DNA of 64,000 nt from an uncultured Methanosarcinales archaeon. GTDB taxonomy: Archaea > Nanobdellota > Nanobdellia > Woesearchaeales > WJKL01. The stretch spans positions 7,549 to 71,548 of the forward strand of contig CAZFSZ010000002.1 in NCBI GenBank assembly GCA_964521755.1. Reading direction: 5' to 3'. The position numbers were made by a program, and so were the translations under genes. Positions 1 through 64,000 of the stretch are shown here, one piece after another (the stretch's first letter is position 1; each line of letters starts with the position of its first letter). The notes beneath the pieces are model-generated. The model did not search any database. It saw only the letters and a program-made list of their open reading frames with translations, and was not told the DNA's origin.

Positions 1-294
1 TATTTCCTGAATTTCCTTAAGATATTCTTTGTCTATTTTGTGCTTAATCGCTATCTTTTCCCTAAACATCCTTAGCTTGCTCTCAAATGTATCCTGAAAA
101 GGAGGTATTCTTTTGAACAGCCTTTCATAATACAAGATGGATGCTATAGCATTAGTATATGACAAGAATATATTTTCGATTACTGCCATCAATAATTTAG
201 AATCTTTTACCAAGGGAAAAGTTACAGTCAGCATATGGTCTGCTATTTTCAGATTCTTTTTAGCCTTATCTCTATGTTCTTGAAATCTTTCCAT
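1..294 (-). CDS. hypothetical protein, C-terminally truncated by window edge (start codon at 292-294)
   Basis: Open minus-strand frame from an ATG (revcomp of cat 292-294) to position 1 with no stop. Translation begins MERFQEHRDKAKKNLKIADHML. Sits directly downstream, same strand, of the nucleotidyltransferase gene. Absent from the ORF track, probably because it has no stop in the window. Confidence 0.35.
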   Translation of the reverse strand, partial: MERFQEHRDKAKKNLKIADHMLTVTFPLVKDSKLLMAVIENIFLSYTNAIASILYYERLFKRIPPFQDTFESKLRMFREKIAIKHKIDKEYLKEIQEI

Positions 295-344
295 CTGCCC
301 CTGAGAATATATAATTAGGAGTTAGTTTAAATAGTTTGTGCCAA

Positions 345-1082
345 TTATCTCCATTCAGCAGCCCTTCTCTTCAGATATTTTATATAAATCTCAACTTCAT
401 TACAGAAATCTAAAACTTCTTTTCTTGTCACTTTCTTATATCTTAGTCCCATAGCCTTATGAACGATGTGGTCTGCTTCTTTTGCAAGGTGTTTTGTAAG
501 TTTCTTATAAGAAGGATCAAATTTGAAGCCATATTCTTTTTCAGCTTCAACCCTTACTAACTGCAGAACATGTTTAGAAAAATCTTGTATCGGAAATATT
601 TCTTTGTTGGTTCTTAATTCTTTTATTGATTTTCTGATGACAAAAATCCTTTTTTGAGCTTCTTTTTTTAAATCAATGGATTTTATTGGAAATTTAGAAA
701 AATCTATATTTTTCCCCCACAATTTTTTATAATAAGGTGCGTATTTGATGTAAGTTTCAAGTCCCATGAATCTAGCAATTATCCCTCTCGGTTTTCCTCC
801 ATTCAGCTCATCAATTCCGATTCCCCTGAATCTTGTTTCAAATCCGCCACAAAGTTTGTTTTTCTTTAATTTTAATTTAGAATTGATTTTATCTTCCTCT
901 TTTCTGATATCAAAATCAGAACTGACTATGCCGAAAATATCAATATCACTAAAAGGTGTTCTGTCTTTAGTAAGTGCAGTTCCAGAAAGATATAAAGAAA
1001 TCAATCCTTTATCTTTTAGTTCATCGACAATAAAAGAAGTTATATTTTTGACTATTTTCCTCATCCTGAAATAAGAGAACAT
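345..1082 (-). CDS. nucleotidyltransferase-domain protein (Pol-beta superfamily, GS-x(n)-DxD motif)
   Basis: LYLSGTALTKDRTPFSDIDIFGIV matches the hG[GS]...[DE]h[DE]h signature of Pol-beta-fold nucleotidyltransferases. The C-terminal half is helical. Confidence 0.5.
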   Translation of the reverse strand: MFSYFRMRKIVKNITSFIVDELKDKGLISLYLSGTALTKDRTPFSDIDIFGIVSSDFDIRKEEDKINSKLKLKKNKLCGGFETRFRGIGIDELNGGKPRGIIARFMGLETYIKYAPYYKKLWGKNIDFSKFPIKSIDLKKEAQKRIFVIRKSIKELRTNKEIFPIQDFSKHVLQLVRVEAEKEYGFKFDPSYKKLTKHLAKEADHIVHKAMGLRYKKVTRKEVLDFCNEVEIYIKYLKRRAAEWR

Positions 1083-1083
1083 T

Positions 1084-1422
1084 TTATCCCTGAATATCCA
1101 TTATGGCCTTTGCTATATCTCCTTTTGCAGCTTCTAAAGCTTCCTTTGCCTTTTCGTCATCAACATCTGCCTGCTTTGCAACCGTCTTTATGTCTTCTTC
1201 ACTGATATCAGGGGTTGCATCTAGTTCTCTTTCCTCTACATTTCCACTGACTGTGAACTGCTCCTGGCCCATTGCCTTTACCTTTGCCACAGAAGGTTCT
1301 GTAATCACTATCTCCTTATCATCACATCTGATAATAACTTCATTTGCATCTATCTCTGTCTGGTTGATGCCCATCTTTTTCATCATTTGCTGCATCTTCC
1401 TTGGATTCATTCCTGGCATCAT
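1084..1422 (-). CDS. nac: nascent polypeptide-associated complex protein (NAC alpha; NAC domain plus C-terminal UBA-like)
   Basis: N-terminus MMPGMNPRKMQQMMKKMGI followed by EVIIRCDDKEIVITEPSV; overall layout is typical of archaeal NAC. Confidence 0.8.
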   Translation of the reverse strand: MMPGMNPRKMQQMMKKMGINQTEIDANEVIIRCDDKEIVITEPSVAKVKAMGQEQFTVSGNVEERELDATPDISEEDIKTVAKQADVDDEKAKEALEAAKGDIAKAIMDIQG

Positions 1423-1430
1423 TATATCAC

Positions 1431-1604
1431 CTATATTCCCAAAAGTTTATTTCCAAATAAATGAAGAACTATCATGATTATTATCACTATAACACACAAT
1501 ACAATTATCATTCCTGGATTAAAGGTTAGTTTGCTTTTATATTCATCAAAATACCTTACTAATCCCCCCATTCCGCTGGGCATACTTACTTTGTCATTAG
1601 CCAT
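1431..1604 (-). CDS. secG: preprotein translocase subunit Sec61beta (SecG, archaeal), 57 aa
   Basis: Manual translation of the minus strand gives MANDKVSMPSGMGGLVRYFDEYKSKLTFNPGMIIVLCVIVIIIMIVLHLFGNKLLGI. The SxxGLxRYFDE motif plus a single C-terminal TM helix is the Sec61beta signature. Below the 60-aa ORF-track cutoff. Confidence 0.7.
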   Translation of the reverse strand: MANDKVSMPSGMGGLVRYFDEYKSKLTFNPGMIIVLCVIVIIIMIVLHLFGNKLLGI

Positions 1605-1627
1605 TTGATCACCTTATGATTAAGATA

Positions 1628-1973
1628 GGTAGAGAAGCGATAAGCCACCTTTTGTCAGCCTCCACGCATCACATGGGCAGACTGCCTTAACATTCTACTT
1701 AGCGTGCTCAACGGCACTTGCACCAGTCAGGATTCGGATTTCACCGCTCCCATAACCAACGTCAAAGGATTAACTCACTTGCTTCGCAGCAAAGCTTCGC
1801 CATATCATCCTCAGTTATGGACGTGTTTTTCTGACCCATTGCCGCAGATTTCTCCGCCTGCCATAACAGCAGTGACACATAATCAGTGGGTGGACTTTCC
1901 TCAGCGATATTTTAAAAAACATCTGTTTAAAGATGTTAAATCAAATCACCGTCAGTTAAGTGCTTCCCCTACC
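1628..1973 (-). ncRNA. rnpB: RNase P RNA
   Basis: GC-enriched ~346-nt island in AT-rich DNA. The minus strand carries GAGGAAAGUCC (CR-I, plus coords ~1892-1902) and ACAAAAGGUGGCUUAUCG (CR-V-like, ~1638-1660). The 5' end GGUAGGGGAAGC pairs with the 3' end GCUUCUCUACC (P1). An internal GGGAGCGGUGAAAUCCG...GGUGCAAGUGCCG resembles the conserved GNRA/P10-12 region. The overlapping ORF 1704..1976 is spurious. Confidence 0.8.
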
Positions 1974-1988
1974 TAAAATTATAAATTT

Positions 1989-2879
1989 TTAATGGTTTAA
2001 AAAGGTTTCTACTCTCAGAACTTCCCCTCCATGCTTAATCTCTCTTTCTTTTTCAAATCCAGAAACATAGGCTTTTCCTTTGCTAAACTCAACAACACAA
2101 TCAGCCTCAACTTTGTCAATATCAACTTTAACTCCTGCAACTTTTGCATTCATCCCTATAACTTTTGCATAACCTTCAGAATCAAAAGCATGCACATCAA
2201 CTTCTCTCTCTTCTTCATCTTCAAACTTATAATCAAAAAATTTCAAAAAAGGAAATTTATCTTTATTGTAATGATTGACGCTTTTGCCGCTTCCAAAAAG
2301 AGCTGCCTCGATAGCGATTGTTCCTGTCTTGGCATTAAGGTTCAAAAAACTCTTTGAAAAATCATAATCACTTAATCTAACCAAAGCATAAGCTATTGTT
2401 CCTTTCAGATCATCTCTTGTTAATTTAATCTTATAATCTCTTTTGCTTATATCTCCTGAAAAATCAATCCCAACATAACACCTGTCTTTATAGATATAAA
2501 CAAAAACAGTAACATCTGGATTGTCCAGATTTACTTTTCCTACTATTTCATCTCCAGTCGCTTTCTGGACTTCTACATTATCTAACCTATTCTCTATAAT
2601 CTCGCTTCTTGCTGCAAAACTTTTTCCATCCAACCACTTAGAAAAATCAATTTCCTCAATCCTTTTCAAATCAGATATATCTTTTATGTTAAACTCATCC
2701 AGCAAAACTAAAACCCTGTTAGCTCCCTGGCATAGATAACAATACTTTGCTAATTCATTCTTAGAACATTCAAAAACACAGCAGCTTTCCTTGACAGAAA
2801 CTTTCTTTCCTATCAGCTCTTTGATCTCAAAAGCAGTGATGTCCTCCATACCTTTATAAGAAATTGATAACGCCTTCAT
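1989..2879 (-). CDS. THUMP-domain protein (Trm14/RlmL-like N-terminal region; methyltransferase motif degenerate)
   Basis: N-terminal [17 protein letters not shown] and a mid-region VGIDFSGD...RDYKIKL...[11 protein letters not shown] resemble THUMP plus the linker of UPF0020 RNA methylases. The DPxCGSGT motif is not recognisable. Confidence 0.4.
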
Positions 2880-5299
2880 TCTTTTATCTTAGCAGCAGAG
2901 GAAACCTTGTCTCCATCTTTCAGCTTCATAATTCTCACTCCCTGCGTTGCTCTTCCTATCTTAGAAATATCTTCTGCCTTGAACCTTATCCCAATACCTT
3001 TTCTGGTTATAAGCATAAGCTGATCCTCATCTTTTACATCTTTTATCCCTATAACATTTCCGTTTCTTTCAGTGCACTTGATGTTGATCACTCCTTTTCC
3101 TCCTCTTTTGATCAGCCTGTATTTGGAAATATCTGTTCTTTTTCCATATCCGTTTTCAGTTATAGTGAACAAAGATTCGTTTTCCTTAGCAAGGACCATT
3201 CCTACCACCTTGTCATCTTTTCTCAGTCTTATGCCTCTTACACCTCTTGCAGTCCTTCCCATGCTTCTTACATCTTTTTCTTTAAATCTGATAGCCTTTC
3301 CCTTCCTTGTTGCAAGGATTATATTTGATTCTCCTCCAGTCTTTTTGACGCCTATAAGTTCATCATTTTTTTTAAGGCTTAGTGCAATTATCCCTCCTTT
3401 TCTTGGCCTTGAGAATTCTTCTATTGAAGTTTTCTTTACAATGCCTTTCTTGGTCGCCATAAACAGGTATCCTTCTTTGAATTTTTTAACAGGAACATAA
3501 GCAGTTACTTTTTCTTCCTCTCCCAATCTTAATATATTAACAATGGCCTGTCCTTTTGCAGTCCTTCCTGCTTCAGGAATCTCATACACTTTCAGCCACT
3601 TTACCTTTCCTTTGTTTGTAAAAAATAATACATAAGAATGTGTATTAGCTACAAAAATATCTTCGACAAAATCTTCATCTTTTGTCTTTGCTGCAATCAA
3701 TCCTTTTCCTCCCCTTCTCTGTGCCCTATAAGTTCCAATTGGCAGCCTCTTGATATAACCTGAATGTGTTATGCTTATTACCATATCTTCTGGTTTAATC
3801 AAATCTTCTTTTTCTAGTTCTTCTTCCATTTCAACTATCTCTGTTCTTCTTTCATCGCCATAGTTTTCTTTTAATTCTTTTAATTCTTCTTTTATTATTT
3901 TCAAAATCTCATTTTCATCAGCAAGTATCATTTGCAGCTCTTCTATGATTTTTACTAATGATTTATGTTCTTTTTTTATCTTCTCTTGTTCTAATCCTGT
4001 AAGTCTCTGCAGTTTCATATCTAATATAGCTGTTGCCTGTTTATCGCTTATTTCCAGGCTTAAAATCAACTTTTTCTTTGCTTCTTTTGCACTCTCACTC
4101 TCTTTTACTATCTTTATTGTATTATCAATATTTTTCAATGCAATCAAAAGTCCTTTCAAGATATGATCTCTGTCCTGTGCTTTTTTTAAGTCAAACTTTG
4201 TTCTTTTTCTTACAATATTTCTCCTGTGATTGATATAATGCTCCAAAACATCTTTTAAATTAAGAACCCTGGGTTCATTATCAACTAAAGCAAGCAAATT
4301 AACCCCAAATGTAGTCTTTAATCTTGTGTGTTTCATCAGCTGATTCAATACAATGTCTTCATTGGCGTCTTTTTTTAGAGTAATTACAATTCTCATTCCT
4401 TTCTTGTTGCTTTCATCTCTTAAATCTGAAATCCCGCTAACTTTTCCGTCGCTGACCAGATTGGCTATCTCCTCTATTAAACTTGATTTATTCACCATAT
4501 AAGGTATCTCAGTAACAATTATCTTCTTTTTTTCCCCTTCCTCTATCTCTGTTCTTGATTTTACCAGGATCCTTCCTTTTCCTTTCTTATATGCATTCTT
4601 TATTCCTTCTTTTCCTGTAATGATCCCTGCAGTTGGAAAATCAGGCCCCTTGACAAACTTCATTAAATCCTCAATTTCAGCTTCAGGATTCTCAATCAAA
4701 TAAACTGCAGCATCAGCTACTTCATTCAAATTGTGGGGGGGGATATTGGTTGCCATTCCAACCGCTATTCCAGAACTGCCGTTTATCAAAAGATTGGGAA
4801 TTTTTGCAGGCAAAAAAACAGGTTCTTTCAGACTGCCGTCAAAATTAGGGATAAACTTGACTGTCTTCTTGTCAATATCCTGCAGCATCTCTTCGCTTAA
4901 TTTGCTTAGCTTTGCCTCTGTATACCTCATTGCAGCTGCTGAATCTCCGTCAATACTTCCAAAGTTTCCCTGCCCTCTTATAAGAGGCATTCTCATACTA
5001 AAATCTTGGGTCATCCTCACAAGAGAATCATAGACCGCAGTATCTCCATGTGGATGATATTTTCCTAAAACCTCTCCGACAATCCTTGCAGATTTCTTGA
5101 AAGGCTTGTTGTGGAACATCCCCATTTTGTACATTGCATAAAGTATTCTTCTGTGAACTGGTTTTAATCCATCTTTTGCATCAGGCAGAGCCCTTCCTAC
5201 AATAACAGACATAGAATAATCTAGATAAGAGGTCTTCATCTCATCTTCAATTACCTGCTGGACAATTCTTTCCTTTGACTCTGCTTCAGTTCCTGCCAT
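2876..5299 (-). CDS. gyrA: DNA gyrase subunit A
   Basis: 807 aa. N-terminus [32 protein letters not shown] (active-site Tyr region), GyrA box-like QRRGGKG, and a C-terminal beta-pinwheel with repeats. Confidence 0.9.
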
Positions 5300-5335
5300 T
5301 TTGACGAGAAATTCTAATTAAAATAAAACCCTGAT

Positions 5336-5347
5336 CCTTTATAAAGG
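5336..5347 (-). promoter_or_regulatory. putative BRE/TATA promoter element for gyrA (palindromic CTTTATAAAGG)
   Basis: TTTATAAA lies ~35-45 nt upstream of the gyrA ATG (5299) in the intergenic region. Confidence 0.3.
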
Positions 5348-5398
5348 TTTGGGTTGTAAATAGCCTTCTCAGGCTCTCTATTACTTGAATTCTATAAT

Positions 5399-5596
5399 TC
5401 AGTTATTTTTAATTTTTTTCAAAATATTCCCTTTTATCTTAAAGCTTCTGCCGCAGTAAACACATCTTTTTCTTTTATCTTTCAGTCCGTATCCTTTCAT
5501 CTTTTGGTACTTCATATTTTGTTTGCAGTGGGGGCATTTAACTAAAAACATGTTTGTATGCCTGATTTTTAATCTACTTAAATTTTTCCATAACAA
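5399..5596 (-). CDS. small zinc-ribbon protein
   Basis: CPHC...x18...CVYC gives two CxxC pairs in a 65-aa basic protein. Confidence 0.45.
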   Translation of the reverse strand: MLWKNLSRLKIRHTNMFLVKCPHCKQNMKYQKMKGYGLKDKRKRCVYCGRSFKIKGNILKKIKNN

Positions 5597-5707
5597 GATT
5601 TATATAATTATAAAAAAGAAAATTGGCATGAAAAAACCTCAAATAACAAAAATAAAATCCTTTTTCTAAAATATTTATTAAAAAAGAGCAGCTGGATAAT
5701 TGCTTTA

Positions 5708-6073
5708 ATGTTAACTCTCATTATCTTTTATTTTTCTACAAGAGCCTGGCAAAACCCTGTTATGAAAGAAATAAAAAGAAATGCTTTCTTCGGTGTAGAT
5801 TACCTGCATATAGTTGAATTTTTTGTTGCTGGTTTGTTCATAACTTTTGCATTCTTTTTTTACCCAAAAACAAAAAAATCGTATCTTGTATATTCCATAG
5901 CGTCTGTTGTCTTCATTGCTGTTGCTGATGAAATATTTGTCCAGTCATTTATCCCCACAAGAACGCCGGATATCAATGATCTGATAAAAGACATGATTGG
6001 ATTTGTACTTGCATTATTTTGTTTCCTAATAATTAAAGAAGCATACCTCAATAAGTTTGGTCATTCAGAATAA
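5708..6073 (+). CDS. VanZ-like family membrane protein
   Basis: ~120 aa with 3-4 TM segments and a PTRTPDINDLIKDMIGF motif resembling the VanZ R-x-D-x-D/N-G signature. Confidence 0.4.
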   Translation: MLTLIIFYFSTRAWQNPVMKEIKRNAFFGVDYLHIVEFFVAGLFITFAFFFYPKTKKSYLVYSIASVVFIAVADEIFVQSFIPTRTPDINDLIKDMIGFVLALFCFLIIKEAYLNKFGHSE

Positions 6074-6891
6074 AATTCTTTTTTTCCCTCTTTTTCAATG
6101 TCTTCAATATCTTTCTCTATATCTTCTAATTCTTTGTCTTCTTTTTTTTGGATATCATCAATCTCTTCTTTTGACTGGGTTGGGTCTGGAACAGGTGGCT
6201 TTTTGGGGCAGGGATTGTCTTCCTTATCTTTCTCTTTTAACTGGGTTGGGTCTGGAACAGGTGGCTTGCGATCGTCTTGATTTTCTTTTTCTTTCTTCTT
6301 TTTTTCTTTCTTTTTTATTTCTGCTTCTTTTATCTTCTTTTCTGCTTCATCAATCTCTTTTTCGGTTTCATCCAGCTTCTTCTGCTCTTTTTCAGACATC
6401 ACGTTTCTGAATACCTCTTTTGCATCCTGTTTAGAAGGCAGATCAAAATAATTAAAAAACTTTTGAGTTAATGTTATCTTGTTTGTTCTGCCGTATTTTG
6501 TCCTGGAGATAAAGCCCATCTCTTCAAGCTCTTTCAGATGACCGTAAGCTTTGTTGTGCCTTATCTTTATTGCATCTGCCTGAAGTATTGGATATTTCCA
6601 TGCAACAACTGCCAGTGTCTCCATCAAAGGCTTATTCAGTTCTGTCTGGTTAACAACTTTCCTTACCATAGGCAGATAATGATCTTTTACTGTAAGCTTC
6701 CAATGACCTTCTCCTTCATCATGCAGGACCATAGAACTACCTTTTGCCTCATATTCAGTCTTAAGTTCATTCAGTGCATTTTTAATCTTGCTTTCGCTTC
6801 TTATTCCTGTAATCTTGGAAATCTCATCTACATGAATTCTTTTGCCAACTGTAAAAAGCAAGGCTTCAATCTTGTTCTTTTCGTTTGTCAT
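6061..6891 (-). CDS. scpB: segregation and condensation protein B (ScpB) with repetitive proline/lysine-rich C-terminal tail
   Basis: The N-terminal KIEALLFTVGKRIHVDEISKITG is the ScpB hallmark (EALLF), followed by two winged-helix regions. The C-terminal ~100 aa are low complexity and carry a duplicated KPPVPDPTQ unit. Confidence 0.7.
   Translation of the reverse strand: MTNEKNKIEALLFTVGKRIHVDEISKITGIRSESKIKNALNELKTEYEAKGSSMVLHDEGEGHWKLTVKDHYLPMVRKVVNQTELNKPLMETLAVVAWKYPILQADAIKIRHNKAYGHLKELEEMGFISRTKYGRTNKITLTQKFFNYFDLPSKQDAKEVFRNVMSEKEQKKLDETEKEIDEAEKKIKEAEIKKKEKKKKEKENQDDRKPPVPDPTQLKEKDKEDNPCPKKPPVPDPTQSKEEIDDIQKKEDKELEDIEKDIEDIEKEGKKEFYSE
6175..6267. repeat. 66-nt-period direct repeat (two copies; 27-nt identical core CTGGGTTGGGTCTGGAACAGGTGGCTT) inside the scpB tail
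   Basis: Identical 27-mers at 6175-6201 and 6241-6267. They encode the duplicated KKPPVPDPTQ peptide on the minus strand. Confidence 0.8.
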
Positions 6892-7489
6892 TTTTTATCC
6901 AAACATAAGAATTGTCCTCTTTTTTGATATATTCTTTATCAACAAGTTGTTTTAAGAATTTCTTCATATCTTCTTCAGACATACCTGTATACCTTGACAG
7001 GATATCAAGTTTTTTGGCGCCCCCCTTAAGCAATAAAGCTACAAGATTGACTGCCAAAGAAAATTCATTCTTTTTCAGCAACTTGTTTTCAGTATTCAGC
7101 TGTTTAACTGCCATGTCTAATTTATGCAGTTTTCCCTGCAGATCATTCATTATGGTTGTAATATCTGTGCTTTTCATCTTAAATTCTTCTGGAGCGATAA
7201 TCTCAATAGAACTTGGCATATAATCAAAACAAAAACCGACCAATACAGGAATATTTTTAGCTAATATTTCCAGCTCAACAAAAGCAGCAAAAAGTCCTTT
7301 TTCACTTTCTTCAACTTTTTTTGCTTCATTAAATTTTTCACTCAAAATCTCTAAGTCGTCATTGCTCTTCATATGTTCAATATATTTTTTAAGTGTATTC
7401 TCTATATGTTCTTTAGGTTTTCCCATTAATTCTACTATAACTCTGCCTTGGATATATCCCTGCTCTAGCTTTTCTTTTACATCTACCAT
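6866..7489 (-). CDS. putative kleisin ScpA-like protein (helical N-region plus C-terminal winged helix)
   Basis: Immediately upstream of scpB with a 26-nt overlap, the classic scpA-scpB arrangement. The C-terminal LSRYTGMSEEDMKKFLKQLVDKEYIKKED looks like a winged helix. No strong sequence motif, so the assignment is positional. Confidence 0.35.
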   Translation of the reverse strand: MVDVKEKLEQGYIQGRVIVELMGKPKEHIENTLKKYIEHMKSNDDLEILSEKFNEAKKVEESEKGLFAAFVELEILAKNIPVLVGFCFDYMPSSIEIIAPEEFKMKSTDITTIMNDLQGKLHKLDMAVKQLNTENKLLKKNEFSLAVNLVALLLKGGAKKLDILSRYTGMSEEDMKKFLKQLVDKEYIKKEDNSYVWIKNDKRKEQD

Positions 7490-7512
7490 AATTAAAATAA
7501 TATAAGAACCAT

Positions 7513-9393
7513 TTAAAAAGTTTTTGTCAATACCAATATAACTACAGCTAAACCCAAGGCAAAAATAAAAAAACCAGGAACCAGTCTTTTTGCTTTAAAA
7601 GAAGTAGATTCATATATCAGCGCCTCTTTTAATCTGATTAGATTTGATTTTTCTTTAAGATTTTCTTCTTCCAAGAAGTCCTCTGCTGTATCATCAACCT
7701 CTTCTATAATCCTTATTTTTTCAGTTATCTCTTTCAATGTTTTCTGGTTGTTTTTTCTTATCTTGACCTTAAGATTATAGTCTCCCTGTTCTGCTTCTGT
7801 CAATTGATTGCTAAGCTTAATGGTTTCAGAGCTTCCTTCACCCAATACAATACTTTTTTTATTTTCTTCTCTTTTCCCGCTGTAACATTTAGGGCCCCTG
7901 TAAACGTAACTCCATATATCGATATCATAGTCCTCATCATCATTATTCTCTAGACTAACTTTGATATCAAATTCTTCTCCTGCCTTTACCTCATCAGGTT
8001 TTGAGATAATTTCATATTCAAATTTATTTGAAAAAATTCTGCTTTTCTCCACTTCAACTTTCTCGCATAAAGAATCCGTGATATCCTCTACCTCAAATGG
8101 AAATGAATCCTCTGCAGTATCTTCACTTGTCCATCCTACAAAAACATCATATTCTCCAAAATCATATTTTTCATTGCAGTTGGGATAAAGCTGTATAGGA
8201 ACAGCTGCTGATATATTTGTATACTTTGTAGAGATTGTGATCTTGGATTCTTTGCTTATCTTCTCGTCTCCGTCAGCAGCCCAGAATCTCAATACACTTT
8301 TTGTCTCGTCTCCCTTATAAAGGCTAACTTTTGCTCTTATTGTCTGCCCAAATTTTGCTTTGTCATCTGAACCAAGATCATATATCTTTTCTATATTAAA
8401 TTTAGATTCTTTTACTTTAGAATAATCCTTATTTTCTTCTCCGGGAGTAGGCATAGTTCTCTGCCAGTTTTCATTTACTTTCGCCCATGAACTTCCCTCA
8501 TCTGCTCCTTCATAACTCACTTTATCTGCCAAAAAAGAACCCTCGTCATAAAATTTTAATTCTTCAAAACCTTCATTATTTAGAAAACCTGAAAAGCCGT
8601 TTGTATAAACAGCCAAAAAACCTTTAGAGCTTATTATGGTGCTGCCGATTGTTGTAGTATCTGTAATATATATTCTGTGCCCCTGCAAATCTTCTAAAAA
8701 AGAATTTTGAAGATTTATATTACTTTCTCCGGAATTATAAAGCTCAATCCATTCTCCTTGAGGCATAGGAGCATCATCATTCCCATGAGGATCAGGTAAA
8801 AACTCACTGATTTTTATAACACTGTAATCTATCTCATCTGTACCATAAATACTGTTCTGCTTTCCGGGTGTTCCTCCAGCAATAAAACTTGCCCCCCAAT
8901 TATTCCAAGTATTGTCTTCAGAAAATGATATTTTCTCTAATGTATAATTATCTCCATTGCCCCCCCAGTTAGAGCTGTAATCCAGCATATCAATATATTC
9001 CCCGTCTGTAAGGATTATGCTGTCCACTGAATTCTTTAAAGAAAGAGACAAATCATAAGCACTAAAATTTCCGTCAGAAAAATTCCATATTCTGTCGTCA
9101 TTTCCCCAGCAAGCTTCAAAACTTTCGTTGTCCTTGTCAGCTCCGTCTATTAATTCATCAGCCAATATTATATATTCTCCAGCTCCGATAAAAATATATT
9201 CTAAACTCTCCCCATTTAATGTCCATCCTGTTAAGTTTACAGCTTCATCTCCAGAATTATACAGCTCAATCCATTCACAGTCATAATCATCACATTGTCC
9301 TGGATTGTACATCACTTCATTTATAATGACATCAGCAGCAGAAATATCTATAAAACAGAATGCAATAAAACACAAAAATACAAATTTATTCAT
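7513..9393 (-). CDS. secreted cell-surface protein with two lamin-tail domains (LTD) and a PGF-CTERM-like C-terminal anchor
   Basis: Signal peptide MNKFVFLCFIAFCFIDISA. Two copies of the LTD signature: INEVMYNP...EWIELYNSGDEAVNLTGW and ISEFLPDP...EWIELYNSGESNINL. The C-terminus is RLVPGFFIFALGLAVVILVLTKTF (PGF then TM then basic). Confidence 0.65.
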   Translation of the reverse strand: MNKFVFLCFIAFCFIDISAADVIINEVMYNPGQCDDYDCEWIELYNSGDEAVNLTGWTLNGESLEYIFIGAGEYIILADELIDGADKDNESFEACWGNDDRIWNFSDGNFSAYDLSLSLKNSVDSIILTDGEYIDMLDYSSNWGGNGDNYTLEKISFSEDNTWNNWGASFIAGGTPGKQNSIYGTDEIDYSVIKISEFLPDPHGNDDAPMPQGEWIELYNSGESNINLQNSFLEDLQGHRIYITDTTTIGSTIISSKGFLAVYTNGFSGFLNNEGFEELKFYDEGSFLADKVSYEGADEGSSWAKVNENWQRTMPTPGEENKDYSKVKESKFNIEKIYDLGSDDKAKFGQTIRAKVSLYKGDETKSVLRFWAADGDEKISKESKITISTKYTNISAAVPIQLYPNCNEKYDFGEYDVFVGWTSEDTAEDSFPFEVEDITDSLCEKVEVEKSRIFSNKFEYEIISKPDEVKAGEEFDIKVSLENNDDEDYDIDIWSYVYRGPKCYSGKREENKKSIVLGEGSSETIKLSNQLTEAEQGDYNLKVKIRKNNQKTLKEITEKIRIIEEVDDTAEDFLEEENLKEKSNLIRLKEALIYESTSFKAKRLVPGFFIFALGLAVVILVLTKTF

Positions 9394-9443
9394 CAGCAGC
9401 TCCCTATCACTCCCTAATTATTGATATAAATTATTCATTATTT

Positions 9444-10310
9444 TTAAATATTTCCCAGATGAATGTTTTTTAATCCAGTCTTCTTTGCTGTTTTCTCAGC
9501 TTCAAACAGAATTTTTTTATCAGTTACTGAATAATCCTTCATCAGATAATTTGGAAAAAACCTGGAAAAATGAACTGGAATATCTCTTCCCAATTCAGTC
9601 TTTATCCAACTGCACATTTTTTTGATATCTTTCATGTTATCATTCAGTCCTGGAATTATTAGGTTGGTGATTTCAATCCAAACCTTTTCTTTCTTTAATG
9701 TTTTTAGTGTATCAAGAACAGGCTTGATCCATGCTCCAGTATATTTCTTGTAAAAATCATCAGAAAAAGACTTTAAGTCGATACTTGCTGCATCTATATA
9801 TTTGCACAATTCTTTCAACGGATTTTGGTTTATAAATCCGTTAGAGACGATCACATTTTTTAATCCTTCTTTCTTTGCCAGTTTTGCTGTATCCAATACA
9901 TATTCATAAAATACGGATGGCTCTGTATAAGTGTAAGATATGCTTTTGCATCCCTTAGCTTTAGTTTTTTCTACTGCTTTCTTGGGGCTTAATTCAACCC
10001 AAGGAACATCTTCAGGCATCGCCTGACTTATTTGCCAGTTCTGGCAAAATTTGCATTTTAGATTACAGCCGGCTGTTCCAATAGAAAATGTTCTTGTTCC
10101 AGGTAAAAAATGATATAATGGTTTTTTCTCGATAGGATCTGTATTTACAGCACAAGGCGCAGCATAGACCAAAGAAAATAATTTTCCATTTTTGTTTTCT
10201 CTGGCTCTGCAAAAACCCTGTTCACCATTTTTTACAACGCATTTTCTGGGGCATATCCAGCATTTTACTTTTTTGTTTTCCAGTTTTTTATAATACAAAG
10301 CTTCCTTCAT
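9444..10310 (-). CDS. AmmeMemoRadiSam-system-type radical SAM enzyme (AmrS/PflA-like)
   Basis: CNLKCKFCQNWQIS (Cx3Cx2C), upstream CWICPRKC...GFC and AVNTDPIEKKPLYHFLPG; the whole pattern matches this family as I recall it. Confidence 0.7.
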   Translation of the reverse strand: MKEALYYKKLENKKVKCWICPRKCVVKNGEQGFCRARENKNGKLFSLVYAAPCAVNTDPIEKKPLYHFLPGTRTFSIGTAGCNLKCKFCQNWQISQAMPEDVPWVELSPKKAVEKTKAKGCKSISYTYTEPSVFYEYVLDTAKLAKKEGLKNVIVSNGFINQNPLKELCKYIDAASIDLKSFSDDFYKKYTGAWIKPVLDTLKTLKKEKVWIEITNLIIPGLNDNMKDIKKMCSWIKTELGRDIPVHFSRFFPNYLMKDYSVTDKKILFEAEKTAKKTGLKNIHLGNI

Positions 10311-10432
10311 ATTAAATAAAAACTATTAAAACAATAAAAATATTTCCTGTTTTTGTCACTATTTGATAATACTAATAAAAGTTTAAATAAAGTGTAACTT
10401 CTTAAAGTATTTATTGGGGAGGTGTAATTTTT

Positions 10433-10912
10433 ATGGGATTTACTGATTTGTTTAAAAAAAAGAGGGAACTAGAACCGCTTGGAAAGAAAAAAATAGAGGT
10501 ACCGGCTGCGCCGCCTTCAAAAAAAGAGATGCCTGAATTTCCTACTCCTAAAGAAATTCCTGAATTTAGAAAAGAAAGCGCAAAAATTGAAAAGCCGTTG
10601 TCTAAAAAAGAATATTCTTCTATTAAAAAGATAGAAAGAAATGCAGTTAGATCACAAAAGAAAGAACTGGAAGAAAGAGAAGATCTAAAACTCAAAAAAC
10701 CCATCTTTGTATATCTTGATTCTTACAAAGAAATAATGAAAGAGGTTAATCAGATTAACAACACCCTAAAAGAAGGGGATGACAGCCTAAAGAGGGTTTC
10801 TGAATTCAAAGAAGATGAAGATGAAGAATTCAAAAGATGGGAATCTCAGATAAAAGACATTCAAAAAAAGTTAATTTATGCTGACAAGACATTATTTGCA
10901 GCTCAAAAATAA
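10433..10912 (+). CDS. charged coiled-coil protein, paralog 1 of a tandem trio (unknown function)
   Basis: C-terminal domain IFVYLDSYKEIMKEVNQINN...WESQIKDIQKKLIYADKTLF is homologous to the next gene. Confidence 0.6.
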   Translation: MGFTDLFKKKRELEPLGKKKIEVPAAPPSKKEMPEFPTPKEIPEFRKESAKIEKPLSKKEYSSIKKIERNAVRSQKKELEEREDLKLKKPIFVYLDSYKEIMKEVNQINNTLKEGDDSLKRVSEFKEDEDEEFKRWESQIKDIQKKLIYADKTLFAAQK

Positions 10913-10927
10913 AGAAGGTGATAAAAT

Positions 10928-11158
10928 ATGGATGAAGAAATGCCTGTATATGTAAAGATTGATGAATACAAAGATGTTCTAGATATTATGAATATGATTC
11001 GGAATAAAATAGAAGATGCTAAAGAAACATTAGCTAAAATCAATGAATTAAAAAATGAAGAAGATGCAGAGCTTGAACTTTGGCACACTGGATTGGAAGA
11101 GATAGAAAGAAAAGTGGTATTTGTAGATAAAACATTATTTGAACCTACTGCTATTTAA
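10928..11158 (+). CDS. small coiled-coil protein, paralog 2 (unknown function)
   Basis: VYVKIDEYKDVLDIMNMIRNKIED...WHTGLEEIERKVVFVDKTLF shares the YV..D.YK...W....I..K...DKTLF pattern with paralog 1. Confidence 0.6.
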   Translation: MDEEMPVYVKIDEYKDVLDIMNMIRNKIEDAKETLAKINELKNEEDAELELWHTGLEEIERKVVFVDKTLFEPTAI

Positions 11159-11171
11159 GGGGTAATATCAA

Positions 11172-11594
11172 ATGGCAAAAAAGAAAAGCAAGAAAAATAG
11201 CAAAGAAGAAGAGGAAGTTTTCTATGTAGGTATGAAAGACCCTATAGAGATAAGAAGATCTATCTTAGAATCTTCCAAAGAGATGCTTCAATACCTTCAA
11301 AGATTTGAGAAATTCAAAAAAGTAAGAAAAGAAAAAAAAGAAGAGATTTCTCAATTAGAGGAAACTATGAAGGAGATACAGTCTCTTGTAAGAAAACTCA
11401 AAAAAGAGCTGCCAAAGACAGGGTTAAGAGCTGCTGGTAAAAAGAAAAAAACAAAGAAGAAGAAAGGCAAGAAAAAAAAGATTAAAAAAGAAGCCCCTAA
11501 ACCTGAGGTAAAAAAGCCGGAAGAGATGACTGAGCTTGAAAGACTTGAAGCAGAGCTTAACGAGATTGAAGGAAGGCTTACAAGCTTAACTTAG
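11172..11594 (+). CDS. charged coiled-coil protein, paralog 3 (more divergent; poly-Lys linker)
   Basis: FYVGMKDPIEIRRSILESSKEML...coiled coil; a K-rich linker; weak similarity to the two neighbours. Confidence 0.5.
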   Translation: MAKKKSKKNSKEEEEVFYVGMKDPIEIRRSILESSKEMLQYLQRFEKFKKVRKEKKEEISQLEETMKEIQSLVRKLKKELPKTGLRAAGKKKKTKKKKGKKKKIKKEAPKPEVKKPEEMTELERLEAELNEIEGRLTSLT

Positions 11595-11653
11595 TTCTTT
11601 ATTATTTTTATTTTATTAATTCTTGAAAGCTAAATAAAGATTTTCCCAAAAGT

Positions 11654-11663
11654 TTTTAAATAT
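11654..11663 (+). promoter_or_regulatory. TATA box (TTTTTAAATA) ~25-30 nt upstream of the tRNA gene
   Basis: A/T TATA-like element at the expected spacing from the tRNA 5' end (11687). Confidence 0.35.
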
Positions 11664-11686
11664 CTATCTTATTCTTTTAAGATTAC

Positions 11687-11846
11687 GCGGAGGTGCCGGA
11701 GTGGCCAAATTAGCCAAAAGCTAAGGCTTAACGGGGCAGACTCAAGGCATTTGAGTGTTGAGTGCTCATCTGAGTGCGATGAAAAGACCATTTGTAAGTC
11801 ATCTGCTGGCTTAGTGCCTACAGGGGTTCGAATCCTCTCCTCCGCA
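11687..11846 (+). tRNA. tRNA-Leu(CAA) candidate with two introns (D-loop intron ~11710-11731; canonical 37/38 intron ~11748-11801); CCA not encoded
   Basis: Acceptor GCGGAGG/CCUCCGC plus discriminator A. T-arm AGGGG-UUCGAAU-CCUCU. Class II variable arm UGGCUUAGUGCCUAC. D-arm CCG-GAGUGGCCAAA-CGG once a 22-nt hairpin insert (UUAGC-CAAAA-GCUAA..) is removed. Anticodon stem GCAGA/UCUGC is split by a ~54-nt insert right after the loop CUCAAGG. Mature length would be ~84 nt. Confidence 0.6.
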
Positions 11847-11961
11847 TCTAAATTAAAACAGATAGGGGCGTTCGTGTGATTTTATATCACACAAAACTCA
11901 CCACAAGATGATAAGGATAAAATCCTTGTGTGGGAATCCTCTCCCCTGCATTTTTTACAAT

Positions 11962-12432
11962 ATGAACAATGCAACTCTATGCCTGATAATAGACGAAAAG
12001 TCCAAAAAGATACTTCTGGGAATGAAAAAACGCGGTTTTGGAAAAGTCAAGTGGAATGGTTTTGGAAGAAAGCCTGAAAAAGGGGAAGATATTCATGATG
12101 CTGCAGTCAGAGAAACAAAAGAAGAGGCAGAATTAGATATATCAAGAAAAGATATAAAAAAGATAGGAAAACTAAACTTTAATTTTTCAGCCAAACCTGG
12201 ATGGTATCAAACTGTACATCTATTCATGGCAAAAACATGGCAGGGCTCTCCCAAAGAAAGCGAGGAGATGAAACCTAAATGGTTTGAATTCAAAAAAATC
12301 CCATTTGAAAAAATGTAGGAAGATAACAAACATTGGCTGCTTCTTGTATTAAAAGGAAAGAGCATCAAAGGAAATTTCATTTTTGAAAAAGATAACAAGT
12401 CTATCAAAACACATTCTATAAAAGAAATTTGA
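11962..12432 (+). pseudogene. 7,8-dihydro-8-oxoguanine triphosphatase (MTH1/NUDT1-like Nudix hydrolase) interrupted by in-frame TAG at 12316-12318
   Basis: LLGMKKRGFGKVKWNGFGRKPEKGEDIHDAAVRETKEEAELDI matches the MTH1 core and Nudix box. After IPFEKM the frame hits TAG, then continues in frame as EDNKHWLLLVLKGKSIKGNFIFEKDNKSI, matching MTH1 ...[30 protein letters not shown]. The stop therefore sits at a conserved Trp (TGG to TAG). A readthrough gene or a sequencing error are also possible. Confidence 0.55.
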
Positions 12433-12479
12433 TATATTATTCACAAAAATTTATATACTATTTGCTTAATCTAAAGACT

Positions 12480-13811
12480 ATGTCAATAGAAATAACTACT
12501 GTGGGTGGCTATAATGAAGTAGGAAAGAACTGCACTGCAATAAAAGTGGATGATGCTGCTGTAATATGTGATATGGGTGTTTTTCTGGAAAATTACATCA
12601 AATTGACCGAGGATGAAGATATTATCAATATTTCTACATCTAAATTGATGAAAGCAGGAGCTGTTCCAGATATATCTGCAATAGAAGACTGGAAAAAATA
12701 TGTTAAAGCTATCATCCCCAGCCACGCTCATCTTGACCATGTTGGAGCTATTCCTTTCCTGGCAAAAAAATTCAAAAAAGCAGAATTACTTGCGACCCCT
12801 TACACTACAGAAGTTATCAAAGCTATTCTTAAAGATGAAAAGATGTCTATTCCTAACAAGATTAAAACTCTTAGCCCCAATTCTGTTTATCAGATAAAAA
12901 AGGGCGTCAAAGTAGAGTTTATAAATATGACACACTCCACTGCCCAGGCTGCAATGCTTGCTGTTCATACAAAAAAAGGAATAATACTCTATGCAAATGA
13001 TTTCAAATTTGATTCTACCCCTACTATGGGTAAAAAGCCCAATTTCAATATCCTAAAAAAAATAGGGAAAAAAGGTATTCTTGCATTGATTGTTGATTCT
13101 ACTTATGCAGCAAAAAAAACAAAGACCCCATCTGAAGCAGTTGCCAAAGAAATGTTGAAGGAAGTCATGCTTGGAACAGAATCAAAAGGAAAAGCAGTGG
13201 TTGTAACTACTTTCTCATCTCACTTGGCCAGATTAAAATCAATAATTGAATTTGGGAAAAAAATGAATAGAAAAATCCTTCTCATTGGGAGGTCTCTTGC
13301 AAAATATGTAAAAGCAGGGGAAAATGTAAATATAATAAATTTTTCCAAAGATATTAAGATATTGAAATACAGGAAACAGATAGAGAAAGAGTTAAGAAAA
13401 GTAAACAAAAACAGAGGAAAATATCTACTGATTGTAACAGGTCACCAGGGAGAACCAAAAGCAGTCCTTTCAAGAATCGCCAAAAAAGAGTTTCCTTTCC
13501 ATCTCAAAAAAGGAGACCAGGTTATATTTTCTTCTTCAGTAATCCCAACAAAAATCAACCAGGAAAACAGGGAAAAATTGGAGAACTTTATCAAAAAACA
13601 GAAGGCAAGAATATTCAGGGATGTCCATGTTTCTGGCCATGCTGCCAGAGAAGATTTAAGAGATTTAATAAATATGGTCAATCCAAAGCATATAATCCCT
13701 GCCCACGGAAACCAAGAAATGAGAAAAGCCTTGTTTGATTTGGCAATAGAAATGGACTATAAAAAAAATAACATTCACCTTTCTAAAAATGGCAATAGAA
13801 TAACAATCTAA
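12480..13811 (+). CDS. rnj: ribonuclease J (archaeal beta-CASP metallo-beta-lactamase RNase)
   Basis: HAHLDHVGAIP (HxHxDH) and beta-CASP region, ~445 aa; the likely start is MSIEITTVGG at 12480. Confidence 0.75.
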   Translation: MSIEITTVGGYNEVGKNCTAIKVDDAAVICDMGVFLENYIKLTEDEDIINISTSKLMKAGAVPDISAIEDWKKYVKAIIPSHAHLDHVGAIPFLAKKFKKAELLATPYTTEVIKAILKDEKMSIPNKIKTLSPNSVYQIKKGVKVEFINMTHSTAQAAMLAVHTKKGIILYANDFKFDSTPTMGKKPNFNILKKIGKKGILALIVDSTYAAKKTKTPSEAVAKEMLKEVMLGTESKGKAVVVTTFSSHLARLKSIIEFGKKMNRKILLIGRSLAKYVKAGENVNIINFSKDIKILKYRKQIEKELRKVNKNRGKYLLIVTGHQGEPKAVLSRIAKKEFPFHLKKGDQVIFSSSVIPTKINQENREKLENFIKKQKARIFRDVHVSGHAAREDLRDLINMVNPKHIIPAHGNQEMRKALFDLAIEMDYKKNNIHLSKNGNRITI

Positions 13812-13903
13812 TGGATTAAGATAAACTTAAAACCAAAAACAATATAAATAAGTGCTCTTTTATACTACTATAAAATACTTACAAATAAGGGGGAGAATTT
13901 AAA

Positions 13904-14647
13904 ATGAAATTAAGTTTAGCAGAACCTAAATATTTTAAAGACAGCGTAACCATAATATCTGATTTGGTCAATGAGGCAAGATTCAAGATAACTCCAGATG
14001 CAGTGGAACTGGTAGCTATGGATCCTGCAAATGTAGCCATGGTTATATTTAAGCTTCTTTCATCTTCATTTACAAAATATGATGTTAAAAAAGAACAGGA
14101 AATAGCTATTAACCTTGGAAATCTGAAGCAAATCCTGAGAAGAGCAAAACCTGATGATATGCTTAACATAGAGCTTCAGGATAACAAACTTAAGATTCAG
14201 CTTAAAGGAACATCAACAAGAACATTTTCACTTCCAATTATAGAGTTAGATGAAAAAGAGCAAAAAGTTCCGGATCTTGAATTTCCTCTTGAAATTAAAA
14301 CAACATCATCTATACTAAGCGACGCTATTGAAGATGTTGATATTGTAGCTGATTCAGTTTCATTGATGGCTGAACCAAAAAAATTAACTGTTCAAGCAGA
14401 AGGAGACTTATCTAAAGCCCACATTGAAATACCTGAAGGGGACGAAACCAAAATAAAAACAGAGGGCTCCAGTTCAATCAAATCTAAATATTCAATTGAA
14501 TATCTTAAAAAGATGGTTGCTGGATCAAAACTTGCAGACAATGTAACTCTTAGGTTCAACAAAGACTATCCATTAAAAGTTGAATTTAAAGAGGTTGATA
14601 AGGTGCTTCTGTCTTTTGTACTTGCCCCAAGAGTGGAAAACGACTGA
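13904..14647 (+). CDS. pcn: DNA polymerase sliding clamp PCNA
   Basis: 247 aa with the two-domain PCNA pattern: AVELVAMDPANVAMVIFKL, SLMAEPKKLTVQAEGDL, KVEFKEVDKVLLSFVLAPRVEN. Confidence 0.85.
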   Translation: MKLSLAEPKYFKDSVTIISDLVNEARFKITPDAVELVAMDPANVAMVIFKLLSSSFTKYDVKKEQEIAINLGNLKQILRRAKPDDMLNIELQDNKLKIQLKGTSTRTFSLPIIELDEKEQKVPDLEFPLEIKTTSSILSDAIEDVDIVADSVSLMAEPKKLTVQAEGDLSKAHIEIPEGDETKIKTEGSSSIKSKYSIEYLKKMVAGSKLADNVTLRFNKDYPLKVEFKEVDKVLLSFVLAPRVEND

Positions 14648-14665
14648 TTTTTTTGGAATATTAAA

Positions 14666-15373
14666 ATGGCCAAAAAAGAAACACAACTAGGATTAAACGG
14701 GAAAAAAGCAAAAAAGCCAAAAGAAATAACTATTAAACTAAATACTGCTCATCTAAAAACTGCAGCCCATATTCTTATAATTTTTATATTATTATCAATC
14801 ATATTTGCCCAGCAGATTGGATGGATACCCACAAAAGATTATGTTGGCTTAGCAACATCTTATCTCAATAATAACAGCCGGGAAGAAAAGATAGTAAATG
14901 CCAAAAAAACACCTGGTGTAACCATTATCAAGCCTAATGGCAGTGAAACTTCTAATTCAAACAATAACAGCTCTTCAGAAAATCAAACAGCATCAAAAAA
15001 TAATAATAACACAGAACAAAAAAAAGATGAATTGCTTCCGATAACAGGAGAAATAATATTCACTATAGACAAAATAAATATAGATCCAAAAGAAAATATA
15101 GAAGACTATTCTAAGATCACTTCAGTAAAATTCACTATAAAAAACCAGGATGAAGATCTAGACGATCCCAAGATTATTGGTTACCTCACCATGTATGGGG
15201 AAGATGATGAAAAAACAGTTGACTTAAACAAAATAGAAGCCGGACACCAGATAACTGAAACTGAAACAAATCTTATATTTGGATATAATAAAATAGACGA
15301 AGAACATATATTAAATCTGGAATTATATAATGACAAAAAGCTTGTAAAAAAAGTATCAAAAAAATTTAATTAG
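14666..15373 (+). CDS. membrane-anchored extracellular protein (N-terminal TM, Asn/Ser-rich linker), unknown function
   Basis: One TM (HILIIFILLSIIFAQQIGWI), then a low-complexity NNSSSENQTASKNNNN stretch and a ~120-aa domain. Confidence 0.4.
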   Translation: MAKKETQLGLNGKKAKKPKEITIKLNTAHLKTAAHILIIFILLSIIFAQQIGWIPTKDYVGLATSYLNNNSREEKIVNAKKTPGVTIIKPNGSETSNSNNNSSSENQTASKNNNNTEQKKDELLPITGEIIFTIDKINIDPKENIEDYSKITSVKFTIKNQDEDLDDPKIIGYLTMYGEDDEKTVDLNKIEAGHQITETETNLIFGYNKIDEEHILNLELYNDKKLVKKVSKKFN

Positions 15374-15482
15374 GAATTTCTAATTCAGAAAAATCACTAA
15401 GATTATTTTCATAATCTAGATTATATTTAAACATAAAATAATTAGTCATTACCAAATCTTTATACATCTGTTTGTATTTCAT

Positions 15483-15788
15483 TTATTCGCTGGAATTTTC
15501 TTCTTCATCTCCGCCTGATTCTTCAGCAGAATAAGATGGCACAGCTGTTTTACTTATGATTAAGATATCCCCTATTGCTTTAACTAATTGGTGTGGAACA
15601 ATAACTCCTTTTGCGCTTCCTAAAACTTTGTTTAAAAATGAACCTTTTGTAGCCTTTACTTTCCACCCAAATACCTTTGTTGCAGTCATGATGCTTTCTT
15701 CAATATCTCCAAAATAATCCCCTGTATCTGTAAATACCTTCATATCATATGTTTCAGAAACTTTTTTCATTTTAAGCATATAAATCAC
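15483..15788 (-). CDS. PRC-barrel-like domain protein
   Basis: ~95 aa with ...DMKVFTDTGDYFGDIEESIM...GVIVPHQLVKAIGDILIISK, resembling PRC-barrel proteins and loosely similar to the 54041-54304 ORF. Confidence 0.4.
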   Translation of the reverse strand: MIYMLKMKKVSETYDMKVFTDTGDYFGDIEESIMTATKVFGWKVKATKGSFLNKVLGSAKGVIVPHQLVKAIGDILIISKTAVPSYSAEESGGDEEENSSE

Positions 15789-15852
15789 CTGTAATTTTAT
15801 TTTCTTATTAAAACCACCTTAATTTATATATTTTTCTATTTTACTATCTGAT

Positions 15853-16581
15853 ATGAAACACAAAAATCTGATATTGATAGGTACATCACATATTGCAAAA
15901 GAAAGCCTTGAAGAAGTTACAAAAACAGTAGAAAAAGAAAAGCCTGATATACTCGCGTTAGAACTGGATAAAAAGAGATTCTATGCGCTGACCCACCAGA
16001 CAAAAAGAAAACTGAAATTAAAAGACATCAAAAGAATAGGTTTCAAGGGTTTTCTTTTCAATATAATAGGGGCATGGGTTGAAAAAAAGCTGGGGAAGAT
16101 TGTGGGAGTTGAACCCGGCTCTGAGATGATAACTGCTATAGGGCTTGCAAAAAAGCACAATATCAAGATAGCATTGATTGACCAGGATATCGAATTGACA
16201 TTAAGAAGGGTATCAAACGCTTTTTCCTGGAAGGAAAAATTCAATTTCCTTGTTGATATAATCAAAGGAACCTTTTTTAAAAAAACCCAGATGAAGAAGA
16301 TGGGGATAAAAAAACTAGATCTTTCAAAAGTTCCTCCAAAAAAACTTATCAAAAAACTTACAAAAATAATGAAAAAAAGGTATCCTGGCTTGTACCTTGT
16401 TTTAGTAGAGGAAAGAAATAAAGTTATGGCTGCAAACCTTAAAAGAATAATCCAGGAAAATCCCAAAAAAAAGATAGTTGCGGTTGTAGGTGCCGGACAT
16501 CAGGAAGAGCTCATGGAATTGATAAAAAGAGATTCTGAAATAACCTACTCATTTGAAATAAGAAATATTTATAAACAATAA
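15853..16581 (+). CDS. TraB/PrgY (GumN) family protein
   Basis: The N-terminal ILIGTSHIAKESLEEV...PDILALEL motif is typical of the TraB family. Confidence 0.65.
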   Translation: MKHKNLILIGTSHIAKESLEEVTKTVEKEKPDILALELDKKRFYALTHQTKRKLKLKDIKRIGFKGFLFNIIGAWVEKKLGKIVGVEPGSEMITAIGLAKKHNIKIALIDQDIELTLRRVSNAFSWKEKFNFLVDIIKGTFFKKTQMKKMGIKKLDLSKVPPKKLIKKLTKIMKKRYPGLYLVLVEERNKVMAANLKRIIQENPKKKIVAVVGAGHQEELMELIKRDSEITYSFEIRNIYKQ

Positions 16582-16597
16582 ATACACTGTTTAAAAA

Positions 16598-17320
16598 ATG
16601 GCAGAATTATTTGAAAGGATTAAGACATATCTTTCATTCAGCAAAGATGAAATTTTGACTCTTTTGATATCTTCTATAATCATTGGTTTTGTATTTGCAT
16701 TTAGACAGTGGAATGTATCAAATCTTTTTGTTTCTATTCTTATTGTAGTCCTGAGTTTTCTGTTTCACATAACTGCTCAAAAGATAATTGCACTTCATTA
16801 CGGCTACAAGGTAGTGTATAAAATATGGTGGCCAGGCCATATAATCCCATTGATTTTGGTTTTTGTTACAAACGGCAGAGCTTGGTGGCTTATCATTCCT
16901 GGAGGAATCTCGTTTTCTTTGCTTGCAGGACTCCGCCTTGGAAGGTTTAGATACGGATTAAATTATGGAACTATGGGTATTGTCAGTTTAATGGGTCCGG
17001 TTGCATCAATAATCCTCGCGACAATCTTTAAGCAGATAGATGTCTGGTTCTTTGCTGGATCTTCTATGGTTTTCAACAGCATATTTATCTTTAACCTTGC
17101 TTATGCTGTAAGCCAGTTATTGCCTATACCTCCATTAGACGGCCATTATCTGTTTTATGCTTCAAGACTTACCTATATATTTATATTTGGAACCATATTT
17201 ACATATACTGTATTGTCGCTTTTATTCACATTATATTCGTGGATATTTGCCTTGCTTGCAGGCGGACTTGCATGGCTGATATTCTACATAACATTTGAAA
17301 GAACAGCGTGGTATGGATAA
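16598..17320 (+). CDS. polytopic membrane protein, site-2-protease (M50)-like with LDG motif but no canonical HExxH
   Basis: NLAYAVSQLLPIPPLDGHYLFY resembles the M50 NxxPxxxLDG motif. The expected HExxH position reads LFHITAQKIIALHYG. Confidence 0.35.
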   Translation: MAELFERIKTYLSFSKDEILTLLISSIIIGFVFAFRQWNVSNLFVSILIVVLSFLFHITAQKIIALHYGYKVVYKIWWPGHIIPLILVFVTNGRAWWLIIPGGISFSLLAGLRLGRFRYGLNYGTMGIVSLMGPVASIILATIFKQIDVWFFAGSSMVFNSIFIFNLAYAVSQLLPIPPLDGHYLFYASRLTYIFIFGTIFTYTVLSLLFTLYSWIFALLAGGLAWLIFYITFERTAWYG

Positions 17321-17646
17321 TGACATCTGGAGAAACTGTTTGGAAAAATTGGCCGGAAATTCTGGCTCTAGGTCTTTTGATTATGGGATTCTTCTTGGCC
17401 ATATCCATGGACAATCCTTTTTTTACCTATTTTGTTGTTTTTCTGGCAGGGATACTTGCTGGAAGATACTATTTTAATAAAATAGGAAAACAGCCTTTGT
17501 TTCCCTTCTTCCTAATAATAATTGGATTTCTTGTTGGATATGTGCTTGGCTCTTTTTCTGCCAGCAGAAAAATTGTGGTTGTCTTGTTCATAATTGGTTG
17601 GATAACAAGCCACTATGTGCACAAAAAAGGCTATATTCCTTATTAA
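17308..17646 (+). CDS. small membrane protein (3 TM), unknown function
   Basis: Hydrophobic 112-aa ORF overlapping the end of the upstream membrane-protein gene. Confidence 0.35.
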   Translation: MVWIMTSGETVWKNWPEILALGLLIMGFFLAISMDNPFFTYFVVFLAGILAGRYYFNKIGKQPLFPFFLIIIGFLVGYVLGSFSASRKIVVVLFIIGWITSHYVHKKGYIPY

Positions 17647-17691
17647 AACTCAAAAAATATATTAACTTGAACTTCTTTCTTGCTTTTAGGG

Positions 17692-17859
17692 ATGGTTACA
17701 AAAGAAGAATTTGGACATTTTATTGCAGAAGTCGAGTCATTCAGAGATATGGCTATGGAAGAAATTGGAAACCTAAAAACAGAGATAGAAAAGATAAAAG
17801 AAGATCTTGATGAAGTGATAAGACAGACTAAAGTTGATGTTAACAAAAAGATAGGCTAA
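17692..17859 (+). CDS. small coiled-coil protein (55 aa), unknown function
   Basis: ATG at 17692 and TAA at 17857-17859 give MVTKEEFGHFIAEVESFRDMAMEEIGNLKTEIEKIKEDLDEVIRQTKVDVNKKIG. Below the ORF-track cutoff; fills an otherwise empty intergenic gap. Confidence 0.3.
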   Translation: MVTKEEFGHFIAEVESFRDMAMEEIGNLKTEIEKIKEDLDEVIRQTKVDVNKKIG

Positions 17860-17917
17860 TTAAATATAACTTCTGCAATCCATAAATTATATAAAATAAA
17901 TTATTTTCTTTTGAACA

Positions 17918-20134
17918 ATGCTTAAAAATTTCAAGCCAAGGTTGTATCAGGAAACAATTCTAGCAGCAGCTGCAAAAAACAACACATTGGTTGTTCTTCC
18001 TACAGGGATGGGAAAGACTGCTATTTCCATGCTTCTGGCTGTCCAGAGATTCAAACAGCATCCAAAATCTAAAATATTGGTTCTTGCTCCCACACGGCCT
18101 TTGGTTCAGCAGCACATTGAAACTTTTAAAAAACATCTAAAAATATCTGAAGAAGAACTCTCCCTTTTTACAGGTCATATTAAACCTGAAAAAAGAGCAG
18201 AGTTGTGGAAATCTTCCAGTATAATTTTCTCTACTCCTCAGGGCCTTGAAAATGACATTATATCCGGAAGAATAAAACTAGATAAAGTCTCTTTATTGGT
18301 CTTTGATGAAGCCCACCGCGCTGTTGGAGATTATGCATATGTATTCGTTGCAGAACAGTACCATAAAAAAGCTGATTTTCCAAGGATACTTGCGTTGACC
18401 GCTTCTCCCGGTTCTGACATGGAGAAGATCCAGGAGGTTGTACAAAACCTATATATAGAAGAAGTAGAGATCAGAACTGAAAAAGACCCTGATGTAAAGC
18501 CGTATATAAAAGAGATAAACATCGAATGGAAAAAAGTAAAGCTTCCTCCTCCATTTGAAGAAGTTCAAAAATTCTTAAAGAATATTGTAAAAGACAGGTC
18601 ATCTAAACTGAAGAAATGGGGCATACTTAAAAGAAAAAATATCAGCATAGTTAGCAAAAAGGATCTGCTTAAGCTGCAGGGTCAGCTGAGGGGACGAGCT
18701 GCTTCAGGAGAAAAAGATTATGTATTGTGGACTGCAATTTCTGTTCTGGCTGAGATAATGAAGATACAGCATGCACTGGAGCTTCTTGAAACACAGGGCA
18801 TCATTGCATTAAATGAGTATATGAAAAAACTTCAAAAAGAAGGGTATTCAGGTAAAACCAAAGCAGTAAAAAATATTGTTAAAGATTTGAATTTCAGGTC
18901 AGCTTTAATCAAAACCCAAAAGATGTATGAACAGGAATTCCAGCACCCTAAACTTATAGAACTGCAAAAATTGGTTGAAAAAGAAGTCAATAACAAAAAA
19001 GACATAAAGATAATTGTATTTAACCAGTACAGAGACAATGCCAAAAATATAGTCGATGAGCTGAACAAGATAGACAATATTTCTGCCAGGCTTTTTGTGG
19101 GACAGCAGAAAAAAAAGGAGTCTGGATTGTCACAAAAACAGCAAAAAGAGATGTTGGAAAATTTCAGAGACAATGAATTCAATGTGCTTGTTGCTACATC
19201 TGTGGGAGAAGAAGGCATTGACATTCCAAGAGTGGACTTGGTCATATTCTTTGAGCCTATTCCTTCTGCTATCAGGCATATCCAGAGAAAAGGAAGAACA
19301 GGAAGACAGGAAAAAGGCAGATGCATAATTCTTATGACTGAAAACACCAGAGACCAGGGATATAGATGGTCAGCCCATCACAAAGAAAAAAGGATGTACA
19401 GGAATCTGGAAAAATTAAAATCCAAGATAAAACTAAACACAAAAAAACCAGAAAAAGATCTTAAAAAATATATCCCAGAAGAAAAAAAGATAAAGATATT
19501 TGCAGATCACAGGGAAAAAAGTTCTGGAGTAATCAAAGAACTGATAAATCTCAATGCACAGATTAAGCTTGACAGTCTGGATTCTGCAGATTATATCCTA
19601 AGCAGTAGATGCGGCATCGAGTTCAAGACAGTAGATGATTTTGCACAGTCCATCATAGACGGCAGATTGCTGGAGCAGATAAAGCAGTTAAAAAGAAACT
19701 TTGAATGTCCGCTGGTTATGGTTGAAGGAGAAAATGATATCTATTCTGCAAGAAACATCCACCCCAATGCAATCCGAGGCATGCTTTCGACAATTGCAGT
19801 TTCTTATAAAATACCGGTTCTTTTCACAAAAAATCCAAAAGAATCTTCTGCCCTCATCCATACAATAGCAAAAAGAGAACAGCAAGAATCTGGCAAAAAT
19901 GATTACTCAATGCATGCTGACAAAAAACCATTGTCAGAAAGAGAACAGCAGGAATATATTGTCTCCTCTCTTCCCAGTGTAGGCCCAACTTTAGCAAAAG
20001 AACTGCTTAAAGAATTCAAAACAGTAAAAAAAGTTATAAATGCTTCTGAAGAAAGATTAAAAAAAGTAAAAAAGATTGGAGACAAAAAAGCAAAAGATAT
20101 CAGGAAGATTTTAAATATTGATTATTCAATATGA
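17918..20134 (+). CDS. hef: Hef-like helicase-nuclease (FANCM/Hef family: SF2 helicase plus ERCC4 nuclease plus HhH2)
   Basis: Walker A LPTGMGKT, DEAH box VFDEAHRA, helicase motif VI QRKGRTGR. C-terminal ERCC4-like region IFADHREKSSG...DGRLLEQ and a terminal HhH region LPSVGPTLAKELL. Confidence 0.8.
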   Translation: MLKNFKPRLYQETILAAAAKNNTLVVLPTGMGKTAISMLLAVQRFKQHPKSKILVLAPTRPLVQQHIETFKKHLKISEEELSLFTGHIKPEKRAELWKSSSIIFSTPQGLENDIISGRIKLDKVSLLVFDEAHRAVGDYAYVFVAEQYHKKADFPRILALTASPGSDMEKIQEVVQNLYIEEVEIRTEKDPDVKPYIKEINIEWKKVKLPPPFEEVQKFLKNIVKDRSSKLKKWGILKRKNISIVSKKDLLKLQGQLRGRAASGEKDYVLWTAISVLAEIMKIQHALELLETQGIIALNEYMKKLQKEGYSGKTKAVKNIVKDLNFRSALIKTQKMYEQEFQHPKLIELQKLVEKEVNNKKDIKIIVFNQYRDNAKNIVDELNKIDNISARLFVGQQKKKESGLSQKQQKEMLENFRDNEFNVLVATSVGEEGIDIPRVDLVIFFEPIPSAIRHIQRKGRTGRQEKGRCIILMTENTRDQGYRWSAHHKEKRMYRNLEKLKSKIKLNTKKPEKDLKKYIPEEKKIKIFADHREKSSGVIKELINLNAQIKLDSLDSADYILSSRCGIEFKTVDDFAQSIIDGRLLEQIKQLKRNFECPLVMVEGENDIYSARNIHPNAIRGMLSTIAVSYKIPVLFTKNPKESSALIHTIAKREQQESGKNDYSMHADKKPLSEREQQEYIVSSLPSVGPTLAKELLKEFKTVKKVINASEERLKKVKKIGDKKAKDIRKILNIDYSI

Positions 20135-20865
20135 AATTTTTCTTCGAACTCGTTCCATTTATCTATGTTTGCCTGTATCTTATTTCTTTGCATTTCTAAG
20201 AAATCATTTCGTGTCTCTTTGTTCATTTTAGCTAGTTGTTCTTCTTCGAGTCTTTCTTTTTCTTCTAGCTTATGCCTTATATCAGATGCTTTCCTGGGTT
20301 CATCCATTTTTCCAGCAGATATTAACAGAGAATCTTCAGAAAGGGGCTTTTTTCCTGCATCTCCTGGCTTTGATGCCTCATAAACAATATCAAGGGGGCT
20401 TAAAAAAATAATCCTTCCTTTGTTCAATTCAGGGTATTCTTCTTTAATAAAATCTTCAATTTCTTTTTCTGCAACAAATATTCCAGGAAGACCTGTATAT
20501 GCTCTATGAAGTGGAGAAACTGTATTGATTGCAGAAACCACAACTGTAGCGGTTTCCCCAGTAAAATATTTTTCTGGAATGCTATCTGTATCTTCTACTA
20601 ATGATTTTATTCCATCTAAACTGTTGGATTTGAATCCAGATTTTTTAAAAACAAATGCATAAGCAGTTAATTTTCCTTCTAAATCATACATATTGATATA
20701 ACCTAAAACCCCATAATCTCCTGGATAATATTTAGGCAAATAATCCTTTGCAGCAAATTCTGCTAATTCTGGATTTATTTTTTCAGGTTCAACCCCCTCA
20801 TATTTATTTATACACCCGCTTATTAAAATCAAAGATATTAATATCCCAATTATTATTTTTTTCAT
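20122..20865 (-). CDS. secreted lipoprotein, unknown function
   Basis: Signal peptide with lipobox MKKIIIGILISLILISGC. Confidence 0.45.
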   Translation of the reverse strand: MKKIIIGILISLILISGCINKYEGVEPEKINPELAEFAAKDYLPKYYPGDYGVLGYINMYDLEGKLTAYAFVFKKSGFKSNSLDGIKSLVEDTDSIPEKYFTGETATVVVSAINTVSPLHRAYTGLPGIFVAEKEIEDFIKEEYPELNKGRIIFLSPLDIVYEASKPGDAGKKPLSEDSLLISAGKMDEPRKASDIRHKLEEKERLEEEQLAKMNKETRNDFLEMQRNKIQANIDKWNEFEEKFHIE

Positions 20866-20866
20866 T

Positions 20867-21712
20867 CTAAAACCTCATCTCCTTTAATCTTTTAACTCTT
20901 TCTTCCATCGGAGGGTGCGTGCTCATCAGGTTCATCATTCCTTTTGCAGAAAAAGGATTTACAATGAACAAAGAACTTGTTGCAGGACTTCCAAATCTTA
21001 AAGGATTCCTTTTAACCCCATTATGAAGTTTCTCTAAAGCTGAAGCCAGCGCTTCAGGATTCTTTATTGTCTTTGCTCCGGTCTCGTCAGCCAGATACTC
21101 CCTGCTCCTTGAAATAGCAAGCTGGATTATAGTAGCTATCAATGGAGTCAATATTGCCAATGCCAGCAGCTGAAACATCTCTCCTCCATCCCTGTCTCTT
21201 CCGCCTCCAAATATAGCTGCAAACCTTGCAAAAAAAGCAAGATATGATATTACACCAGCGATTGTAGCAGCGACTGCCTGTATCAGTGTATCTCTGTTCC
21301 TGACATGGGCCATCTCGTGAGCAAGCACGCCTTTCAATTCTTCTTTATCCAACAAACCTAATATCCCTCTCGTAACGGCAACTGCAGCATGCTTGGGGTT
21401 CCTCCCGGTTGCAAATGCATTTGGATTTTCTGTAGGAACAATATATAATTTAGGCATAGGCAGTTTAGCATCTTCAGCTATTTCCTTAACTATATCATAT
21501 AATCCTGGGTTGTCTTTTTTCTCTACTTCCTTTGCTTTATACATCATGAGAACTATCTTGTCACTAAACCAATAGCTTCCAAAATTCATGATTACTGCAA
21601 AAAACAGTCCGATAAACAGCCCCTGTCTCCCTCCTAATAATTGTCCTGCCCCTAATAATAGTCCAGTCAACAACCCCAGCAAAACCACTGTTTTGATTTG
21701 GTTCTTTATCAT
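20867..21712 (-). CDS. htpX: zinc metalloprotease HtpX (M48 family)
   Basis: HEMAHV (HExxH), N-terminal TM helices, and C-terminal ...EYLADE... Confidence 0.8.
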   Translation of the reverse strand: MIKNQIKTVVLLGLLTGLLLGAGQLLGGRQGLFIGLFFAVIMNFGSYWFSDKIVLMMYKAKEVEKKDNPGLYDIVKEIAEDAKLPMPKLYIVPTENPNAFATGRNPKHAAVAVTRGILGLLDKEELKGVLAHEMAHVRNRDTLIQAVAATIAGVISYLAFFARFAAIFGGGRDRDGGEMFQLLALAILTPLIATIIQLAISRSREYLADETGAKTIKNPEALASALEKLHNGVKRNPLRFGSPATSSLFIVNPFSAKGMMNLMSTHPPMEERVKRLKEMRF

Positions 21713-21823
21713 ACTTTTATCAAAAGGAAAGGACTATAAAAAACTTACTAATGGGAATATAAATCAAATCTTAGCAATAAATATTTATATCCAAAACAAA
21801 TTCTAGAGCACGGGGGAAATAAA

Positions 21824-23146
21824 TTGGTTGACATCGGAACAGCATTAAGGCACTACAAAAAAGAAGATATTCAGAAAGAGATGGTTCTACATGCTGAAAA
21901 CAAGGAGGTAGTGGGAAGCTTCAAAGGAGAGGGCTATGCTAAAAGGCCTGACACCTTGACCTATCCCAGAGACATACTTGAGCTTGTGAAACAAGGCATA
22001 ACATCTTTCCATGCTTCAGAAGAGCTATGGAGCAACCCTCTGCAGATCGACCCTATGATGAAAAAGCAGGATGTTGAAAAGTTAAGGATAGGCTGGGACC
22101 TTGTTATAGATATAGACTGCCCTTACTGGGATTACTCCAAGCTTATTGCAGACTTGATTGTCAAGGCATTAAAGCATTATAATATAGATTCTTTAAGTGT
22201 AAAATTCTCAGGAAATAAAGGATTTCATATCGGTGTTCCTTTTGAAGCCTTTCCAAAAAAGATAGGGGATGAAGACGTAAGCAAGAAATTCCCGGACCAC
22301 ATAAGATTGATAGCCAATTATCTTAAAAATATGATCAAGAACGTATTCCTTAAAAAAGTCCTTGAAATAGAAAAGAACAATATAAAAAAGATAGCAGAAA
22401 ATCTTCAAAAACCACTAAAAGAGATATCTACAGGAAAAAAACTTGACCCTGAAAAGATGATTGATATAGACACTATCCTGATATCAAGCAGGCACCTCTA
22501 TAGGATGCCTTATTCTCTTCATGAAAAATCAGGGCTCTGCTCAATCCCTGTTGATCCTGATAAGATTATGGGGTTTGATAAGTCAAGTGCAAAACCTGAA
22601 AACATATTTGTAAATAAAAAATTCAGGTTCCTGGAAAGAGAAAATATACAGCAAAACCAGGCAAAAGAATTATTTGACAAGGCAACTGAAATGATGGTAA
22701 TAAAAAAGAGCATGGAGGATTTCAAGAATAGGGAGATAAGACCAAAACAAGAGATACCAGAAGATGCTATACCTGAAAAATTCTTCCCCCCGTGCATAAA
22801 AAACATCCTAACAGGATTAAGCGACGGAAAAAAACGCTCCTTGTTTATCCTGACAAACTTTCTGACATGCTGCGGATGGGAGCATGACAAGATAAAAACT
22901 CTTCTCAAAAAATGGAATAAGCAAAATGATGAGCCCTTAAGAGAAGTCTTGCTTGTGAGCCAGCTAAGATACCACAAAAACAAGAAAAAAAACATCCCTC
23001 CTCCAAACTGCCAGAATTCCATGTATTACAAAGACTTCGGAATATGCAAGCCTGACAACTTATGCAGAAAGATAAAAAACCCTGTGCAGTATTCAAAAAG
23101 AAAGACATATTTTCTGAACAAAAATAAAAGCAGAAAAAAATCATAA
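21824..23146 (+). CDS. priS: DNA primase, fused small-subunit catalytic domain (PriS) and PriL-CTD-like C-terminal domain
   Basis: AEP motifs LVIDIDCPYW (hhhDhD) and SGNKGFHIGVPFEAF (sGxxGhH). The C-terminal FFPPCIKNILTGLSDGKKRSLFILTNFLTCCGW resembles the conserved PPC(M/I)...R..LF.L.FL..G motif of the primase large-subunit C-terminal domain, with further Cys residues downstream. Confidence 0.65.
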   Translation: MVDIGTALRHYKKEDIQKEMVLHAENKEVVGSFKGEGYAKRPDTLTYPRDILELVKQGITSFHASEELWSNPLQIDPMMKKQDVEKLRIGWDLVIDIDCPYWDYSKLIADLIVKALKHYNIDSLSVKFSGNKGFHIGVPFEAFPKKIGDEDVSKKFPDHIRLIANYLKNMIKNVFLKKVLEIEKNNIKKIAENLQKPLKEISTGKKLDPEKMIDIDTILISSRHLYRMPYSLHEKSGLCSIPVDPDKIMGFDKSSAKPENIFVNKKFRFLERENIQQNQAKELFDKATEMMVIKKSMEDFKNREIRPKQEIPEDAIPEKFFPPCIKNILTGLSDGKKRSLFILTNFLTCCGWEHDKIKTLLKKWNKQNDEPLREVLLVSQLRYHKNKKKNIPPPNCQNSMYYKDFGICKPDNLCRKIKNPVQYSKRKTYFLNKNKSRKKS

Positions 23147-23200
23147 TTTATTTTCGAAACCTTTTTAAATACCTTCTTTTTCTTTCATATACTCGAGACA

Positions 23201-23223
23201 GTGTTTAAAGAGGATTTAAACAC
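23201..23223. promoter_or_regulatory. perfect 9-bp inverted repeat GTGTTTAAA-gagga-TTTAAACAC upstream of the ribosomal protein operon
   Basis: Seen directly; ~135 nt upstream of the L3 start. Function unknown (operator or RNA hairpin). Confidence 0.25.
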
Positions 23224-23358
23224 ATTTAGTAAACCTACAGCCTGAAAAAAGACTTTTTTCAGTACAAATGGTTTGAAGAAACTATTTTCTATAAAAAGTC
23301 TTAAAAAAAGGTTGCTTTCAAAAAAGAAAGATAGAGACAAAAATCTCTAATTCATAAG

Positions 23359-24327
23359 ATGTCAAAAAAACATAAACCAAGAAGCGGATCACTGCAATAT
23401 TGGCCAAGAAACAGGGCCAAAAGAGCTTATGCTAGAGTCAACTCTTGGCCTGAAGCCTCTGACCCAAAACCCCTTGGATTTGCAGGCTACAAGGTGGGCA
23501 TGACACACATCACTTTTACTGACAACAGGCCAAACACGATGACAAAAAATGAAGAAGTTTCAACGCCTGTAACTGTCATTGAATGTCCTCCGCTAAAAAT
23601 CGCCTCAATCATTTTTTATAAAAAAACTGATTCTGGATTAAAATCTTCTTCTGTTTTTCTCGCTCCAAAAATTGACAAAGAACTTTCAAAAAAGATTAAG
23701 CTTCCTAAAAAAACATCAAAGAAAAAACTAGATGATTACGACATAAAAGAATATGAAGATATCAGGATTCAGGTATATACCCAGCCAAAGCTTACATCTA
23801 TAGGCAAGAAAAAGCCGGAACTTTTCGAGCTTGGGCTTGGTGGAAAGATAGAGGATAAATTTAACTGGGCAAAAGAAAACATAAGCAAAGATATCAATAT
23901 CCATGATATATTCACAGAAGGACAGCATATTGACATTCATTCTATAACTAAAGGAAAAGGCCTTGCTGGTCCTATGAAAAGAATGGGAATCTCCAGAACA
24001 TCCCACAAATCAGAAAAAGGAGTAAGAACTCCAGCAAACCTGGGGGCATGGACCGGTGCAAGGCAATGGAGGGTTGCAAAAGCCGGACAGCTTGGAAAAC
24101 AGCAGAGAAAAGAGCTGAACAAATGGCTTTTAAAGATAGACAATAAGCCTGAAGAAATAAACAAAAAAGGCGGATTCAAAAGATACGGATTAGTCAAAAA
24201 CCAGTATGTTCTTCTTAAAGGCTCTTTAGGTGGAGCTGTTAAAGGATTGGAAATTATGACTATTCCTATGAGGCCTAATAGAAGACATCCAAAAGAAAAA
24301 CCCTCAATAAATCATATCAGCAGATGA
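23359..24327 (+). CDS. rpl3: 50S ribosomal protein L3 (uL3)
   Basis: MSKKHKPRSGSLQYWPR...GYKVGMTHI...first gene of the archaeal S10/spc-like cluster. Confidence 0.9.
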   Translation: MSKKHKPRSGSLQYWPRNRAKRAYARVNSWPEASDPKPLGFAGYKVGMTHITFTDNRPNTMTKNEEVSTPVTVIECPPLKIASIIFYKKTDSGLKSSSVFLAPKIDKELSKKIKLPKKTSKKKLDDYDIKEYEDIRIQVYTQPKLTSIGKKKPELFELGLGGKIEDKFNWAKENISKDINIHDIFTEGQHIDIHSITKGKGLAGPMKRMGISRTSHKSEKGVRTPANLGAWTGARQWRVAKAGQLGKQQRKELNKWLLKIDNKPEEINKKGGFKRYGLVKNQYVLLKGSLGGAVKGLEIMTIPMRPNRRHPKEKPSINHISR

Positions 24328-24336
24328 TAATTTAAG

Positions 24337-25143
24337 ATGGAACTCAAAATAATCTCGACAAAAAATGAAGAAAAAGGCAAAAAAAGCCTTCCGTCTCAGT
24401 TTACAGAAGAATTGAGACCTGACCTTATAAATAGGGCAGTAATGACTCTTCAAGCAAATAAAAGGCAAAAATATGGTGCATCTCCAGAAGCAGGAAAAAG
24501 AGCTTCTTCATTCCTGTCCAAAAGAAGAAGAAAATATAGGGGAACATACGGCATTGGACAGTCAAGAACTCCAAGAAAAGTACTTAATAGAAGGGGAACA
24601 AGGATGTATTATGTTGGTGCTTTTGCTCCGCAGACAGTAGGGGGAAGAAGAGCCCACCCTCCAAAAGCAGGAAAAGACTGGAGCAAAAAGATGAACAAAA
24701 AAGAGAACAAAAAAGCGATAAGATCTGCACTTTCAGCAGTGGTTCAGCAGGATATAGTAAACGAAAGAGGTCATTTTGCTCCTAAAGATTATCCATTTAT
24801 AATAGATAATTCATTTGAATCATTATCAAAAACAAAAGAGGTCAAAAAAATATTAGAATCATTGGGGTTCAAAAAAGAGCTTGAAAGAAGCTCTAAAAAG
24901 ACAATAAGAGCAGGAAAAGGGAAATCAAGAGGCAGAAAATACAGAAAGAAAAAAAGCATCCTGATTGTTGTTTCAAAAGAATGCAAACTTTCCAAAGCTG
25001 CAAGAAACATCTCTGGAATAGACATTGTTCCTGTTAATAGTATAAATGCTGAACTGTTGGCTCCTGGTGCAGTTCCGGGAAGACTAACATTGTTCACAGA
25101 ATCTGCAATAGATAAAATAAAAAAAGATAACCTATTCATGTGA
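24337..25143 (+). CDS. rpl4: 50S ribosomal protein L4 (uL4)
   Basis: Position after L3; ...RRGTRMYYVGAFAPQTVGGRRAHPPK... Confidence 0.9.
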   Translation: MELKIISTKNEEKGKKSLPSQFTEELRPDLINRAVMTLQANKRQKYGASPEAGKRASSFLSKRRRKYRGTYGIGQSRTPRKVLNRRGTRMYYVGAFAPQTVGGRRAHPPKAGKDWSKKMNKKENKKAIRSALSAVVQQDIVNERGHFAPKDYPFIIDNSFESLSKTKEVKKILESLGFKKELERSSKKTIRAGKGKSRGRKYRKKKSILIVVSKECKLSKAARNISGIDIVPVNSINAELLAPGAVPGRLTLFTESAIDKIKKDNLFM

Positions 25144-25412
25144 TAAAGATGAAAGATCCATACTCAATAATCAAAAACCCTTTGTCAACTGAAAAATCAA
25201 TCAGATTGATGGAATCAGAAAACAAGCTGATATTTGCTGTGGATAAGAAGGCAACAAAACAGGAGATAAAAAGATCAGTTGAAAAGTTGTTCAAAGCAAA
25301 AGTCAAAAAAGTTAACACATTAATAACACAAGCTGGAGAAAAAAGAGCATATGTCAGGTTTGCAGCAGACACTCCTGCTATTGACATAGCTACACAGCTT
25401 GGATTAATATAA
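25140..25412 (+). CDS. rpl23: 50S ribosomal protein L23 (uL23)
   Basis: IIKNPLSTEKSIRLMESENKLIFAVDKKATKQEIKRSVEKLF. Confidence 0.9.
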   Translation: MIKMKDPYSIIKNPLSTEKSIRLMESENKLIFAVDKKATKQEIKRSVEKLFKAKVKKVNTLITQAGEKRAYVRFAADTPAIDIATQLGLI

Positions 25413-25430
25413 ATAGTATAAGGTAACAAA

Positions 25431-26144
25431 ATGGGTAAAAGATTAATTCAACAGAGAAGAGGAAAAGGAAGCTCAACACACAGGGCCCCTAGTTTTAGAT
25501 ACAAGGCAAAATCAGGGCATAATAGGTTCACTGAAGAAACGATAAAAGGAAAGATAATTGACTTGATAAAATGTCCTGGACATTCAGCCCCTCTTGCTAA
25601 GATTGAATATGAAAATAAAGAGGTTTGTTATATTGTTGCTCCTGAAGGAATAAGAGCAGGGGATGTAATAACATCCGGTTCTGAAGCAAAACCTAAACCA
25701 GGAAATACGCTTCAGTTAAAAGATATACCTTCTGGAACATCCATCAATAATCTTGAATTAAACCCTGGAGATGGCGGAAAATTTGTAAAATCATCCGGAA
25801 CTTCAGCAAAGATTATAGAAAAGACAAAAAAAGGTATTGTCGTCCTGCTGCCTTCAAGTAAAAGAAAGATATTTGATCCAAATTGCAGGGCATGTATAGG
25901 GCATATTGCTGGAAGCGGCAGGCTTGAAAAGCCTCTTCTAAAAGCAGGAAACAAATTTTACGCAAAAAAAGCAAAGAATAAACTATATCCAAAAGTATCC
26001 GGAACATCCATGAATGCTGTAGCTCATCCGTTTGGAAGCAAAAGCTCGCATCAAAAAGGAAGACCTACCCAAGCTTCAAGAAACGCCCCCCCTGGAAGAA
26101 AAGTTGGAAATATTGCTCCTAAAAGATCAGGTCACAAGAGGTAA
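25431..26144 (+). CDS. rpl2: 50S ribosomal protein L2 (uL2)
   Basis: MGKRLIQQRRGKGSSTHRAP...SGHKR; conserved L2 C-terminus. Confidence 0.9.
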   Translation: MGKRLIQQRRGKGSSTHRAPSFRYKAKSGHNRFTEETIKGKIIDLIKCPGHSAPLAKIEYENKEVCYIVAPEGIRAGDVITSGSEAKPKPGNTLQLKDIPSGTSINNLELNPGDGGKFVKSSGTSAKIIEKTKKGIVVLLPSSKRKIFDPNCRACIGHIAGSGRLEKPLLKAGNKFYAKKAKNKLYPKVSGTSMNAVAHPFGSKSSHQKGRPTQASRNAPPGRKVGNIAPKRSGHKR

Positions 26145-26149
26145 TAAAA

Positions 26150-26533
26150 ATGGTAAAAAAAGAATTCACTTATTATGGAAAAACAATTGAAGAGCTAAAA
26201 AAACTGAGCTTAAATGAATTTGCTGAACTAGCTCCAGCCAGTATCAGAAGATCGCTTAAAAGAGGATTTAGTGATCCCCAAAAAAAACTGCTCAAAAAGA
26301 TAAAAAATAAGGAAAGTAACATAAAAACTCACTGTAGAAATATGATTATCCTGCCTGAAATGGTGGATTCTGCTGTTAATGTTCATAATGGTAAATCATT
26401 CATAAAGATTGTAATACAACCTGAGATGGTAGGGCATTATCTGGGAGAGTTTGTTTCCACCAGAAGTAGAGTTTCACACTCTGCTCCCGGAATAGGTGCA
26501 ACAAGATCGTCTGCAGCGCTTTCAGTTAAATAA
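26150..26533 (+). CDS. rps19: 30S ribosomal protein S19 (uS19)
   Basis: ...GHYLGEFVSTRSRVSHSAPGIGATRSS. Confidence 0.9.
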   Translation: MVKKEFTYYGKTIEELKKLSLNEFAELAPASIRRSLKRGFSDPQKKLLKKIKNKESNIKTHCRNMIILPEMVDSAVNVHNGKSFIKIVIQPEMVGHYLGEFVSTRSRVSHSAPGIGATRSSAALSVK

Positions 26534-26558
26534 ACAAACAAATAACTAAAAACAAAAA

Positions 26559-27191
26559 ATGGCACAACAAAAATATGCAGCAACAGAATTCAATGCTGAA
26601 CATATGGCAAGAGCAAGAGGCTTGTCTCTTCCTATTTCAGTAAAGAAATCAGTTGAAATATGTGATTTGATTAGATTTAAAAATCTTCAGAAAGCAAAAG
26701 ACATCTTAAACAATATAATGTTGAAGAATATGCCTGTTCCTCTCAAAAAATTTAACAGGGGGGTTGCCCACAAAAAAGGAAAGATTGCAGGAGGAAGTTA
26801 CCCGATAAATGCAAGTAAAGAGATTCTTGCGGTCCTAAAATCTGCAGAATCAAATGCCCAGTTCAAGGGGCTTGACACTTCCAGTATGATAATCAAACAT
26901 ATCTGCGCTCACAAAGCAAAAAAACAGCCTCATTACGGAAGGATGCGTGGAAGAACCATGAAAAGAACCCATATTGAAATTATCCTTGAGGAAAAAGCAG
27001 ATAAGAAAACTAAAAAAAGAGAGCAAAAGCAGTTTAAAAAAGAAGAGACAAAACCTAAAAAAGAGCAAAAAATCAAAACTGAAAAAAAAGAAAGTAAACT
27101 TAAAGAAAAAACAGAAGAAAAGAGAAAAGAGATGATAAAAAATAATGAACAAAAAGAATCAAAACAGCAAGAGGGCAATAAAAAATCCTAG
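26559..27191 (+). CDS. rpl22: 50S ribosomal protein L22 (uL22) with Lys/Glu-rich C-terminal extension
   Basis: L22 core then ~70 aa of KKEETKPKKEQKIK low complexity. Confidence 0.85.
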   Translation: MAQQKYAATEFNAEHMARARGLSLPISVKKSVEICDLIRFKNLQKAKDILNNIMLKNMPVPLKKFNRGVAHKKGKIAGGSYPINASKEILAVLKSAESNAQFKGLDTSSMIIKHICAHKAKKQPHYGRMRGRTMKRTHIEIILEEKADKKTKKREQKQFKKEETKPKKEQKIKTEKKESKLKEKTEEKRKEMIKNNEQKESKQQEGNKKS

Positions 27192-27201
27192 GTGAAATCA
27201 T

Positions 27202-27936
27202 ATGATAGAAAGAGATTTTGTTAAACAAAAAAAGAAAGAATTCGAGATTCAGAGTTTTGTAATCAACCATCTGAATAATGCAGGACATTCAAAAACCAAG
27301 ATGCAAAGAACGCCCCTTGGAGAAAAAATCATAGTTTATGCTTCAAGACCTGGGCTTGTTGTTGGAAGAGAAGGTAAAAATATTCAAAAATTAACCGCAG
27401 ATTTAAAAAAGAGGTTTAAATTAGAAAATCCTCAGATTGAGATTGCTGAGGTTGAAAACCCCAATCTTGATGCAAACATAGTTGCAGAAAGGATAGCCTC
27501 ATCTCTTGAAAGGTTTGGTTCGAGCAGATTTAAGGGTGTTGGTCATAAAGTTATGTCTGATGTTATGGGTGCCGGAGCATTGGGTATTGAAATAGTAATT
27601 TCAGGAAAAGTTCCAAGCAGCAGGGCAAAATCCTGGAGATTCTATCAGGGTTATCTGAAAAAATGCGGAGACATTGCTTTGTCAGGCGTAGATGCGGCAT
27701 ATGAAAAAGCCAAATTAAAATCAGGTGTTGTTGGCATCCAGGTCAGGATAATGCCCCCAGATACAAAACTACCTGATCATATAGAATTAAGGGAAGAAAA
27801 AGAAGAAGTTGTTGAAGAAATTAAAGAAAAAAACAAAGAAAAAGAAACCGAGGAAGAGCCGGAAAAAAAGACAGACGAAAAAAAGGAAGAAGATTCAGCA
27901 GAAGAGAAAGCTGAGGAAAAAACAGAAGAAAAATGA
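27202..27936 (+). CDS. rps3: 30S ribosomal protein S3 (uS3) with Glu/Lys-rich C-terminal extension
   Basis: KH domain ...VVGREGKNIQKL... and S3 C-domain; acidic/basic tail. Confidence 0.9.
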   Translation: MIERDFVKQKKKEFEIQSFVINHLNNAGHSKTKMQRTPLGEKIIVYASRPGLVVGREGKNIQKLTADLKKRFKLENPQIEIAEVENPNLDANIVAERIASSLERFGSSRFKGVGHKVMSDVMGAGALGIEIVISGKVPSSRAKSWRFYQGYLKKCGDIALSGVDAAYEKAKLKSGVVGIQVRIMPPDTKLPDHIELREEKEEVVEEIKEKNKEKETEEEPEKKTDEKKEEDSAEEKAEEKTEEK

Positions 27937-28205
27937 CCAAGATTAAAGATTTACGTTCGATGGGAAAAGAAGAGCTTAATTCAAAACTAGATGAACTCAA
28001 AAAAGAGATGATAAAAAATAATGCTCAAATTGCTACTGGAACTACACCAAAGAATCCAGGGCAAATCAGAGAAATAAAAAAAACTATTGCTAGAATTTTA
28101 ACAATAGTGAATACAGAGGCTAAGAATAAAGAAGCTTCTGTGCATACACCAAAAAAGTCTATGAAAAAAACAAAAAAACAAACAGGGGAAAAGATAAATG
28201 GCTGA
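27933..28205 (+). CDS. rpl29: 50S ribosomal protein L29 (uL29)
   Basis: MTKIKDLRSMGKEELNSKLDELKKEMIKNNAQ. Confidence 0.85.
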   Translation: MTKIKDLRSMGKEELNSKLDELKKEMIKNNAQIATGTTPKNPGQIREIKKTIARILTIVNTEAKNKEASVHTPKKSMKKTKKQTGEKING

Positions 28206-28506
28206 AGTTTGTCCAGATTGTGGGCTGCCAAAAGAACTATGTGTTTGTGAATCGATAGCAAAAGAAAGCCAAAAGATAACTGTGAAAACAGTTAAAAAAG
28301 CGTTTGGCAAGGTAAATACGGTGATTACAGGTATAGACGAAAAAGAGATAGATCTCAGGGATCTTGCAAAAACTCTAAAGACCAAGTTTGCCTGCGGAGG
28401 AACTGCAAAAGAAGGCAAGATTGAGCTGCAGGGGGATCACAGAAAAGATATAAAGGAAAGATTGGTTCAATACGGCTTTGCTCCAGAGGCAATTGAAGTT
28501 AAATAA
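28198..28506 (+). CDS. sui1: translation initiation factor SUI1 (aSUI1/eIF1 family)
   Basis: N-terminal CPDCGLPKELCVCE zinc knuckle, then ...ITGIDEKEIDLRDLAKTLKTKFACGGTAKEGKIELQGDHRKDIKERL. Confidence 0.85.
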   Translation: MAEVCPDCGLPKELCVCESIAKESQKITVKTVKKAFGKVNTVITGIDEKEIDLRDLAKTLKTKFACGGTAKEGKIELQGDHRKDIKERLVQYGFAPEAIEVK

Positions 28507-28509
28507 ACT

Positions 28510-28797
28510 TTGATAAAACAAAAGAACATAATGAAATCGGATTTAAAGAATATCATTAAGTCTGAGATCATAGGCCTAGAAGCTGAAGTTATAGGTTCAA
28601 AAAACAAGGATAATATAGGCATCAAAGGAACAATCATTGATGAAACAAAAAATACGGTTGTTATCAATGAAAAAAAAGGTTCAGAAAAAATAATGTTAAA
28701 AGACAACATAACCATAAATATCAAGGTAAACGATCAGACCGCTGCTGTCAAAGGAAAGCTGCTGTTTGGAAAACCAAAAGACAGGATAAAAAAATAG
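28510..28797 (+). CDS. rnp1: ribonuclease P protein component 1 (Rpp29/Pop4)
   Basis: IIGLEAEVIGSKNKDNIGIKGTIIDETKNTVVI...KGKLLFGKPKDRIKK; canonical position between L29/SUI1 and S17. Confidence 0.8.
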   Translation: MIKQKNIMKSDLKNIIKSEIIGLEAEVIGSKNKDNIGIKGTIIDETKNTVVINEKKGSEKIMLKDNITINIKVNDQTAAVKGKLLFGKPKDRIKK

Positions 28798-28816
28798 GCA
28801 ATGAGGAAGAACAAAT

Positions 28817-29290
28817 ATGGCAAAAGAAAAACAATGTACAGACAAGAAATGCCCTTTCCATGGTAATATAAAACTAAGGGGGAAGAGCTTTACTGGGGTA
28901 GTTTTAGCTAAAGATACCCATAACACTGCAACAGTTGAATGGTCTTATCCTGTAGTTATCCCAAAATATGAAAGAAGTGAGACAAGAAGAACAAAGATAC
29001 ATGTTCATAATCCTTCCTGTATAGATGCTGACATAGGTGACATTGTAAAGATTCAGGAAACAAGACCACTATCAAAGACAAAAAAATTCGTAATAGTTGA
29101 AAATATGGGAAAGAAAAAAGGGTTTATCGAAGAACTTGCTGCAAGAGAAGAAGCGACTGTAGAGGGAGCAGCAGAGCCTGAAACTAAAAAATCACCAGAA
29201 AAACCTGAAAAAGAAACAATGAAAGAAGAAAATAAAACAGAGAAAAAAAAGGAAAAAGAAAATGCTAAAGATTTAAAGAGGGGTAAATAA
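28817..29290 (+). CDS. rps17: 30S ribosomal protein S17 (uS17) with charged C-terminal extension
   Basis: CPFHGNIKLRGKSFTGVV...HVHNPSC... Confidence 0.9.
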   Translation: MAKEKQCTDKKCPFHGNIKLRGKSFTGVVLAKDTHNTATVEWSYPVVIPKYERSETRRTKIHVHNPSCIDADIGDIVKIQETRPLSKTKKFVIVENMGKKKGFIEELAAREEATVEGAAEPETKKSPEKPEKETMKEENKTEKKKEKENAKDLKRGK

Positions 29291-29292
29291 TA

Positions 29293-29694
29293 ATGCAGCC
29301 AATTAAAGCTAGAGTGACCAAAGCACTGCAGGCAGGTTCAAAGATTAAGACATGTGATAATTCAGGAGCCAAAGTCCTGAAAATATTCAGTGTAAAAGGT
29401 CACAAGACTGTAAAAGGAAGGGTCCAGGGAGCAGGAGTGGGGGATTTGGTTATTGCTTCTGTAAAAAGCGGCCGCCCCGATATAAGAAAACAAGTAGTTC
29501 CTGCAGTTGTTGTAAGGCAGAAAAAGGAATTCAGAAGACCTAACGGAACAAGAATCAAGTTCGAAGACAATGCTGCTGTTGTATTGAAAGATGATCAGGG
29601 AAACCCTAAAGGAACTATCTTTAAAGGACCCATTGCAAAAGAAGCCTGTGAAAGATGGCCTGGAATAGCAAAACTCGCAAAAATCATAGTATAA
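29293..29694 (+). CDS. rpl14: 50S ribosomal protein L14 (uL14)
   Basis: ...CDNSGAKVLKIFSVKG... Confidence 0.9.
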   Translation: MQPIKARVTKALQAGSKIKTCDNSGAKVLKIFSVKGHKTVKGRVQGAGVGDLVIASVKSGRPDIRKQVVPAVVVRQKKEFRRPNGTRIKFEDNAAVVLKDDQGNPKGTIFKGPIAKEACERWPGIAKLAKIIV

Positions 29695-29709
29695 AATTCA
29701 AATGATAAA

Positions 29710-30096
29710 ATGGCAAAAATAAAAAGATTTTCAAGAAACTGGAAAAAAAGCAAAAGCCCAAGAAAACAGCATAAGTATAGGTACAATGCTCCTCTTCATA
29801 CCAGAAATGATTTTGTTTCCATACACTTGTCAAAAGAACTTAGAAAAAAATATAGTAAAAGAAACTGTTCTGCTAAAAAAGGGGATTCAGTTAAAGTTTT
29901 GAGAGGAAGTTTTAAAGGAAAAACAGGAAAGATAAATGGGGTTGACCTGAAAAAATCAAAAATTTATGTTGACGGAATTGAATTATCCAAGAAAGACGGG
30001 ACTAAAGCATTTCCGCCTCTTGAACCATCAAATCTTATGCTTACAGAATTAAACCTTAACGACAAAAAAAGGGCTAAAATATTGGAACGGAAGTGA
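29710..30096 (+). CDS. rpl24: 50S ribosomal protein L24 (uL24, KOW)
   Basis: KKGDSVKVLRGSFKGKTGKINGVD. Confidence 0.9.
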   Translation: MAKIKRFSRNWKKSKSPRKQHKYRYNAPLHTRNDFVSIHLSKELRKKYSKRNCSAKKGDSVKVLRGSFKGKTGKINGVDLKKSKIYVDGIELSKKDGTKAFPPLEPSNLMLTELNLNDKKRAKILERK

Positions 30097-30101
30097 TATG
30101 A

Positions 30102-30806
30102 ATGGGAAGTAGAGTAGAAAAACATTTGTCAAGGCTTGCAATGCCAAGAACATGGAAAATAAAAAGAAAAGATAAAAAATGGGTTACCAGACCTTTGCCT
30201 GGCACTCACTCATTTAAACTAGGCATGCCTATCAACTTGATAATCAGAAACATATTATCATATACCCGAACAACAAAAGAAACAAAATATATTCTTAACA
30301 ACCAAGAAATACTTGTAGATCAGGTAAGAAGAAAAAGCCACAGGTTTATTGTGGGTCTTATGGACGTAATATCTACTCCAAAGATAAAAGAAAATTTCAG
30401 AATACTGTTAGATAAAAAAGGAAAGATAATCACTTTCCCTATAGATAAAAATGAGGCCAAGGTCAAACCTTGCAAGGTAAAGGGAAAAACATCAATTAAG
30501 AAAGGAAAAATACAGCTTAACTTGTTTGATGGAAAAAATATTATTTTATCAAAAGAAAAGAAAATTAGTGTTGGGGATACTGTCTTGATAGATCTCCCTT
30601 CTCAAAAAATAAAAGAATCGTTCAAGCTTGAAAAAAAGGCTTTTGTTTATCTTACGGGTGGAAAACATGTTGGTGAGACAGGAACTATTGAAGATATAAA
30701 AGATAATTTAATCATTTACAAAAGAGGTAAAAATAAATTCGAGACGCTTAAAAAATATGCTTTTGTTATAGGAAAAGAAAAGCCAGCCATTAAGATACCA
30801 GAATAA
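30102..30806 (+). CDS. rps4e: 30S ribosomal protein S4e
   Basis: MGSRVEKHLSRLAMPRTWKIKRK... Confidence 0.9.
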   Translation: MGSRVEKHLSRLAMPRTWKIKRKDKKWVTRPLPGTHSFKLGMPINLIIRNILSYTRTTKETKYILNNQEILVDQVRRKSHRFIVGLMDVISTPKIKENFRILLDKKGKIITFPIDKNEAKVKPCKVKGKTSIKKGKIQLNLFDGKNIILSKEKKISVGDTVLIDLPSQKIKESFKLEKKAFVYLTGGKHVGETGTIEDIKDNLIIYKRGKNKFETLKKYAFVIGKEKPAIKIPE

Positions 30807-30807
30807 G

Positions 30808-31323
30808 ATGAATTCCATGAGAAAAATAAGGATAGAGAAGATTACCCTAAATATAGGTACTGGAAAAGACCAGAATAAACTAAAGAAAGGCATTAAATTG
30901 CTTAAAACTATAACAGGAATAAAGCCTATCCAGACAACTGCAAAAAAAAGGATACCTGGTTGGGGTATAAGACCTGGACTCCCTATAGGATGCAAACTGA
31001 CTCTTAGAAAGAAAAAAGCCGAAGAGATACTCCCTAAACTGCTTGAAGCCAGAGACAATATTCTATCTCCAAAACAGTTTAACTCATCTGGCAATCTTGC
31101 ATTTGGTGTTCCTGAATATATAAATATTCCTGGAATAAAATATGATCCTGATATTGGAATAATAGGATTAGAAGTATGTGTTACACTAGAAAGGCCGGGA
31201 TTTAGGATTAAAAGAAGGAAGATAAAGACAAAAAAAATACCAAAAAAACATAATATAACAAAAGATGAAGCAATGGATTTTATGTCTAAAGAATTTAATA
31301 TAAAGATAGGTGAAAAAGAATGA
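30808..31323 (+). CDS. rpl5: 50S ribosomal protein L5 (uL5)
   Basis: ...[13 protein letters not shown]... Confidence 0.9.
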
Positions 31324-31550
31324 GTTCAAGCAGCCACAAAAAAGTATTCAAACAATTGAAATCAAAACCTGCAAAATTAAAGAAATTTATCAAACATAAT
31401 GCTCCTAAAGAAAGAAGTTGCGGCAAAGCATTAAAGACCTGCAGCAAATGCGGAAGAATAGGCGGCCACATAAATAAATATGGTCTAAATCTTTGCAGAC
31501 AATGCTTTAAAGAAATAGCAACCAAAATAGGATTCAAAAAATATAGTTAA
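31320..31550 (+). CDS. rps14: 30S ribosomal protein S14 (uS14, zinc-binding type)
   Basis: [34 protein letters not shown]. Confidence 0.85.
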
Positions 31551-31559
31551 GGTGAGAAA

Positions 31560-31949
31560 ATGTTAAACAACCCGCTTGCAAATGCTTTATCAAAAATAAT
31601 GAATGCCGAGAGATTAGGTAAAAGCTCTTGTATAGTTAAGCCAGTCTCCAAGGTTATAATTCAGACATTAAATATTATGCAGGAAAATAAATTTATCGGA
31701 GAATTTAAGGAAACTGAAAAAAGAAAAGGTAGAGCCGTCAAAATAGAGCTATTAGGTAAGATTAACAAATGTGGAGTAATAAGACCTCCTTATTCATCAA
31801 AAAAAGATGGGTTTGAAAGATTTGAGCAAAAATATTTACCTGCAAAAGGTTTTGGTATCCTCATAGTATCAACCCCTTATGGGATTATGACCCAAGAAAA
31901 TGCTATAGGAAAAGAAAGTGGGGGAGTTTTGCTGGCATATTGTTATTAA
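31560..31949 (+). CDS. rps8: 30S ribosomal protein S8 (uS8)
   Basis: MLNNPLANALSKIMNAERLGK... Confidence 0.9.
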   Translation: MLNNPLANALSKIMNAERLGKSSCIVKPVSKVIIQTLNIMQENKFIGEFKETEKRKGRAVKIELLGKINKCGVIRPPYSSKKDGFERFEQKYLPAKGFGILIVSTPYGIMTQENAIGKESGGVLLAYCY

Positions 31950-31983
31950 AAAGATAAGAAATAGATATAGAAATTAGATAAAA

Positions 31984-32535
31984 ATGAAACAAGACATCAA
32001 AGAAAAGATAAAAATTCCGGAAAAGACAGAGATTCAGATAGATAAAGGTATGATAAAAGCCAAAGGACCCGAAGGAGAAGTTTCAAAAAAACTCATCAAT
32101 CCAAAAGTAAAGATTGAAATTGAGGACAAACACATCATATTTTCAGCAAAAAAAGGAACTAAAAGAGAAAAAAAGATAATTGAAACATTCAAATCCCACA
32201 TAAGAAACGTAATCCAAGGCGTGTCTGAAAATCACACATATAGGCTGAAGATATGCTCTACTCATTTTCCTATGACTGCATCAATCAAAGATAATGAATT
32301 TGTCCTGCAGAATTTCTTGGGTGAAAAAGTGCCTAGAAAATTAAAGATCAAAGAAAATGTTGATGTAAAGATAGAAAGCGAGGAGATAATTGTTGAAAGC
32401 CCTGACAAAGAGCTTGCTGGACAGACTGCAGCATCAATAGAAGGACTCTGTAGGATAAGCGGAAGGGATAGAAGAGTTTTCCAGGATGGAATATATATAA
32501 TATCAAAATCAGAAAAAAAGATAGAAAATGAATAA
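31984..32535 (+). CDS. rpl6: 50S ribosomal protein L6 (uL6)
   Basis: Two-domain L6 pattern; position in cluster. Confidence 0.9.
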   Translation: MKQDIKEKIKIPEKTEIQIDKGMIKAKGPEGEVSKKLINPKVKIEIEDKHIIFSAKKGTKREKKIIETFKSHIRNVIQGVSENHTYRLKICSTHFPMTASIKDNEFVLQNFLGEKVPRKLKIKENVDVKIESEEIIVESPDKELAGQTAASIEGLCRISGRDRRVFQDGIYIISKSEKKIENE

Positions 32536-33118
32536 AGACAAACTTTTAAGATTAAGGAAGAAAATAAAATCAAGGAAACCCGAGTTTGTTAGCCAGGATT
32601 CCCATAAAAGAAAAAGGATAAGAAAAAGATGGAACAAGCCCAGAGGATGGCAGTCAAAGATAAGACTTGGCAAAAAAGGGTATAGAAAGATGGTAACTCC
32701 TGGATACGGCTCTCCAAAAAAAGTATATGGTCTTAAGAAAGGATTAAAGCCCATAATGATATCTTCTGAAATTGAATTAGAAAAATTAAAAGCCCAGATA
32801 GATAAAAAAGGGCAGGGAATTATCATTGCAGGTTCTATAGGAAGTAAAAAAAGAATTAGCATAATAAAAAAAGCCAAGCAGGAAGGCATCAATATCATAA
32901 ATATTAACAATCCAGAAAAATATCTTAAGAAAATAGATGAAATAAAAAAGAAGAAAAAACAAGATAAAGAGCAAAAATTAAAAGAGAAAAAAGAAAAAAA
33001 GAAAGCAAAAGAAAAGAAAGAGAAAAAAGAGTCAAAACTTGAAAAGCTTTCTGAAGAAGAAAAACAAAGGCTCAAGAAAAAAGAAAAAGACAAAATATTG
33101 ACAAAAAAGGAAAACTAA
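32528..33118 (+). CDS. rpl32e: 50S ribosomal protein L32e with long Lys/Glu-rich C-terminal tail
   Basis: ...QDSHKRKRIRKRWNKPRGWQSKIRLGKKGYRK... then ~70 aa of KKKKQDKEQKLKEKKEKK low complexity. Confidence 0.85.
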   Translation: MNKDKLLRLRKKIKSRKPEFVSQDSHKRKRIRKRWNKPRGWQSKIRLGKKGYRKMVTPGYGSPKKVYGLKKGLKPIMISSEIELEKLKAQIDKKGQGIIIAGSIGSKKRISIIKKAKQEGINIININNPEKYLKKIDEIKKKKKQDKEQKLKEKKEKKKAKEKKEKKESKLEKLSEEEKQRLKKKEKDKILTKKEN

Positions 33119-33119
33119 A

Positions 33120-33581
33120 ATGAAATTCAATCTCCAAAAAAGGCTTGCTGCAGACATATTGAGATGTTCGGAAAGCAGGGTTGTATTTAATCAGGACAGG
33201 CTTGAAAATATCAAAGAAGCCATCACTAAATTAGATATAAAATCCCTAATCAATGAACATGCAATAAAAGAAAAACAAAAAAAAGGCAATTCAAGGTTCC
33301 GGGCAAGAAAGATAAAGATCCAAAAAAGAAAAGGAAAGAGAAAAGGGCCTGGTTCAAAAAAAGGCAAAAAAACATCAAGACTTTCCAAGAAAAAAGCTTG
33401 GATGAACAAGATAAGAAAACAAAGAGCTTTCCTTAAACAATTAAGAGACAAAGATATAATCACTAAACAAAATTATCATACCCTCTATCAAAAAGCCAAA
33501 GGGGGCTTTTTCAGAAGCAAGCGCCATATTAAATTATATCTGGAAGAACATAAGCTCGCAAAAAAACCAGAGGAAAAATAA
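33120..33581 (+). CDS. rpl19e: 50S ribosomal protein L19e
   Basis: MKFNLQKRLAADILRCSESRVVFNQDRLENIKEAIT... Confidence 0.9.
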   Translation: MKFNLQKRLAADILRCSESRVVFNQDRLENIKEAITKLDIKSLINEHAIKEKQKKGNSRFRARKIKIQKRKGKRKGPGSKKGKKTSRLSKKKAWMNKIRKQRAFLKQLRDKDIITKQNYHTLYQKAKGGFFRSKRHIKLYLEEHKLAKKPEEK

Positions 33582-33594
33582 AAATTAAAACGAA

Positions 33595-34113
33595 ATGATA
33601 AATTCAAAAAGGTACAATGTTCCATTAAGAAGGAAAAGAGAAGGAAAGACTAATTATAAAAAAAGGCTAAAAATATTAAAATCAGGAAAGCCTAGGTTAG
33701 TCATAAGGATATTTTTGAATAGCGTCACTGCCCAGATAATCAAATATCAAACTAAAGGAGATAAGGTTATTGCAGCTGCATCATCTCGCGAACTTGAAAA
33801 AAAAGGTTGGAAATATAATAAAAGCAATTTACCTGCGGCTTATCTGACCGGTATTTTGGTCGGTAAAAAAGCGGTTGATGCTAGAATAAAAGATGCTATT
33901 CTTGACACGGGATTAAATCACCCCACTAAAGGTTCACGGATATTTGCCTGTTTAAAAGGTGCTTTGGATGCTGGACTTGAAGTGCCCCATAAAAAAGAAA
34001 TATTTCCTTCAGAAGAAAGGATAAAGGGAGAGCATATAGCTAAATTTAATAAAAACTCTTCAGAAATCACTAAAACATTTGAAGAAGTCAAAAACAACAT
34101 CAAGGTGAAATAA
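33595..34113 (+). CDS. rpl18: 50S ribosomal protein L18 (uL18)
   Basis: ...RLVIRIFLNSVTAQIIKYQTKGDKVIAAASSREL... Confidence 0.9.
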   Translation: MINSKRYNVPLRRKREGKTNYKKRLKILKSGKPRLVIRIFLNSVTAQIIKYQTKGDKVIAAASSRELEKKGWKYNKSNLPAAYLTGILVGKKAVDARIKDAILDTGLNHPTKGSRIFACLKGALDAGLEVPHKKEIFPSEERIKGEHIAKFNKNSSEITKTFEEVKNNIKVK

Positions 34114-34115
34114 TA

Positions 34116-35066
34116 ATGCCAAAAGTAAAAAAGAAATTTCCAGAAAAAGAAAAAGAAGGGCAGGAAACAGTTCCTGAAAAAAATAAAAAAAGAAAGAAAA
34201 AGCGTGATAGATCCAAAAAAGGGTTTAGTAGGGAATTTGATAAAGATGCCTGGAAACCTAAAACAAATTTAGGCAAAAAAGTAAAGTCAGGTGAGGTAGA
34301 TGATGTTGAATATATATTAGATAATGGATTAAACATACTTGAAGCAGAGATAATCGATACACTTGTCCCTAATACAGAAGTTGAACTTTTGCTTGTAGGA
34401 CAATCAAAAGGTAAATTTGGTGGAGGAAGCAGAAGAATATTTAGACAGACCCAGAAAAAAACCAGAGAAGGTAATAAGCCTAAGTTCGCAACTATTGCTG
34501 CAATTGGGAATAAAAATGGCTATATTGGATTGGGTTATGGAAAAAGCAAGGAAACAGTCCCTGCAAGAGAAAAATCCATCAGAAATGCAAAATTAAATTT
34601 GTTCAAGATTAGAAGGGGCTGCGGAAGCTGGCAGTGCGGGTGTAAAGAACCCCACACAATACCTTACAAAGTAGAGGGAAAATGTGGTTCGGTCATATTA
34701 AAATTATTCCCTGCTCCAAAAGGAACTGGACTGAAAATAGAGAACGAATGCGGAAAAATTCTGGAATTGGCAGGAATAAAAGATGTGTGGTCAAAAACAC
34801 TTGGTAAAGCAGGCACTAAATATAATCTTATCTATGCCTGTATCAAAGCTCTTAAAAGATTGATGACTGTAAGAACAAAAGCAAATGATGCTTCTGTTCT
34901 TGGGCTTGTAGAAGGGAAAATAAAGGCTGAAAAAGAACCTTCTGCAAATGATTTTAAAGAAATAATTCCTGAAGATAAAGAATCTAAAATAAAAGAAGCA
35001 AAAAAACAGCCTGAAGAAAAGAATAGCAAAATAGAAAAAGAAAAAACTAAAGATAAAAAAGAATAA
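34116..35066 (+). CDS. rps5: 30S ribosomal protein S5 (uS5) with N- and C-terminal Lys/Glu-rich extensions and a Cys-containing insertion
   Basis: S5 dsRBD and C-domain (...GYIGLGYGKSKETVPAREKSIRNAK...; ...GTGLKIENECGKILELAGIKDVWSKTLG...). Insert RRGCGSWQCGCKEPH. 316 aa against ~220 typical. Confidence 0.85.
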   Translation: MPKVKKKFPEKEKEGQETVPEKNKKRKKKRDRSKKGFSREFDKDAWKPKTNLGKKVKSGEVDDVEYILDNGLNILEAEIIDTLVPNTEVELLLVGQSKGKFGGGSRRIFRQTQKKTREGNKPKFATIAAIGNKNGYIGLGYGKSKETVPAREKSIRNAKLNLFKIRRGCGSWQCGCKEPHTIPYKVEGKCGSVILKLFPAPKGTGLKIENECGKILELAGIKDVWSKTLGKAGTKYNLIYACIKALKRLMTVRTKANDASVLGLVEGKIKAEKEPSANDFKEIIPEDKESKIKEAKKQPEEKNSKIEKEKTKDKKE

Positions 35067-35068
35067 AA

Positions 35069-35482
35069 ATGGAAAAAGAAAAACAAAAAAAAGCAGAGAA
35101 AAAAATTCCAAAAAAGAAAAAAGATTGTAAAAAGATAGCTATAGTTAGAGTCAGAGGTTCTGTCAAGGTAAAAAGAGAGACAAAAGATACATTACATATG
35201 CTCAATCTTTACAAACAAAATAATTGTGTTATCTTAGATGCAAGTCCAAGCAGCATTGGAATGCTTAAAAAAGTGCAGGGTTTTGTTACATGGGGAGAAA
35301 TAGATGATCAAACCCTTAAATTGCTAAAAGAAAAAAGAGGGAAAAAAGATTCAAAAATCTTTAGGCTGCATCCTCCTAGAAAAGGCTTTAAAAGAAAAGG
35401 GATAAAGCTTCCTTTTAACAAAGGGGGCGCACTTGGATATAGGGAAGAAAAGATAAATGAATTAATCAAAAAGATGATTTAA
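35069..35482 (+). CDS. rpl30: 50S ribosomal protein L30 (uL30)
   Basis: IAIVRVRGSVKVKRETKDTLHMLNL. Confidence 0.9.
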   Translation: MEKEKQKKAEKKIPKKKKDCKKIAIVRVRGSVKVKRETKDTLHMLNLYKQNNCVILDASPSSIGMLKKVQGFVTWGEIDDQTLKLLKEKRGKKDSKIFRLHPPRKGFKRKGIKLPFNKGGALGYREEKINELIKKMI

Positions 35483-36019
35483 ATGGTAGTAAACAAAAGA
35501 AAAAGCAAGTCAAGAAGACGTGGAAGTACAACTCATGGCTGTGGCTCTATGAAAAAAAGAAGAGGAGCTGGCAACCGTGGAGGCAGAGGCATGGCTGGAA
35601 CAGGAAAAAAAGGAGACGCTAAAAAACCTTCTATATGGAAAAATCCTAAATATTTTGGAAAACACGGCTTCAAGAAAAAAGGGGTTTCTAGACCGACAAA
35701 AGCTATCAATCTTGATTATTTTGAAGAAAAATTTGATAAGTTGTTAGCAAAAAAACTAATAAAAAAAGAAGATGATATTTATATTATCGATGTTAAAAAT
35801 CTTGGATTCAACAAGGTTTTAAGCAGCGGAAAGTTGACTAAAAAATATAGAATCATCTCTCCATCTTTCTCCAAAAAAGCAGTTAAAAAAATAGAGTCAG
35901 CTGGAGGAGAAGCAGTAGAATCAGAAAAACCCAAGCCAAAAAAAGAAATTGAAGAAAAGAAAAAAGAAGAAAAACAGTCTATTAAAAAAACATCTCCTGC
36001 AGGGGAAACTGAAAAATGA
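35483..36019 (+). CDS. rpl15: 50S ribosomal protein L15 (uL15)
   Basis: Basic N-terminus RRRGSTTHGCGSMKKRRGAGNRGGRGMAGTGKKG. Confidence 0.9.
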   Translation: MVVNKRKSKSRRRGSTTHGCGSMKKRRGAGNRGGRGMAGTGKKGDAKKPSIWKNPKYFGKHGFKKKGVSRPTKAINLDYFEEKFDKLLAKKLIKKEDDIYIIDVKNLGFNKVLSSGKLTKKYRIISPSFSKKAVKKIESAGGEAVESEKPKPKKEIEEKKKEEKQSIKKTSPAGETEK

Positions 36020-37404
36020 GTTTATGGGATTCTATCTTAGATAATCTGCCTGAAGTTAAGGGACCTGAACAAAAAAGGCTTTCTTTTAAAGAAAAATTAA
36101 AATGGACCTTGATTACTTTAGTGATATTTTTCATTCTTGGATTAATTCCCTTGTTTGGGCTTGGAGCAAATGCGCTGCAGCAGTTTGAATATTTATCTTT
36201 GATTCTTGGAGCTAAATTTGGTTCTATCATTTCGCTTGGTATTGGTCCTATCGTTACTGCTTCCATTGTTTTGCAGCTTCTTAATGGTTCAGGCCTGGTT
36301 AAGTTTGATTTAAACTCTCCAGAAGGGAAAAAAAGATTTCAGGGAACCCAAAAATTATTAGCAATATTTTTTATCATATTTGAAGCAGCTATCTATGTAT
36401 TCATGGGTGGGCTTGCTCCTGCCCAGGAATTTATTGGAACAGGACTTTATTTCCAGCTACAGTCATTATTAGTATTTCAGTTGTTCCTTGGAGGTATGCT
36501 GATATTGTTCATGGATGAGATTATTTCAAAATGGGGCTTTGGTTCAGGAATAAGCTTGTTTATTGCTGCAGGTGTATCTGAACAGATATTCATAAGAGCT
36601 CTTTCACCGCTTGCCTCTCCTACCAATCCAAATATTGCTACAGGAGCTATTCCTGCACTTTTTCAGTCTTTGTCTGCAGGAGACCCTGTAACTGCAGCAT
36701 TAATGATTGCAGCTGTAATCTCAACAATACTTGTCTTCTGTATCGCTGTTTACGGACAAGCTATGAAAGTAGAGATTCCCTTGTCTTTTGGAAGGGTTCG
36801 TGGCCATGGAATAAGATGGCCTTTAAGTTTTATCTACACATCTAACATCCCAGTTATATTGATTGCAGCATTAATGGCCAATATACAATTATGGGCAAGA
36901 CTGCTCCAAAATTGGGGCCACCCTATTTTAGGAACATTTGTAGGGAACAGTCCAGCATCTGGATTAGTAGCCTGGCTGGCTTCTCCGAATATAGTTGGAA
37001 AACTGATAAAAGGTAGCCTTACGTTTGCAGATGTTTCTCATGGTTTGGTTTATATGCTTATTATGGTGGGTGGAGCAGTTATGTTTTCAATATTTTGGAT
37101 GCAAACTTCAGGAATGGATGCCAAATCACAGGCCCAAAAGATAATGTCATCCGGTTTGCAGATACCTGGATTCAGACGTGACCAAAGGGTTTTAGAAAGA
37201 TTATTAAACAGATACATCTGGCCACTAACAGTTATGGGTGCCATAACTGTGGGATTCATTGCTGCAATAGCAGACTTATCAGGAGCATTAAGCAGAGGAA
37301 CAGGAATATTACTTGCTGTCATGATTATTTATAGGCTGTATGAAGAAATCGCTAAACAGCACATGTATGACATGCATCCTATGATGCGTAAATTTATGGA
37401 ATAA
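36016..37404 (+). CDS. secY: preprotein translocase subunit SecY
   Basis: 10-TM protein following L15; ...GIGPIVTASIVLQLL... Confidence 0.9.
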   Translation: MSLWDSILDNLPEVKGPEQKRLSFKEKLKWTLITLVIFFILGLIPLFGLGANALQQFEYLSLILGAKFGSIISLGIGPIVTASIVLQLLNGSGLVKFDLNSPEGKKRFQGTQKLLAIFFIIFEAAIYVFMGGLAPAQEFIGTGLYFQLQSLLVFQLFLGGMLILFMDEIISKWGFGSGISLFIAAGVSEQIFIRALSPLASPTNPNIATGAIPALFQSLSAGDPVTAALMIAAVISTILVFCIAVYGQAMKVEIPLSFGRVRGHGIRWPLSFIYTSNIPVILIAALMANIQLWARLLQNWGHPILGTFVGNSPASGLVAWLASPNIVGKLIKGSLTFADVSHGLVYMLIMVGGAVMFSIFWMQTSGMDAKSQAQKIMSSGLQIPGFRRDQRVLERLLNRYIWPLTVMGAITVGFIAAIADLSGALSRGTGILLAVMIIYRLYEEIAKQHMYDMHPMMRKFME

Positions 37405-37457
37405 AATAAAAAAACATAAGCTTATTAAAGGCTTAAAAAATAATAACAATATACAAA

Positions 37458-38216
37458 ATGTTTGAAACAATACTTAATCCGGTGTTTTCACCATTGTTAA
37501 AACTGCCTGCTTTATGGGCAATATTGATAATTTCATTACTTGTTGCTCTTTTGATTACCTTGATATACAAATGGATGACCGATCAACATCTGATGAAAAA
37601 ACTAAAAGAAGATATAAAGAACTTTCAGAAACAGATGAAGGAACTTAAAGACAAGCCTCAAGAAATCATGAAAGTTCAGAAAAGAGCGATGCAAACAAAT
37701 ATGAAGTATATGATGCATTCTTTAAAACCTACATTAATAACCTTTATCCCCATTATAATCATATTCAGTTGGTTAAATGCAAATCTTGCATATGAATCTA
37801 TAAACCCTGGCCAGGAATTTACAACCTCTGCTTTGTTTGACAAAGAAGCTACTGGGGATATAAAATTGATTGCACCCGAAGGGATTAAAATAATTGATAA
37901 TGCAACAAAATCAATAACAAATAAACAGATTAACTGGACATTAAAAGGAACTACAGGAAATTATATCCTAGAATATGAATACAACAATAAAAGCTATCAA
38001 AAAGAAATATTGATAACTGAACAAAGAGATTATGAAGAACCCGTTAAAGTTATAAATAAAGGCAGATTGAATCAATTAATAGTTAATAATAAAAAAGTTA
38101 CCCCTCTTTCATTCACAGGAATTCCATGGGTTAAAAACTGGGGCTGGCTTGGAACATATATCATATTTTCCATTATATTCAGCATGAGTTTAAGAAAAAT
38201 TTTAAAAATACATTAA
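37458..38216 (+). CDS. DUF106/EMC3-like membrane protein (archaeal Oxa1/YidC-superfamily insertase homolog) with extra C-terminal soluble domain
   Basis: TM1, then coiled coil (KKLKEDIKNFQKQMKELKDKPQEIMKVQKRAMQ), then TM, the pattern of DUF106 proteins that follow secY in archaea. An additional ~120-aa hydrophilic domain and a terminal TM are also present. Confidence 0.5.
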   Translation: MFETILNPVFSPLLKLPALWAILIISLLVALLITLIYKWMTDQHLMKKLKEDIKNFQKQMKELKDKPQEIMKVQKRAMQTNMKYMMHSLKPTLITFIPIIIIFSWLNANLAYESINPGQEFTTSALFDKEATGDIKLIAPEGIKIIDNATKSITNKQINWTLKGTTGNYILEYEYNNKSYQKEILITEQRDYEEPVKVINKGRLNQLIVNNKKVTPLSFTGIPWVKNWGWLGTYIIFSIIFSMSLRKILKIH

Positions 38217-38230
38217 AATAACTGAAAAAA

Positions 38231-38545
38231 ATGCCGGGAACAAAAAGAAAAACAAAGGTCAAAATTCAAAAAGAAGGGCGTTACGCTAGATTTAAATCCA
38301 GAAGCAAAAAACTAAAATATGTTAAAACTCCTGGAGGAAGAACTAAAATTCATTATAAGAAGAAAAAACCTTCAAAAGCAAAATGTGCTGAGTGTGGAAA
38401 GCAATTGGCAGGAACATTAAGAAAACATCCTTCAAAAATGAAAAATATATCTAAAAACTCAAAAAGACCTGAAAGACCTTATGGGGGTTATCTGTGTTCA
38501 GATTGTATGAGAAAAAAGATTGTAAAAAGTGCTAGGACTAAATGA
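38231..38545 (+). CDS. rpl34e: 50S ribosomal protein L34e
   Basis: C4 zinc ribbon CAECGK...CSDCMRKKI; basic. Confidence 0.85.
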   Translation: MPGTKRKTKVKIQKEGRYARFKSRSKKLKYVKTPGGRTKIHYKKKKPSKAKCAECGKQLAGTLRKHPSKMKNISKNSKRPERPYGGYLCSDCMRKKIVKSARTK

Positions 38546-38607
38546 TAATAGTTTCAATATTAAAACCAGTGATAGAGTTAATTAAAATAATAACAAAGTG
38601 ATAAAAA

Positions 38608-38982
38608 ATGATTAAAGTTGGAAGATTATGCATTAAAATTGCAGGAAGAGACGCAGGAAAGAAATGCGTTGTTGTAGATATTATAGATGATGATATTGTT
38701 TTGATAGACGGAGAGACAAGAAGAAGAAACTGTAACATCAAACATCTTGAACCATTAAAAGAAACAGTCAAGGTCAAGAAAGGAGCATCTCATCAGGAAG
38801 TTACTAAAACCTTGAAAAAAATAGACATAGAAGCAAGATCTACAAAACCTAAAGAATCTGCAGAACGTCCAAAAAAACAGAGAAATAAAAAATCAAAGTC
38901 TGGATCTGAAGAATCTAAGCCTAAAAAATCATCAAAGAAAAAAGAAGCAAAATCATCAAAAAAAGAAACCATGAAGAGATAA
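38608..38982 (+). CDS. rpl14e: 50S ribosomal protein L14e (KOW) with Lys-rich C-terminal tail
   Basis: MIKVGRLCIKIAGRDAGKKCVVVDIIDD... Confidence 0.8.
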   Translation: MIKVGRLCIKIAGRDAGKKCVVVDIIDDDIVLIDGETRRRNCNIKHLEPLKETVKVKKGASHQEVTKTLKKIDIEARSTKPKESAERPKKQRNKKSKSGSEESKPKKSSKKKEAKSSKKETMKR

Positions 38983-39028
38983 TTCTTGATTTAATTTTTT
39001 AATTTTACTGCCTTTTTACCTTATATTT

Positions 39029-39283
39029 TTATCTAATATATCTAAAAAATCCTTTTGCATAAGAATTACGTCTTGCCCTATCATGTTCATCAGATCTTTT
39101 TCTAATATAATCCAAAGTTTTATTTGTAAATTCATTCCAGTCTGTTTCTTTAGTTATTTCTATAAATTCTTCTCTATTGATTTCCTTCCCATCCCTAATT
39201 TTTTCTAGTATATCTTCAATTGCCATATAAATAAAAAATATTGATAGAATAAAAAGTTTATTATATCGCTTCAAACACTTCAA
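39029..39283 (-). CDS. small hypothetical protein
   Basis: ORF only; likely internal start MAIEDILEKIRDGKEINREEF. Confidence 0.25.
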   Translation of the reverse strand: MKCLKRYNKLFILSIFFIYMAIEDILEKIRDGKEINREEFIEITKETDWNEFTNKTLDYIRKRSDEHDRARRNSYAKGFFRYIR

Positions 39284-39306
39284 ACTTTTTTGGTGAATTT
39301 TCAGTT

Positions 39307-40971
39307 TTATTTCAAAACTGAGAATAATTCTGTAAGATTCAGCTCAAATCCAGAAACAGGTACAGTTATATCAAAATTAGAAAGAACTTTTGGATTAAGC
39401 TCTCCAATATAAGCAACTTTCTTTCCATTTACAACTACTCTTCCAACTCTTCCTTTGATAAAACTTTTATGTTCAACATCCACAATCTCACAATCAATAT
39501 CAAAGCTTCTTAATATAAAATCTATTGCCTGCCTAGCTTCAGTATAATCAGCGCCCTCATGTGCAGAAACAGCAGCGATCCTGTGGTAATCTACAGCTTT
39601 GTCATCTTTTTTGACTGTGACCAGTCCTTCTTCAAATATTTTCTGAGGATATTCCACACTTTTGTTCTTTCCTAAAACATCCATAAGTACAGGCATCATC
39701 CAGTTACGAAGTACAGAATATCTTTCAGACATATACTCCTTTAATTCTATCAAAGAAAATTCCTTGACATTCATCTTCTCAAATAAAACCTCTTTGTTTG
39801 AAAGCATCGCTGACATCACTTCCTGGTATCCCAGCCCAACCATTAACTCTCTGACTTTGTCAACGAAATTAACAACCGGAAAAGTTTTTCCCACAGTATA
39901 ACTCTTCATATATTCCATATCTATATTGCTGTACCCGTACGCAATTGCGATATCTTCGATAACATCAACAGGGTGCATTACATCTCTTCTGTAATTTGGA
40001 ATTCTTACAGCCCCTTTGTTATATCCATACTGCATTTTTTCCAATAATTTTTTTATCTTATCTTCCTTTAATTTCAAACCCAATATCTCATTTACCTGGC
40101 TCAAAGAAATCTTCACTTTCTCATCAAAAAGGAAAGGTGTTGTGATCTTGTCATTTTTCTTGTCAGGATATTCTACTGTAACTGATTCTATCTTAAATCC
40201 CCTCTCAAAAAAAGCCTGTGCAAATATATTTGCCGCCAATAGTACAGAATCCAGATCTTCTCCAGTCGCTTCAAAAAACAAATCTTCATCTCCAATATTT
40301 ATCTTGCCTGAATAATTTGAATTTATAATTGGTGGAAAGCTTAATACTGTATCATCATTGTCCAAAAGAATAGGATATTTGGGCATCCCTTCTAAGATCC
40401 ATGCATATTCTTTTCCAGTTGGATGGTCTTCCAAAATCTCTTGCTGGGTCATCTCTTTCTTGTATTCCAAAGGTACAAACTTGATTGACTCTGACTTGGT
40501 TGCTTTATAATGTATTGGAAATTTTATTTTTTTGTAATTATAAACACCAATAGCGACCTTCTTCCTTCTTCTCCCATAGCTGTCGCAAAATTTCTCCTGT
40601 AAATCGATAACCTGTTTGATAAACTTGTCATCAACCTTCTTTCCTTTTGCGACAAATGCAGCAACATACGGCCTTATATTTTTGACAGACTTGTCTACGA
40701 TCAATCTATGCTCAGATTTCTTGAACACATCCAGTTTTGGTATTCCTTTCTGCTTTCCTATCAACCCCTTGATTAGCCTTGCTACACCTTCAACACTCCA
40801 TAGATAAGGAAGATTAGTATCTCCAAAACTGACAGTAATTTCGTCATTTTCTTCATCATATCCTTCCAACTCTCCTTTTCCATATTCCAATAATTCAGCT
40901 AATTCTTTTATTGGAATCTTTTTCCCTACTAAATTGCACAAATCTTTATTTTGAAATGAAATGGTTGGCAT
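39307..40971 (-). CDS. pheT: phenylalanine--tRNA ligase beta subunit (archaeal type)
   Basis: Archaeal PheT N-terminus MPTISFQNKDLCNLVGKKIPIKELAELL, B3/4 and B5 domain pattern. Confidence 0.85.
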   Translation of the reverse strand: MPTISFQNKDLCNLVGKKIPIKELAELLEYGKGELEGYDEENDEITVSFGDTNLPYLWSVEGVARLIKGLIGKQKGIPKLDVFKKSEHRLIVDKSVKNIRPYVAAFVAKGKKVDDKFIKQVIDLQEKFCDSYGRRRKKVAIGVYNYKKIKFPIHYKATKSESIKFVPLEYKKEMTQQEILEDHPTGKEYAWILEGMPKYPILLDNDDTVLSFPPIINSNYSGKINIGDEDLFFEATGEDLDSVLLAANIFAQAFFERGFKIESVTVEYPDKKNDKITTPFLFDEKVKISLSQVNEILGLKLKEDKIKKLLEKMQYGYNKGAVRIPNYRRDVMHPVDVIEDIAIAYGYSNIDMEYMKSYTVGKTFPVVNFVDKVRELMVGLGYQEVMSAMLSNKEVLFEKMNVKEFSLIELKEYMSERYSVLRNWMMPVLMDVLGKNKSVEYPQKIFEEGLVTVKKDDKAVDYHRIAAVSAHEGADYTEARQAIDFILRSFDIDCEIVDVEHKSFIKGRVGRVVVNGKKVAYIGELNPKVLSNFDITVPVSGFELNLTELFSVLK

Positions 40972-40975
40972 TTTA

Positions 40976-42493
40976 TTAAATATTCACCTTTGTCTTTCTT
41001 AACACGTCAAGATTATGGCTGAACAGGTCCCTTATATCTTTTAACCCAAGTTTAAACATCGCAATCCTGTCTATCCCCAAACCCCAAGCAATAACTGGAA
41101 CATTTATTCCAAGAGGTCTTGTTACTTCGGGTCTGAATATACCTGCTCCTCCCAGCTCTATCCATCCTAATTCAGGGTGCTTTGCAAATAATTCTACTGA
41201 AGGCTCAGTAAACGGAAAATATCCTGGAACTAACTTTATTTTTTCAGTATCTGCAAATTTTCTTGCAAACATCTGCAAAAGCCCAAATAAATGTTTGATA
41301 TTGAGCCCTTCCTCTACCACAATTCCCTCAACCTGGTTAAAATCAGGTAAATGGGTAGCATCGATAACATCATATCTAAAGCATCTTGTAATCGCAAAAT
41401 ATTTCGCTGGAATCTTAAGATCATCAGAAGCAAGCATTCTTGCAGAACATGCTGTTCCTTGTGTCCTCAATAAGTTCCTTTTTGTCCTTAAGGTATCAAA
41501 CTTATAACCCCATCCCTTGCTTCCGGTACCAAATCCATTTTCATGAGCATTTTTCACATTATTTAGAAATTTCTTATCAATATCAGCAAATTCAGGCTCT
41601 TTCACATAATAAGCTTCATGGATGTCTCTTGCGGAATGAAATTGGGGCATATACAATGCATCCATATCCCAAAAATCATTCTCAACTATGGGCCCGTCCA
41701 TCTCTATAAATCCTAAAGAGATAAACTTGTTTCTTACCTCATCCAAAAACTTTCTATAATGTTGCTTTTTCCCTCCAAACCTGACAGGAACATTTATGCT
41801 TACATCATAACCTCTGAATTTTTTGTTTTTCCAACTCTCCTTCTTCAGCATTTCAGTAGTTAATTTATCCTCTACTTTTCCCTTGATTCCTTTTTTGATT
41901 ACTTTTTTTCCTAAGTCAGTTAATTTAATTTTTTTTGATTTCTTGATATTCACTTCAACAATATTTTTTCTTTTCTTTAGTTCTTCAAATATCTTCCTTT
42001 CCTCATCAGAAAGTTTTTTTACCTCAATTGGAAAATCATTTTTCAAAAAATCTCCTGTTTTTTTCAAGTTCTCTAAAAAAAATTTTACTGCGGGTGTTGA
42101 CTTGAATTTTAATTTATTTTTTTCCTTGCTTATAATAATTGCAGAATTCTTTTTTAATATTCCAATACAAGCCCCATATTCCTGCTTGTTTAATTTATTT
42201 TTAATCTCATCTTCATTTTTTGCTTTGTCTTTTATAATATCCAAAAATCTTTTCTCGGGCATTCCTTTTTCCAAATATTCTTTCCCGTTTTTTCCTAGTT
42301 CAACTACTTTTTTAAGTTTCTCTTTTATTTTTAAAACGTCTTTATTGCTCAGCCATTGTAATGCCCTCATAATTTCTACTTCTTTTAATTCTGTTTTTCT
42401 AGAAATACTTTCAATATCTCCTGCTTTATCTAAAACAGGCAAAACCTTTCTTTCCAATGGATGCAATTTATTGATAGTTTTATTTATATCCAT
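40976..42493 (-). CDS. pheS: phenylalanine--tRNA ligase alpha subunit (archaeal type)
   Basis: Class II motifs ...FRYDVIDATHLPDFNQVEG... and GAGIFRPEV...GLGIDRIAM. Confidence 0.9.
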   Translation of the reverse strand: MDINKTINKLHPLERKVLPVLDKAGDIESISRKTELKEVEIMRALQWLSNKDVLKIKEKLKKVVELGKNGKEYLEKGMPEKRFLDIIKDKAKNEDEIKNKLNKQEYGACIGILKKNSAIIISKEKNKLKFKSTPAVKFFLENLKKTGDFLKNDFPIEVKKLSDEERKIFEELKKRKNIVEVNIKKSKKIKLTDLGKKVIKKGIKGKVEDKLTTEMLKKESWKNKKFRGYDVSINVPVRFGGKKQHYRKFLDEVRNKFISLGFIEMDGPIVENDFWDMDALYMPQFHSARDIHEAYYVKEPEFADIDKKFLNNVKNAHENGFGTGSKGWGYKFDTLRTKRNLLRTQGTACSARMLASDDLKIPAKYFAITRCFRYDVIDATHLPDFNQVEGIVVEEGLNIKHLFGLLQMFARKFADTEKIKLVPGYFPFTEPSVELFAKHPELGWIELGGAGIFRPEVTRPLGINVPVIAWGLGIDRIAMFKLGLKDIRDLFSHNLDVLRKTKVNI

Positions 42494-42557
42494 TATATTT
42501 CCAAAAATATTATTGGTTTAAAAATCTTATGTTAAAAAAGAAAAGAAAAAAAGAATT

Positions 42558-43367
42558 TTATGGTTTTTTCATACCTTTCCAGGCATTGTCAAACAATCCT
42601 GATAATGCATTTGCAAAAAAAGGAGATTTAACCCAAATTCCTGTATCATTTGTAGGATGAACTTTCTTGTCATCCATCAGCATAAAAATAACATCTTTAT
42701 TATCAACTACACAGAATCTAGCATTAGGATCTTTGTTTTTTAGGTGTCTGACCTCTACTAGATTGGCAACATCATTTAAAGAATTTTTATTTTCTTTAGT
42801 AATCGGTGCAGCTATTTTGATATTGACGCCTTTCTTGTTTAACTTTTCAAAAACAGGTTTCAACCCTTCGATCTTTCTCATCAAACCCTTATCTGTGGTC
42901 ATTATTGTTACTGCATCCTTTGCATTTCTGATTGTAAGTTCAAGATGATTGTATAAATTATGTCTTCCCTTTAAACTGCCGCTTAAATCAGTTGGATCTA
43001 TTAATTCTATGCCTTGTGTATGCAGCGTGTTTAATTCATTAAGCAGTTCTGTGTCTTTTAAATCTTCAAGCTTCTTTACTTTCTTGTCAGCTTCCTGCCT
43101 CATATTCTTTTTAACTCTTTCAATGACTTCGGAAGGAGGCACCGCAATATATTTTATTGGCTTACCTAATTTCATTACTACAAAGCCTTTCTTCTCCAGA
43201 CTTTCCAGAACATCATAACTTCTGCTTCTTGGAACATTAGCAATGTCAGAAAGTTCCCCTGCTGTAGAAACTCCTCGAGAAAGTAGTGCAGTCCATATCT
43301 TAACTTCGTATAAGTTTAAAGCAAAGAACCTCCTTAGTTTGCTTAAAAATTCGTCTTTTACAATCAT
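42558..43367 (-). CDS. TrmB-family transcriptional regulator
   Basis: The N-terminal wHTH LYEVKIWTALLSRGVSTAGELSDIANVPRSRSYDVLESLEKKGFV is typical of TrmB. Confidence 0.7.
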   Translation of the reverse strand: MIVKDEFLSKLRRFFALNLYEVKIWTALLSRGVSTAGELSDIANVPRSRSYDVLESLEKKGFVVMKLGKPIKYIAVPPSEVIERVKKNMRQEADKKVKKLEDLKDTELLNELNTLHTQGIELIDPTDLSGSLKGRHNLYNHLELTIRNAKDAVTIMTTDKGLMRKIEGLKPVFEKLNKKGVNIKIAAPITKENKNSLNDVANLVEVRHLKNKDPNARFCVVDNKDVIFMLMDDKKVHPTNDTGIWVKSPFFANALSGLFDNAWKGMKKP

Positions 43368-43579
43368 TTATAACCCCCCTCTTTTTTGGTATTTTACTAT
43401 TGCTTGTATACAACAATCATTCACCGCTATAAATATGTTATCTTTTTTCACTTCGCTACAGATATGTTTAATCTCTCAAGAGTCATAAAAATAGAACTAA
43501 TATATAAATATTTAGGTTGTCTTGTTTGGCAAAAATTATAACAAAGTTTAAATAATTTAAAAATCTTGAAACCAATATA

Positions 43580-44216
43580 ATGAAAAAGCTGAATTTCAAA
43601 AAGACAAAAAAAATTCTGGATAAATATAAAATCACTTATCCAAAATCTAAAATTACTGGTTCCAAAAAAGATGCAGTTAAGCTCGCAAAGAAGATAGGTT
43701 TTCCGGTTGTTCTAAAAATCTCTTCTCCTTCTGTAATTCACAAGACTGAAATTCATGGGGTTGAAAAATATTTACAGGACCAGAAACAAGTTAAATCTGC
43801 CTATGAAAAACTGTCAAAAATAATAACTAAAAAAAACATCAAGGATGCTAAAATCCTTCTCCAAAAGATGGTCCCTGGAACAGAGATAATCATTGGGATG
43901 AAAAGAGACCCCCAGTTTGATGTTGTTTTGATTTTCGGATTAGGGGGTGTTTTTGTTGAAGTATTAAAAGACGTTTCATTTAGGGTGGCTCCGATAGATA
44001 AAAAACAGGCAAAAGAGATGATCCAAGAGATAAAAGGGTATAAGATATTAAAAGGAGCCAGAGGAAAAAAGCCTGTAAAGATTTCTGCACTTGTAAACCT
44101 GCTGACCAAAGTCTCAAAGCTTGCTCTGGAAAATAATAATATCCAGGAGATTGATTTTAATCCTGTCATCGCAGATGAAAAATCTGCACTGGTTGTGGAT
44201 ATGAGGATCTTGGAAA

Positions 44217-44227
<11 letters not shown>
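43580..44227 (+). CDS. acdB: acetyl-CoA synthetase (ADP-forming) beta subunit (ATP-grasp)
   Basis: ATP-grasp pattern KLAKKIGFPVVLKISSPSVIHKTEIHGV; adjacent to and overlapping the alpha subunit. Confidence 0.7.
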
Positions 44228-45674
<1,447 letters not shown>

Positions 45675-45683
45675 TCTCAAGAA

Positions 45684-46751
45684 TCAATAATTCAGCTTAT
45701 ATCTCAATATTGCTCCAATTCCTCCCAAACCTTCCAATTTCTTTCCTCCTTCAAACTCGCTGCTGATGATATGAACTTCTCCTTTTGTTTTGTCTGTGAA
45801 TTTCATCACTTCATCAACTTTTTTGTATTTTCCCTCTTCTCTTTTTTTGTCTATAAATTTGTCAGTTATCAATAAAACTTTTACTGCTCCTGCAGCTGCT
45901 GCCTTCTCTACTTCCTTAAATCCATATGAACCTAACTCTTGTTTTGATATCTCTGTCAGCAGCTCTTCCACTAACTTCAGTTCCTTTGAAACCCTGTCTT
46001 TCTTCAATACTTCCCTTGTCTCAGGCCTTTTCAAAACCTCATTAACTGCGTTTTCTCCAACGCTGCTGCACGTGGCTGTTATAATCTTTTTCTTTAATTT
46101 GTCATCTTCAATTCTGTTGATTAATTCTTCTTTCCAAAAAGCAGGACTTGCAACAATGATATGGTCTGTTTTGTATCTTTCTGAATATTCCTTCAGCATT
46201 TTTATAATATCTTCATAAAAACTTCCTCTCGCTACTGCTTTTTCTTCCTTTTTCTGAACCTCTCCTTCTAAAAATGTTAAGATATCATATCCTTTTCTTT
46301 TTGAAAGTGCAAAGATTGCCTCTTCCCTATTCAAGATACATATTAATATTGAAGGCTGTTTAAAAGATGCAGCCTCTTTTAATTTATCTAACTGAAATTT
46401 AAGCCATTTCTCTTTTTTTATTTCTGCTATCTTTCCTTCCTTAAAATTAAATGTATGATGGCTTCCTTTTGGAACTTCCTCAGGACCTTCCTTAACAACA
46501 CCTGAAATCCTTAATATATCGTCTTTAAACTCTATTTTCTCCACTTCAATTGAAATAAAAATATTCTTTTTTGTGGTCTCTGTCCTTCTCTGCTCTTTTT
46601 CTCCTATCTTTATCTTTCTGACAGTTTTTCCGCTGATAATGTCTCCTGCTTCAATTATATGGCTTAAATACCACAAATCATCAAGACTATCTATTTTAAC
46701 TTTTATTTCATTTTTTCTTAGATTTTTTCTAATTATCTTCATTATATACAA
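45684..46751 (-). CDS. pelA: Pelota/Dom34 (mRNA surveillance, aRF1-like)
   Basis: Three-domain aRF1-like architecture with N-terminal MKIIRKNLRKNEIKVKIDSLDDLWYLSHII. Confidence 0.8.
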   Translation of the reverse strand: MYIMKIIRKNLRKNEIKVKIDSLDDLWYLSHIIEAGDIISGKTVRKIKIGEKEQRRTETTKKNIFISIEVEKIEFKDDILRISGVVKEGPEEVPKGSHHTFNFKEGKIAEIKKEKWLKFQLDKLKEAASFKQPSILICILNREEAIFALSKRKGYDILTFLEGEVQKKEEKAVARGSFYEDIIKMLKEYSERYKTDHIIVASPAFWKEELINRIEDDKLKKKIITATCSSVGENAVNEVLKRPETREVLKKDRVSKELKLVEELLTEISKQELGSYGFKEVEKAAAAGAVKVLLITDKFIDKKREEGKYKKVDEVMKFTDKTKGEVHIISSEFEGGKKLEGLGGIGAILRYKLNY

Positions 46752-46836
46752 AATTTAGAAAAACATTTATATATACTTTATCATTTTAGTATAACAATCG
46801 ATATTATAAAAAAATCCTTTTTAAGAGGTGTAAACT

Positions 46837-48027
46837 ATGTTTTCAAAATTAAAGAAAAAAGCACAAGGTAATGCTTCAGCTGCTGCTGTCTTGATAGCGC
46901 TAATTGGTTTGTTTATCATATTATATATACTATTAATTCCTCCTGAAGAAAGAGAAAAAATCTTAGGAGAAGATGAACTGGAAAAAACCAAAGAAGCAGG
47001 AGAAAAAATGAATATTCTTCTTTCCGAATCTCCTGGAAGGCTCTTCCCTGCTGAAAAAAGAGAATTTGAACAGTCATTTCCAGCTGTAAGCATATATGTC
47101 GGAGAAGAAGGCATGGAATTAAAAAAACTGGATTCTTTATATGCTGGAAGATCATTGTTCAGCAGCAACAAAAACAATATCAGTTTTGAAGTTGTAAATA
47201 TTGGTAACATAGAGAATGCCCTGCTAAACTTTTATATAAAAGAAGGCCAGGGAAGGCTTATGATAAGATTAAATGGAAAAGAAATCTTTAATAAAGAACA
47301 AAAAAAAGGAAATATAGACCCCATTAATCTTAATGAATATCTTGTACAAGGAGAAAATTTGATTGAATTTGAAGTTTCCTCTCCCGGTGCAGCATTCTGG
47401 AGAACAAATGGGTATTCTCTGGAAGGTATCTTGGTGACTGCAGATATACTCAGGAAAGAAACCCAGGAAAGTTCTTTGGCTTTTGTAGCCAGTGAAGAGG
47501 AGATAAACAACATGAAAAAGGTAAAATTAAGGTTCACTCCTGACTGCACTCAAAGCACAGCAGGAACACTTACTGTAGAGATTAATAATTACAAACTTTA
47601 CTCTGCAGTTGCAGACTGTAATGTGCCTATAAAACCTTTAGAGTTCATTCCTGAAAGATTGATTGCAGGAGAAAATACACTAAAGTTTATTACAAATAAG
47701 GGAAGATACCTTATTGACAATATAATGTTAAACTCAGAATTAAAAGAAGCTGTTGCTCCTGTTTATTACTTTGAGATTGAAAAAGAAGATTTTGAAGATA
47801 TTGAAGAGAACAGAACAGAAGCAGTGTTGTACATAGAGTTTGTCGATGATATAAGTGAAAAAATTGCAGACATCACTGTTAACAACCGCCTTATGAGGCT
47901 TGACCAGACTGAAGTAGAGTTCAACCAAACTATAAGCAAATGGGTTGACCAGGGCAACAATGCCTTAAAGATAGAGCCTGAAGAAGTGCTTGACATAGTT
48001 GAATTAAAGGTTTCACTGGAAACTTAG
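46837..48027 (+). CDS. exported/membrane-anchored protein; N-terminus resembles a class III (type IV pilin-like) signal peptide
   Basis: MFSKLKKKAQG|NASAAAVLIALIGLFIILYILLI: basic stretch, Gly, then a ~22-aa hydrophobic segment. The remaining ~350 aa are hydrophilic. Confidence 0.35.
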   Translation: MFSKLKKKAQGNASAAAVLIALIGLFIILYILLIPPEEREKILGEDELEKTKEAGEKMNILLSESPGRLFPAEKREFEQSFPAVSIYVGEEGMELKKLDSLYAGRSLFSSNKNNISFEVVNIGNIENALLNFYIKEGQGRLMIRLNGKEIFNKEQKKGNIDPINLNEYLVQGENLIEFEVSSPGAAFWRTNGYSLEGILVTADILRKETQESSLAFVASEEEINNMKKVKLRFTPDCTQSTAGTLTVEINNYKLYSAVADCNVPIKPLEFIPERLIAGENTLKFITNKGRYLIDNIMLNSELKEAVAPVYYFEIEKEDFEDIEENRTEAVLYIEFVDDISEKIADITVNNRLMRLDQTEVEFNQTISKWVDQGNNALKIEPEEVLDIVELKVSLET

Positions 48028-48083
48028 ATTAAACTTAAATAAAAAAGAGGTGAATAAAGAAGAGTTCTTTTGATTAAATTAAA

Positions 48084-50159
48084 ATGGCTGAAGATGGTGT
48101 TTTTGGTTCTGCTGAAAAAGGATGGGATGTTTATATAGATGGCAAGCTTAAAGGATGGCATAGGACTAAATCATCTGCAGAAGCGGCATATCAGGAAGAA
48201 AAAGAAAAAGAGGCAAAAACAGACGCATCAGAAAAAAGTGATGAGACTGCGCCCCAAAAAGATGAAAAAACGGATTCTCCTTATTCGGGGTCTGGATTAA
48301 AAAAAGGAGCAAAAGCAACTGGAAAAGGTACGTTGAAAGGATTAAAGGCAGTAGGTACAGGAGCAATGGCAGCAGGCGGTGCTGCTCTAGGTGCATTAAA
48401 AAAAGGAAAAACAAGTAAAAAAAGAAGTCCAACAGGCGGTGCTGCTCTAGGTGCATTAAAAAAAGGAAAAACAAGTAAAAAAAGAAGTCCAACAGGCGGA
48501 GCTGGAATATGGTTTATTCTGGCTATAGTTTTATACCTTTTAGATCTGTTTATTACAAAATTTAATGGAATAGACATGGGAGTATTTTTTTCAAGATTTA
48601 TACAGCTTAGCCCTGAAAATATGGCAAGGCTGTTTTTAAATGGGGTTGTACTGGTACTGGCAATATCATACCTTTTATTAAAAAAACCCAGCAAAAGAGA
48701 ATTTTTATCTTTTTTCCTTCTGTTGGAAGTAGGAAGTCTGATCATAACATTGGGAGGAATTGATCCGGGAAGTATAATTCACATTCTGTTTGCTATATCT
48801 TTTTATATTTTTTACTTGTATCCTGTTTCAGGAGACAAGACAACAGCAAACTTTGTACTGTCTATTCTTTTGTTTATAGATTTCTTTGGATTTGGAATCC
48901 TGGCAAATTATGTAAATAATCCAATTATCTCCAACAGATTGATAATCCCTATTTGGATATATGCAATAATATTTACTACAAAAGACAAACCAACCTGGAT
49001 GAATGTTATAACTTTCTTTATAATCATAATAAATGTCTTTGCATTCTGGAACGGAGCAGTACAGCTCGGAAGGATTGAAGCAGGTCTTGAACCTGAACAG
49101 TTAGAAGAAGCCAAGGGTTTTATTTCAGGATCCTTAAAAAACATTGGGGATACATGGGGTTCATTGATGGATCCTGTTTATTGTTCTCGCCAGGAAAACT
49201 ACGATGAATGTTTAAATAAAAGAAGTGCAGAAAGAATCTGCTCAGAATATGAGGCAGGAACAGAAGAGCGTGAAGAATGTATAAATAAAGTACTTGGAAA
49301 AGGGGTGGAAGTAGAGATAAAAGAAGAGTATACTGCTACAGATATTAGATTTGAAGAACTTACAGATGCCGCATGGTATAAAAATATACCATCGAACAGC
49401 AGAGAAGAGATACCTATGAATGTTATCCTGAATGCCCCTATAGATAATCCTATAAATGTTAAACTATCTTGTTTATTTAAAACTGCAGATGAAAATGAGA
49501 TTCCTGGAATAATAAATCCTTCCAGGGCAAGGGAAATGATTGTAAAAGGAAATGACAAGGACCTGGTATATTGTTCCCCTGACCTTCATTACCCTGAACA
49601 AGACAGCATCACAGCTGTATTTGAGGTAACTGCTGAAGACATAACAACTACAGCAGTATTGGAAAGAATATTTGTAGGGGAAAAAATATGGATGGACAGA
49701 AAAGAAAAACAAAAAGTTCAGCAAACAGCTGGCTCATCCTTAAGGGAAAGCCAGGCATCTATAACTGGAGATGAATTTGCAGTTTATACTTTCAGGATAG
49801 GAGCAGACAAACTTGTCTATGATAAATCTACATTAACTTTTACTGGAAAATATGAAGATCTAAAAAAAGATGAAGGGGGGGAGCTTTTGTCTGTAAAAAA
49901 TGTTCTTATAGACCTAAGAGAATATGGTGTAGTCCCTTCACCCAATTGTGAAAAAGAAGGCTATAGGATAACTCAGGATTATAATATAATATGGGAAGGT
50001 ACAGGCAAACCATCACGTTTGACATGTGATTTAATTGTTCCAGAAAAACTAAGAAATATCAAGGATTTTGAAGATTATCCGGTAGAATTTAGGTCAGAGA
50101 TGGTTTATACTTACAAATACACCAAACAAAAAAAGATAGACTTGGTAAGCACAGCTTAA
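48084..50159 (+). CDS. large polytopic membrane protein with duplicated GAALGALKKGKTSKKRSPTG unit and big C-terminal extracytoplasmic domain
   Basis: ~7 TM segments (residues ~150-340), then a ~350-aa hydrophilic Cys-containing domain. Confidence 0.4.
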   Translation: MAEDGVFGSAEKGWDVYIDGKLKGWHRTKSSAEAAYQEEKEKEAKTDASEKSDETAPQKDEKTDSPYSGSGLKKGAKATGKGTLKGLKAVGTGAMAAGGAALGALKKGKTSKKRSPTGGAALGALKKGKTSKKRSPTGGAGIWFILAIVLYLLDLFITKFNGIDMGVFFSRFIQLSPENMARLFLNGVVLVLAISYLLLKKPSKREFLSFFLLLEVGSLIITLGGIDPGSIIHILFAISFYIFYLYPVSGDKTTANFVLSILLFIDFFGFGILANYVNNPIISNRLIIPIWIYAIIFTTKDKPTWMNVITFFIIIINVFAFWNGAVQLGRIEAGLEPEQLEEAKGFISGSLKNIGDTWGSLMDPVYCSRQENYDECLNKRSAERICSEYEAGTEEREECINKVLGKGVEVEIKEEYTATDIRFEELTDAAWYKNIPSNSREEIPMNVILNAPIDNPINVKLSCLFKTADENEIPGIINPSRAREMIVKGNDKDLVYCSPDLHYPEQDSITAVFEVTAEDITTTAVLERIFVGEKIWMDRKEKQKVQQTAGSSLRESQASITGDEFAVYTFRIGADKLVYDKSTLTFTGKYEDLKKDEGGELLSVKNVLIDLREYGVVPSPNCEKEGYRITQDYNIIWEGTGKPSRLTCDLIVPEKLRNIKDFEDYPVEFRSEMVYTYKYTKQKKIDLVSTA
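48375..48494. repeat. exact 60-nt tandem duplication within CDS
   Basis: GGCGGTGCTGCTCTAGGTGCATTAAAAAAAGGAAAAACAAGTAAAAAAAGAAGTCCAACA occurs twice back to back (48375-48434, 48435-48494). Confidence 0.9.
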
Positions 50160-50160
50160 A

Positions 50161-51012
50161 ATGAAAAAAATATTAATTTTATTGATTACTGGATTTATCA
50201 TAATTCTTGCTGGATGCAAAAGAACAACCCCTGATTTAGAGCCCGAGTTGATAGAATACCATAAAGGAACCCATGCACTAAAGATGAATTTTGTTGAAAA
50301 TCTCCCACCTGATGAGATTACCGAAGGAAGTGAATTTATAATAGGATTGGAATTAGAAAATAAAGGGGCTTTCGATATTGAAAATGGAGAAATTTCAATA
50401 TCTGGATATGACCAAAGCAAGATTCAAATCGATGACCCTGAAAAATACTTTAATATAGAAGGCAAAAAACCAGGGTTTCCTGAAGGCGGATATGAAATCA
50501 TGAATTTTCAGGGAAAGAATATAGATTTTCCAAAGATTAAAGAAATAGATCCAGCAAAATTGAAGATAATTGCAAGGTATGATTATCAGACAGAAGCAGG
50601 AGCAGAGGTTTGCATAAATCCTGACATATACAGCCATATAAAAACCAAAGAAAATATATGCGAGCCAAAAGAGATTACCCTATCTGATGGTCAGGGAGCG
50701 CCTGTTGCAGTGACTAAGATACAGCAGGAGCCTGTTCCTTTCGAAAACAAGATAAGGATAAAATTCAATATTTATTTGGAAAACAAAGGAGATGGAAATA
50801 TTAAAGACAACATCACAATAGATGAAGTAAGGCTTGCTAACGTACCGATAGCATGCACAAAAAAGAACATTGAATTGAAGGAGGATAAAAAGATAGAATG
50901 CTATACAGAAATACTGGCAGATGCTGGAGCATATTTGACTTCTCTTTCGATTAAATTAGATTACAAATACATATCAAGAATAAGTAAGGCAGTTCAAATA
51001 AAAAAACAATAA
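50161..51012 (+). CDS. secreted lipoprotein, paralog A of a tandem family (unknown function)
   Basis: Lipobox LAGC. Shared motifs with next two genes: ELENKGAFD, PEGGYE, SDGQGAPVAVTKIQ, and C-terminal LSIKLDYKYISRISKAVQIK. Confidence 0.55.
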   Translation: MKKILILLITGFIIILAGCKRTTPDLEPELIEYHKGTHALKMNFVENLPPDEITEGSEFIIGLELENKGAFDIENGEISISGYDQSKIQIDDPEKYFNIEGKKPGFPEGGYEIMNFQGKNIDFPKIKEIDPAKLKIIARYDYQTEAGAEVCINPDIYSHIKTKENICEPKEITLSDGQGAPVAVTKIQQEPVPFENKIRIKFNIYLENKGDGNIKDNITIDEVRLANVPIACTKKNIELKEDKKIECYTEILADAGAYLTSLSIKLDYKYISRISKAVQIKKQ

Positions 51013-51057
51013 TATTTTCCGAAAAACTTAAATAAATAATAAACGCAGTTAAATAAG

Positions 51058-51993
51058 ATGAAAAAACTACCTTTAATTTTATTTGTATTGGTTCTTACAG
51101 TTATTTGCGGCTGTAGGAGACAGCCCGGACCAGATGATGAACAAGATATCTCTAGAGATATCTATAAAGGCGCCAAAGGCCTTGAAATGAACTTTATCAA
51201 AGACATGCCTCAAAGTAGGATTTATGATACATCGGATCTAACTATCCTGCTTGAATTGGAAAACAAAGGCACTTATGATCTTTCTGGAACCAATTGTAGA
51301 TTATATCTTTCTGGATTCGATGATAAAATAATAAGGGGATTAGATAAGACCAAGATATGTTCTTCTTTTCTGGAAGGAAAAAGTCCCTTAAACCCTGAAG
51401 GCGGATATTCCACTCAACAATTTTCTACAGACCTCATCAATCTTCCTGATTATCTTGATTCGCTTAATCAAAGAATATTATTGACTGCATGCTACGAATA
51501 CAAGACAAAAGCCTCCCCTGTTGTATGTATTGACCCTAATCTTTATGAAATTGGCCCTATCGAAAGAGGGTGCACAGTAAGAGACGTCTCAGTACCGGGG
51601 GGCCAGGGAGCACCTGTTGCTGTATCAGGAGTTAATGTTGAGATGGTTGGCAAAGAAAAAGTATCTTTCAATATAAAATTATCTAATACAGGGGGAGGGA
51701 CAGTGCTAAACTCTGGAGCAGATGTATTCACTGACTGCCCTTATCAAATAAACCCAAAAGATTATAATATAGTAAGATATGAAGTTGATATGTCAGGAGG
51801 AACAAAAATAAGATGCACTCCTGAAATTGAAGGAAGTGAAAAAACTAGGCTTGTGAATAACAAAGGAACAATATATTGCACCTTTGATATTTCAGGAGAT
51901 TCAGCCTATACAACACCGTTAAGGATAACTTTAGACTATAACTATATGGATTCAATCTCAAAAGATGTTGAAATAATAAAAACACCAGGATGA
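51058..51993 (+). CDS. secreted (lipo)protein, paralog B
   Basis: Signal peptide ...LTVICGC. Motifs ELENKGTYD, NPEGGYS, VPGGQGAPVAVSGV, and C-terminal LRITLDYNYMDSISKDVEIIK. Confidence 0.55.
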   Translation: MKKLPLILFVLVLTVICGCRRQPGPDDEQDISRDIYKGAKGLEMNFIKDMPQSRIYDTSDLTILLELENKGTYDLSGTNCRLYLSGFDDKIIRGLDKTKICSSFLEGKSPLNPEGGYSTQQFSTDLINLPDYLDSLNQRILLTACYEYKTKASPVVCIDPNLYEIGPIERGCTVRDVSVPGGQGAPVAVSGVNVEMVGKEKVSFNIKLSNTGGGTVLNSGADVFTDCPYQINPKDYNIVRYEVDMSGGTKIRCTPEIEGSEKTRLVNNKGTIYCTFDISGDSAYTTPLRITLDYNYMDSISKDVEIIKTPG

Positions 51994-52018
51994 TTAAAAT
52001 TAAAAAGGAGGTTTAAAA

Positions 52019-52936
52019 ATGAGTAAAAAAATATTAGCAATGTTTATTATTGTCTTTGCAGCATTATTCATTGCAGGCTGTGAAGACGGAGAAAAAGAAA
52101 CTACTGGACCATCCCCTTATATAAGTGGAACTAAAGGCATTACTGCTGAATTTGAACCTATGGGTATTGAAGATAATGGTCTTTATTCTCTTTATGAAAA
52201 TGAAGAGTTTCCTATCCAAGTTCTCCTTAAAAACAAGGGAGAGCACGATATAGAATCTGGAGATGCTAAAGTAAAAATATATGGTATTCTTTTAGAAGAT
52301 TTTTCTGGAATAGAATCAGGAACAAAGACAAACAGCCAGGAAATAGAAAAAATTTCAGAATTCAATGAAGAAGGTGGTGAAGAAATAATTGATTTCGGGC
52401 AAAATGTAAAATATACACAGGAAATTCCCGGAACATTCTATGATTTAAATGTATTTGCTAGCTATACATACAGCTATAAAACCTATGCATCAGTCCCTAA
52501 TGTCTGCTTCAAAGAAGATCTAAGAGACGAAAGGGTATGCACTGTAGAAGAATCAAAAGATATTTTCTGCTCTGGAGCTCCGATCCAGGTAACTTCAGCA
52601 GAAGAAAAACCTGCAGGGTCTGGGATAATAGAGCTTGACTTTGAGATTGAGAATGTGGGTGGAGGAAGAGCAACAATACCTGGACAAGAATTCTCACCTC
52701 AATACGACCAAGTTGCATTCACTATAGAACCAGAAACAGAAAGAAATAAATGGCTCTGCAGAGCAGGAGCAAGGGAAAATGAAGCAAGGCTAATTGATGA
52801 TAAATCCACTATTAGATGTAAGCTAAGAGAGCCTCTGGAAGAAGATGCTTTATACACAAAAGCAATTGGTTTAACCCTAAGCTATGACTACAGAGATATA
52901 ATTCAACAAAAAATTAGGATAGAAAAAGAAATTTAA
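52019..52936 (+). CDS. secreted lipoprotein, paralog C
   Basis: Lipobox FIAGC. Motifs LLKNKGEHD, NEEGGEE, CSGAPIQVTSAEEKP, and C-terminal IGLTLSYDYRDIIQQKIRIEK. Confidence 0.55.
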   Translation: MSKKILAMFIIVFAALFIAGCEDGEKETTGPSPYISGTKGITAEFEPMGIEDNGLYSLYENEEFPIQVLLKNKGEHDIESGDAKVKIYGILLEDFSGIESGTKTNSQEIEKISEFNEEGGEEIIDFGQNVKYTQEIPGTFYDLNVFASYTYSYKTYASVPNVCFKEDLRDERVCTVEESKDIFCSGAPIQVTSAEEKPAGSGIIELDFEIENVGGGRATIPGQEFSPQYDQVAFTIEPETERNKWLCRAGARENEARLIDDKSTIRCKLREPLEEDALYTKAIGLTLSYDYRDIIQQKIRIEKEI

Positions 52937-52978
52937 TTTCTTTTTTGATGTTTTTTTCTTTTTGTTTTTTATTAATTT

Positions 52979-53950
52979 TTATTCCTTAGAACCAGCTAAC
53001 CCTACTTGGCTTAACAAAGCCTCTAACTGAATATATTCATCACTGCCTTCAGTCATCCTAAACTCAATCTCTCCGCATTTATCTATCAGATTCATCTTCT
53101 TTCTTCCATCCATATCTAAATTCCATATCTCTTTCTGTATCTGTTTTACAACATCCAGTCCGCTTAATCCGTAATTCAGCATTACATCCAACATCTTTTT
53201 CCTTGCTTCAATAAATTTATTTTCCAAGGCTAAATCTAAAAACTCCTTAACTTCCTTAGGCTTTGCTACTGAAGCCAAAGAAAAAACAATCTCTTCGGTT
53301 ATATTTTCAGATATAGAAGCGCAGCTTTGAAGTATGTTCTCTACTCTTCTGCAGTCTCCTTCGCTTATAACATACAAAGCCTCCTTTGCTTTCTCATCAA
53401 TCTTTAGATTCTCCTCTCCGATAATCTTGTCTATTATCTCAAAAACATTTTTTTTAGGAAGAAGCTTAAATCTAAAAACTGCACATCTTGACTGTATCGG
53501 GTCAATAATCTTAGAAGAATAATTACAGCTTAAGATAAACCTCGTTGTCCTTGTAAAATTCTCCATTGTCCTTCTTAAGGCCTGTTGAGCCTCTTTAGTT
53601 AATGCATCACACTCATCCAGATAGATTATCTTAAAAGGAACATCTCCAATTGCTCTGGTTCTTGCAAAATCCTTGACCTTGTGTCTTATGATATCTATGC
53701 CTCTTTCATCAGAAGCATTTAATTCAAGAAAATTCTGTCTCCAGCTTTCACCAAATAGCTGCCTTGCTATTACCAAAGCCAAAGTTGTCTTTCCGATGCC
53801 TGCAGGTCCTGCAAACATCAGATGAGGCATATTCTTCTTCTCAACAAAAGAACTGACTCTTTTGACTATCTCCTCCTGACCTTTAACTTCTTCAAAGGTT
53901 TCAGGCCTGTATTTTTCAGTCCATATTGCTGTATTTGTTTTCTTTTCCAT
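52979..53950 (-). CDS. rfcS: replication factor C small subunit
   Basis: Walker A GPAGIGKTT, DECD (DEAD-like) box, SRC motif in ...IIDPIQSRCAVFRF; archaeal RFC-S pattern. Confidence 0.9.
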   Translation of the reverse strand: MEKKTNTAIWTEKYRPETFEEVKGQEEIVKRVSSFVEKKNMPHLMFAGPAGIGKTTLALVIARQLFGESWRQNFLELNASDERGIDIIRHKVKDFARTRAIGDVPFKIIYLDECDALTKEAQQALRRTMENFTRTTRFILSCNYSSKIIDPIQSRCAVFRFKLLPKKNVFEIIDKIIGEENLKIDEKAKEALYVISEGDCRRVENILQSCASISENITEEIVFSLASVAKPKEVKEFLDLALENKFIEARKKMLDVMLNYGLSGLDVVKQIQKEIWNLDMDGRKKMNLIDKCGEIEFRMTEGSDEYIQLEALLSQVGLAGSKE

Positions 53951-54040
53951 TTCGCCCCCTAATAATCCATAATATATACAAAATTATAACTATGTTATTA
54001 ATAACTAGAAAAAGAGTTGTAATTAAAAAAGTTTTGTTTT

Positions 54041-54304
54041 TTAGATAATATCTTCTTCAGAAACGACCATAAAGTCTCCTGTAGCAATTACTGCAGAGAA
54101 TGGGATCAATATATTGCCTTCTTTATCCTTTTCCAGCTCTAATTTTTCAGTATAAGGGGTCGGACTAGACAAAACCAGATGAATCAATTCACCGCTTCTA
54201 GTTTCGAAGATTACATCTCCAACTTCTCCAAATCTCTTTCCTGTCTTGCTTACAACCGTCTTTCCGAGCAAATCTTTTGAATATTTTTTTTCGTCTTTAG
54301 TCAT
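54041..54304 (-). CDS. PRC-barrel domain protein (CdpB-like small PRC protein)
   Basis: LLGKTVVSKTGKRFGEVGDVIFETRSGELIHLVL...ILIPFSAVIATGDFMVV is the classic PRC-barrel pattern in an 87-aa protein. Confidence 0.6.
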   Translation of the reverse strand: MTKDEKKYSKDLLGKTVVSKTGKRFGEVGDVIFETRSGELIHLVLSSPTPYTEKLELEKDKEGNILIPFSAVIATGDFMVVSEEDII

Positions 54305-54457
54305 TTTATAAAACCCCTTGTTATTTTTATCATTAAAAGATGATATTTTATTGAGTAGTGCAATTGATATTTAAAGTTTTTTATTTTGAAGAAGATTTTA
54401 GAAAGATTTAAATAGCTTAAAAAAGAAATCTAGATAAAAAGAGGTGCTGATTATAAC

Positions 54458-55903
54458 ATGCCGTCCCGTGATATGTCTAAAATAGCTTCAAGACCTGGCT
54501 TAGACGTTAAAAAAGTAAGCTGGCTTGAGCTTTTCTTTGATTTGCTTTTTGCGCTTGCTTTGGCAATGTCTGCAAAAAAGCTTGAACATATATATGGCAG
54601 CACTGTGAGTCCTTGGATGGCTTTTACACAGTTCATATTGATCTTTGTGTTTCTTATTATCTTTTGGTACAGGCATATGGCCCTTGTTAACAGGTTCAAA
54701 AGATCTTCATTTTTATCAGAAATGATAACATTGTTTATCGGATTTTTGGTTATTATATTTACTCAGTTTATAAGGATATGGGGAGTAAATCCTGTAGTGG
54801 GAAGCTATCTTGCCACGATAACAATTTTCCTTATAGCATTGTCAACTGCATTTCTTTATTTTTTCTTTTCACTTAGGATATCAGATGGTGGAGAAAACGA
54901 GAAAAAATGGGCAAGGGCTTCTGCAAAAAACATGCTTTGGGAATCAATAGGTTATTTTAGTGCATTGATCGCTACTCCTGCGATAAGGCCTTTTTGGTTT
55001 ATTATTGTGTTCATATATTTTAATAAATATCCTTTTATTACCTGGATCAATCCAAAAGCAAAACCCAATATTCCTCCTGAACTTCAAAATGTACCTCAAG
55101 AAAATATACCTCACAAATCTGAAAGGATAGGTCTTTTTTCTTTGTTAGTTTATGGCCTGCTTCTTGTGCTGGCTGCTACCCCTCTTATGGATATAGATTT
55201 ATCTTCATCAGAGGGAATCTTGATTCCCATATTGATGTTCGGAAAGCTGCTTTTCTTTATATCTGTAATATGGTATATCCATTATAGGCTGTTTGAATTG
55301 GCTCAGCCAAAAGGGCACCAGTTTACCGCTATGAATTTTATAATCCTAGCTTTGCTTGTAGCTGCCACCCAGTTTATCAGGATCTTGCTTGTTGAACCTT
55401 CAGTATTCGTTTCGATTGTCTTTGCTGTAACTGCAGGATTATTATTGAGTGTTATGGGAACCATATATTGGAATATAAAAAAGATGGCTGGAAATCCCCC
55501 TTCAGATCCGTTGATGATGGCTTTCAGAAGGTGGGCTTATTTCTTATATATAGCTGCCACTGCTTTCTTTGTATCCATCGTTTTCTTTAAACAGCAGCAG
55601 ATAATGCTGCTAATATGGGAGGGAATATTGGTTATAGCATTCCTTGGATTGCTTATCGACCGTGGATTGAATGCTAATTATTATATGGGATCTAGTCTAA
55701 AAGTCAAGAGAAAAGTACTTGACCACCCAACTGTATCTGGACTTTCATTCATATTTATGGGCATACTTATCTTTTTTGTTCTGACTATCCTGCTTGAAAA
55801 ACCTTTAACAAGCTGGTGGATATTTGTCTGGATTTCTCCAGCAGTTGTTGGTTTCTTTATGCTGCTGAACCACTGGCTTTTCAAAAGAATAAAACCAAAT
55901 TAA
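54458..55903 (+). CDS. LtrA-family (low temperature requirement A-like) polytopic membrane protein
   Basis: The N-terminal KVSWLELFFDLLFALALAM matches the LtrA hallmark (S/TWLELFFDLVFV); ~10 TM. Confidence 0.55.
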   Translation: MPSRDMSKIASRPGLDVKKVSWLELFFDLLFALALAMSAKKLEHIYGSTVSPWMAFTQFILIFVFLIIFWYRHMALVNRFKRSSFLSEMITLFIGFLVIIFTQFIRIWGVNPVVGSYLATITIFLIALSTAFLYFFFSLRISDGGENEKKWARASAKNMLWESIGYFSALIATPAIRPFWFIIVFIYFNKYPFITWINPKAKPNIPPELQNVPQENIPHKSERIGLFSLLVYGLLLVLAATPLMDIDLSSSEGILIPILMFGKLLFFISVIWYIHYRLFELAQPKGHQFTAMNFIILALLVAATQFIRILLVEPSVFVSIVFAVTAGLLLSVMGTIYWNIKKMAGNPPSDPLMMAFRRWAYFLYIAATAFFVSIVFFKQQQIMLLIWEGILVIAFLGLLIDRGLNANYYMGSSLKVKRKVLDHPTVSGLSFIFMGILIFFVLTILLEKPLTSWWIFVWISPAVVGFFMLLNHWLFKRIKPN

Positions 55904-55904
55904 A

Positions 55905-56858
55905 ATGCTTGATATATTTTATTTAGATAAGAATAAAAAATTAAAAAAAGGCAAAGTTGAAGATTTGACTAAGTTAAAGAACAAAAAGATATGGGTTGAT
56001 GCTGTAAAGATAACAAAATCCGAGACAAAACTCCTTAAAAAATTGTTTGACTTTCATTCTGTAACTATGGAAGACTTAAACACGTCCCATGGACGTATCA
56101 AAGTTGAACAATTTCCCCATTATCTTTTCTGTACATTCTATGGCCTGGAAAAAAAAGAGAATCACAAGATAAATCTCCTTCCGATGGATTTTGTTCTTGG
56201 AAATAAACTTGTGATCAGTTCCCATATATATAAGATAGAAAGTTATGAAAAGATAAAGAAAAAAGAAGATTTACTGGAATATCTTATGAAAAAAGGTGTT
56301 TATATGATCTTCCACAGGCTGCTTGATGAAGAAATTGACAATTTCTTCCCAGTCCTTGAAGAGATAGATGATGAACTGGAAGAATTAGATGATCAGCTTA
56401 CAAAAAAAGCGAATAGAAACATGCTTAAAAATATATTAAAGATAAAAAAGAAGATTGTAGGAATCAAAAAAATGACATTTCCCCAAAGAGAAAAGATTTC
56501 ATTTTTGTCAAGAAGACGATATAAATTTATTCCTGAAAAATCATTGCCTTATTTCAGAGATCTTTACGATCATGCAATATGGGTCTCAGATGTTGTAGAA
56601 AACCACAGAGAAGCCATAGCTGGAACATTTGATGCATATATGACTGCAATCTCTAATGAGATGAATGAGGTGATGAAGGTCTTGTCTATAATTGCCACTA
56701 TTGCTCTTCCAATGACTGTAGTCTCTGGAATATATGGGACAAACTTCATAAACCTCCCTGGATCTGAAGCCCAAAATGGATTCTGGATAATGGTACTTAT
56801 ACTCGGTTTTATGGGTGTAATTATGATTATATTCTTTAAAGAAAGAAAATGGTTCTAG
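55905..56858 (+). CDS. corA: CorA-family divalent cation transporter (GTN variant of GMN motif)
   Basis: Cytoplasmic alpha/beta domain plus two C-terminal TMs with YGTNF between them, as in CorA family members. Ends ...FKERKWF. Confidence 0.6.
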   Translation: MLDIFYLDKNKKLKKGKVEDLTKLKNKKIWVDAVKITKSETKLLKKLFDFHSVTMEDLNTSHGRIKVEQFPHYLFCTFYGLEKKENHKINLLPMDFVLGNKLVISSHIYKIESYEKIKKKEDLLEYLMKKGVYMIFHRLLDEEIDNFFPVLEEIDDELEELDDQLTKKANRNMLKNILKIKKKIVGIKKMTFPQREKISFLSRRRYKFIPEKSLPYFRDLYDHAIWVSDVVENHREAIAGTFDAYMTAISNEMNEVMKVLSIIATIALPMTVVSGIYGTNFINLPGSEAQNGFWIMVLILGFMGVIMIIFFKERKWF

Positions 56859-56868
56859 TTGTTTATTT

Positions 56869-57729
56869 TTATTTTGTTCTTTTTTCTAATAATCCTTTGA
56901 GAGAATCTTCATCAAAACACTGCTTTTTCAGACCGCATTTACAGCATTTGTTTTGGTTCTCTGTTCTTTTTGGGATTTTATTCTCTTCTAATAATCTTCT
57001 GACCTTATCCTTTAGTTCTTTTACTTCTTCTTTTAAAAAAGGATTTATCACCACCTGTCTTCTTTCATCAGGATCAAGATAATGGATAAAGGCTTCTTCT
57101 ATCTTTTTGCCGTACTTCTCTTCCATCATTAAAGCATATGCTCCTATCTGAACCCTGTGACCGGGCCATACCCCTTCCTTAGGCATACTCCCTGTCTTTA
57201 ATTCTACAGGCACATAACCTTCAGGATAAATCTCTATCTTGTCTACAATCCCTTTTAATTCAAGTTCATCTGAAGCTATCTTTTTTTCAGATTCAACTTT
57301 GGGAACCAAATTGTCCCATAATTCAACCCCATACAGGTTAGATTTAACAATAAATTTGTATATGTTTAATGCTCTTATCTCACTTTCTCTCTTAAAAAAA
57401 GGCCATATCTCATGATATGCATCGATCAAAGGAAGCTTGATGTTCCTTAACCTGTATTTGTTCTTTGTAATGGATTTTCTTAATAAAGCAGAATAAGTCT
57501 TTGCATATCTGTTATAGATATCTTCAAATTCATCTCCTTTTTTGATACTTGAAACAATTCTTTCTTCTACCTTGTTTGCCTCGTCATAAGTCTCATGCCT
57601 TATGCTGCCCTTTACTAAAGCTGCTTTTTCAGGCTCAAACAGCCCTAAAACCCTCTCTAAAAACAACTTTCTAGCGCAGTATAGGTAAGAACTTAACATA
57701 GTAACAGATATTCTTCTCTTTCTAGCCAT
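56869..57729 (-). CDS. Cas4-like PD-(D/E)xK nuclease with C-terminal Fe-S Cys cluster (DUF83/RecB family), standalone
   Basis: N-terminal SSYLYCARKLFL (Cas4 YxCPRKhWL-like). GIVDKIEIYPEGYVPVELKTG gives the D...ExK core. RVQIGAYALMM is the QhxxY motif. C-terminal CCKCGLKKQC gives the Cx2Cx5C pattern. Confidence 0.65.
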   Translation of the reverse strand: MARKRRISVTMLSSYLYCARKLFLERVLGLFEPEKAALVKGSIRHETYDEANKVEERIVSSIKKGDEFEDIYNRYAKTYSALLRKSITKNKYRLRNIKLPLIDAYHEIWPFFKRESEIRALNIYKFIVKSNLYGVELWDNLVPKVESEKKIASDELELKGIVDKIEIYPEGYVPVELKTGSMPKEGVWPGHRVQIGAYALMMEEKYGKKIEEAFIHYLDPDERRQVVINPFLKEEVKELKDKVRRLLEENKIPKRTENQNKCCKCGLKKQCFDEDSLKGLLEKRTK

Positions 57730-57772
57730 ATAAAATTATTAAAATCTTTGATTTATATAGCTTATGGGTAAA

Positions 57773-57842
57773 TGTCCAGTGACCAGTGGTTATCTGGACT
57801 CTTACGCTCTGTCCAGTGACCAGTGGTTATCTGGACTCCTAC
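57773..57842. repeat. two tandem copies of a ~33-nt hairpin-forming repeat (TGTCCAGTGACCAGTGGTTATCTGGACTC..TAC)
   Basis: Exact 29-nt cores at 57773-57801 and 57810-57838, period 37. Each contains the inverted repeat GTCCAG...CTGGAC. Lies 45-115 nt upstream of the Cas4-like gene start. Confidence 0.85.
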
Positions 57843-58098
57843 CCTTATATATTAAATTATAAAATCAAAACAATAAATCTTAAGTTTGCATTGAAAAGTT
57901 CTCCGTCTGTGTTAGGTGCCTGCACGATGTGCGACTCTTCGCTATTGCCAATTATTGCACAGCAATAATGGCATGGTCAGACGTAGCTGGCTGGGTTGCC
58001 ATACTTTAGTGGGGCGTTCCAGTCAGCGAAGTATGAAAATTTTCAATGCGACCATCTTAAAGAAACCTTTTTATACTATTTGCCTAAATAATACTTTA

Positions 58099-59109
58099 AT
58101 GGATATCAAAGAAAAATTGGACCTGATAAAAAGAAACACCCAGGAGATTGTTACAGAAAAAGAACTAGAAAAACTTCTAAAGACAAAAAAACAGCCTTCT
58201 GTTTACTTGGGGGTTTCTATAACTGGAAAACCTCATATCGGTTATTTTATGTGGGTTCTGAAACTTTCTGATTTTCTTAAAGCTGGATTCAATGTAAAAC
58301 TTTTGCTTGCAGATATTCATGGAGCCCTGGACAACACCCCGTGGGATTTGCTTGAAAACAGGTTAAAATATTATTCAATCGTGATTCCCGCCATGTTTAA
58401 ATCGATAGGCGCTGATATAAAGAACTTTGAGATTGTAAAGGGCTCTGATTTTCAGCTAGGTAAGAAATACACGATGGATGTATTGAAGATTGCTACTTAT
58501 GCTTCTGTACATGATTGTAAAAAAGCTTCTTCAGATGTAGTAAAGCAGGCAGAGTCTCCAAAATTATCTGGTCTTATATATCCCATAATGCAGGCACTGG
58601 ATGAGGAGTATCTCAAGGTAGACATACAGTACGGCGGAATAGATCAAAGAAAGATATTGATGTTTGCCAGAGAATATCTTCCCAAGATAGACTACAGACC
58701 TAGAATTGAGGTGATGACCCCTTTGATTCCAGGACTTACTGCCTCAGGAAAGATGTCTGCCTCAGAAAAATCTTCAAAAATAGATCTGCTTGATTCAGAA
58801 AAAGATATCAAGAAAAAGATTAACTCAGCATACTGTCCTGAAGGAGAAATTAAAGAAAATGGTGTTTTAGCTTTTGTGAAACATGTAATATTCATGATTA
58901 AAGAAGATTTCATAATAAACCGCCCTGAAAAATGGGGAGGGGATCTTTCCTACAAAAACTACAAAGAGCTTGAAAAAGACTACAAAGAAAAAAAGCTGCA
59001 CCCTATGGATCTTAAACAAGCATTGGCAAAAGAGATCAATGAATTGGTAAAACCAATAAGAAAAGCTGTTAAAGGAAAAGAATCATTGATAAAAAAAGCA
59101 TATCCATAA
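58099..59109 (+). CDS. tyrS: tyrosine--tRNA ligase (archaeal/eukaryotic type)
   Basis: Class I pattern: ...YLGVSITGKPHIGYF (HIGH-like) and KMSASEKSS (KMSKS). The ORF-track start 57916 is an upstream in-frame extension; the true start is likely MDIKEKL at 58099. Confidence 0.85.
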   Translation: MDIKEKLDLIKRNTQEIVTEKELEKLLKTKKQPSVYLGVSITGKPHIGYFMWVLKLSDFLKAGFNVKLLLADIHGALDNTPWDLLENRLKYYSIVIPAMFKSIGADIKNFEIVKGSDFQLGKKYTMDVLKIATYASVHDCKKASSDVVKQAESPKLSGLIYPIMQALDEEYLKVDIQYGGIDQRKILMFAREYLPKIDYRPRIEVMTPLIPGLTASGKMSASEKSSKIDLLDSEKDIKKKINSAYCPEGEIKENGVLAFVKHVIFMIKEDFIINRPEKWGGDLSYKNYKELEKDYKEKKLHPMDLKQALAKEINELVKPIRKAVKGKESLIKKAYP

Positions 59110-59783
59110 TGAATTCTTCAAGAATAAAAAACATCAGAAAAGCTTGCTCTATAACTGATGAGATTTTTTCTCTGATAATCAAAAATCTAGAGAACAGCAA
59201 TCTTAAGACAGAAAAACAGATAGATAAATTTATCAGAAGCCAGATAAGAAAAAGAAAACTAAAGATTGCTTTTCCTCCGATTATTGCTTCTGGAAAAAGG
59301 TCTGCAAAAATACATCCCAAACCGACCAAATATAAAATCAAAAGAGGCTTCATTGTCCTTGATTTTGGAGTAAGGTACATGGGATATTGTTCTGACATGA
59401 CCAGGACAATATACAAAGGAAAACCATCTAAAAAAGAAAATGATATCTACAATAATCTCCTTTCAATCCAAAAATCTGCAGTAAAAAAAGCAAAACCAGG
59501 TATAGAATGCTTTGAGATAGATTACTTTGTAAGAAAAAGACTAAAAAAACAAAGAGAATACTTTCTCCATTCTTTGGGCCATGGTGTGGGCAAAAAGATA
59601 CACCAGCCTCCAAACCTAAGCCCAAAAACATCTGAAATTTTAAAAAAAGGAGATATAGTCACTGTAGAGCCCGGTATTTATATCAAAAACAATTACGGGT
59701 TAAGGATTGAAGATACGGTCTTGGTCAAAGATAATCCAGAGCCTCTGACAAAATCTACAAAAAGATTGATTTCGATTAAATGA
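59109..59783 (+). CDS. M24-family metallopeptidase, catalytic pita-bread domain only (Xaa-Pro aminopeptidase-like)
   Basis: ...LRKACSITDEIF...GFIVLDFGVRYMGYCSDMTRT...HSLGHGVGKKIHQPP...VTVEPGIY...RIEDTVLV carries the metal-ligand pattern D, D, H, E, E of M24. Confidence 0.7.
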   Translation: MNSSRIKNIRKACSITDEIFSLIIKNLENSNLKTEKQIDKFIRSQIRKRKLKIAFPPIIASGKRSAKIHPKPTKYKIKRGFIVLDFGVRYMGYCSDMTRTIYKGKPSKKENDIYNNLLSIQKSAVKKAKPGIECFEIDYFVRKRLKKQREYFLHSLGHGVGKKIHQPPNLSPKTSEILKKGDIVTVEPGIYIKNNYGLRIEDTVLVKDNPEPLTKSTKRLISIK

Positions 59784-59795
59784 TATCTTTACAAA

Positions 59796-60404
59796 ATGAA
59801 AAAAAAAATTGAGATAAAGGGAATAATATTTGATTACGGCGGTGTTCTTTCTCCTCCAGGTTCATTGCACCCTATCTGTGAAAGGTTTGCTCCAGAATAT
59901 GAAGTAGATATAGAAAAAATGCACCAGGTTTTGGTTGAAAATTGGCATAAAGCTAGGGTTAAAGAAATTGATGATGAAAAATTTTGGAAAAACTTGGCTG
60001 ATTTTTTAGGTACAGATCAAAAAAGCTTTAGAAAAAATTTTATGAAATATCCTCAATTTGATGAAAAACTTTTTGAGCTGATCAAAAGATTAAAAAAACA
60101 TTATAAGATAGGGTTGTTATCTAACCATATAAAAAGCTGGCTTGGAGAAGATATAAAGAAAAATCGTCTTGACGAGATATTTGATGTTATTGTTACTTCT
60201 TATGATGCAAAACTTGCAAAACCGGATATCAAAATATTTGAAATTATGATAAAAAAGATAGGATTAAAGCCCGAGGAATGTGTCTATGTCGATGATATGG
60301 AAAAAAATATGGTTCCTTCTTTAAAGATAGGCATGCACAGCATCCTTTATACTGGTTTAGGCCAGCTTAAGAAAGAATTAAAAAATCTTGGGATTAAAGT
60401 TTGA
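59796..60404 (+). CDS. HAD-superfamily hydrolase (subfamily IA-like)
   Basis: Motif I IIFDYGGVL, motif II LLSN, motif III K (KLAKPD), motif IV YVDDMEKN. Confidence 0.65.
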   Translation: MKKKIEIKGIIFDYGGVLSPPGSLHPICERFAPEYEVDIEKMHQVLVENWHKARVKEIDDEKFWKNLADFLGTDQKSFRKNFMKYPQFDEKLFELIKRLKKHYKIGLLSNHIKSWLGEDIKKNRLDEIFDVIVTSYDAKLAKPDIKIFEIMIKKIGLKPEECVYVDDMEKNMVPSLKIGMHSILYTGLGQLKKELKNLGIKV

Positions 60405-61467
60405 AATTAAACTTCCCGTCCTTCTGTATCAATTTTCCATCGAGGAATATCTTTCCTCCTCTTCTAAGGTCTTTTATCATATCCCAGTGCACTGCAGACT
60501 TGTTTTTCCCTCCTCCTTCAGGATACGCCATCCCTAAAGCAAGGTGTATTGTTCCCCCTATCTTCTCGTCAAACAATATCTGCTTTATAAATTCCTTGAT
60601 ATTGTAATTAAGGCCTATTCCAAACTCGCCTAATTTATTGCTTCCCTTATCTGTCTTTATCATCTCTTTTAGGAATTTCTCTCCTTTTTCTGCCTTTACC
60701 TCCACAACTTTCCCTTTGTGGAATCTTAAGAATACTCCGCTTACCTCTCTGCCCCTATATATTGCAGGATATGTATATTTTATATATCCTTCAGTTGAAT
60801 TTTCAACAGGAGCTATAAAAACCTCTCCGTCAGGCATGTTTCTGTGTCCGTCGCATTTTATTCCCTGTCTTCCTTTTATGCTGAAGCTTATATCTGTTTT
60901 TTCTCCTGTTATCCTTACTTCATTTGCTTTATCTAATCTTTTCTTTAATTTATTCTGTCTTTTGCTTTCTTTTTTCCAGTCTACTAAACAGGCATTATAT
61001 ACAAAATCCTCTATCTCTTCTAAACTCATCTCAGCATCCTGTGCAAGGCTGTGGGTTGGAAACTTGCAGATTATCCAGTTGTTTTTTTTGATATATACGT
61101 CGCTTATCCTTTTTGTGACTTTATTCCTCAATGCTATCTTTTTTGGATCAATCCTTGTCAACTCTTTAGTATTATAATCCCCGCCTATATTTATTGATCC
61201 TGTGGCTTTCTTTGCTTCATACATCCCTAGCTGCGGAAAATGTTTCAGCTGGGTATTAGAAGCGTTTTTATAATAAGCATAGCTAAAGCCGGGAACTCCT
61301 GCATGCACAATAGGGTAGGCGCCTTTTCTCAATATTTCCTTGTATACTTCCAAAGCCAGTTCTTTTGCTCCGACCCCAAAATTCAGCTCTATCATATCTC
61401 CTTTCTTAATATTTACAGAATAATCAACAAGAATTTTCGCTAGTTTTTTTGCTCTTGGATCTGCCAT
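60394..61467 (-). CDS. M29-family aminopeptidase (aminopeptidase T/AmpS-like)
   Basis: N-terminal KKLAKILVDYSVNIKKGDMIEL, then ...GEVFIAPVE...GTIHLALG...AVHWDMI, typical of thermophilic metalloprotease M29. Confidence 0.7.
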   Translation of the reverse strand: MADPRAKKLAKILVDYSVNIKKGDMIELNFGVGAKELALEVYKEILRKGAYPIVHAGVPGFSYAYYKNASNTQLKHFPQLGMYEAKKATGSINIGGDYNTKELTRIDPKKIALRNKVTKRISDVYIKKNNWIICKFPTHSLAQDAEMSLEEIEDFVYNACLVDWKKESKRQNKLKKRLDKANEVRITGEKTDISFSIKGRQGIKCDGHRNMPDGEVFIAPVENSTEGYIKYTYPAIYRGREVSGVFLRFHKGKVVEVKAEKGEKFLKEMIKTDKGSNKLGEFGIGLNYNIKEFIKQILFDEKIGGTIHLALGMAYPEGGGKNKSAVHWDMIKDLRRGGKIFLDGKLIQKDGKFNFKL

Positions 61468-61588
61468 AATTTTAGCTAACCCTTTACCTATTTAAACCTT
61501 TTTGTTTAAAAAAACCTCATAAAGTGCAAATATAAAAAAACAAAAAGAACAATAACCTTTATATACCATCCAAATCTAAATCAAAATA

Positions 61589-62722
61589 ATGACTGCAAAA
61601 GAGAAAGAGATGGAAAAAGTAATTTATTCCTATACAACCAGCTCCAATGAACTAGAAGAAGAAAACAAGATACTAAAGGAAACGATAAAAAAACTAAAAG
61701 AAGAGTTGGATAGTTTTAAAAAAACTCCTCTGATGATATGTACAGTAAAAGATTTGATTGAAAAAAAAGCTATTATCCAGATTCCTAATGGAAATCAATT
61801 CTATGTTGAAAATACTTCAAAAGAGAAATTAAAACCGGGAGATTCTGTCTTGGTTGACCAAAAAAGTCTTGCTATAATCAAGAAAATACCAAAATCAAAA
61901 AAATTCTCTGTTGAATCTTTTGTCATAATTGAAAAACCTACAATAGATTGGAAAGATATTGGGGGACTAGAAGATCAAACTTTGGACATCAAAGAAGTGG
62001 TAGAACTTCCTCTCCAAAAACCAGAACTGTTCAAAAAAGTAGGAATAAAACCTCCAAAAGGTATACTTCTTCATGGTCCTCCTGGAACAGGAAAGACTAT
62101 GCTCGCCAAAGCAGTAGCTGCTTCAACAGATTCTACATTTATTGAGATAGTAGCTTCTGAATTAGTCCAAAAATTCATAGGGGAAGGAGCTAAACTTGTA
62201 AAAGAAGTTTTTCAGCTGGCAAGAGAAAAAGCTCCTGCGGTTGTTTTCATCGATGAGGTAGACGCATTGGCTTCCAAAAGGATAGAGATAGGCACTTCAG
62301 GTGAAAGAGAAGTGCAGAGAACCTTTATGCAGCTTCTTGCTGAAATAGATGGATTCAAGCCTCTTGATAATGTTAAGATCATAGGGGCAACAAACCGGAA
62401 AGATATTCTTGACCCTGCAGTAACCAGACCAGGAAGGCTTGATAGGTTAATTCATTGTGATCTGCCTGATGCAAAAGCTAGAAAAGAGATATTCAGGATA
62501 CATTCAAAAGATATGACTTTAAAAAAGGGCCTTCCCTACAAAGATATAATCAAAAGGATGGAAAATTTCTCTGGAGCTGAGATAAAATCAGTATGTACAG
62601 AAGCGGGTTATTTTGCTATAAGAGAAAACAGAACCTCCATAAACAAGCAGGATTTCTTTAAGGCAATTACTAAAGTAAGGCAGGAAGAAGAGTCAGAAGA
62701 GCATAAAAGGATGTTTGGTTAG
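61589..62722 (+). CDS. pan: proteasome-activating nucleotidase-like AAA+ ATPase (PAN/Rpt family)
   Basis: N-terminal coiled coil plus OB domain. Walker A GPPGTGKTMLAKAVA, Walker B VVFIDEVDA, second region of homology. C-terminus ends ...HKRMFG, not a canonical HbYX. Confidence 0.8.
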   Translation: MTAKEKEMEKVIYSYTTSSNELEEENKILKETIKKLKEELDSFKKTPLMICTVKDLIEKKAIIQIPNGNQFYVENTSKEKLKPGDSVLVDQKSLAIIKKIPKSKKFSVESFVIIEKPTIDWKDIGGLEDQTLDIKEVVELPLQKPELFKKVGIKPPKGILLHGPPGTGKTMLAKAVAASTDSTFIEIVASELVQKFIGEGAKLVKEVFQLAREKAPAVVFIDEVDALASKRIEIGTSGEREVQRTFMQLLAEIDGFKPLDNVKIIGATNRKDILDPAVTRPGRLDRLIHCDLPDAKARKEIFRIHSKDMTLKKGLPYKDIIKRMENFSGAEIKSVCTEAGYFAIRENRTSINKQDFFKAITKVRQEEESEEHKRMFG

Positions 62723-62761
62723 ATTTGTTTTCTTGGTTTTAATGATTTATAATTTGAATTT

Positions 62762-62838
62762 GTGCAGTGCTACCCAGTTACTTCCGTTCATCATCCTTTC
62801 GTCAGTCGGTGTTCACATGGATCATCGCACTGTTGCAC
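62762..62838 (-). ncRNA. possible small structured RNA (box C/D-like elements AUGAUGA and CUGA on minus strand) or bidirectional terminator hairpin
   Basis: GC-rich 77-nt island in a convergent intergenic region. Terminal stem GUGCAACAGUGC/GCACUGCAC. The minus strand carries GAUGAUC...CUGA...AUGAUGA.... Confidence 0.2.
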
Positions 62839-62895
62839 TTCCAAAGGATTTCCTTTTATAATATTAAAATCTGCGCCCTTATAAAACTTATGTAA

Positions 62896-63741
62896 TCAAG
62901 AAATAACCTTAAAATCCACACACAGCCTATACTCTCTTGGACCTACTTGCCCGCATTTCACTGTCCTTAATATCCTGCACCTTTTCTTTAATTTTCTGCA
63001 GGCTTCCTTAACCTTTTCCTTTGCAAGATCTATATCTTTTTCATGCTCAAAATCATAGAAATGTATCCTTCCGTCCTTTTTTGCTGCTTTCAGTGCAATA
63101 TCCAAGAACCCTTCCCCTTCCTTGGGCAGAGGCATCAAAATCCTGTCAAACTTCTTCCTTAGCCTGGGAACAACCATCCTTACATCACCGTTGTACAGCT
63201 TAACTTTCCCCTCTAACTTGTTTAGCTTTATATTTTCTTCTGCATATGCATGTGCAGCAGGATTTATCTCAACCCCATAAACTTCTTTTACATCTGTATT
63301 CTTTGCTATAACAAGACAATATGGCGCAACTCCTGAAAACATGACCAGCACTTCCTCGCCTTTCTTTATCTGTTTCATTATTCTTTTTCTTTCTGTGCTT
63401 AACCTTACTGAAAAATAAACCTTCTCAATATCCAGCTTTATCTCTACATTGTTCTCTTTGTGCACTGTTTCTTTTCTGTCTTTCCCAGCCAAGATAAACA
63501 TCTTTTGGATTCTGTATATTCCCTTGTGAATCCCGGCTTTCTTGACCACAACATTGATATTTTTGTGCAGGTTAAGCAGGGTTTTTGCAATGATCTTCTC
63601 CTTTTTCTCTAGTTCGGCGGGAATTTCAATTATTGCTATATCCCCTACCATATCATAGCTTGTAACAACTAAAGAAAGCTCTTTCTTGCTTAATTTATTC
63701 TTTAATGCTTGTTTTAAACTGGTTGGTTTTTTCTTTTTCAT
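62896..63741 (-). CDS. Trm5/Taw2-like class I SAM-dependent tRNA methyltransferase (Met-10+ family)
   Basis: VLVMFSGVAPYCLVIAK (SAM-binding DhFAGhG-like), VEINPAAHAYAEENIKLN (NPxA motif), C-terminal Cys residues. Confidence 0.6.
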   Translation of the reverse strand: MKKKKPTSLKQALKNKLSKKELSLVVTSYDMVGDIAIIEIPAELEKKEKIIAKTLLNLHKNINVVVKKAGIHKGIYRIQKMFILAGKDRKETVHKENNVEIKLDIEKVYFSVRLSTERKRIMKQIKKGEEVLVMFSGVAPYCLVIAKNTDVKEVYGVEINPAAHAYAEENIKLNKLEGKVKLYNGDVRMVVPRLRKKFDRILMPLPKEGEGFLDIALKAAKKDGRIHFYDFEHEKDIDLAKEKVKEACRKLKKRCRILRTVKCGQVGPREYRLCVDFKVIS

Positions 63742-64000
63742 ATTATAATCAGATAAGCTCCTGCTATCATAAGTATAGAAATAAAAAATCTAAAATATAT
63801 ATACTTTTCGTGAAAAAAATTTCCTCCGATAAAAACAATAAACAGTGTAGACAGCATAACTATAGGTGAAACCAAAGAAACATATGCTATCGATATCGCT
63901 TTAAGATACATGAGGTTCATTATCATTGAAAGCCCTCCGACTAAAATCGGAAGATAACTCAATTTCCTAAAACATTCAATAGTATCTTTAAATCCATATT
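63738..64000 (-). CDS. membrane protein, N-terminally truncated by window edge (possibly EamA/DMT-like)
   Basis: The frame stays open on the minus strand from 63738 through 64000. The track start at 63962 is a TTG codon, not ATG. Hydrophobic, with ...IVFIGGNFFHEK... Confidence 0.35.
   Translation of the reverse strand, partial: YGFKDTIECFRKLSYLPILVGGLSMIMNLMYLKAISIAYVSLVSPIVMLSTLFIVFIGGNFFHEKYIYFRFFISILMIAGAYLIII

Follow-up and report, generated by a model that had tools for sequence, protein, structure and literature searches.

The radical SAM enzyme AmrS, Memo and AMMECR1 occur widely across bacteria and archaea, and human homologs exist for two of the three. No experimentally established function was found in the literature for any of them; the AmmeMemoRadiSam system is mentioned in passing only, and its COG identifiers are never listed together. 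An analysis of Memo-AMMECR1-radical SAM contexts by Burroughs et al. (2019, JBC) is said to have tied the Memo clade to nucleotide-base and isoprenoid modification. The stretch of DNA studied here, referred to as the window (64 kb, about 34% G+C), is a housekeeping segment from a DPANN archaeal genome. It carries the archaeal genes for the ribosomal proteins L3 and L4, eRF1, RFC, PheRS and ScpB, as well as a proteasome-activating AAA ATPase and a fused PriS-PriL primase. Among these genes lies one for an AmrS-like protein, which a first-pass annotation described as an orphan in a new genomic context. The locus raises the question of whether this enzyme has lost its partners and adopted a new role among its neighbours, or whether it is an ordinary AmrS in the gene order of its lineage.

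The AmrS gene of the window

9444..10310, minus strand: AmrS-family radical SAM enzyme, short form, 288 aa, match to TIGR04337

The open reading frame fills exactly this span from ATG to TAA. The stop codon is real: it is followed by more in-frame stops, and the next gene lies 50 bp downstream. Two motifs had been quoted in support of an AmrS assignment, GCNLKCKFCQNWQIS, which holds the CX3CX2C radical SAM motif, and DPIEKKPLYHFLPG, and both are present in the translation. A profile search with the NCBIfam model TIGR04337 confirmed the assignment, with a score of 332.9 bits (E = 1.8e-99) at a curated cutoff of 220, and the Pfam domain Radical_SAM (PF04055) was found at 9.6e-24. The gene is a genuine member of the AmmeMemoRadiSam radical SAM family. 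Close homologs are named 'AmmeMemoRadiSam system radical SAM enzyme [Candidatus Woesearchaeota archaeon]' by NCBI, and a protein identical to that of the window is already present in a public collection.

Linkage to Memo and AMMECR1

Members of this family had been expected to sit in an operon with AMMECR1 and Memo homologs (AmrA/AmrB), and neither was thought to be encoded within the 64 kb. The latter claim holds in three kinds of search. No Pfam match to AMMECR1 (PF01871) or Memo (PF01875) was obtained among 40 window proteins, a set that leaves aside the ribosomal-protein block at 25.4-37.4 kb and GyrA, RNase J, PCNA and Hef, which were identified by synteny. A six-frame phmmer search of the whole window with a bacterial Memo-AMMECR1 fusion protein (from locus L005) gave a best E of 0.6, and in a six-frame hmmsearch with Memo and AMMECR1 profiles derived from 64-69 sequences the best E values were 0.19 and 1.0. 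As a positive control, the same fusion query retrieved human MEMO1 at 8e-20 and three archaeal AMMECR1 structures (3e-41, 9e-41 and 1e-31), which makes the negative result for the 64 kb meaningful. The MJ0538-like neighbour (207 aa) was considered as a diverged AMMECR1 and rejected, since it has a C-terminal winged helix and gave no AMMECR1 signal in any search.

For comparison, 172 loci with AmrS relatives were gathered from reference genomes, metagenomes and exact-protein look-ups, and linkage was counted only in loci with at least 4 kb on each side of the AmrS gene:

GTDB bacterial loci: Memo and/or AMMECR1 in 34 of 40 (in 33 as one fused gene directly downstream), none in 6
DPANN-type archaeal loci: Memo and/or AMMECR1 in 0 of 13 (span about 8-10 kb), none in 13
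Unlabelled metagenome loci: Memo and/or AMMECR1 in 13 of 21, none in 8

Archaeal and bacterial loci thus differ in linkage with a Fisher p of 3e-8; the archaeal loci share ancestry, however, so that their 0 of 13 counts a single evolutionary event or a few, rather than 13 independent ones. An AMMECR1 gene of the Methanosarcina type likewise has neither Memo nor a radical SAM gene within 10 kb, and Makarova et al. (2019, PMC6393860) record a PIN/Zn-ribbon gene as the linked neighbour of archaeal AMMECR1 (arCOG01336, 429 of 524 genomes). The expected operon is therefore a bacterial rule, which stands for bacteria but fails for DPANN-type archaea, and an unlinked AmrS is the normal state for the lineage of the window. 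With an AMMECR1 profile seeded by three archaeal PDB sequences, the best 120 matches all came from Thermococcales, Methanosarcina or Sulfolobales, relatives of the seeds. Unlinked AmrS proteins outside the archaea represent a separate architecture with an N-terminal twin-arginine-type signal. The description of the window enzyme as an orphan is partly supported by these data. Many archaeal core genes are missing from DPANN genomes (PMC6393860), which makes a real loss of the partners plausible.

A conserved neighbourhood in Woesearchaeota

The neighbours are those named in the first-pass annotation, a surface protein downstream of AmrS and, on the opposite strand upstream of it, a trio of small helical proteins:

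6061..6891, minus strand: ScpB (segregation and condensation protein B); Pfam SMC_ScpB at 1.5e-32 and synteny
6866..7489, minus strand: MJ0538-like protein with a C-terminal winged helix, 207 aa; synteny and weak wHTH matches
7513..9393, minus strand: LTD surface protein, 626 aa, 50 bp downstream of AmrS; Pfam LTD at 1.2e-27 in two stretches
10311..10432, no strand: divergent intergenic region common to AmrS and cc1, 122 bp; alignment of 9 loci
10356..10375, no strand: 8-4-8 inverted repeat TTAGTATTATCAAATAGTGA, between two TATA-like boxes
10433..10912, plus strand: cc1, 159 aa; alignments, no Pfam or NCBIfam family
10928..11158, plus strand: cc2, 76 aa, single long helix; predicted structure, no Pfam or NCBIfam family
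11172..11594, plus strand: cc3, 140 aa; alignment and model, no Pfam or NCBIfam family

This context is not confined to the window. The same neighbourhood is kept across Woesearchaeota down to 57-60% AmrS identity, and this conservation means that it may be an inherited gene order rather than a functional clue. In the window and in twelve loci gathered for comparison (L001-4, L006-8, L011, L088-90 and L093), cc1 and AmrS lie head-to-head; L088-L090 were picked via cc2 instead of AmrS, and the arrangement is found in 3 of 3. The genes beyond the helical trio vary and encode RNase J and PCNA, an ABC transporter, an AsnC regulator or a helicase. Pfam and NCBIfam searches with cc1, cc2 and cc3 returned sub-threshold coiled-coil noise only. 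The protein cc1 consists of a short N-terminal segment, a proline-rich low-complexity linker and a C-terminal helical domain of about 70 amino acids, which is shared with cc2 and contains the invariant residues P6, V9, W52, D67 and F71. The structural model of cc2 (pLDDT 86.5) has a helix over residues 11-71. In cc3, a long helix is followed by a lysine-rich disordered linker and a conserved C-terminal helix (ELxxLExELxxI), with the modelled helices at residues 24-79 and 121-139. The cc2 family comprises 860 homologs, of which all named ones are hypothetical proteins of Woesearchaeota, and it is more conserved than AmrS, with 60-92% identity where AmrS has 58-78%.

On the other side of AmrS, the LTD protein is predicted from its sequence to be secreted, with a signal peptide, two LTD domains and a C-terminal membrane anchor. 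A homolog lies downstream of AmrS in all archaeal loci examined, with one or two genes in between in L086, L089 and L090. The LTD gene is usually followed by the gene of the MJ0538-like winged-helix protein, ScpB and GyrA; a precomputed PF27325 (MJ0538) assignment is available for the MJ0538-like homologs of L001-3, L006, L088-90 and L092.

AmrS and cc1 share a divergent promoter region, in which a Shine-Dalgarno sequence and a TATA-like box precede cc1 and a TATA-like TTTTTAT lies about 28 nt upstream of the AmrS ATG; these are putative archaeal promoter elements. A sigma-70 promoter scan was disregarded, as it is inapplicable to an archaeon. The alignment of nine loci revealed a conserved block, TTAT(A/T)TAAAC-TTTC-TTAGTATT-N4-AATAGTGA. 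The inverted repeat keeps its position in 8-9 loci, forms a perfect palindrome in L011 (TTACCATTCTAGAATGGTAA) and has a single match in the 64 kb, where 0.10 would be expected by chance. It is a candidate regulator-binding (operator) site.

This constancy gives some weight to the proposal that the enzyme is truly orphan and repurposed: Woesearchaeota would have no Memo or AMMECR1, and AmrS would act on or with a neighbour, either the LTD protein before its export or the helical trio. The trio/AmrS and AmrS/LTD pairs persist in all Woesearchaeota loci while the outer flanks change, AmrS is followed by the LTD protein and MJ0538 even in the archaeal loci L086 and L092, which have no trio, and the conserved inverted repeat lies in the promoter region common to AmrS and cc1. 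Moreover, radical SAM domains akin to those associated with Memo and AMMECR1 have been found in peptide-processing systems (Kaur et al. 2020, PMC7159879). However, the block includes ScpB and GyrA and therefore resembles a conserved housekeeping gene order, so that the neighbourhood alone is insufficient to establish the function of AmrS. At 25-40% identity, the LTD protein diverges faster than would be expected of a co-evolving substrate site, and its gene may have a TATA-like box of its own, as read from the sequence. The trio proteins contain neither a glycyl-radical-type nor a cysteine-rich motif, and their alignments show no conserved glycine or cysteine motif; a trio protein was therefore rejected as a glycyl-radical-type substrate. 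A functional link between AmrS and its conserved neighbours is improbable.

Catalytic core and C-terminal tail

In radical SAM enzymes, the CX3CX2C motif binds a [4Fe-4S] cluster and SAM. The corresponding cysteines of the window enzyme, C82, C86 and C89 (C82-N-L-K-C86-K-F-C89), are 100% conserved among 119 homologs, and so is an N-terminal CX2CX3CX9C set (C17, C20, C24 and C34), whose role is deduced from its sequence pattern. The enzyme is identical at 86 of 89 highly conserved columns, and the three departures, I26V, N176S and Y284H, are all conservative. In 98 partner-linked AmrS proteins, 78 columns are at least 90% conserved; the DPANN set keeps 70 of them, and no clade-specific replacement was found in DPANN AmrS at any of the 78. 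Only two conservative signature positions, G78 and I172, set the archaeal clade apart. The undiverged core therefore favours an active enzyme with the same chemistry as canonical AmrS and makes a pseudogene or a complete switch of substrate less likely. For the repurposed enzyme, the 78 core positions without clade-specific replacement likewise argue against a new substrate or partner.

The C-terminus departs from the family. Most homologs have about 334 amino acids and end with nTyC-PkC, 19-20 residues and gkC-x-CG..I.GvW, a Cys4 pattern typical of a zinc ribbon that would bind a metal. The alignment of the window enzyme to TIGR04337 spans model positions 3-286 of 349 only, so that the protein has no counterpart to the model's C-terminal part. 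The enzyme ends at HLGNI, directly before the stop codons, and lacks the Cys4 tail (model positions about 287-349), a deficit of about 46 residues relative to most homologs. The missing tail does not figure in the first-pass annotation. Five relatives with 72-78% identity have the same short form ending in HLGNI or YLGNV and constitute one clade with the window enzyme in a neighbour-joining tree, in which five other short forms are scattered among the long ones. An intact tail occurs in 93 of 96 partner-linked enzymes vs 8 of 13 DPANN enzymes (p = 5e-4, with the DPANN loci being related). Among the latter, it was deleted in the clade of the window, L001 and L002 and separately in L092, and in L089 CPKC has changed to CPES, which amounts to at least three independent events of loss or decay. 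This pattern, deletion in one clade and decay in other DPANN lineages, suggests a relaxed constraint on whatever the tail binds, and the tail itself appears to be under relaxed constraint in DPANN.

Tail loss or decay in 5 of 13 DPANN enzymes, as opposed to 3 of 96 partner-linked ones, is also consistent with a lost interaction partner and speaks for the repurposed enzyme. In that scenario, Woesearchaeota and related DPANN archaea would have lost Memo and AMMECR1 and kept AmrS, which would act alone or with the co-regulated trio and/or the LTD protein, while the tail, no longer needed for docking, is being lost. Weighed against the undiverged core and the housekeeping-like block, this scenario is unlikely, as is the notion of a truly orphan enzyme acting on a neighbour.

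A still weaker case can be made for a decaying gene, i.e., a truncated pseudogene or non-functional remnant in a streamlined genome, given that the protein is about 46 residues shorter than most homologs, a deficit that takes in a conserved Cys4 motif, and that the partner genes are not nearby. The frame is intact, however, and six proteins of one clade, with 72-78% identity to each other, all terminate cleanly at an identical position, as would be expected if the short form were under purifying selection. The protein retains every cluster-binding cysteine and 86 of the 89 conserved columns, and short forms have arisen independently in other lineages, including L133, where a short-form AmrS lies in a partner-linked bacterial locus. 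A gene in decay is thus very improbable. Finally, a misassigned glycyl-radical-enzyme activase of the PflA, NrdG or YjjW type is effectively refuted: although JGI labels many homologs 'pyruvate formate lyase activating enzyme' and the closest solved structure by sequence is the PflA activase (E = 3.4e-9; the structure search returned none of AmrS itself), none of the activase models comes near its cutoff (YjjW, TIGR04041, 74.9 of 250.2 bits; PflA, TIGR02493, 71.2 of 231.75; NrdG2, TIGR02495, 52.9 of 131.15) while TIGR04337 passes, no glycyl-radical enzyme domain occurs in the 40 window proteins scanned with Pfam, and homologs with 45-60% identity stand in canonical Memo-AMMECR1 operons; the better match to a PflA or anaerobic RNR activase clade against which the first-pass annotation had cautioned is excluded, with no activase model above 75 bits.

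Proposed function and significance

Most likely, the window encodes a genuine and probably active AmrS without a tail, which performs the canonical chemistry within a gene order inherited in Woesearchaeota and whose partners are encoded elsewhere or have been lost. The enzyme would reductively cleave SAM to a 5'-deoxyadenosyl radical, and the radical would abstract a hydrogen atom from the same substrate as in canonical AmrS. The term canonical chemistry is a placeholder here, because no biochemical function has been established for any AmrS. The substrate may be a macromolecule, since the nearest characterised relatives, the glycyl-radical-enzyme activases, act on proteins. The genes for Memo and AMMECR1 would somewhat more probably be located elsewhere in the genome, and their loss is kept as a plausible alternative because the tail is decaying and the genome is streamlined. 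The zinc ribbon has been deleted in the clade of the window and is in decay elsewhere among DPANN archaea.

Public databases already contain the family and its annotation in Woesearchaeota. What appears to be new is the lineage-wide uncoupling from Memo and AMMECR1, the recurrent loss of the tail, and the conserved context of helical trio, promoter region and LTD protein. With an intact core that is never found beside its partners and a tail that has been lost repeatedly, the lineage amounts to a natural experiment in taking the system apart. Should the partners prove truly absent, the activity of AmrS would be independent of them and the tail the leading candidate for partner docking; if they are present elsewhere, the lineage simply follows an archaeal habit of dispersing the three genes. 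Should the enzyme indeed be an orphan that acts with its neighbours, the lineage would be a natural minimal system for finding the AmrS substrate. The payoff is modest at present and consists of a testable prediction for the tail and a defined set of genomes for co-occurrence analysis.

Comparison with known systems

The glycyl-radical-enzyme activases (PflA, PDB 3C8F/3CB8; NrdG; YjjW) are the nearest characterised radical SAM relatives of AmrS and share its core over residues 70-229. As the alignment begins at residue 70, the N-terminal Cys4 region has no aligned counterpart in PflA, and AmrS scores 3- to 4-fold below the family cutoffs of the activases. The bacterial AmrS proteins with a twin-arginine signal (such as L009, L021, L099 and L143) are 47-58% identical to the window enzyme and also have no adjacent Memo or AMMECR1; however, their N-terminus is extended by about 40-100 residues that include an RR(E/D)F(L/I)K-type signal, an extension absent from the window enzyme.

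The operon-encoded AmrS proteins of bacteria share 45-60% identity with the window enzyme, together with the radical SAM motif, the N-terminal Cys4 set and the conserved core positions. Identity to the enzymes of Omnitrophota is 55-60%, which may point to an inter-domain transfer of amrS that left the partner gene behind. They differ from it in the tail, which 93 of the 96 partner-linked enzymes carry, and in their context, as the window enzyme has no Memo or AMMECR1 within 64 kb and lies in a DPANN-specific neighbourhood. The long-form AmrS proteins of Woesearchaeota (such as P0008, P0012 and P0063; about 334 aa) are 58-71% identical, are likewise not linked to Memo or AMMECR1 and are accompanied by the same trio, LTD protein, MJ0538, ScpB and GyrA. 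They have kept the zinc-ribbon tail, whereas the window protein and its five closest relatives have not. The AmrS of the window is thus a modest departure within a known family.

AmrS relatives in bacteria

In the lists of AmrS homologs, the radical SAM enzymes from Omnitrophota share 55-60% identity with those from Woesearchaeota, and distant copies within the Woesearchaeota reach about the same level (57-58%). Since the Omnitrophota proteins are thus about as similar as these distant woesearchaeal copies, the values hint at a transfer of amrS between domains of life. One of the collected loci with AmrS relatives, L032, belongs to Ca. Velamenicoccus archaeovorus, a member of the Omnitrophota that attacks archaea.

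Among the AmrS open reading frames of the collected loci, a bacterial subfamily carries an additional 40-100 residues (approximately) at the N-terminus (L009, L021, L023, L039, L049, L057, L099, L112, L114, L123, L126, L137, L139, L143, L151, L156 and L161). Most of these extensions possess a twin-arginine-type signal (e.g., SRREFIKK, DRRDFLRF, TRRRFLGS), and the genes are not adjoined by Memo/AMMECR1, the usual bacterial partners of AmrS. If a radical SAM enzyme bore a Tat signal, the Fe-S protein would be exported in its folded state and so be separated from the SAM and the reductant of the cytoplasm, an odd situation.

Further genes of the window

The following genes are located elsewhere in the window:

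21824-23146, + strand: fused PriS-PriL primase, one protein of 440 aa with primase small- and large-subunit domains (PF01896 and PF04104)
43580-45617, + strand: two overlapping genes, one for an ATP-grasp_5 protein, the other for a CoA-binding/succinyl-CoA-ligase-like protein
46837-52936, + strand: 6-kb block of five successive open reading frames (396, 691, 283, 311 and 305 aa)
56869-57729, - strand: Cas4/PD-(D/E)XK nuclease homolog (PF01930, 1e-18)

The overlapping pair resembles a split ADP-forming acyl-CoA synthetase, which would be one of the few metabolic functions of the window. None of the five proteins encoded in the 6-kb block has a Pfam match at E <= 0.001. Pfam, run on 40 proteins of the window, detected a cas domain in none but the Cas4 homolog. 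The GyrA protein of the window (807 aa) is free of inteins; in two related Woesearchaeota loci, gyrA is broken by inteins with LAGLIDADG homing-endonuclease domains, the gene at L006:14118-18056 by one and the partial gene at L090:1-1821 by two.

The divergent AmrS/cc1 region and cc1

The putative promoter region from which AmrS and the small helical-protein gene cc1 diverge has two TATA-like boxes, and these flank a conserved 8-4-8 inverted repeat, TTAGTATT-ATCA-AATAGTGA (10356-10375). This repeat, a candidate binding site for a regulator, occurs only once in the 64-kb window and is a perfect palindrome in the collected locus L011. The cc1 protein (10433-10912) has no sequence match to SepF or to any other family. 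In it, a proline-rich linker joins a short N-terminal segment (MGFTDLFKKK) to a helical domain at the C-terminus, a layout that resembles that of membrane-tethered cytoskeletal adaptors.

Follow-up and report, generated by a model that had tools for sequence, protein, structure and literature searches.

Organisation of the g1-g2-g3 locus

The locus described here consists of three consecutive genes in the window, by which is meant the whole stretch of 64,000 nucleotides that was analysed. As the preliminary description of this DNA had reported, open reading frames of 159, 76 and 140 aa follow one another on the same strand, and these are referred to as g1 (10433..10912, +), g2 (10928..11158, +) and g3 (11172..11594, +). 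The first is a paralog of membrane-anchor type, which would bind the membrane through its N-terminus, the second is a stand-alone and strongly acidic copy of the g1 domain, and the last is a constant third partner. The genes are separated by 15 nt (g1-g2) and 13 nt (g2-g3), and gaps within the trio range from 3 to 15 nt across loci. Shine-Dalgarno-like sequences can be read ahead of all three genes, namely GGGGAGGTG (10416..10424, +) ahead of g1 and AAGGTGA and AGGGGT ahead of g2 and g3. A TATA-like box, TTTAAATA (10382..10389, +), lies 44 nt 5' of the g1 ATG and is a putative promoter box of the operon by its resemblance to the archaeal TATA consensus, and a T-rich tract that follows the stop codon of g3 (11595..11620, +) may serve as an archaeal oligo-T terminator. 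A radical SAM (rSAM) gene (9444-10310, -), which matches TIGR04337 (NCBIfam) at 1.8e-99, is transcribed divergently from the trio, again in agreement with the earlier account.

Conservation of the trio and its neighbourhood

Related loci were gathered with a g2 alignment from 80 species-level Woesearchaeota/Nanoarchaeota genomes, and g1, g2 and g3 were found to be adjacent and co-oriented in 79/79 complete loci. The organism itself is a DPANN (Woesearchaeota) archaeon, and the trio, whose absence from all related genomes would by the preliminary description have refuted it, is thus kept among its relatives. The most conserved of the three proteins is g2, for which 304 homolog clusters were found, the best 120 of the 304 all being at least 72% identical; at the same 22 loci, its median identity is 74%, compared with 65.5% for PCNA and 56.6% for RNase J. 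This conservation of g2 is essential-like, and the sequence comparisons indicate that the trio is under strong purifying selection. The evolutionary distances of g1, g2 and g3 also covary when PCNA or RNase J is controlled for (partial r 0.37-0.55, Mantel p 0.0005), with trio-to-control partial r of 0.18-0.37, a covariation that is suggestive only, as it comes from 29 short, partly saturated alignments. The arrangement of promoter, g1, g2, g3 and terminator, of which the promoter and terminator are putative, is best explained as a lineage-specific housekeeping operon of Woesearchaeota/Nanoarchaeota-type DPANN archaea.

Neighbouring genes were counted at the 62 loci with enough flank. The TIGR04337 rSAM gene lies upstream of the trio in 21/62 of them, so that the rSAM-plus-trio order raised in the preliminary description is not a conserved one, and a functional link between the two (the AmmeMemoRadiSam system) was rejected on this 34% co-occurrence. 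Commoner neighbours than the rSAM gene encode an LTD surface protein, an MJ0538-family protein beside ScpB, RNase J and PCNA. The gene for the LTD-domain protein is divergent and upstream of the trio in 45/62 loci, and the MJ0538-family gene adjoins ScpB in 43/43. Chromosome and replication genes are abundant around the trio (GyrA, ScpB, MJ0538-family, PCNA, Hef and primase), and no FtsZ, SepF or SMC gene lies beside it. These conserved neighbours could result from gene order inherited within one lineage and not from shared function.

Two paralogs and an unrelated partner

It had been claimed that the three proteins are paralogs, with a clearly alignable domain in g1 and g2 and a weaker one in g3, and this holds for the first two. 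The C-terminus of g1 aligns with g2 without gaps over 66 aa at 33% identity (BLASTP, E 8e-18), and profile-profile comparison gives a probability of 99% with an E value of 5.7e-18, or 8.5e-20 for the cores alone (hhalign), so that the g1/g2 alignment quoted in the preliminary description is genuine and much too strong for a chance match. In the shared domain, the motif P-[IVL]-[FY]-V..[DE].[YF][KR]...W...D[IV][QE][RK]K..[FY][VI]DK[TS]LF is kept across 148 diverse members of the g1/g2 family. No significant BLASTP match of g3 to g1 or g2 was obtained, the hhalign probabilities are 0.4% and 1%, and the core-only local and global hhalign scores are no different from those obtained when g3 is reversed or its columns are shuffled. 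The idea of g3 as a divergent paralog with a similar layout ('PKTGL' vs 'DKTLF') was dropped, as these scores match the controls at the sensitivity reached by hhalign. At the level of sequence, the set is therefore two paralogs plus a constant partner with no detectable relation to them.

The domain shared by g1 and g2, of ~68 aa, has 2,814 cluster representatives at 50% identity, and is predicted to be all-helical with continuous heptad spacing. At its polar centre K42, E45 and D46 are conserved, with F49 and W52 alongside. In g2, a single helix is predicted over residues 11-75 with no strands (AF2 monomer from an 86-sequence alignment, pLDDT 89); the protein has a net charge of -11 in the window and a family median of -9, and no Cys occurs in its family. 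The earlier view of these proteins as coiled coils is supported by the AF2 monomers, in which long helices with heptad spacing are predicted.

Anatomy of g1 and g3

Close homologs of g1 number 40, each either without a name or labelled 'hypothetical protein', and those that are named come from Woesearchaeota; family members range in length from 75 to 340 aa with the domain C-terminal in all. Residues 1-12 of g1, MGFTDLFKKKRE (10433..10468, +; family consensus MGFLKFLKKKKK from position-specific counts in 120 long members), are amphipathic and polybasic and form a candidate membrane-targeting motif. The N-terminal consensus of these 120 members, MGFLKFLKKKK, consists of FLxFL followed by a poly-K run. 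The hydrophobic moment of residues 2-9 has a family median of 0.64 and is 0.66 in the window, values reached by a median of 11.7% of shuffles and thus only a modest advance on them; amphipathicity is confined to these first two turns, and the moment over residues 2-12 is not distinctive. The C-terminal membrane-targeting sequence (MTS) of Escherichia coli MinD is GFLKRLFGG, and the N-terminus of MinE is MALLDFFLSRKK. The g1 stretch GFLKFLKKKK resembles both, with a comparable or higher hydrophobic moment of 0.64-0.72 vs 0.55 and 0.34 for these reference peptides, but the analogy is one of short motifs only, the trio being without an ATPase and without homology to either protein. From these properties we infer that the g1 N-terminus would act as a membrane binder.

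The N-terminal motif is followed by a variable, acidic Pro/Glu-rich linker (residues 13-88; 10469..10696, +) that is predicted to be disordered. Across the family this linker spans 40-260 aa (E 16%, P 16%, K 10%) and its net charge is negative in 119/140; an [LI][DE]xPPAPP motif is found near position 23 in 110/163 members, and reads IEVPAAPP in the window. The 'PIFV...W...DKTLF' helical domain, as defined by the comparison with g2, occupies residues 89-159 (10697..10909, +). Cys and His are absent from g1 of the window, and 16 Cys occur among the 29,688 residues of its family.

For g3, 53 homologs were found. Residues 16-86 (11217..11429, +) form a conserved basic helical domain with the pattern VFYVG.KDPIEIRRS.LESSKE.LQYLQR.EKFK.VR.EK...LPKT.LR, in which conservation reaches 90% or more in ~25 columns and where a helix of 56 aa is predicted at residues 24-79 (AF2 monomer, pLDDT >90). 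The net charge of g3 is +18 for the whole protein and +9 for residues 1-86. A Lys-rich linker (residues 87-117; 11430..11522, +), predicted to be disordered with a pLDDT of ~50 (AF2), spans 31-67 aa in the family, contains 30% Lys and is net positive in 43/46 members. It leads to a C-terminal acidic amphipathic helix (residues 118-140; 11523..11591, +), ELE[KR]LExELxxIEx[RK]Lx[KR]L, which reaches the C-terminus and corresponds to a second predicted helix at residues 121-139 (AF2 monomer). Hydrophobic residues at 122, 125, 129, 132, 136 and 139 follow a 3-4 spacing; L125, E126, L129, I132 and E133 are invariant, and L136 is invariant or nearly so. All three families are essentially Cys-free.

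Searches for known relatives

No family match was obtained for g1, g2 or g3 in Pfam and NCBIfam, for 148 g1/g2-family members and 51 g3 members in Pfam, or for the trio in PADLOC and PHROGs. The library searches returned sub-threshold coiled-coil noise (Nuf2, PAH, Dad3, Translin, MscS_porin, DUF4200, LmuB and JetC). Against PDB sequences, the best E values of the three profiles were 0.03-0.5, to designed proteins, haemagglutinin and SND1. Foldseek gave 0 matches in PDB for both AF2 models, and this fold comparison is uninformative because the monomers are single long helices. Literature searches with motif strings and topics found no description of the trio proteins. The statement that the domain lies outside any described family is thus upheld by Pfam, NCBIfam, PADLOC, PHROGs, PDB sequences and Foldseek, and on these sequence searches the trio is made up of two protein families absent from every curated library searched. 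A virus or defence origin was rejected, since no relatives were found in 2.9 million viral contigs and PADLOC gave no match.

Comparison with known systems

[quoted passage not shown] In Methanobrevibacter smithii, SepF is 149 aa long; its amphipathic helix takes up residues 1-12 and is joined through a flexible linker to the C-terminal core (54-149), which is built of a 5-stranded beta-sheet and two helices (PMC8178401). The g1 protein, at 159 aa, is of similar size and resembles it in its three-part layout, with a short hydrophobic and basic N-terminus as candidate membrane-targeting helix, a linker and a core of ~70 aa. It differs in that the g1/g2 core is one predicted long helix with no strands (AF2), and in that g1 is always accompanied by the free core paralog g2 and by g3. 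No match to SepF (PF04472) was found for g1/g2 at E<=1 or for 148 family members at E<=0.01, and no SepF chain in PDB was found with the profiles. The SepF-like adaptor suggested in the preliminary description can therefore be retained as an analogy for the g1 layout of N-terminal motif, linker and C-terminal core, but not as homology, given the alpha/beta core of SepF (PMC8178401) and the all-helical core predicted for g1/g2.

Another example of this layout is CdpC (HVO_0399), a haloarchaeal FtsZ1 membrane anchor whose amphipathic, membrane-binding N-terminus is followed by a disordered linker that is long and evolves fast, and then by a small, conserved domain for interactions at the C-terminus (bioRxiv 10.64898/2026.07.16.738847). 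In g1, likewise, the linker is highly variable in length (40-260 aa) and the termini are conserved, and the CdpC-like order of amphipathic helix, linker and small C-terminal domain is found at the sequence level in 120-163 g1 members, as an analogous architecture only. The NTD and the CTD of CdpC each contain a zinc ribbon, and both ribbons are indispensable (bioRxiv 10.64898/2026.07.16.738847). In contrast, g1, g2 and g3 are essentially Cys-free, and CdpC is a single protein vs a three-gene set, so that identity of the trio with CdpC was rejected on domain content (no zinc-ribbon Cys). The Dip divisome-positioning system, which comprises the GTPase DipA, the DUF2073 protein DipB and the Zn-ribbon protein DipC (PMC13228585), was also rejected, as GTPase, DUF2073 and Zn-ribbon domains are absent from g1-g3 (Pfam, NCBIfam) and the families are Cys-free. 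More generally, no homology or structural match of the trio to divisome, segregation or membrane-binding families was found in the libraries, PDB or Foldseek.

A possible membrane tether and its alternatives

We tentatively propose that the three proteins may act together in the cell cycle as a hetero-oligomeric coiled-coil adaptor tethered to the membrane, an analog and not a homolog of SepF and CdpC, a possible reading that we hold with some doubt. In such an adaptor, three long helices (56-65 residues, ~85-95 Angstrom) would build a hetero-oligomeric coiled-coil core, to which g3 would supply an unrelated basic helix of similar length and in which acidic g2 would pair with basic g3. The charges of the proteins are complementary, with -11 for g2 vs +18 for g3 and a net negative g1 linker vs a net positive g3 linker; the AF2 models are of monomers only. 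The GFLKFLKKKK motif and the flexible acidic Pro/Glu linker of g1 would hold this core at the membrane from its cytoplasmic side, and the Lys-rich arm and terminal acidic amphipathic helix of g3 might reach a second partner, which could be nucleic acid or a hub protein. With a membrane end in g1 and a partner end in g3, the complex would therefore tether something to the membrane. The likeliest setting would be cell division or chromosome segregation, through the action of a SepF-, CdpC- or ZipA-type anchor without relatedness to any of these. DPANN archaea have been reported to possess their own FtsZ and SepF (PMC8178401, PMC7617429), and for this reason a further anchor is not obviously needed.

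A more specific form of this proposal, which we consider rather unlikely, is that the trio is an undescribed DPANN-specific, membrane-anchored, three-subunit coiled-coil tether formed by two new families and coupling the membrane to the chromosome or the division apparatus, where the C-terminal helix of g3 may dock an ATPase or a hub protein.

The basic nature of g3 would also suit a complex with no membrane role, in which g3 binds DNA or RNA and acidic g1 and g2 act as its coiled-coil partners or chaperones in chromatin organisation, replication or RNA processing. The net charge of +18, a histone-H1-like linker with 30% Lys that is net positive in 43/46 members, the very acidic g2 and the presence of GyrA, ScpB, MJ0538-family, RNase J, PCNA, Hef and primase among the neighbours are consistent with this. 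However, no DNA- or RNA-binding domain was recognised (Pfam, NCBIfam), K/E/P-rich linkers can also be simple spacers, and the hydrophobic and polybasic N-terminus and long linker of g1 are left unexplained, which makes a purely nucleic-acid-binding complex unlikely. The neighbourhood could instead point to a scaffold that would support, from the cytoplasm, an apparatus of the cell surface or for host contact, with the trio organising or anchoring the divergently encoded LTD surface protein from inside. This protein, encoded divergently upstream in 45/62 loci, matches LTD twice and has VPGF and a hydrophobic helix at its end, and DPANN-specific hypothetical families are suspected of a role in symbiosis (PMC8204110). 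Against such a scaffold, only ~4 cytoplasmic residues follow the C-terminal helix of the LTD protein, so that there is little for it to bind; the adjacency is missing in 27% of loci and broken by the rSAM gene in 34%, and the direction of the LTD gene is that of the MJ0538-family and ScpB genes and differs from that of the trio. We regard this role as decidedly unlikely.

The preliminary description also raised an ESCRT-like adaptor. In a membrane-remodelling module of this kind, g1, g2 and g3 would form a polymer on the membrane, and the C-terminal helix of g3 would serve as a MIM1-type peptide that recruits an AAA+ ATPase with a MIT domain. The MIM1 consensus is (D/E)xxLxxRLxxL(K/R). The end of g3, IEx[RK]Lx[KR]L, lies past a flexible linker and fits its LxxRLxxL part at 4/6 positions, I132, E133 and L136 being invariant or nearly so, and the membrane-type motif of g1 recalls helix alpha-0 of ESCRT-III/PspA. 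Across the g3 family, the consensus is followed at its L, R, L and L positions, although the Arg (R 70%) is replaced by Lys in 29% of members; the acidic position at -3 and the terminal basic position do not fit, and an ordinary coiled coil explains the 3-4 hydrophobic spacing equally well. There is no Snf7 (PF03357) or PspA match for g1-g3 or 51 g3 members (Pfam), and g3 has one 56-aa helix and a C-terminal helix, not a ~200-aa alpha1-alpha5 core. No MIT/Vps4 domain was found in the 33 Pfam-scanned proteins of the 64-kb window, no paper among those listed had both Woesearchaeota and Vps4/ESCRT-III terms, and DPANN archaea have been described as FtsZ-based (PMC7617429). What stands of the ESCRT suggestion is the partial MIM1-like match, its sole basis, and remodelling of this kind appears very unlikely. 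Small, charged, helical and highly conserved proteins would also suit a coiled-coil chaperone or co-factor in solution, for example a holdase of the prefoldin kind or a factor for the assembly of a large complex, and there is a weak PDB match to prefoldin (1fxk_C, E 0.75). That match is at noise level, though, no prefoldin (PF01920/PF02996) match was found in Pfam, neither a beta-hairpin nor strands are predicted (AF2), and long linkers and the g1 N-terminal motif are not traits of chaperones; the prefoldin-like chaperone suggested at the outset finds no support, and a soluble chaperone or co-factor is highly improbable. The same description had mentioned a secretion-system accessory, for which no support was obtained.

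Significance

The Woesearchaeota and their relatives are abundant, uncultured and genome-reduced, and their cell biology is almost unexplored. Found in all the genomes that were examined, slower-evolving than PCNA in the case of g2 and missing from the curated libraries searched, the trio ranks among the clearest candidates for a core function that defines a lineage. Were it a membrane tether for division or segregation, it would represent a new, non-homologous answer to a problem met elsewhere by SepF, FtsA, ZipA and CdpC, and three small expressible proteins would make the cell biology of DPANN archaea accessible to study in vitro and through heterologous hosts. A DPANN-specific machine would in turn be a new cell-cycle component of ultra-small symbiotic archaea, with PCNA-like conservation and without counterpart in model archaea, bacteria or eukaryotes. 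Even if the function differs, the thousands of sequence clusters that make up the two families are a reason to describe them formally.

Gene organisation and homology

The genes g1 (10433-10912, 159 aa), g2 (10928-11158, 76 aa) and g3 (11172-11594, 140 aa) lie consecutively on the + strand, divergent from a radical SAM (rSAM) gene on the - strand (9444-10310; AmmeMemoRadiSam model TIGR04337, 1.8e-99), exactly where the preliminary description had placed them. With short gaps (15 nt for g1-g2, 13 nt for g2-g3), a purine-rich SD-like motif ahead of each gene, a TTTAAATA box 44 nt 5' of g1 and a T-rich tract 3' of g3, all read from the sequence, the trio reads as one operon, of which the box would be the promoter and the tract the terminator.

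All three products had been taken for paralogs, and for two of them this is borne out: g1 residues 90-155 match g2 gap-free by BLASTP (33% identity, E 8e-18), and the two family profiles align with 99% probability and E 5.7e-18 (8.5e-20 for the cores alone). The supposed weaker third paralog, g3, has no significant BLASTP match to g1 or g2, its profile gives hhalign probabilities of 0.4% and 1% against theirs, and on the cores alone it scores no higher, locally or globally, than a reversed g3 profile or 20 column-shuffled ones; g3 is therefore not detectably related to either. The trio is a pair of paralogs, g1 and g2, with a constant third partner, g3.

Protein architecture

The g1 family begins with M-G-F-L-[KD]-F-L-K-K-K-K-K, where two amphipathic turns precede a polybasic run; residues 2-9 in the family have a muH of 0.64, a value reached by a median of 11.7% of shuffles, and peptides of MinD and MinE served for comparison. 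A conserved [LI][DE]xPPAPP motif follows near residue 23 in 110/163 members, then a linker of 40-260 aa (Glu 16%, Pro 16%, Lys 10%) that is net negative in 119/140, and finally the ~70-aa domain shared with g2. The signature of this domain runs from K-P-[IVL]-[FY]-V-x-[VI]-[DE]-x-[YF]-[KR]...L-K-E... in its N-terminal part, through ...[LIF]-K-x-x-x-D-K-E-F-E-K-W..., to ...L-E-D-[IV]-[QE]-[RK]-K-L-I-[FY]-[VI]-D-K-T-L-F-E at its C-terminal end. On our own reading, it has 3-4 hydrophobic spacing from residue 24 to 70 and a conserved polar centre (K42, E45, D46) flanked by F49 and W52.

The g2 protein is the bare domain, with a net charge of -11 (family median -9), and its residues 11-75 are predicted as a single helix (AF2, 86 sequences, pLDDT 89). 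A basic tail opens g3, whose strongly conserved segment, VFYVG.KDPIEIRRS.LESSKE.LQYLQR.EKFK.VR.EK...LPKT.LR, has about 25 columns at >=90%; residues 24-79 are a predicted helix (AF2, pLDDT >90), followed by a disordered Lys-rich linker (31-67 aa; Lys 30%; positive net charge in 43/46 members) and a conserved C-terminal helix, ELE[KR]LExELxxIEx[RK]Lx[KR]L, in which L122, L125, L129, I132, L136 and L139 show heptad spacing. Cys is essentially absent from all three families.

Novelty, distribution and conservation

The preliminary description could not place the domain in any family, and the searches agree. Nothing above threshold was found in Pfam, NCBIfam, PADLOC or PHROGs with g1, g2 and g3, nor in family libraries with 148 domain-family and 51 g3 members; precomputed Pfam annotation that already covers very new families (PF27325, for example) gives "-" for the trio on four independent contigs. 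PDB profile searches returned only noise, and Foldseek gave no match to the predicted models, as expected since these are single helices. No description of the proteins was found in a full-text literature search. The PIFV...W...DKTLF domain family and the g3 family are new at the family level; the operon plausibly belongs to a module of 51 families, most of them with no known function, that Castelle et al. (PMC8204110) report as specific to Pacearchaeota plus Woesearchaeota.

Homologs of g2 form 304 clusters, the best 120 of which (72-100% identity) are all unnamed or "hypothetical protein", the named ones being from Candidatus Woesearchaeota; close homologs number 40 for g1 and 53 for g3. At E<=1e-3 the combined g1 and g2 profile picks up the representatives of 2,814 clusters formed at 50% identity (1,113 at E<=1e-10), and in the best 150 of the 2,814, which are 75-340 aa long, the domain is always C-terminal. 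When each GTDB species was represented by a single genome, g2 was found in 151 genomes, and the best 80 loci are all from Woesearchaeota/Nanoarchaeota MAGs, some under a placeholder "Methanosarcinales" label. No relatives were found in 2.9 million viral contigs. Where all five genes are present (22 loci), identity to the window proteins has a median of 74% for g2, 65.5% for PCNA, 56.6% for RNase J, 46% for g3 and 34% for g1; g2 is more strongly constrained than PCNA, the sliding clamp.

Genomic neighbourhood

Conservation of the trio in related genomes is strict: among these best 80 of 151 species loci, g1-g2-g3 are adjacent and co-oriented in 79/79 complete ones, the one exception being cut by a contig end. 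The proposed linkage to rSAM did not hold up as a conserved unit, because rSAM lies upstream in only 34% of the 62 loci with enough flank, as against 73% each for a Lamin Tail Domain (LTD) surface protein and an MJ0538-family protein. Downstream are RNase J (65%) and PCNA (54%; 52 loci), and the window also has GyrA, Hef, a fused primase and RFC. What persists around the trio is a set of chromosome and replication genes and a surface protein, an arrangement that could reflect inherited gene order instead of shared function.

The MJ0538-family winged-helix protein (PF27325; 6866-7489, - strand, 207 aa) overlaps by 26 nt the start of ScpB (6061-6891, - strand), which its gene directly adjoins in 43/43 related loci; ScpA models do not match it, and it is a candidate for the ScpA-like kleisin that partners ScpB in these archaea. 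The LTD protein (7513-9393, - strand, 626 aa), encoded by the commonest divergent gene next to the trio, is secreted, has two Lamin Tail Domain matches and ends in ...LVPGFFIFALGLAVVILVLTKTF, resembling a PGF-CTERM archaeosortase sorting signal, with no PGF-CTERM match in NCBIfam. Two contigs of one MAG (JAUYPX01, C4_metabat.bin.63; loci L050 and L054) each carry a complete trio with the LTD protein upstream, which reflects either a real locus duplication or the binning of two strains or species into one MAG. The rSAM gene of the window has neither AMMECR1 nor Memo beside it and encodes 288 aa, compared with 333 aa in its homolog at the related locus L004 and 349 model positions.

Proposed function and alternatives

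Because g1, g2 and g3 co-occur strictly, are tightly spaced and have helices of similar length (56-65 residues), we propose that they act together. We take as further evidence their opposite charges (g2 -11, g3 +18; g1 linker acidic, g3 linker basic) and the covariation of their evolutionary distances with species signal removed (partial r 0.37-0.55, Mantel p 0.0005; 0.18-0.37 against PCNA or RNase J), measured over 29 loci with short and partly saturated alignments. In SepF an amphipathic helix (residues 1-12) is followed by a linker and a core (PMC8178401); in CdpC a long disordered linker that evolves fast joins an amphipathic helix to a small domain at the C-terminus that binds FtsZ1 (bioRxiv 10.64898/2026.07.16.738847). 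At the sequence level g1 has the layout of the membrane anchor CdpC and apparently also that of the anchor SepF, and this, with the signs of joint action, is the ground for proposing a coiled-coil membrane tether. [quoted passage not shown] The core would be suspended from the membrane by g1, and the basic arm and terminal docking helix of g3 would reach out to a second partner. The assembly would thereby attach something to the membrane, with division or chromosome segregation as the most plausible setting. We infer the complex, its binding to the membrane and its partner, and we hold this proposal only tentatively, at somewhat below even chances. The suggestion of a SepF-like adaptor may fit the layout of g1 as an analogy, but the alpha/beta core that defines SepF is missing, as are the zinc ribbons that define CdpC. 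On our reading the operon would work like a SepF- or CdpC-type anchor, and we rate its design, anchor-linker-adaptor, as one already known; that the system is categorically new is doubtful.

A nucleic-acid-associated complex with no membrane role would suit the charge of g3 and the neighbouring genes, but it leaves the g1 N-terminus and linker unexplained and is unlikely. Slightly less probable is a scaffold on the cytoplasmic side for the LTD surface protein, which adjoins the trio in only part of the loci and has almost no cytoplasmic tail. The ESCRT-like role first suggested finds an echo in the g3 C-terminus as a MIM1, but that match is partial, no similarity to Snf7 turned up, there is no known MIT partner, and DPANN archaea have been described as relying on FtsZ (PMC7617429), making it very improbable. 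A prefoldin-like chaperone, likewise suggested, found no support and is the least credible. By their membership tests the trio falls outside ESCRT-III, prefoldin, the Dip system and the AmmeMemoRadiSam system.

Other features of the window

Between g3 and a NUDIX gene lies an intron-containing tRNA-Leu gene (11687-11846, + strand), with an intron of roughly 63 nt and an ambiguous anticodon, AAG (ARAGORN) or possibly CAA (by eye); it surfaces only with the ARAGORN intron option, the default finding no tRNA in the 64-kb window, and has no Rfam match even at E<=1. Five consecutive + strand ORFs at 46837-52936 (396/691/283/311/305 aa), none of which matches any Pfam or NCBIfam family, form a second uncharacterised gene block. 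The PriS-PriL primase is a single 440-aa ORF (21824-23146, + strand; PF01896 and PF04104), and a full-length archaeal RNase P RNA (1628-1973, - strand; RF00373, 115 bits) is the sole Rfam match in the window at gathering thresholds.

Follow-up and report, generated by a model that had tools for sequence, protein, structure and literature searches.

The window, the 64-kb stretch of DNA analysed here, carries on its forward strand a tRNA-Leu(CAA) gene of 160 nt (11687-11846) that is interrupted by two bulge-helix-bulge (BHB) introns. The parts of a class II tRNA that an earlier note had reported as readable at this site are confirmed from the sequence, namely a 7-bp acceptor stem (GCGGAGG/CCUCCGC), a T-arm (AGGGG-UUCGAAU-CCUCU), a variable arm with a stem of its own (U GGC UUAGU GCC UAC) and the discriminator A73, with CCA not encoded. 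U8, A14, G18G19, U33 and the GUUCGAAUC T-loop can also be read. The coordinates of the gene parts and the intron positions in related genes are collected in Table 1.

The host is a low-GC DPANN archaeon whose best named protein relatives belong to Candidatus Woesearchaeota. The earlier note had pointed to an archaeal context, which is borne out by the Woesearchaeota relatives of the window's proteins and tRNA and by the presence of an RNase P RNA of archaeal type. The RNase P RNA (Rfam RF00373, 115 bits) lies at 1628-1973 on the reverse strand and adjoins a THUMP-domain methyltransferase ORF (1989-2879). The host lineage is probably mesophilic.

Table 1. Parts of the tRNA-Leu(CAA) locus in the window and intron positions in the orthologous genes.
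Feature	Position	Strand	Description
TATA-like box	11653..11662	+	TTTTTAAATA, about 25-35 nt upstream of the gene, read from the sequence
Exon 1	11687..11708	+	Acceptor 5' strand, U8 G9, D-stem 5' strand, D-loop to A21 (GCGGAGGUGCCGGAGUGGCCAA)
Intron 1	11709..11730	+	22 nt, D-loop, position 21/22 by BHB geometry
Exon 2	11731..11746	+	A22, D-stem 3' strand, G26, anticodon stem 5' strand, C32-G37
Intron 2	11747..11800	+	54 nt, canonical 37/38, hBHBh' form, outer helix is the anticodon stem
K-turn-like hairpin in intron 2	11758..11786	+	UUGA, GUGCUC AUCU GAGUGC, GAU, GA, AAAG
Exon 3	11801..11846	+	A38, anticodon stem 3' strand, variable arm, T-arm, acceptor 3' strand, A73
104-bp insert relative to closest relative L011	11847..11950	+	Directly 3' of tRNA-Leu(CAA)
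Window gene and L011			Introns in D-loop (22 nt) and at 37/38
L019 and L021			Three introns: D-loop (50 nt, same site as in the window), 30/31 and 37/38
L013, L014, L015 and L018			Introns at 30/31 and 37/38
L020			Introns at 37/38 and in T-loop (59/60)

Anatomy and in silico splicing of the gene

Deletion of the two introns leaves an 84-nt class II tRNA in which every stem is paired, and ARAGORN, run on this spliced sequence with its intron option off, calls it tRNA-Leu(CAA), the isotype and anticodon proposed in the earlier note. Exon 2 ends in C32 U33 C34 A35 A36 G37, with the anticodon CAA at 11743-11745, and the predicted junctions join GGCCAA to ACGG at intron 1 and CUCAAG to AUCUGC at intron 2. 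A long variable arm, A73 and a Leu anticodon are identity elements for LeuRS, and the window gene combines a long, stemmed variable arm with A73 and the Leu anticodon CAA. Upstream of the gene, the TATA-like box is likely an archaeal promoter, as judged by its position and conservation; a similar (A)CTTTTTTAAAC / TTTTTAAATA box is found at the same distance upstream in the orthologous loci.

BHB motifs at the two introns

The standard geometry of a BHB motif is a 4-bp helix between two 3-nt bulges, each of which is cleaved after its second nucleotide, and this geometry was applied to both inserts. For intron 1, the central helix is formed by GGCC (11703-11706, that is, G18 G19 C20 C20a) and GGCU (11725-11728) with 4/4 positions paired, the bulges are AAA (11707-11709) and UAA (11729-11731), and a 5-bp inner helix, UUAGC (11710-11714) with GCUAA (11720-11724), encloses the loop CAAAA. 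As there is no outer helix, this is the HBh' form, a minimal BHB hairpin. The MFE fold of the whole 160-nt precursor gives exactly this helix-bulge-helix, and when the 22 nt of the intron were shuffled, 1 in 200,000 shuffles matched the 4/4 central helix and 5-bp inner helix in register. By sequence alone the boundaries of intron 1 could be drawn at three places, from 20b/21 to 22/23, all with the same product. The closest relative, L011, keeps the intron, with one C-G pair of the inner helix changed to U.G.

Intron 2 has a relaxed BHB. Its central helix, CUCA (11741-11744) with UAAG (11795-11798), is paired at 3/4 positions with a C34.A mismatch, its bulges are AGG (11745-11747) and UCA (11799-11801), its inner helix has 2 bp (CA, 11748-11749, with UG, 11793-11794), and its outer helix has 6 bp, made up of the anticodon stem and G26.U44. 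This motif is weak when taken by itself, being equalled by 2.2% of shuffles, so that the comparative data carry the case. Across nine orthologues, 96% of the cells in the intron 2 BHB are paired, and sliding of the partners lowers this to 17-47%; in the inner helix, covariation between C-G and U-A is seen at the first pair, and the position of the window's C34.A mismatch is a C-G pair in five orthologues, through UGAG in L018 and UGGG in L013, L014, L019 and L021.

The earlier note had proposed a 22-nt intron in the D-loop and a canonical intron of about 54 nt, and had named the junctions as the place to look for BHB motifs. The BHB scan and the clean cloverleaf of the spliced sequence agree with both introns, and a BHB or an accepted relaxed form is found at the junctions of each: intron 1 passes cleanly as HBh', and intron 2 passes in relaxed form, with one C.A mismatch in its 4-bp central helix, at a position where five of the nine orthologues have a full pair. 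The site class given for the canonical intron was right, with one correction to the loop, which had been read as CUCAAGG; the intron follows CUCAAG at 37/38, and A38 closes the loop.

What standard tRNA searches report

In its default mode ARAGORN found no tRNA in the whole 64-kb window, and Rfam models at the gathering threshold matched nothing but the archaeal RNase P RNA; a permissive Rfam scan of 11600-12000 gave noise only. With introns allowed, ARAGORN places a tRNA-Leu at exactly 11687-11846 on the unspliced sequence. The use of this program as a check thus upholds the isotype and the ends of the gene and departs from the earlier note in the anticodon and intron structure, since it reports Leu(AAG) with one 63-nt intron and poor D- and anticodon stems. 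As ARAGORN models only one intron, it arrives at Leu(AAG), and for the same reason the call does not refute two introns. A further ARAGORN model with a 43-nt intron (intron 1 alone removed) was rejected for its poor stems, and a low-stringency tRNA-Gly(CCC) that overlaps the 3' end of the Leu gene and the element downstream of it was dismissed as spurious.

Apart from tRNA-Leu(CAA), no convincing tRNA gene was found in the 64 kb by ARAGORN, with introns on or off, or by a scan for T-arms with acceptor strands. This scarcity reflects either a low local density of tRNA genes or the presence of more disrupted genes (e.g. with T-loop introns) that escape these searches.

Elsewhere in the window, a 28-nt palindromic unit (GTCCAGTGACCAGTGGTTATCTGGACTC) occurs twice in tandem at 57770-57835. 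It is followed, at 57900-58035, by about 135 nt of GC-rich sequence with strong folding (z about -3 on either strand) that overlaps the doubtful start of an ORF at 57973-59109. This folding stretch has no Rfam match and may represent a small RNA that has escaped annotation or an RNA gene with heavy disruption.

Orthologous genes in related archaea

Scanning of genome and metagenome collections with the 3' end of the gene led to tRNA-Leu(UAG) genes of Woesearchaeota type. One of these, in L010, is intronless, and its first 27 nt and last 40 nt are those of the spliced window gene, including the junction GGCCAAACGG. Exon 1 and the last 40 nt of exon 3 are therefore each identical to the matching part of an uninterrupted gene; outside the anticodon arm the spliced window gene is the same as this Leu(UAG) gene, whose D-arm GGCCAAACGG is as predicted for the spliced product. 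Other Leu(UAG) genes are interrupted: those of L004 and L005 have a canonical intron of 13 nt whose CUUA/UAAG central helix is free of mismatches, that of L001 has a D-loop intron at a different site, and that of L003 has an intron in the anticodon stem. A tblastn comparison of window proteins with the loci found by the tRNA 3'-end pattern showed no synteny, and an exact look-up of the window PCNA gave no match.

The neighbouring RNase J gene (12480-13811) has an identical copy on the public contig L012 and many relatives, of which the named ones are from Candidatus Woesearchaeota. In the contigs of nine relatives the gene order is kept as small ORFs, tRNA, an optional gene, RNase J and PCNA. 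The tRNA slot is occupied by Leu(CAA) in eight of the nine and by an intronless Leu(UAG) in L016.

These eight orthologues and the window gene all splice in silico to 84 nt and are all called Leu(CAA) by ARAGORN (9/9). Their spliced alignment is gapless, with 207/207 cells of the cloverleaf paired and 8 pairs changed on both sides, while pairing falls to 35-58% when the partners are slid; as the nine orthologues belong to two or three lineages, the covariation counts represent few independent events. All 20 introns of the nine genes fit one BHB register with 3/4 or 4/4 pairs in the central helix, and at 30/31 the central helix of the intron covaries with the exon (GGAU/AUCC, GGGC/GCCC, GGCC/GGCU). 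In L011, whose RNase J is 86% identical to that of the window, a single substitution (G57A) separates the 84 exon positions from those of the window gene; 6 differences fall in the introns (about 77 positions), and the 90 nt upstream have diverged by about 40%.

The three-intron genes lie at L019:1265-1480 and L021:1467-1682 and have, besides the D-loop intron, introns of 31 nt at 30/31 and 51 nt at 37/38. The D-loop intron has a long inner helix, in which compensatory changes (AG/CU to GU/AC) separate these two genomes. The gene at L020:1987-2157 has its T-loop intron in place of a D-loop intron. Between the three-intron gene and RNase J, L019 carries an ORF resembling a LAGLIDADG-type homing endonuclease (1768-2379), in a slot that in the other loci holds a NUDIX gene, a methyltransferase gene or nothing.

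A K-turn-like hairpin within intron 2

Intron 2 is not free spacer. In 9/9 orthologues the canonical intron contains the arrangement ..UGAGUG-N-NGA, G-stem-loop-stem-C, RAU, GA, AA.., which matches the K-turn consensus: on the bulged strand the C-stem is followed by three loop nucleotides and then GA, on the non-bulged strand GA is followed by the C-stem, and a G-C pair closes the stem. Pairing within the stem is complete (100%), and two of its pairs change on both sides between the two intron subfamilies. The Leu(UAG) introns of L006/L008 and L003 show this arrangement too; its chance of appearing in a shuffled intron is 0.2-1%. From this pattern we infer that the hairpin forms a K-turn, and binding of L7Ae to it is plausible.

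Just 5' of the hairpin in the window gene, UUGAGU (11751-11756) is complementary to A31-A36, and an upstream UGAGU complementary to A31-A35 is invariant in the nine orthologues. In all nine, C34 faces the fifth nucleotide before the NUGA (D'-like) box, a register like that of a C/D guide. A box C/D guide RNA has terminal C (RUGAUGA) and D (CUGA) boxes, internal C' and D' boxes, and guides of about 10-12 nt. Intron 2 departs from this plan in having one K-turn-like motif (UUGA...GAUGAAA), 6-7 nt of complementarity and no terminal C/D box pair. A reading of CUGA...GAUGA as the D'/C' boxes of a full C/D RNA was rejected for want of the terminal pair; the 'CUGA' of intron 2 belongs to the 3' strand of the hairpin and is CUGG in L011, where the pairing is kept. 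The Leu(UAG) intron of L006 has the K-turn and no matching guide. With no terminal C/D pair, a duplex of 6-7 bp and an L006 intron that lacks a guide, a role in methylation guiding is doubted, and the idea that intron 2 might direct methylation of C34 is a long shot that draws on analogy.

The analogy is with the pre-tRNA-Trp intron of Haloferax volcanii, which, as cited in PMC7994747, is a box C/D guide for Cm34 and Um39. According to the account given there, the two share a canonical-site intron with a K-turn-type motif; unlike that intron, the window intron lacks the terminal C/D pair, has a guide duplex of 6-7 bp and places a hairpin of 16-19 nt between its D'-like and C'-like halves.

A tRNA-derived element downstream of the gene

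The 104-bp insert that follows the gene (Table 1) lies between two imperfect copies of an 18-nt direct repeat that corresponds to the tRNA 3' end (11830-11847 and 11934-11951, 16/18 identical), for which 0.04 matches are expected by chance. The insert contains a hairpin, GUGUGAU/AUCACAC (11874-11892), and a degenerate K-turn-like hairpin (11908-11933), and it folds better than shuffles (z = -3.1). An oligo-T, terminator-like run (11951-11956) follows the second copy of the repeat and not the tRNA. In L011, which has no insert, the tRNA runs straight into CTTTTT and then the NUDIX gene.

A fuller element follows Leu(CAA) at L013:2324-2440, L015:2862-2970 and L018:1088-1196, and the start of one follows the Leu(UAG) of L010 at the contig end; L011, L014 and L019-L021 are without it. 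It consists of a hairpin, a K-turn-like hairpin and a copy of the variable-arm 3' strand, the T-arm and the acceptor 3' strand. The K-turn-like hairpin has the form GUUGA, UAAGG..CCUUA, UGY, GA, AGU, with a compensatory change of GGGC/GCCC against GAGC/GCUC. The acceptor strand copied in L015 and L018 does not match that of the adjacent tRNA (UCCCCUC vs UCCCCGC, swapped between the two genomes). As the 5' part of the element in L015 and L018 resembles the start of the canonical intron (GCUUUUGAGRGUUGA vs GCAUUUGAGUGUUGA), its sequence suggests that it arose when part of the intron-bearing gene was duplicated. The T-stem 5' strand and the second G.A pair are missing from the window copy, which therefore looks like the decayed form of a K-turn/tRNA-3'-end module of which relatives have intact versions.

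No Rfam match was obtained for the intact L018 copy or for the region of the window copy, and two scans of the element core against viral contigs gave no match, which leaves a virus-derived att remnant unsupported. The element was also rejected as a second multi-intron, split or permuted tRNA, as neither strand offers a 5' acceptor strand. Fusions of tRNAs with small RNAs are a known arrangement (2017 study cited in PMC7994747). As such fusions are described in that source, the element resembles them in having a K-turn small RNA directly 3' of a tRNA, where it could be released by tRNA 3' processing, and differs from them in having no C/D consensus and in ending with a copy of the tRNA's own 3' part.

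Taken together with the intron hairpin, these sequence features allow a wider and doubtful proposal, which we put forward tentatively: the canonical introns of woesearchaeal Leu genes may recruit L7Ae through the K-turn. In Leu(CAA) the anticodon-complementary segment might thereby be set in place for 2'-O-methylation of C34, as a minimal half-mer C/D-like guide, or L7Ae might act as a chaperone of BHB folding; the related downstream module of several Leu genes would then be a new family of small RNAs derived from this intron-bearing tRNA.

Alternative readings of the locus

The sole ARAGORN call on the unspliced locus amounts to a different gene, a tRNA-Leu(AAG) whose one intron would span 63 nt (11727-11789) and whose variable region would be long and unstructured. 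It would have a D-stem with one Watson-Crick pair, a mismatched anticodon stem and a 'variable arm' of about 22 unpaired nucleotides, whereas the two-intron model pairs every stem and is conserved over nine orthologues, and ARAGORN is limited to one intron. To our knowledge, A34 anticodons are unusual in archaea, which also counts against Leu(AAG), and its probability is next to nil. The gene could instead be the same one with slightly displaced introns, intron 2 lying at 38/39 (loop CUCAAGG) or intron 1 being shifted by one base. The three equivalent choices for intron 1 leave room for this at the level of sequence, but the BHB is present in the 21/22 register only (4/4 central-helix pairs and 5 bp in the inner helix, against 0-1 central-helix pairs for the other two shifts), and for intron 2 only 37/38 gives a 7-nt loop ending in A38 together with a BHB, on which the nine orthologues agree. 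Displaced boundaries are accordingly very improbable.

Other readings accept the cloverleaf and dispute its processing. The inserts might be retained as expansion segments, or be removed without EndA (e.g. by self-splicing), yet they are too short for group I or II introns, no Rfam intron family was matched, and they come and go among orthologues around a fixed 84-nt body. A 22-nt hairpin in the D-loop would, moreover, disrupt the contacts of G18/G19 with the T-loop, and we give retention or EndA-independent removal only a minute chance. More can be said for a decaying pseudogene, in which the inserts are disruptive and no tRNA is made: standard tools are blind to the gene, the central helix of intron 2 has a mismatch, and a decayed tRNA-derived element lies directly downstream. 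Against this, the window gene and L011 have near-invariant exons between divergent flanks, compensatory changes keep every stem paired over nine orthologues, the TATA-like box is conserved, the gene fills a conserved syntenic slot, and every insert has a BHB in the right register, so that decay is improbable. A split or permuted tRNA gene was ruled out, the window gene being colinear and complete, and no 5' acceptor strand matching the downstream 3'-end copy was found nearby. It is highly probable that 11687-11846 encodes a functional tRNA-Leu(CAA) in a DPANN archaeon of Woesearchaeota type, with a precursor containing two protein-spliced BHB introns.

Proposed maturation of the precursor

For this functional gene, a precursor of about 160 nt or more carrying both introns would be transcribed. 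Both BHBs could be formed simultaneously, because intron 1 is local to the D-loop. EndA, the tRNA-splicing endonuclease, would then cut the four bulges, each after its second nucleotide, an RtcB-type ligase would join the three exons, and trimming of the ends by RNase P and RNase Z with addition of CCA would give an 84-nt class II tRNA with G37 and A73. We infer the enzymes, the order of cleavage and the excision itself from what is established for archaeal tRNA splicing. As a Pfam scan of 10 window ORFs turned up no EndA, the EndA step in particular rests on the DPANN literature; the remaining ORFs were assessed by their size and N-terminal sequence, and neither EndA nor RtcB was recognised in the window. 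Intron 1, as an HBh' motif with no outer helix, would need an endonuclease of broad specificity, in keeping with the reported requirement of HBh' introns outside the anticodon loop for such enzymes (PMC5829648). Marked disruption of tRNA genes is recorded for DPANN lineages with L3-loop EndA in the same survey, which includes a Woesearchaeota genome (PMC5829648).

The window also has an ORF for a methyltransferase of the Trm5/TYW2 family (62896-63741, reverse strand). Members of this family act on G37, with Trm5 making m1G37, and tRNA-Leu(CAA), having G37, is a possible substrate.

Relation to known disrupted tRNA genes

A close known parallel is the pre-tRNA-Glu(UUC) of Methanopyrus kandleri, in which an HBh' intron in the D-loop is combined with a canonical BHB intron at 37/38 (Kaneta et al. 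2018, PMC5829648), the same pair of intron types within one gene as in the window. M. kandleri, unlike the window's host, is a euryarchaeon with an (alpha-beta)2 EndA, and its gene is of Glu isotype (PMC5829648). Its exon 2 starts at A21, which puts the D-loop intron at 20/21, whereas that of the window gene is at 21/22 by BHB geometry; and while cleavage of the M. kandleri D-loop intron is known, and known to depend on endonuclease specificity (PMC5829648), the window gene is known from its sequence alone.

The earlier note had associated multiple introns, some at non-canonical positions, with certain archaea, and this is already described (PMC4090602, PMC5829648). As many as three BHB introns per gene are known from Thermoproteales/Crenarchaeota and from other archaea (Sugahara 2007/2008; Yoshihisa 2014, PMC4090602), and the 2014 review lists sites including 20/21, 22/23, 30/31 and 59/60 with rapid gain and loss between relatives (PMC4090602). 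The orthologue series presented here is similar in its use of the D-loop, 30/31, 37/38 and 59/60, and differs from the Thermoproteales genes so described in belonging to low-GC DPANN/Woesearchaeota and in showing four intron sites in one orthologous gene over nine genomes. Within the DPANN superphylum, which the window gene shares, disrupted tRNA genes have been described together with a broad-specificity EndA, the epsilon2 enzyme of ARMAN-2 (PMC3239211), and broad-specificity enzymes are also found there as L3-loop alpha4 forms (PMC5829648). Multi-intron genes, the sites concerned, pairs of D-loop and canonical introns and heavy disruption in DPANN are thus already on record (PMC4090602, PMC5829648, PMC3239211). 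The Leu(CAA) gene, its orthologue series and the K-turn motif of its intron are not described in the available text of the literature on DPANN tRNA disruption (PMC3239211, PMC5829648). The present analysis adds to this record the four-site orthologue series, the K-turn-like hairpin that is conserved within the canonical intron, and the downstream module derived from the tRNA.

Implications

The locus provides an example of essential DPANN tRNA genes that are missed by default tRNA finders and by Rfam, and such missed genes bear on inferences of completeness and codon usage for reduced DPANN genomes. With one orthologous gene in a fixed neighbourhood and four intron sites, including a three-intron version, the nine-genome series is a compact natural data set on the gain, loss and movement of BHB introns, and its intron sites show the substrate range that is required of this lineage's endonuclease. 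The K-turn-like hairpin and the downstream module, finally, are leads on L7Ae-linked tRNA processing beyond the classic case of tRNA-Trp.

What the first reader, a model, noticed from the sequence alone, without database searches (positions are those of the whole stretch)
11962..12432. Eukaryote-like MTH1/NUDT1 Nudix hydrolase with in-frame TAG at a conserved Trp codon
The protein aligns closely to human MTH1 (LLGMKKRGFG..WNGFGGK...E...RE..EE). The ORF stops at IPFEKM-TAG but stays open and conserved for 37 more codons (EDNKHWLLLVLKGKSIKGNFIFEKDNKSI), aligning to MTH1 ...[30 protein letters not shown]. The TAG therefore sits where Trp (TGG) is expected. Options: (i) a very recent pseudogene (single G-to-A); (ii) a sequencing or assembly error; (iii) amber readthrough or suppression. 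An MTH1-type 8-oxo-dGTPase in a DPANN-like archaeon is itself notable.
Basis: seen in the sequence. Interest (0 to 1): 0.5.

Follow-up and report, generated by a model that had tools for sequence, protein, structure and literature searches.

The report
Broken MTH1-type Nudix gene (young pseudogene)
A nucleotide-cleaning enzyme gene (MTH1 type) in an uncultivated Woesearchaeota-like archaeon carries one G-to-A change that turns an invariant tryptophan codon into a normal stop codon, so it is most likely an ordinary, recently inactivated gene and not a case of an altered genetic code.

Summary
Window 11962-12432 (+) encodes a full-length MTH1/NUDT1-type Nudix protein (E about 1e-35, 42% identity to mammalian MTH1 chains). 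It is interrupted by TAG at 12316-12318, at the position of human MTH1 Trp117.

- **Single change:** the two syntenic orthologs read ATG TGG at this codon, where the window reads ATG TAG.
- **Not an assembly artefact:** an independent Logan assembly of run SRR7048227 is 100% identical over 6.3 kb, TAG included.
- **TAG is an ordinary stop here:** it ends 10 of 78 ORFs, at the ends of Pfam domain models and where an ortholog uses TAA.
- **No sign of recoding:** no other gene in 64 kb is split by TAG. There is no stable RNA structure downstream and no tRNA(CUA) in the window.
- **Suggestive decay:** the window lineage has more amino-acid changes than its sister (19 vs 8; neighbouring genes 17:16 and 4:5). 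Three hit near-invariant residues (Nudix-box Gly to Arg, the Asp120 equivalent to Asn, a Pro to Leu).

Best reading: a young pseudogene.

The claim that an MTH1 type is notable in a DPANN archaeon fails. The family has over 2600 database relatives and occurs in at least 591 species genomes, mostly DPANN and Patescibacteria. Interest is low.

Side finding: an adjacent two-intron tRNA-Leu(CAA) that standard tRNA finders miss.

The parts
11962..12315 (+). N-terminal 118 codons of the MTH1/NUDT1-type Nudix gene. It holds the Nudix box region, with the first Gly replaced by Arg (R36) and the last Gly by Glu (E57).
   Evidence: (Pfam NUDIX, 2.3e-12). NCBI and Logan gene callers annotated only 12022-12318 as a 98-aa protein, P0003.
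12316..12318 (+). In-frame TAG replacing the invariant Trp codon (human MTH1 Trp117). Orthologs have TGG here.
12319..12432 (+). The 37 still-open, still-homologous C-terminal codons plus the original TGA stop. They include the equivalents of human D119 (kept), D120 (now N122), W123 and F139.
   Evidence: Pocket residues are taken from PMC5054044.

Best explanation
The gene is an ortholog of the MTH1/NUDT1-like 8-oxo-dGTP diphosphatase that is common in DPANN archaea. In this lineage a single G-to-A transition changed the invariant Trp codon TGG to the stop codon TAG.

TAG is read as an ordinary stop in this organism, so translation ends after residue 118. The product lacks 5 of the 11 residues that form the human base-binding pocket (Trp117, Asp119, Asp120, Trp123, Phe139) and the C-terminal part of the fold. 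It should therefore be inactive as a nucleotide-pool sanitiser.

The locus is thus a young pseudogene. It has no frameshift and no second stop, and it is still recognisable end to end. There is a modest excess of lineage-specific replacements, some at near-invariant sites.

Shown: the TAG, its position, TGG in the orthologs, TAG used as a stop elsewhere, and agreement between two assemblies. Inferred: loss of function, and the timing. My rough estimate puts inactivation in the last ~5% of the branch since the split from the L002 lineage.
For: - Full-length homology with the TAG on the invariant W.
- ATG TAG GAA in the window against ATG TGG GAA/CAA in the syntenic orthologs L002 and L003.
- The Logan contig of SRR7048227 is 100% identical over 6297 bp.
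- Stop usage is TAA 47, TGA 21, TAG 10 of 78 ORFs.
- The upstream gene 11172-11594 ends with TAG exactly where the L002 ortholog ends with TAA. Gene 14666-15373 ends with TAG at the same residue as its L002 ortholog.
- TAG-terminated genes end at the ends of their Pfam models: Peptidase_M48 185/186, RNase P p29 84/84, CorA 291/292.
- The only other long open run after a gene-ending TAG (45615) is antisense to the Pelota gene. The remaining TAG cases lie on the strand opposite the called genes.
- Lineage-specific amino-acid changes, polarised with L003, are 19 for the window against 8 for L002. The neighbouring genes give 17:16 (RNase J) and 4:5 (PCNA).
- The window-specific changes include G36R (first Nudix-box Gly), D122N (human Asp120) and P127L, all columns at least 90% conserved.
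- The strict Nudix-box pattern is no longer matched.
- The family-profile score is 219 bits, against 233-234 for the two nearest relatives.
Against: - The relaxed-constraint signal is weak. The binomial test gives p = 0.05-0.08 and Fisher's test against the neighbours gives p = 0.14.
- The profile score is still mid-range for the family, and two intact homologs break as many or more conserved columns.
- Overall dN/dS against L002 is still low at 0.13.
- Raw reads were not available, so a population polymorphism or a consensus error is not strictly excluded.
- The whole genome was not available, so a suppressor tRNA elsewhere is not excluded.
- Standard tRNA finders fail on this genome's intron-rich tRNAs.
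Confidence: 0.85

Rival explanations
1. Sequencing or consensus error, or a minor allele. The real, dominant genome would have TGG and the gene would be intact.
For: Only one sample (SRR7048227) contains this species, so both assemblies probably rest on the same reads. Scans for other copies found nothing. All other genes compared have ortholog-like lengths, so an isolated defect stands out.
Against: Two independent assemblies agree base for base over 6.3 kb. The site is not a homopolymer or repeat. The same lineage also carries substitutions at other near-invariant positions of this gene, G36R, D122N and P127L, which an error at one base would not explain.
Confidence: 0.07
2. Programmed readthrough or suppression of this TAG (a suppressor tRNA, pyrrolysine-like decoding or a partial TAG reassignment) yields a full-length enzyme.
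For: The downstream 37 codons are still open and homologous. The absence of a detected tRNA(CUA) is weak evidence, because default tRNA finders miss even the obvious tRNA-Leu in this window. Only 64 kb of the genome was seen.
Against: TAG terminates 10 of 78 ORFs at ortholog-matched or domain-matched ends. No other gene is split by TAG. The RNA downstream of the TAG folds no better than shuffles, z = -0.20. No T-arm-like motif occurs outside the tRNA-Leu, apart from hits inside ORFs. The extra damaging substitutions in the gene fit decay better than maintenance.
Confidence: 0.04
3. The 118-residue truncated protein is made and retained for a new or partial function, for example a degenerate Nudix domain that binds but does not hydrolyse.
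For: The upstream part has low dN/dS (0.08) against L002, and the catalytic RE..EE residues are retained.
Against: The low pairwise dN/dS mostly reflects the long shared history before the stop. The first Nudix-box Gly is lost. Five of the 11 pocket residues are removed by the truncation. No homolog of about this length, other than contig-end fragments, appears among the 120 best hits.
Confidence: 0.04

Closest known systems
Human/mammalian MTH1 (NUDT1), 7,8-dihydro-8-oxoguanine triphosphatase (e.g. PDB 1iry, 3zr0, 6ehh)
   Same: It has the same length and aligns end to end at about 42% identity. It keeps the equivalents of Asn33, Phe27, Phe72, Asp119, Trp123 and Phe139, and the RE..EE catalytic residues.
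   Different: The Trp117 codon is a stop. The Asp120 equivalent is Asn. The first and last Nudix-box glycines are Arg and Glu. No activity was tested.
Prokaryotic MTH1-like '8-oxo-dGTP diphosphatase' of DPANN archaea and Patescibacteria (e.g. P0001 of JGI 3300022699; P0018, Ca. Woesearchaeota; P0010, Micrarchaeia)
   Same: It is the ortholog at the same locus (tRNA-Leu, Nudix, RNase J, PCNA), at 77% identity to P0001 and 62% to P0002.
   Different: Those genes are uninterrupted, with TGG at the Trp codon. The window copy is broken and carries three unusual replacements at near-invariant positions.
E. coli MutT-type 8-oxo-dGTPase (NCBIfam NF008044 / TIGR00586)
   Same: Both are Nudix-fold proteins with the same presumed substrate class.
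   Different: The match is weak: 31 bits against a cutoff of 148, and 22 bits against 97.9. The gene belongs to the MTH1 branch, not the MutT branch.
Genome-wide or site-specific TAG recoding in archaea (pyrrolysine decoding)
   Same: An in-frame TAG in a conserved gene is the only shared feature.
   Different: TAG is a regular terminator here. There is no second case, no downstream structure and no tRNA(CUA) in the window. The codon replaces Trp, not a pyrrolysine position of a methylamine methyltransferase.

Membership tests
MTH1/NUDT1-type Nudix hydrolase | Full-length sequence similarity to solved MTH1 structures and a Pfam NUDIX domain | tested here: met
   E 6e-36 to 2e-34 over residues 6-156. 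PF00293 at 47.5 bits against a cutoff of 21.1.
MTH1/NUDT1-type Nudix hydrolase | Intact Nudix box GX5EX7REUXEEXGU | tested here: not met
   The first Gly (human G37) is Arg36 and the last Gly (G58) is Glu57. E42, R50, E51, E54 and E55 are kept. The strict pattern is not matched.
MTH1/NUDT1-type Nudix hydrolase | Base-pocket residues Asn33, Trp117, Asp119, Asp120 (PMC5054044) | tested here: not met
   Asn and Asp119 are kept. Trp117 is a stop codon and Asp120 is Asn.
MTH1/NUDT1-type Nudix hydrolase | Uninterrupted reading frame | tested here: not met
   TAG at 12316-12318. Both orthologs are uninterrupted.
MTH1/NUDT1-type Nudix hydrolase | 8-oxo-dGTP / 2-OH-dATP hydrolysis | not testable with these tools
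   This needs an enzyme assay.
Pseudogene (recent inactivation of a conserved gene) | Disabling change at a site that is sense in syntenic orthologs | tested here: met
   TGG in L002 and L003 at the same locus.
Pseudogene (recent inactivation of a conserved gene) | Relaxed selective constraint on the lineage | tested here: inconclusive
   19 vs 8 lineage-specific changes (p about 0.05), with neighbours balanced. dN/dS is 0.47 downstream and 0.08 upstream, on small counts. The profile score is 14 bits below the nearest relatives but within the family range.
Pseudogene (recent inactivation of a conserved gene) | The change is real in the DNA, not an artefact | tested here: inconclusive
   Two independent assemblies are identical.
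TAG recoding (sense reassignment or pyrrolysine) | TAG avoided as a terminator and present in-frame in several conserved genes | tested here: not met
   10 of 78 ORFs end in TAG, at ortholog-matched or domain-matched ends. There is no other split gene.
TAG recoding (sense reassignment or pyrrolysine) | tRNA with a CUA anticodon (and pyl genes) | tested here: inconclusive
   None in the 64 kb window. The only tRNA is tRNA-Leu(CAA). The rest of the genome was not available, and default finders miss intron-rich tRNAs.
TAG recoding (sense reassignment or pyrrolysine) | Stimulatory RNA structure 3' of the codon | tested here: not met
   For 12300-12432, MFE is -17.2 kcal/mol and z = -0.20 against shuffles.

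The most novel reading that the evidence does not exclude
The TAG is decoded at low efficiency as an amino acid (Trp or another) by an undetected, intron-containing suppressor tRNA or by context-dependent readthrough. The cell would then still make some full-length MTH1-like enzyme. This would be a first hint of amber suppression in a Woesearchaeota-type DPANN archaeon.
Probability: 0.03. Interest if true: 0.55.

Novelty: already known. Interest (0 to 1): 0.1.

Why it matters
It matters little. The practical value is for annotation. The locus should be flagged as a pseudogene of an MTH1-like 8-oxo-dGTP diphosphatase, not as a 98-aa NUDIX protein. It should not be used as evidence for an alternative genetic code.

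If the loss is real, this lineage lacks this oxidised-nucleotide sanitiser at its conserved locus. That fits ongoing gene loss in reduced DPANN genomes and could slightly raise A:T to C:G mutation.

The wide presence of a eukaryote-like MTH1 family in DPANN archaea and Patescibacteria is an evolutionary point of some interest. It is already visible in public databases.

Tried and rejected
- **Other copies of this species, to look for a TGG allele.** A single-protein scan of GTDB species genomes found nothing. An exact 33-mer with N at the variable base found nothing in JGI metagenomes. A protein scan of metagenomes gave only an unrelated 22% hit. Exact-protein look-ups of the neighbouring PCNA and a 76-aa gene returned only the same sample.
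- **Cluster look-up of P0003 and P0001.** It gave no names or accessions.
- **Literature.** I found no paper on MTH1 in DPANN and none citing SRR7048227.
- **Release factor.** I hoped the eRF1-domain protein at 45684-46751 (-) was aRF1, so that its stop-recognition motifs could be inspected. It lacks GGQ and NIKS and is Pelota.
- **Conserved-column and profile-score tests.** The window is high or low but not a unique outlier, so these are reported only as suggestive.
- **ARAGORN's single-intron parse of the adjacent tRNA as Leu(AAG)**. I rejected it in favour of a two-intron Leu(CAA) parse, because all differences among the four orthologous tRNA genes fall in the proposed introns and the exons are conserved.
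- **A suppressor tRNA in the tRNA-linked second element 11863-11951.** Rejected: no CUA lies in any hairpin loop.

Full report
**1. The observation**

Window 11962-12432 on the + strand starts with ATG and runs 118 codons to TAG at 12316-12318. It stays open for 37 more codons and ends with TGA at 12430-12432.

With Trp placed at the TAG, the 156-residue protein has a Pfam NUDIX domain. It aligns over residues 6-156 with solved mammalian MTH1/NUDT1 chains (E 6e-36 to 2e-34; 64/151 = 42% identity to 6ehh_A). The TAG lies on the W of the MWPDD motif, which is human Trp117.

In PMC5054044 the MTH1 base pocket consists of Asn33, Asp119 and Asp120, plus Leu9, Phe27, Phe72, Met81, Val83, Trp117, Trp123 and Phe139. 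A stop at this codon removes five of those eleven residues.

**2. What the orthologs say**

The database search returned 2644 relatives at E <= 1e-10. The nearest is P0001 (77% identity, 160 aa), followed by P0002 (62%).

Both sit on contigs that share gene order with the window. L002 carries gyrA, ScpB, MJ0538-like, LTD, radical SAM, three small genes, tRNA-Leu, Nudix, RNase J and PCNA. L003 shares Nudix, RNase J and PCNA. A GTDB genome labelled Candidatus Woesearchaeota archaeon Bin_028 (L033) has the same arrangement, with RNase J 73% and PCNA 78% identical. The organism is therefore a Woesearchaeota-type DPANN archaeon. An archaeal RNase P RNA at 1628-1973 (-) fits this.

At the DNA level the window reads ATG TAG GAA where L002 reads ATG TGG GAA and L003 reads ATG TGG CAA. 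This is a single G-to-A transition. The W column is invariant in a 33-sequence alignment.

**3. Is the TAG real?**

The database holds the truncated 98-aa product (P0003, from M21 to the TAG) from two sources. One is an NCBI contig of 75,116 bp. The other is a Logan assembly of run SRR7048227, 40,293 bp. The Logan contig is 100% identical to the window over 6297 bp, TAG included.

The site is not in a repeat or a long homopolymer. Neighbouring genes have the same lengths as their L002 orthologs (807, 288, 443 and 247 aa), so the assembly is not generally noisy.

I could not see reads, and no other sample contains this species. A consensus error or a minor allele is therefore unlikely but not excluded.

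**4. Is TAG a stop codon in this genome?**

Yes, as far as 64 kb can show.

- Of 78 non-overlapping ORFs, 47 end in TAA, 21 in TGA and 10 in TAG.
- The gene just upstream (11172-11594) ends with TAG at exactly the residue where the L002 ortholog ends with TAA. Gene 14666-15373 ends with TAG at the same residue as its ortholog.
- TAG-terminated genes end where their Pfam models end: Peptidase_M48 185/186, RNase P p29 84/84, CorA 291/292.
- I scanned every stop for long open runs on both sides. The Nudix TAG is the only gene-internal candidate. The TAG at 45615 is followed by an open run that is antisense to the Pelota gene. The others lie on the strand opposite the called genes.
- The RNA after the TAG folds no better than shuffles (z = -0.20).
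- ARAGORN and Rfam found no tRNA. A T-arm motif scan and a look at GC-rich intergenic islands revealed only one tRNA, a tRNA-Leu(CAA).

One caveat applies. That tRNA has two introns and is missed by default tools. A negative tRNA(CUA) search on this genome therefore needs intron-aware methods and the full MAG.

**5. Signs of decay beyond the stop**

Using L003 to polarise changes, the window lineage has 19 specific amino-acid differences (18 without the stop), against 8 in L002. The flanking genes are balanced: RNase J 17:16 and PCNA 4:5.

The window-specific changes include three at columns at least 90% conserved:

| Change | Position in human MTH1 |
|---|---|
| G36R | G37, first Gly of the Nudix box |
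| D122N | Asp120 |
| P127L | conserved Pro after Trp123 |

G57E, at the last Nudix-box Gly, is also window-specific, but that column is variable in the family. The strict Nudix-box pattern no longer matches, and no other Nudix-box gene exists in the window.

A cross-validated family HMM scores the W-restored window protein at 219 bits, against 233-234 for its two nearest relatives.

These signals point the same way but are statistically modest. The binomial test gives p = 0.05-0.08 and Fisher's test against the neighbours gives p = 0.14. The window is not a unique outlier in either test. Pairwise dN/dS against L002 is 0.13 overall, 0.08 upstream of the stop and 0.47 downstream, on small counts.

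As a rough inference, an excess of about 10 replacements over about 380 non-synonymous sites, on a branch of dS about 0.5, puts inactivation in the last few percent of the branch. The gene is young as a pseudogene, but probably not a one-mutation-old event. Alternatively, function had already been drifting before the stop.

**6. Explanation and rivals**

- **Best (0.85):** a real TGG-to-TAG nonsense mutation. It truncates the enzyme before its base-recognition residues and leaves a young pseudogene.
- **Consensus error or minor allele (0.07):** argued against by the two assemblies and by the other unusual substitutions.
- **Readthrough or suppression (0.04):** argued against by normal TAG use, the lack of other cases and the lack of a downstream structure.
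- **A retained truncated protein with another role (0.04):** has no positive support.

**7. Comparison with what is known**

The gene belongs to the MTH1/NUDT1 branch of Nudix hydrolases, not the E. coli MutT branch. The NCBIfam MutT models score far below their cutoffs.

In fact the family is common there and in Patescibacteria. These were dominated by Woesearchaeota, Nanoarchaeia, Micrarchaeota, Pacearchaeota, Undinarchaeota and many Patescibacteria lineages. NCBI already names such proteins 8-oxo-dGTP diphosphatase. I found no paper that discusses this distribution, but it is plain in the databases.

**8. Verdict**

This is an ordinary, recently broken copy of a known gene family. It is not a recoding event. 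Novelty: already known kind. Interest: 0.1. The most novel reading not excluded is low-level amber suppression by an undetected tRNA, at about 3% probability.

**9. Things seen on the way**

- **Two-intron tRNA.** The 367-nt gap upstream of the gene holds a tRNA-Leu(CAA) at 11687-11846. It has two introns: 11710-11731 in the D-loop and 11747-11800 at position 37/38. After in-silico splicing ARAGORN calls it tRNA-Leu(caa).
- **Intron position differs between relatives.** The tRNA is conserved in L002, L003 and L033. In L003 and L033 the first intron sits in the anticodon stem instead of the D-loop.
- **A variable spot between the tRNA and the Nudix gene.** L002 has 13 nt there. The window and L033 each have an element of about 100 nt that shares a GATAAGGAT-loop-ATCCTT hairpin and ends in a copy of the tRNA 3' end: 15/17 nt in the window and an exact 26 nt in L033. 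L003 has about 1 kb with a LAGLIDADG-like ORF.
- I did not resolve what the small element is.

Noticed in passing
window 11687-11846 (+): This is a tRNA-Leu(CAA), anticodon at 11743-11745, with two introns: 11710-11731 in the D-loop and 11747-11800 at position 37/38. Default ARAGORN and all Rfam models miss it. After in-silico splicing ARAGORN calls it tRNA-Leu(caa). With its intron option ARAGORN gives a less convincing single-intron Leu(aag) parse. Differences among the four orthologous genes fall in the proposed introns.
   Followed up: partly
window 11710-11731 vs L003 4842-4872 and L033 ~2709-2740: The first intron of the orthologous tRNA-Leu(CAA) sits in the D-loop in the window and L002. 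In L003 and L033 it sits inside the anticodon stem. This suggests intron gain, loss or movement within this Woesearchaeota clade. The 37/38 intron carries conserved box C/C'-like motifs (GUGAUGA, UGAUGAAA), reminiscent of intron-encoded C/D guide RNAs.
   Followed up: partly
window 11863-11951 (+); L033 ~2864-2957: A structured element of about 90-100 nt lies between the tRNA-Leu and the Nudix start. It ends in a copy of the tRNA 3' end: GAATCCTCTCCcCtGCA, 15/17 nt, 0 of 500 shuffles as good. L033 has an equivalent element with a shared GATAAGGAT-loop-ATCCTT hairpin and an exact 26-nt copy of the T-arm plus acceptor strand. L002 lacks it. It may be an att-type duplication from a tiny integrating element, a tRNA-derived repeat or an alternative tRNA 3' half. 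This is unresolved.
   Followed up: partly
L003 4976-6000: In this relative the same spot, between the tRNA-Leu 3' end and the Nudix gene, holds about 1 kb with a 243-aa LAGLIDADG_3-like ORF. The 3' side of the tRNA-Leu is therefore an insertion hot spot.
   Followed up: no
window 1628-1973 (-): Archaeal RNase P RNA (RF00373, 115 bits, E 1.6e-31). The mechanical ORF 1704-1976 (+) on top of it is spurious.
   Followed up: no
window 57764-57845 (+): An intergenic GC-rich element made of two near-identical 28-nt hairpin units (GTCCAGTGACCAGTGGTTATCTGGACTC), enclosed by a GGGTA/TACCC stem. It matches no Rfam family. It may be a small RNA or a protein-binding site.
   Followed up: no
window 62761-62843 (-): An intergenic GC-rich stretch. 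Its minus strand reads ...GCGATGATCC...CTGA...GGATGATGA...CTGG... between terminal complementary ends (GTGCA.../...TGCAC). It looks like a box C/D small RNA with imperfect boxes.
   Followed up: no
window 45684-46751 (-): A 355-aa protein with eRF1 domains 1-3 but no GGQ or NIKS motif, so it is Pelota (Dom34) and not release factor aRF1. No release factor gene was seen in the window, although most ORFs were not annotated.
   Followed up: yes
window 12022-12318 (+): Public annotation (NCBI and Logan gene calls) lists this locus as a 98-aa NUDIX protein starting at Met21. That hides both the conserved N-terminal strand and the pseudogene status.
   Followed up: yes
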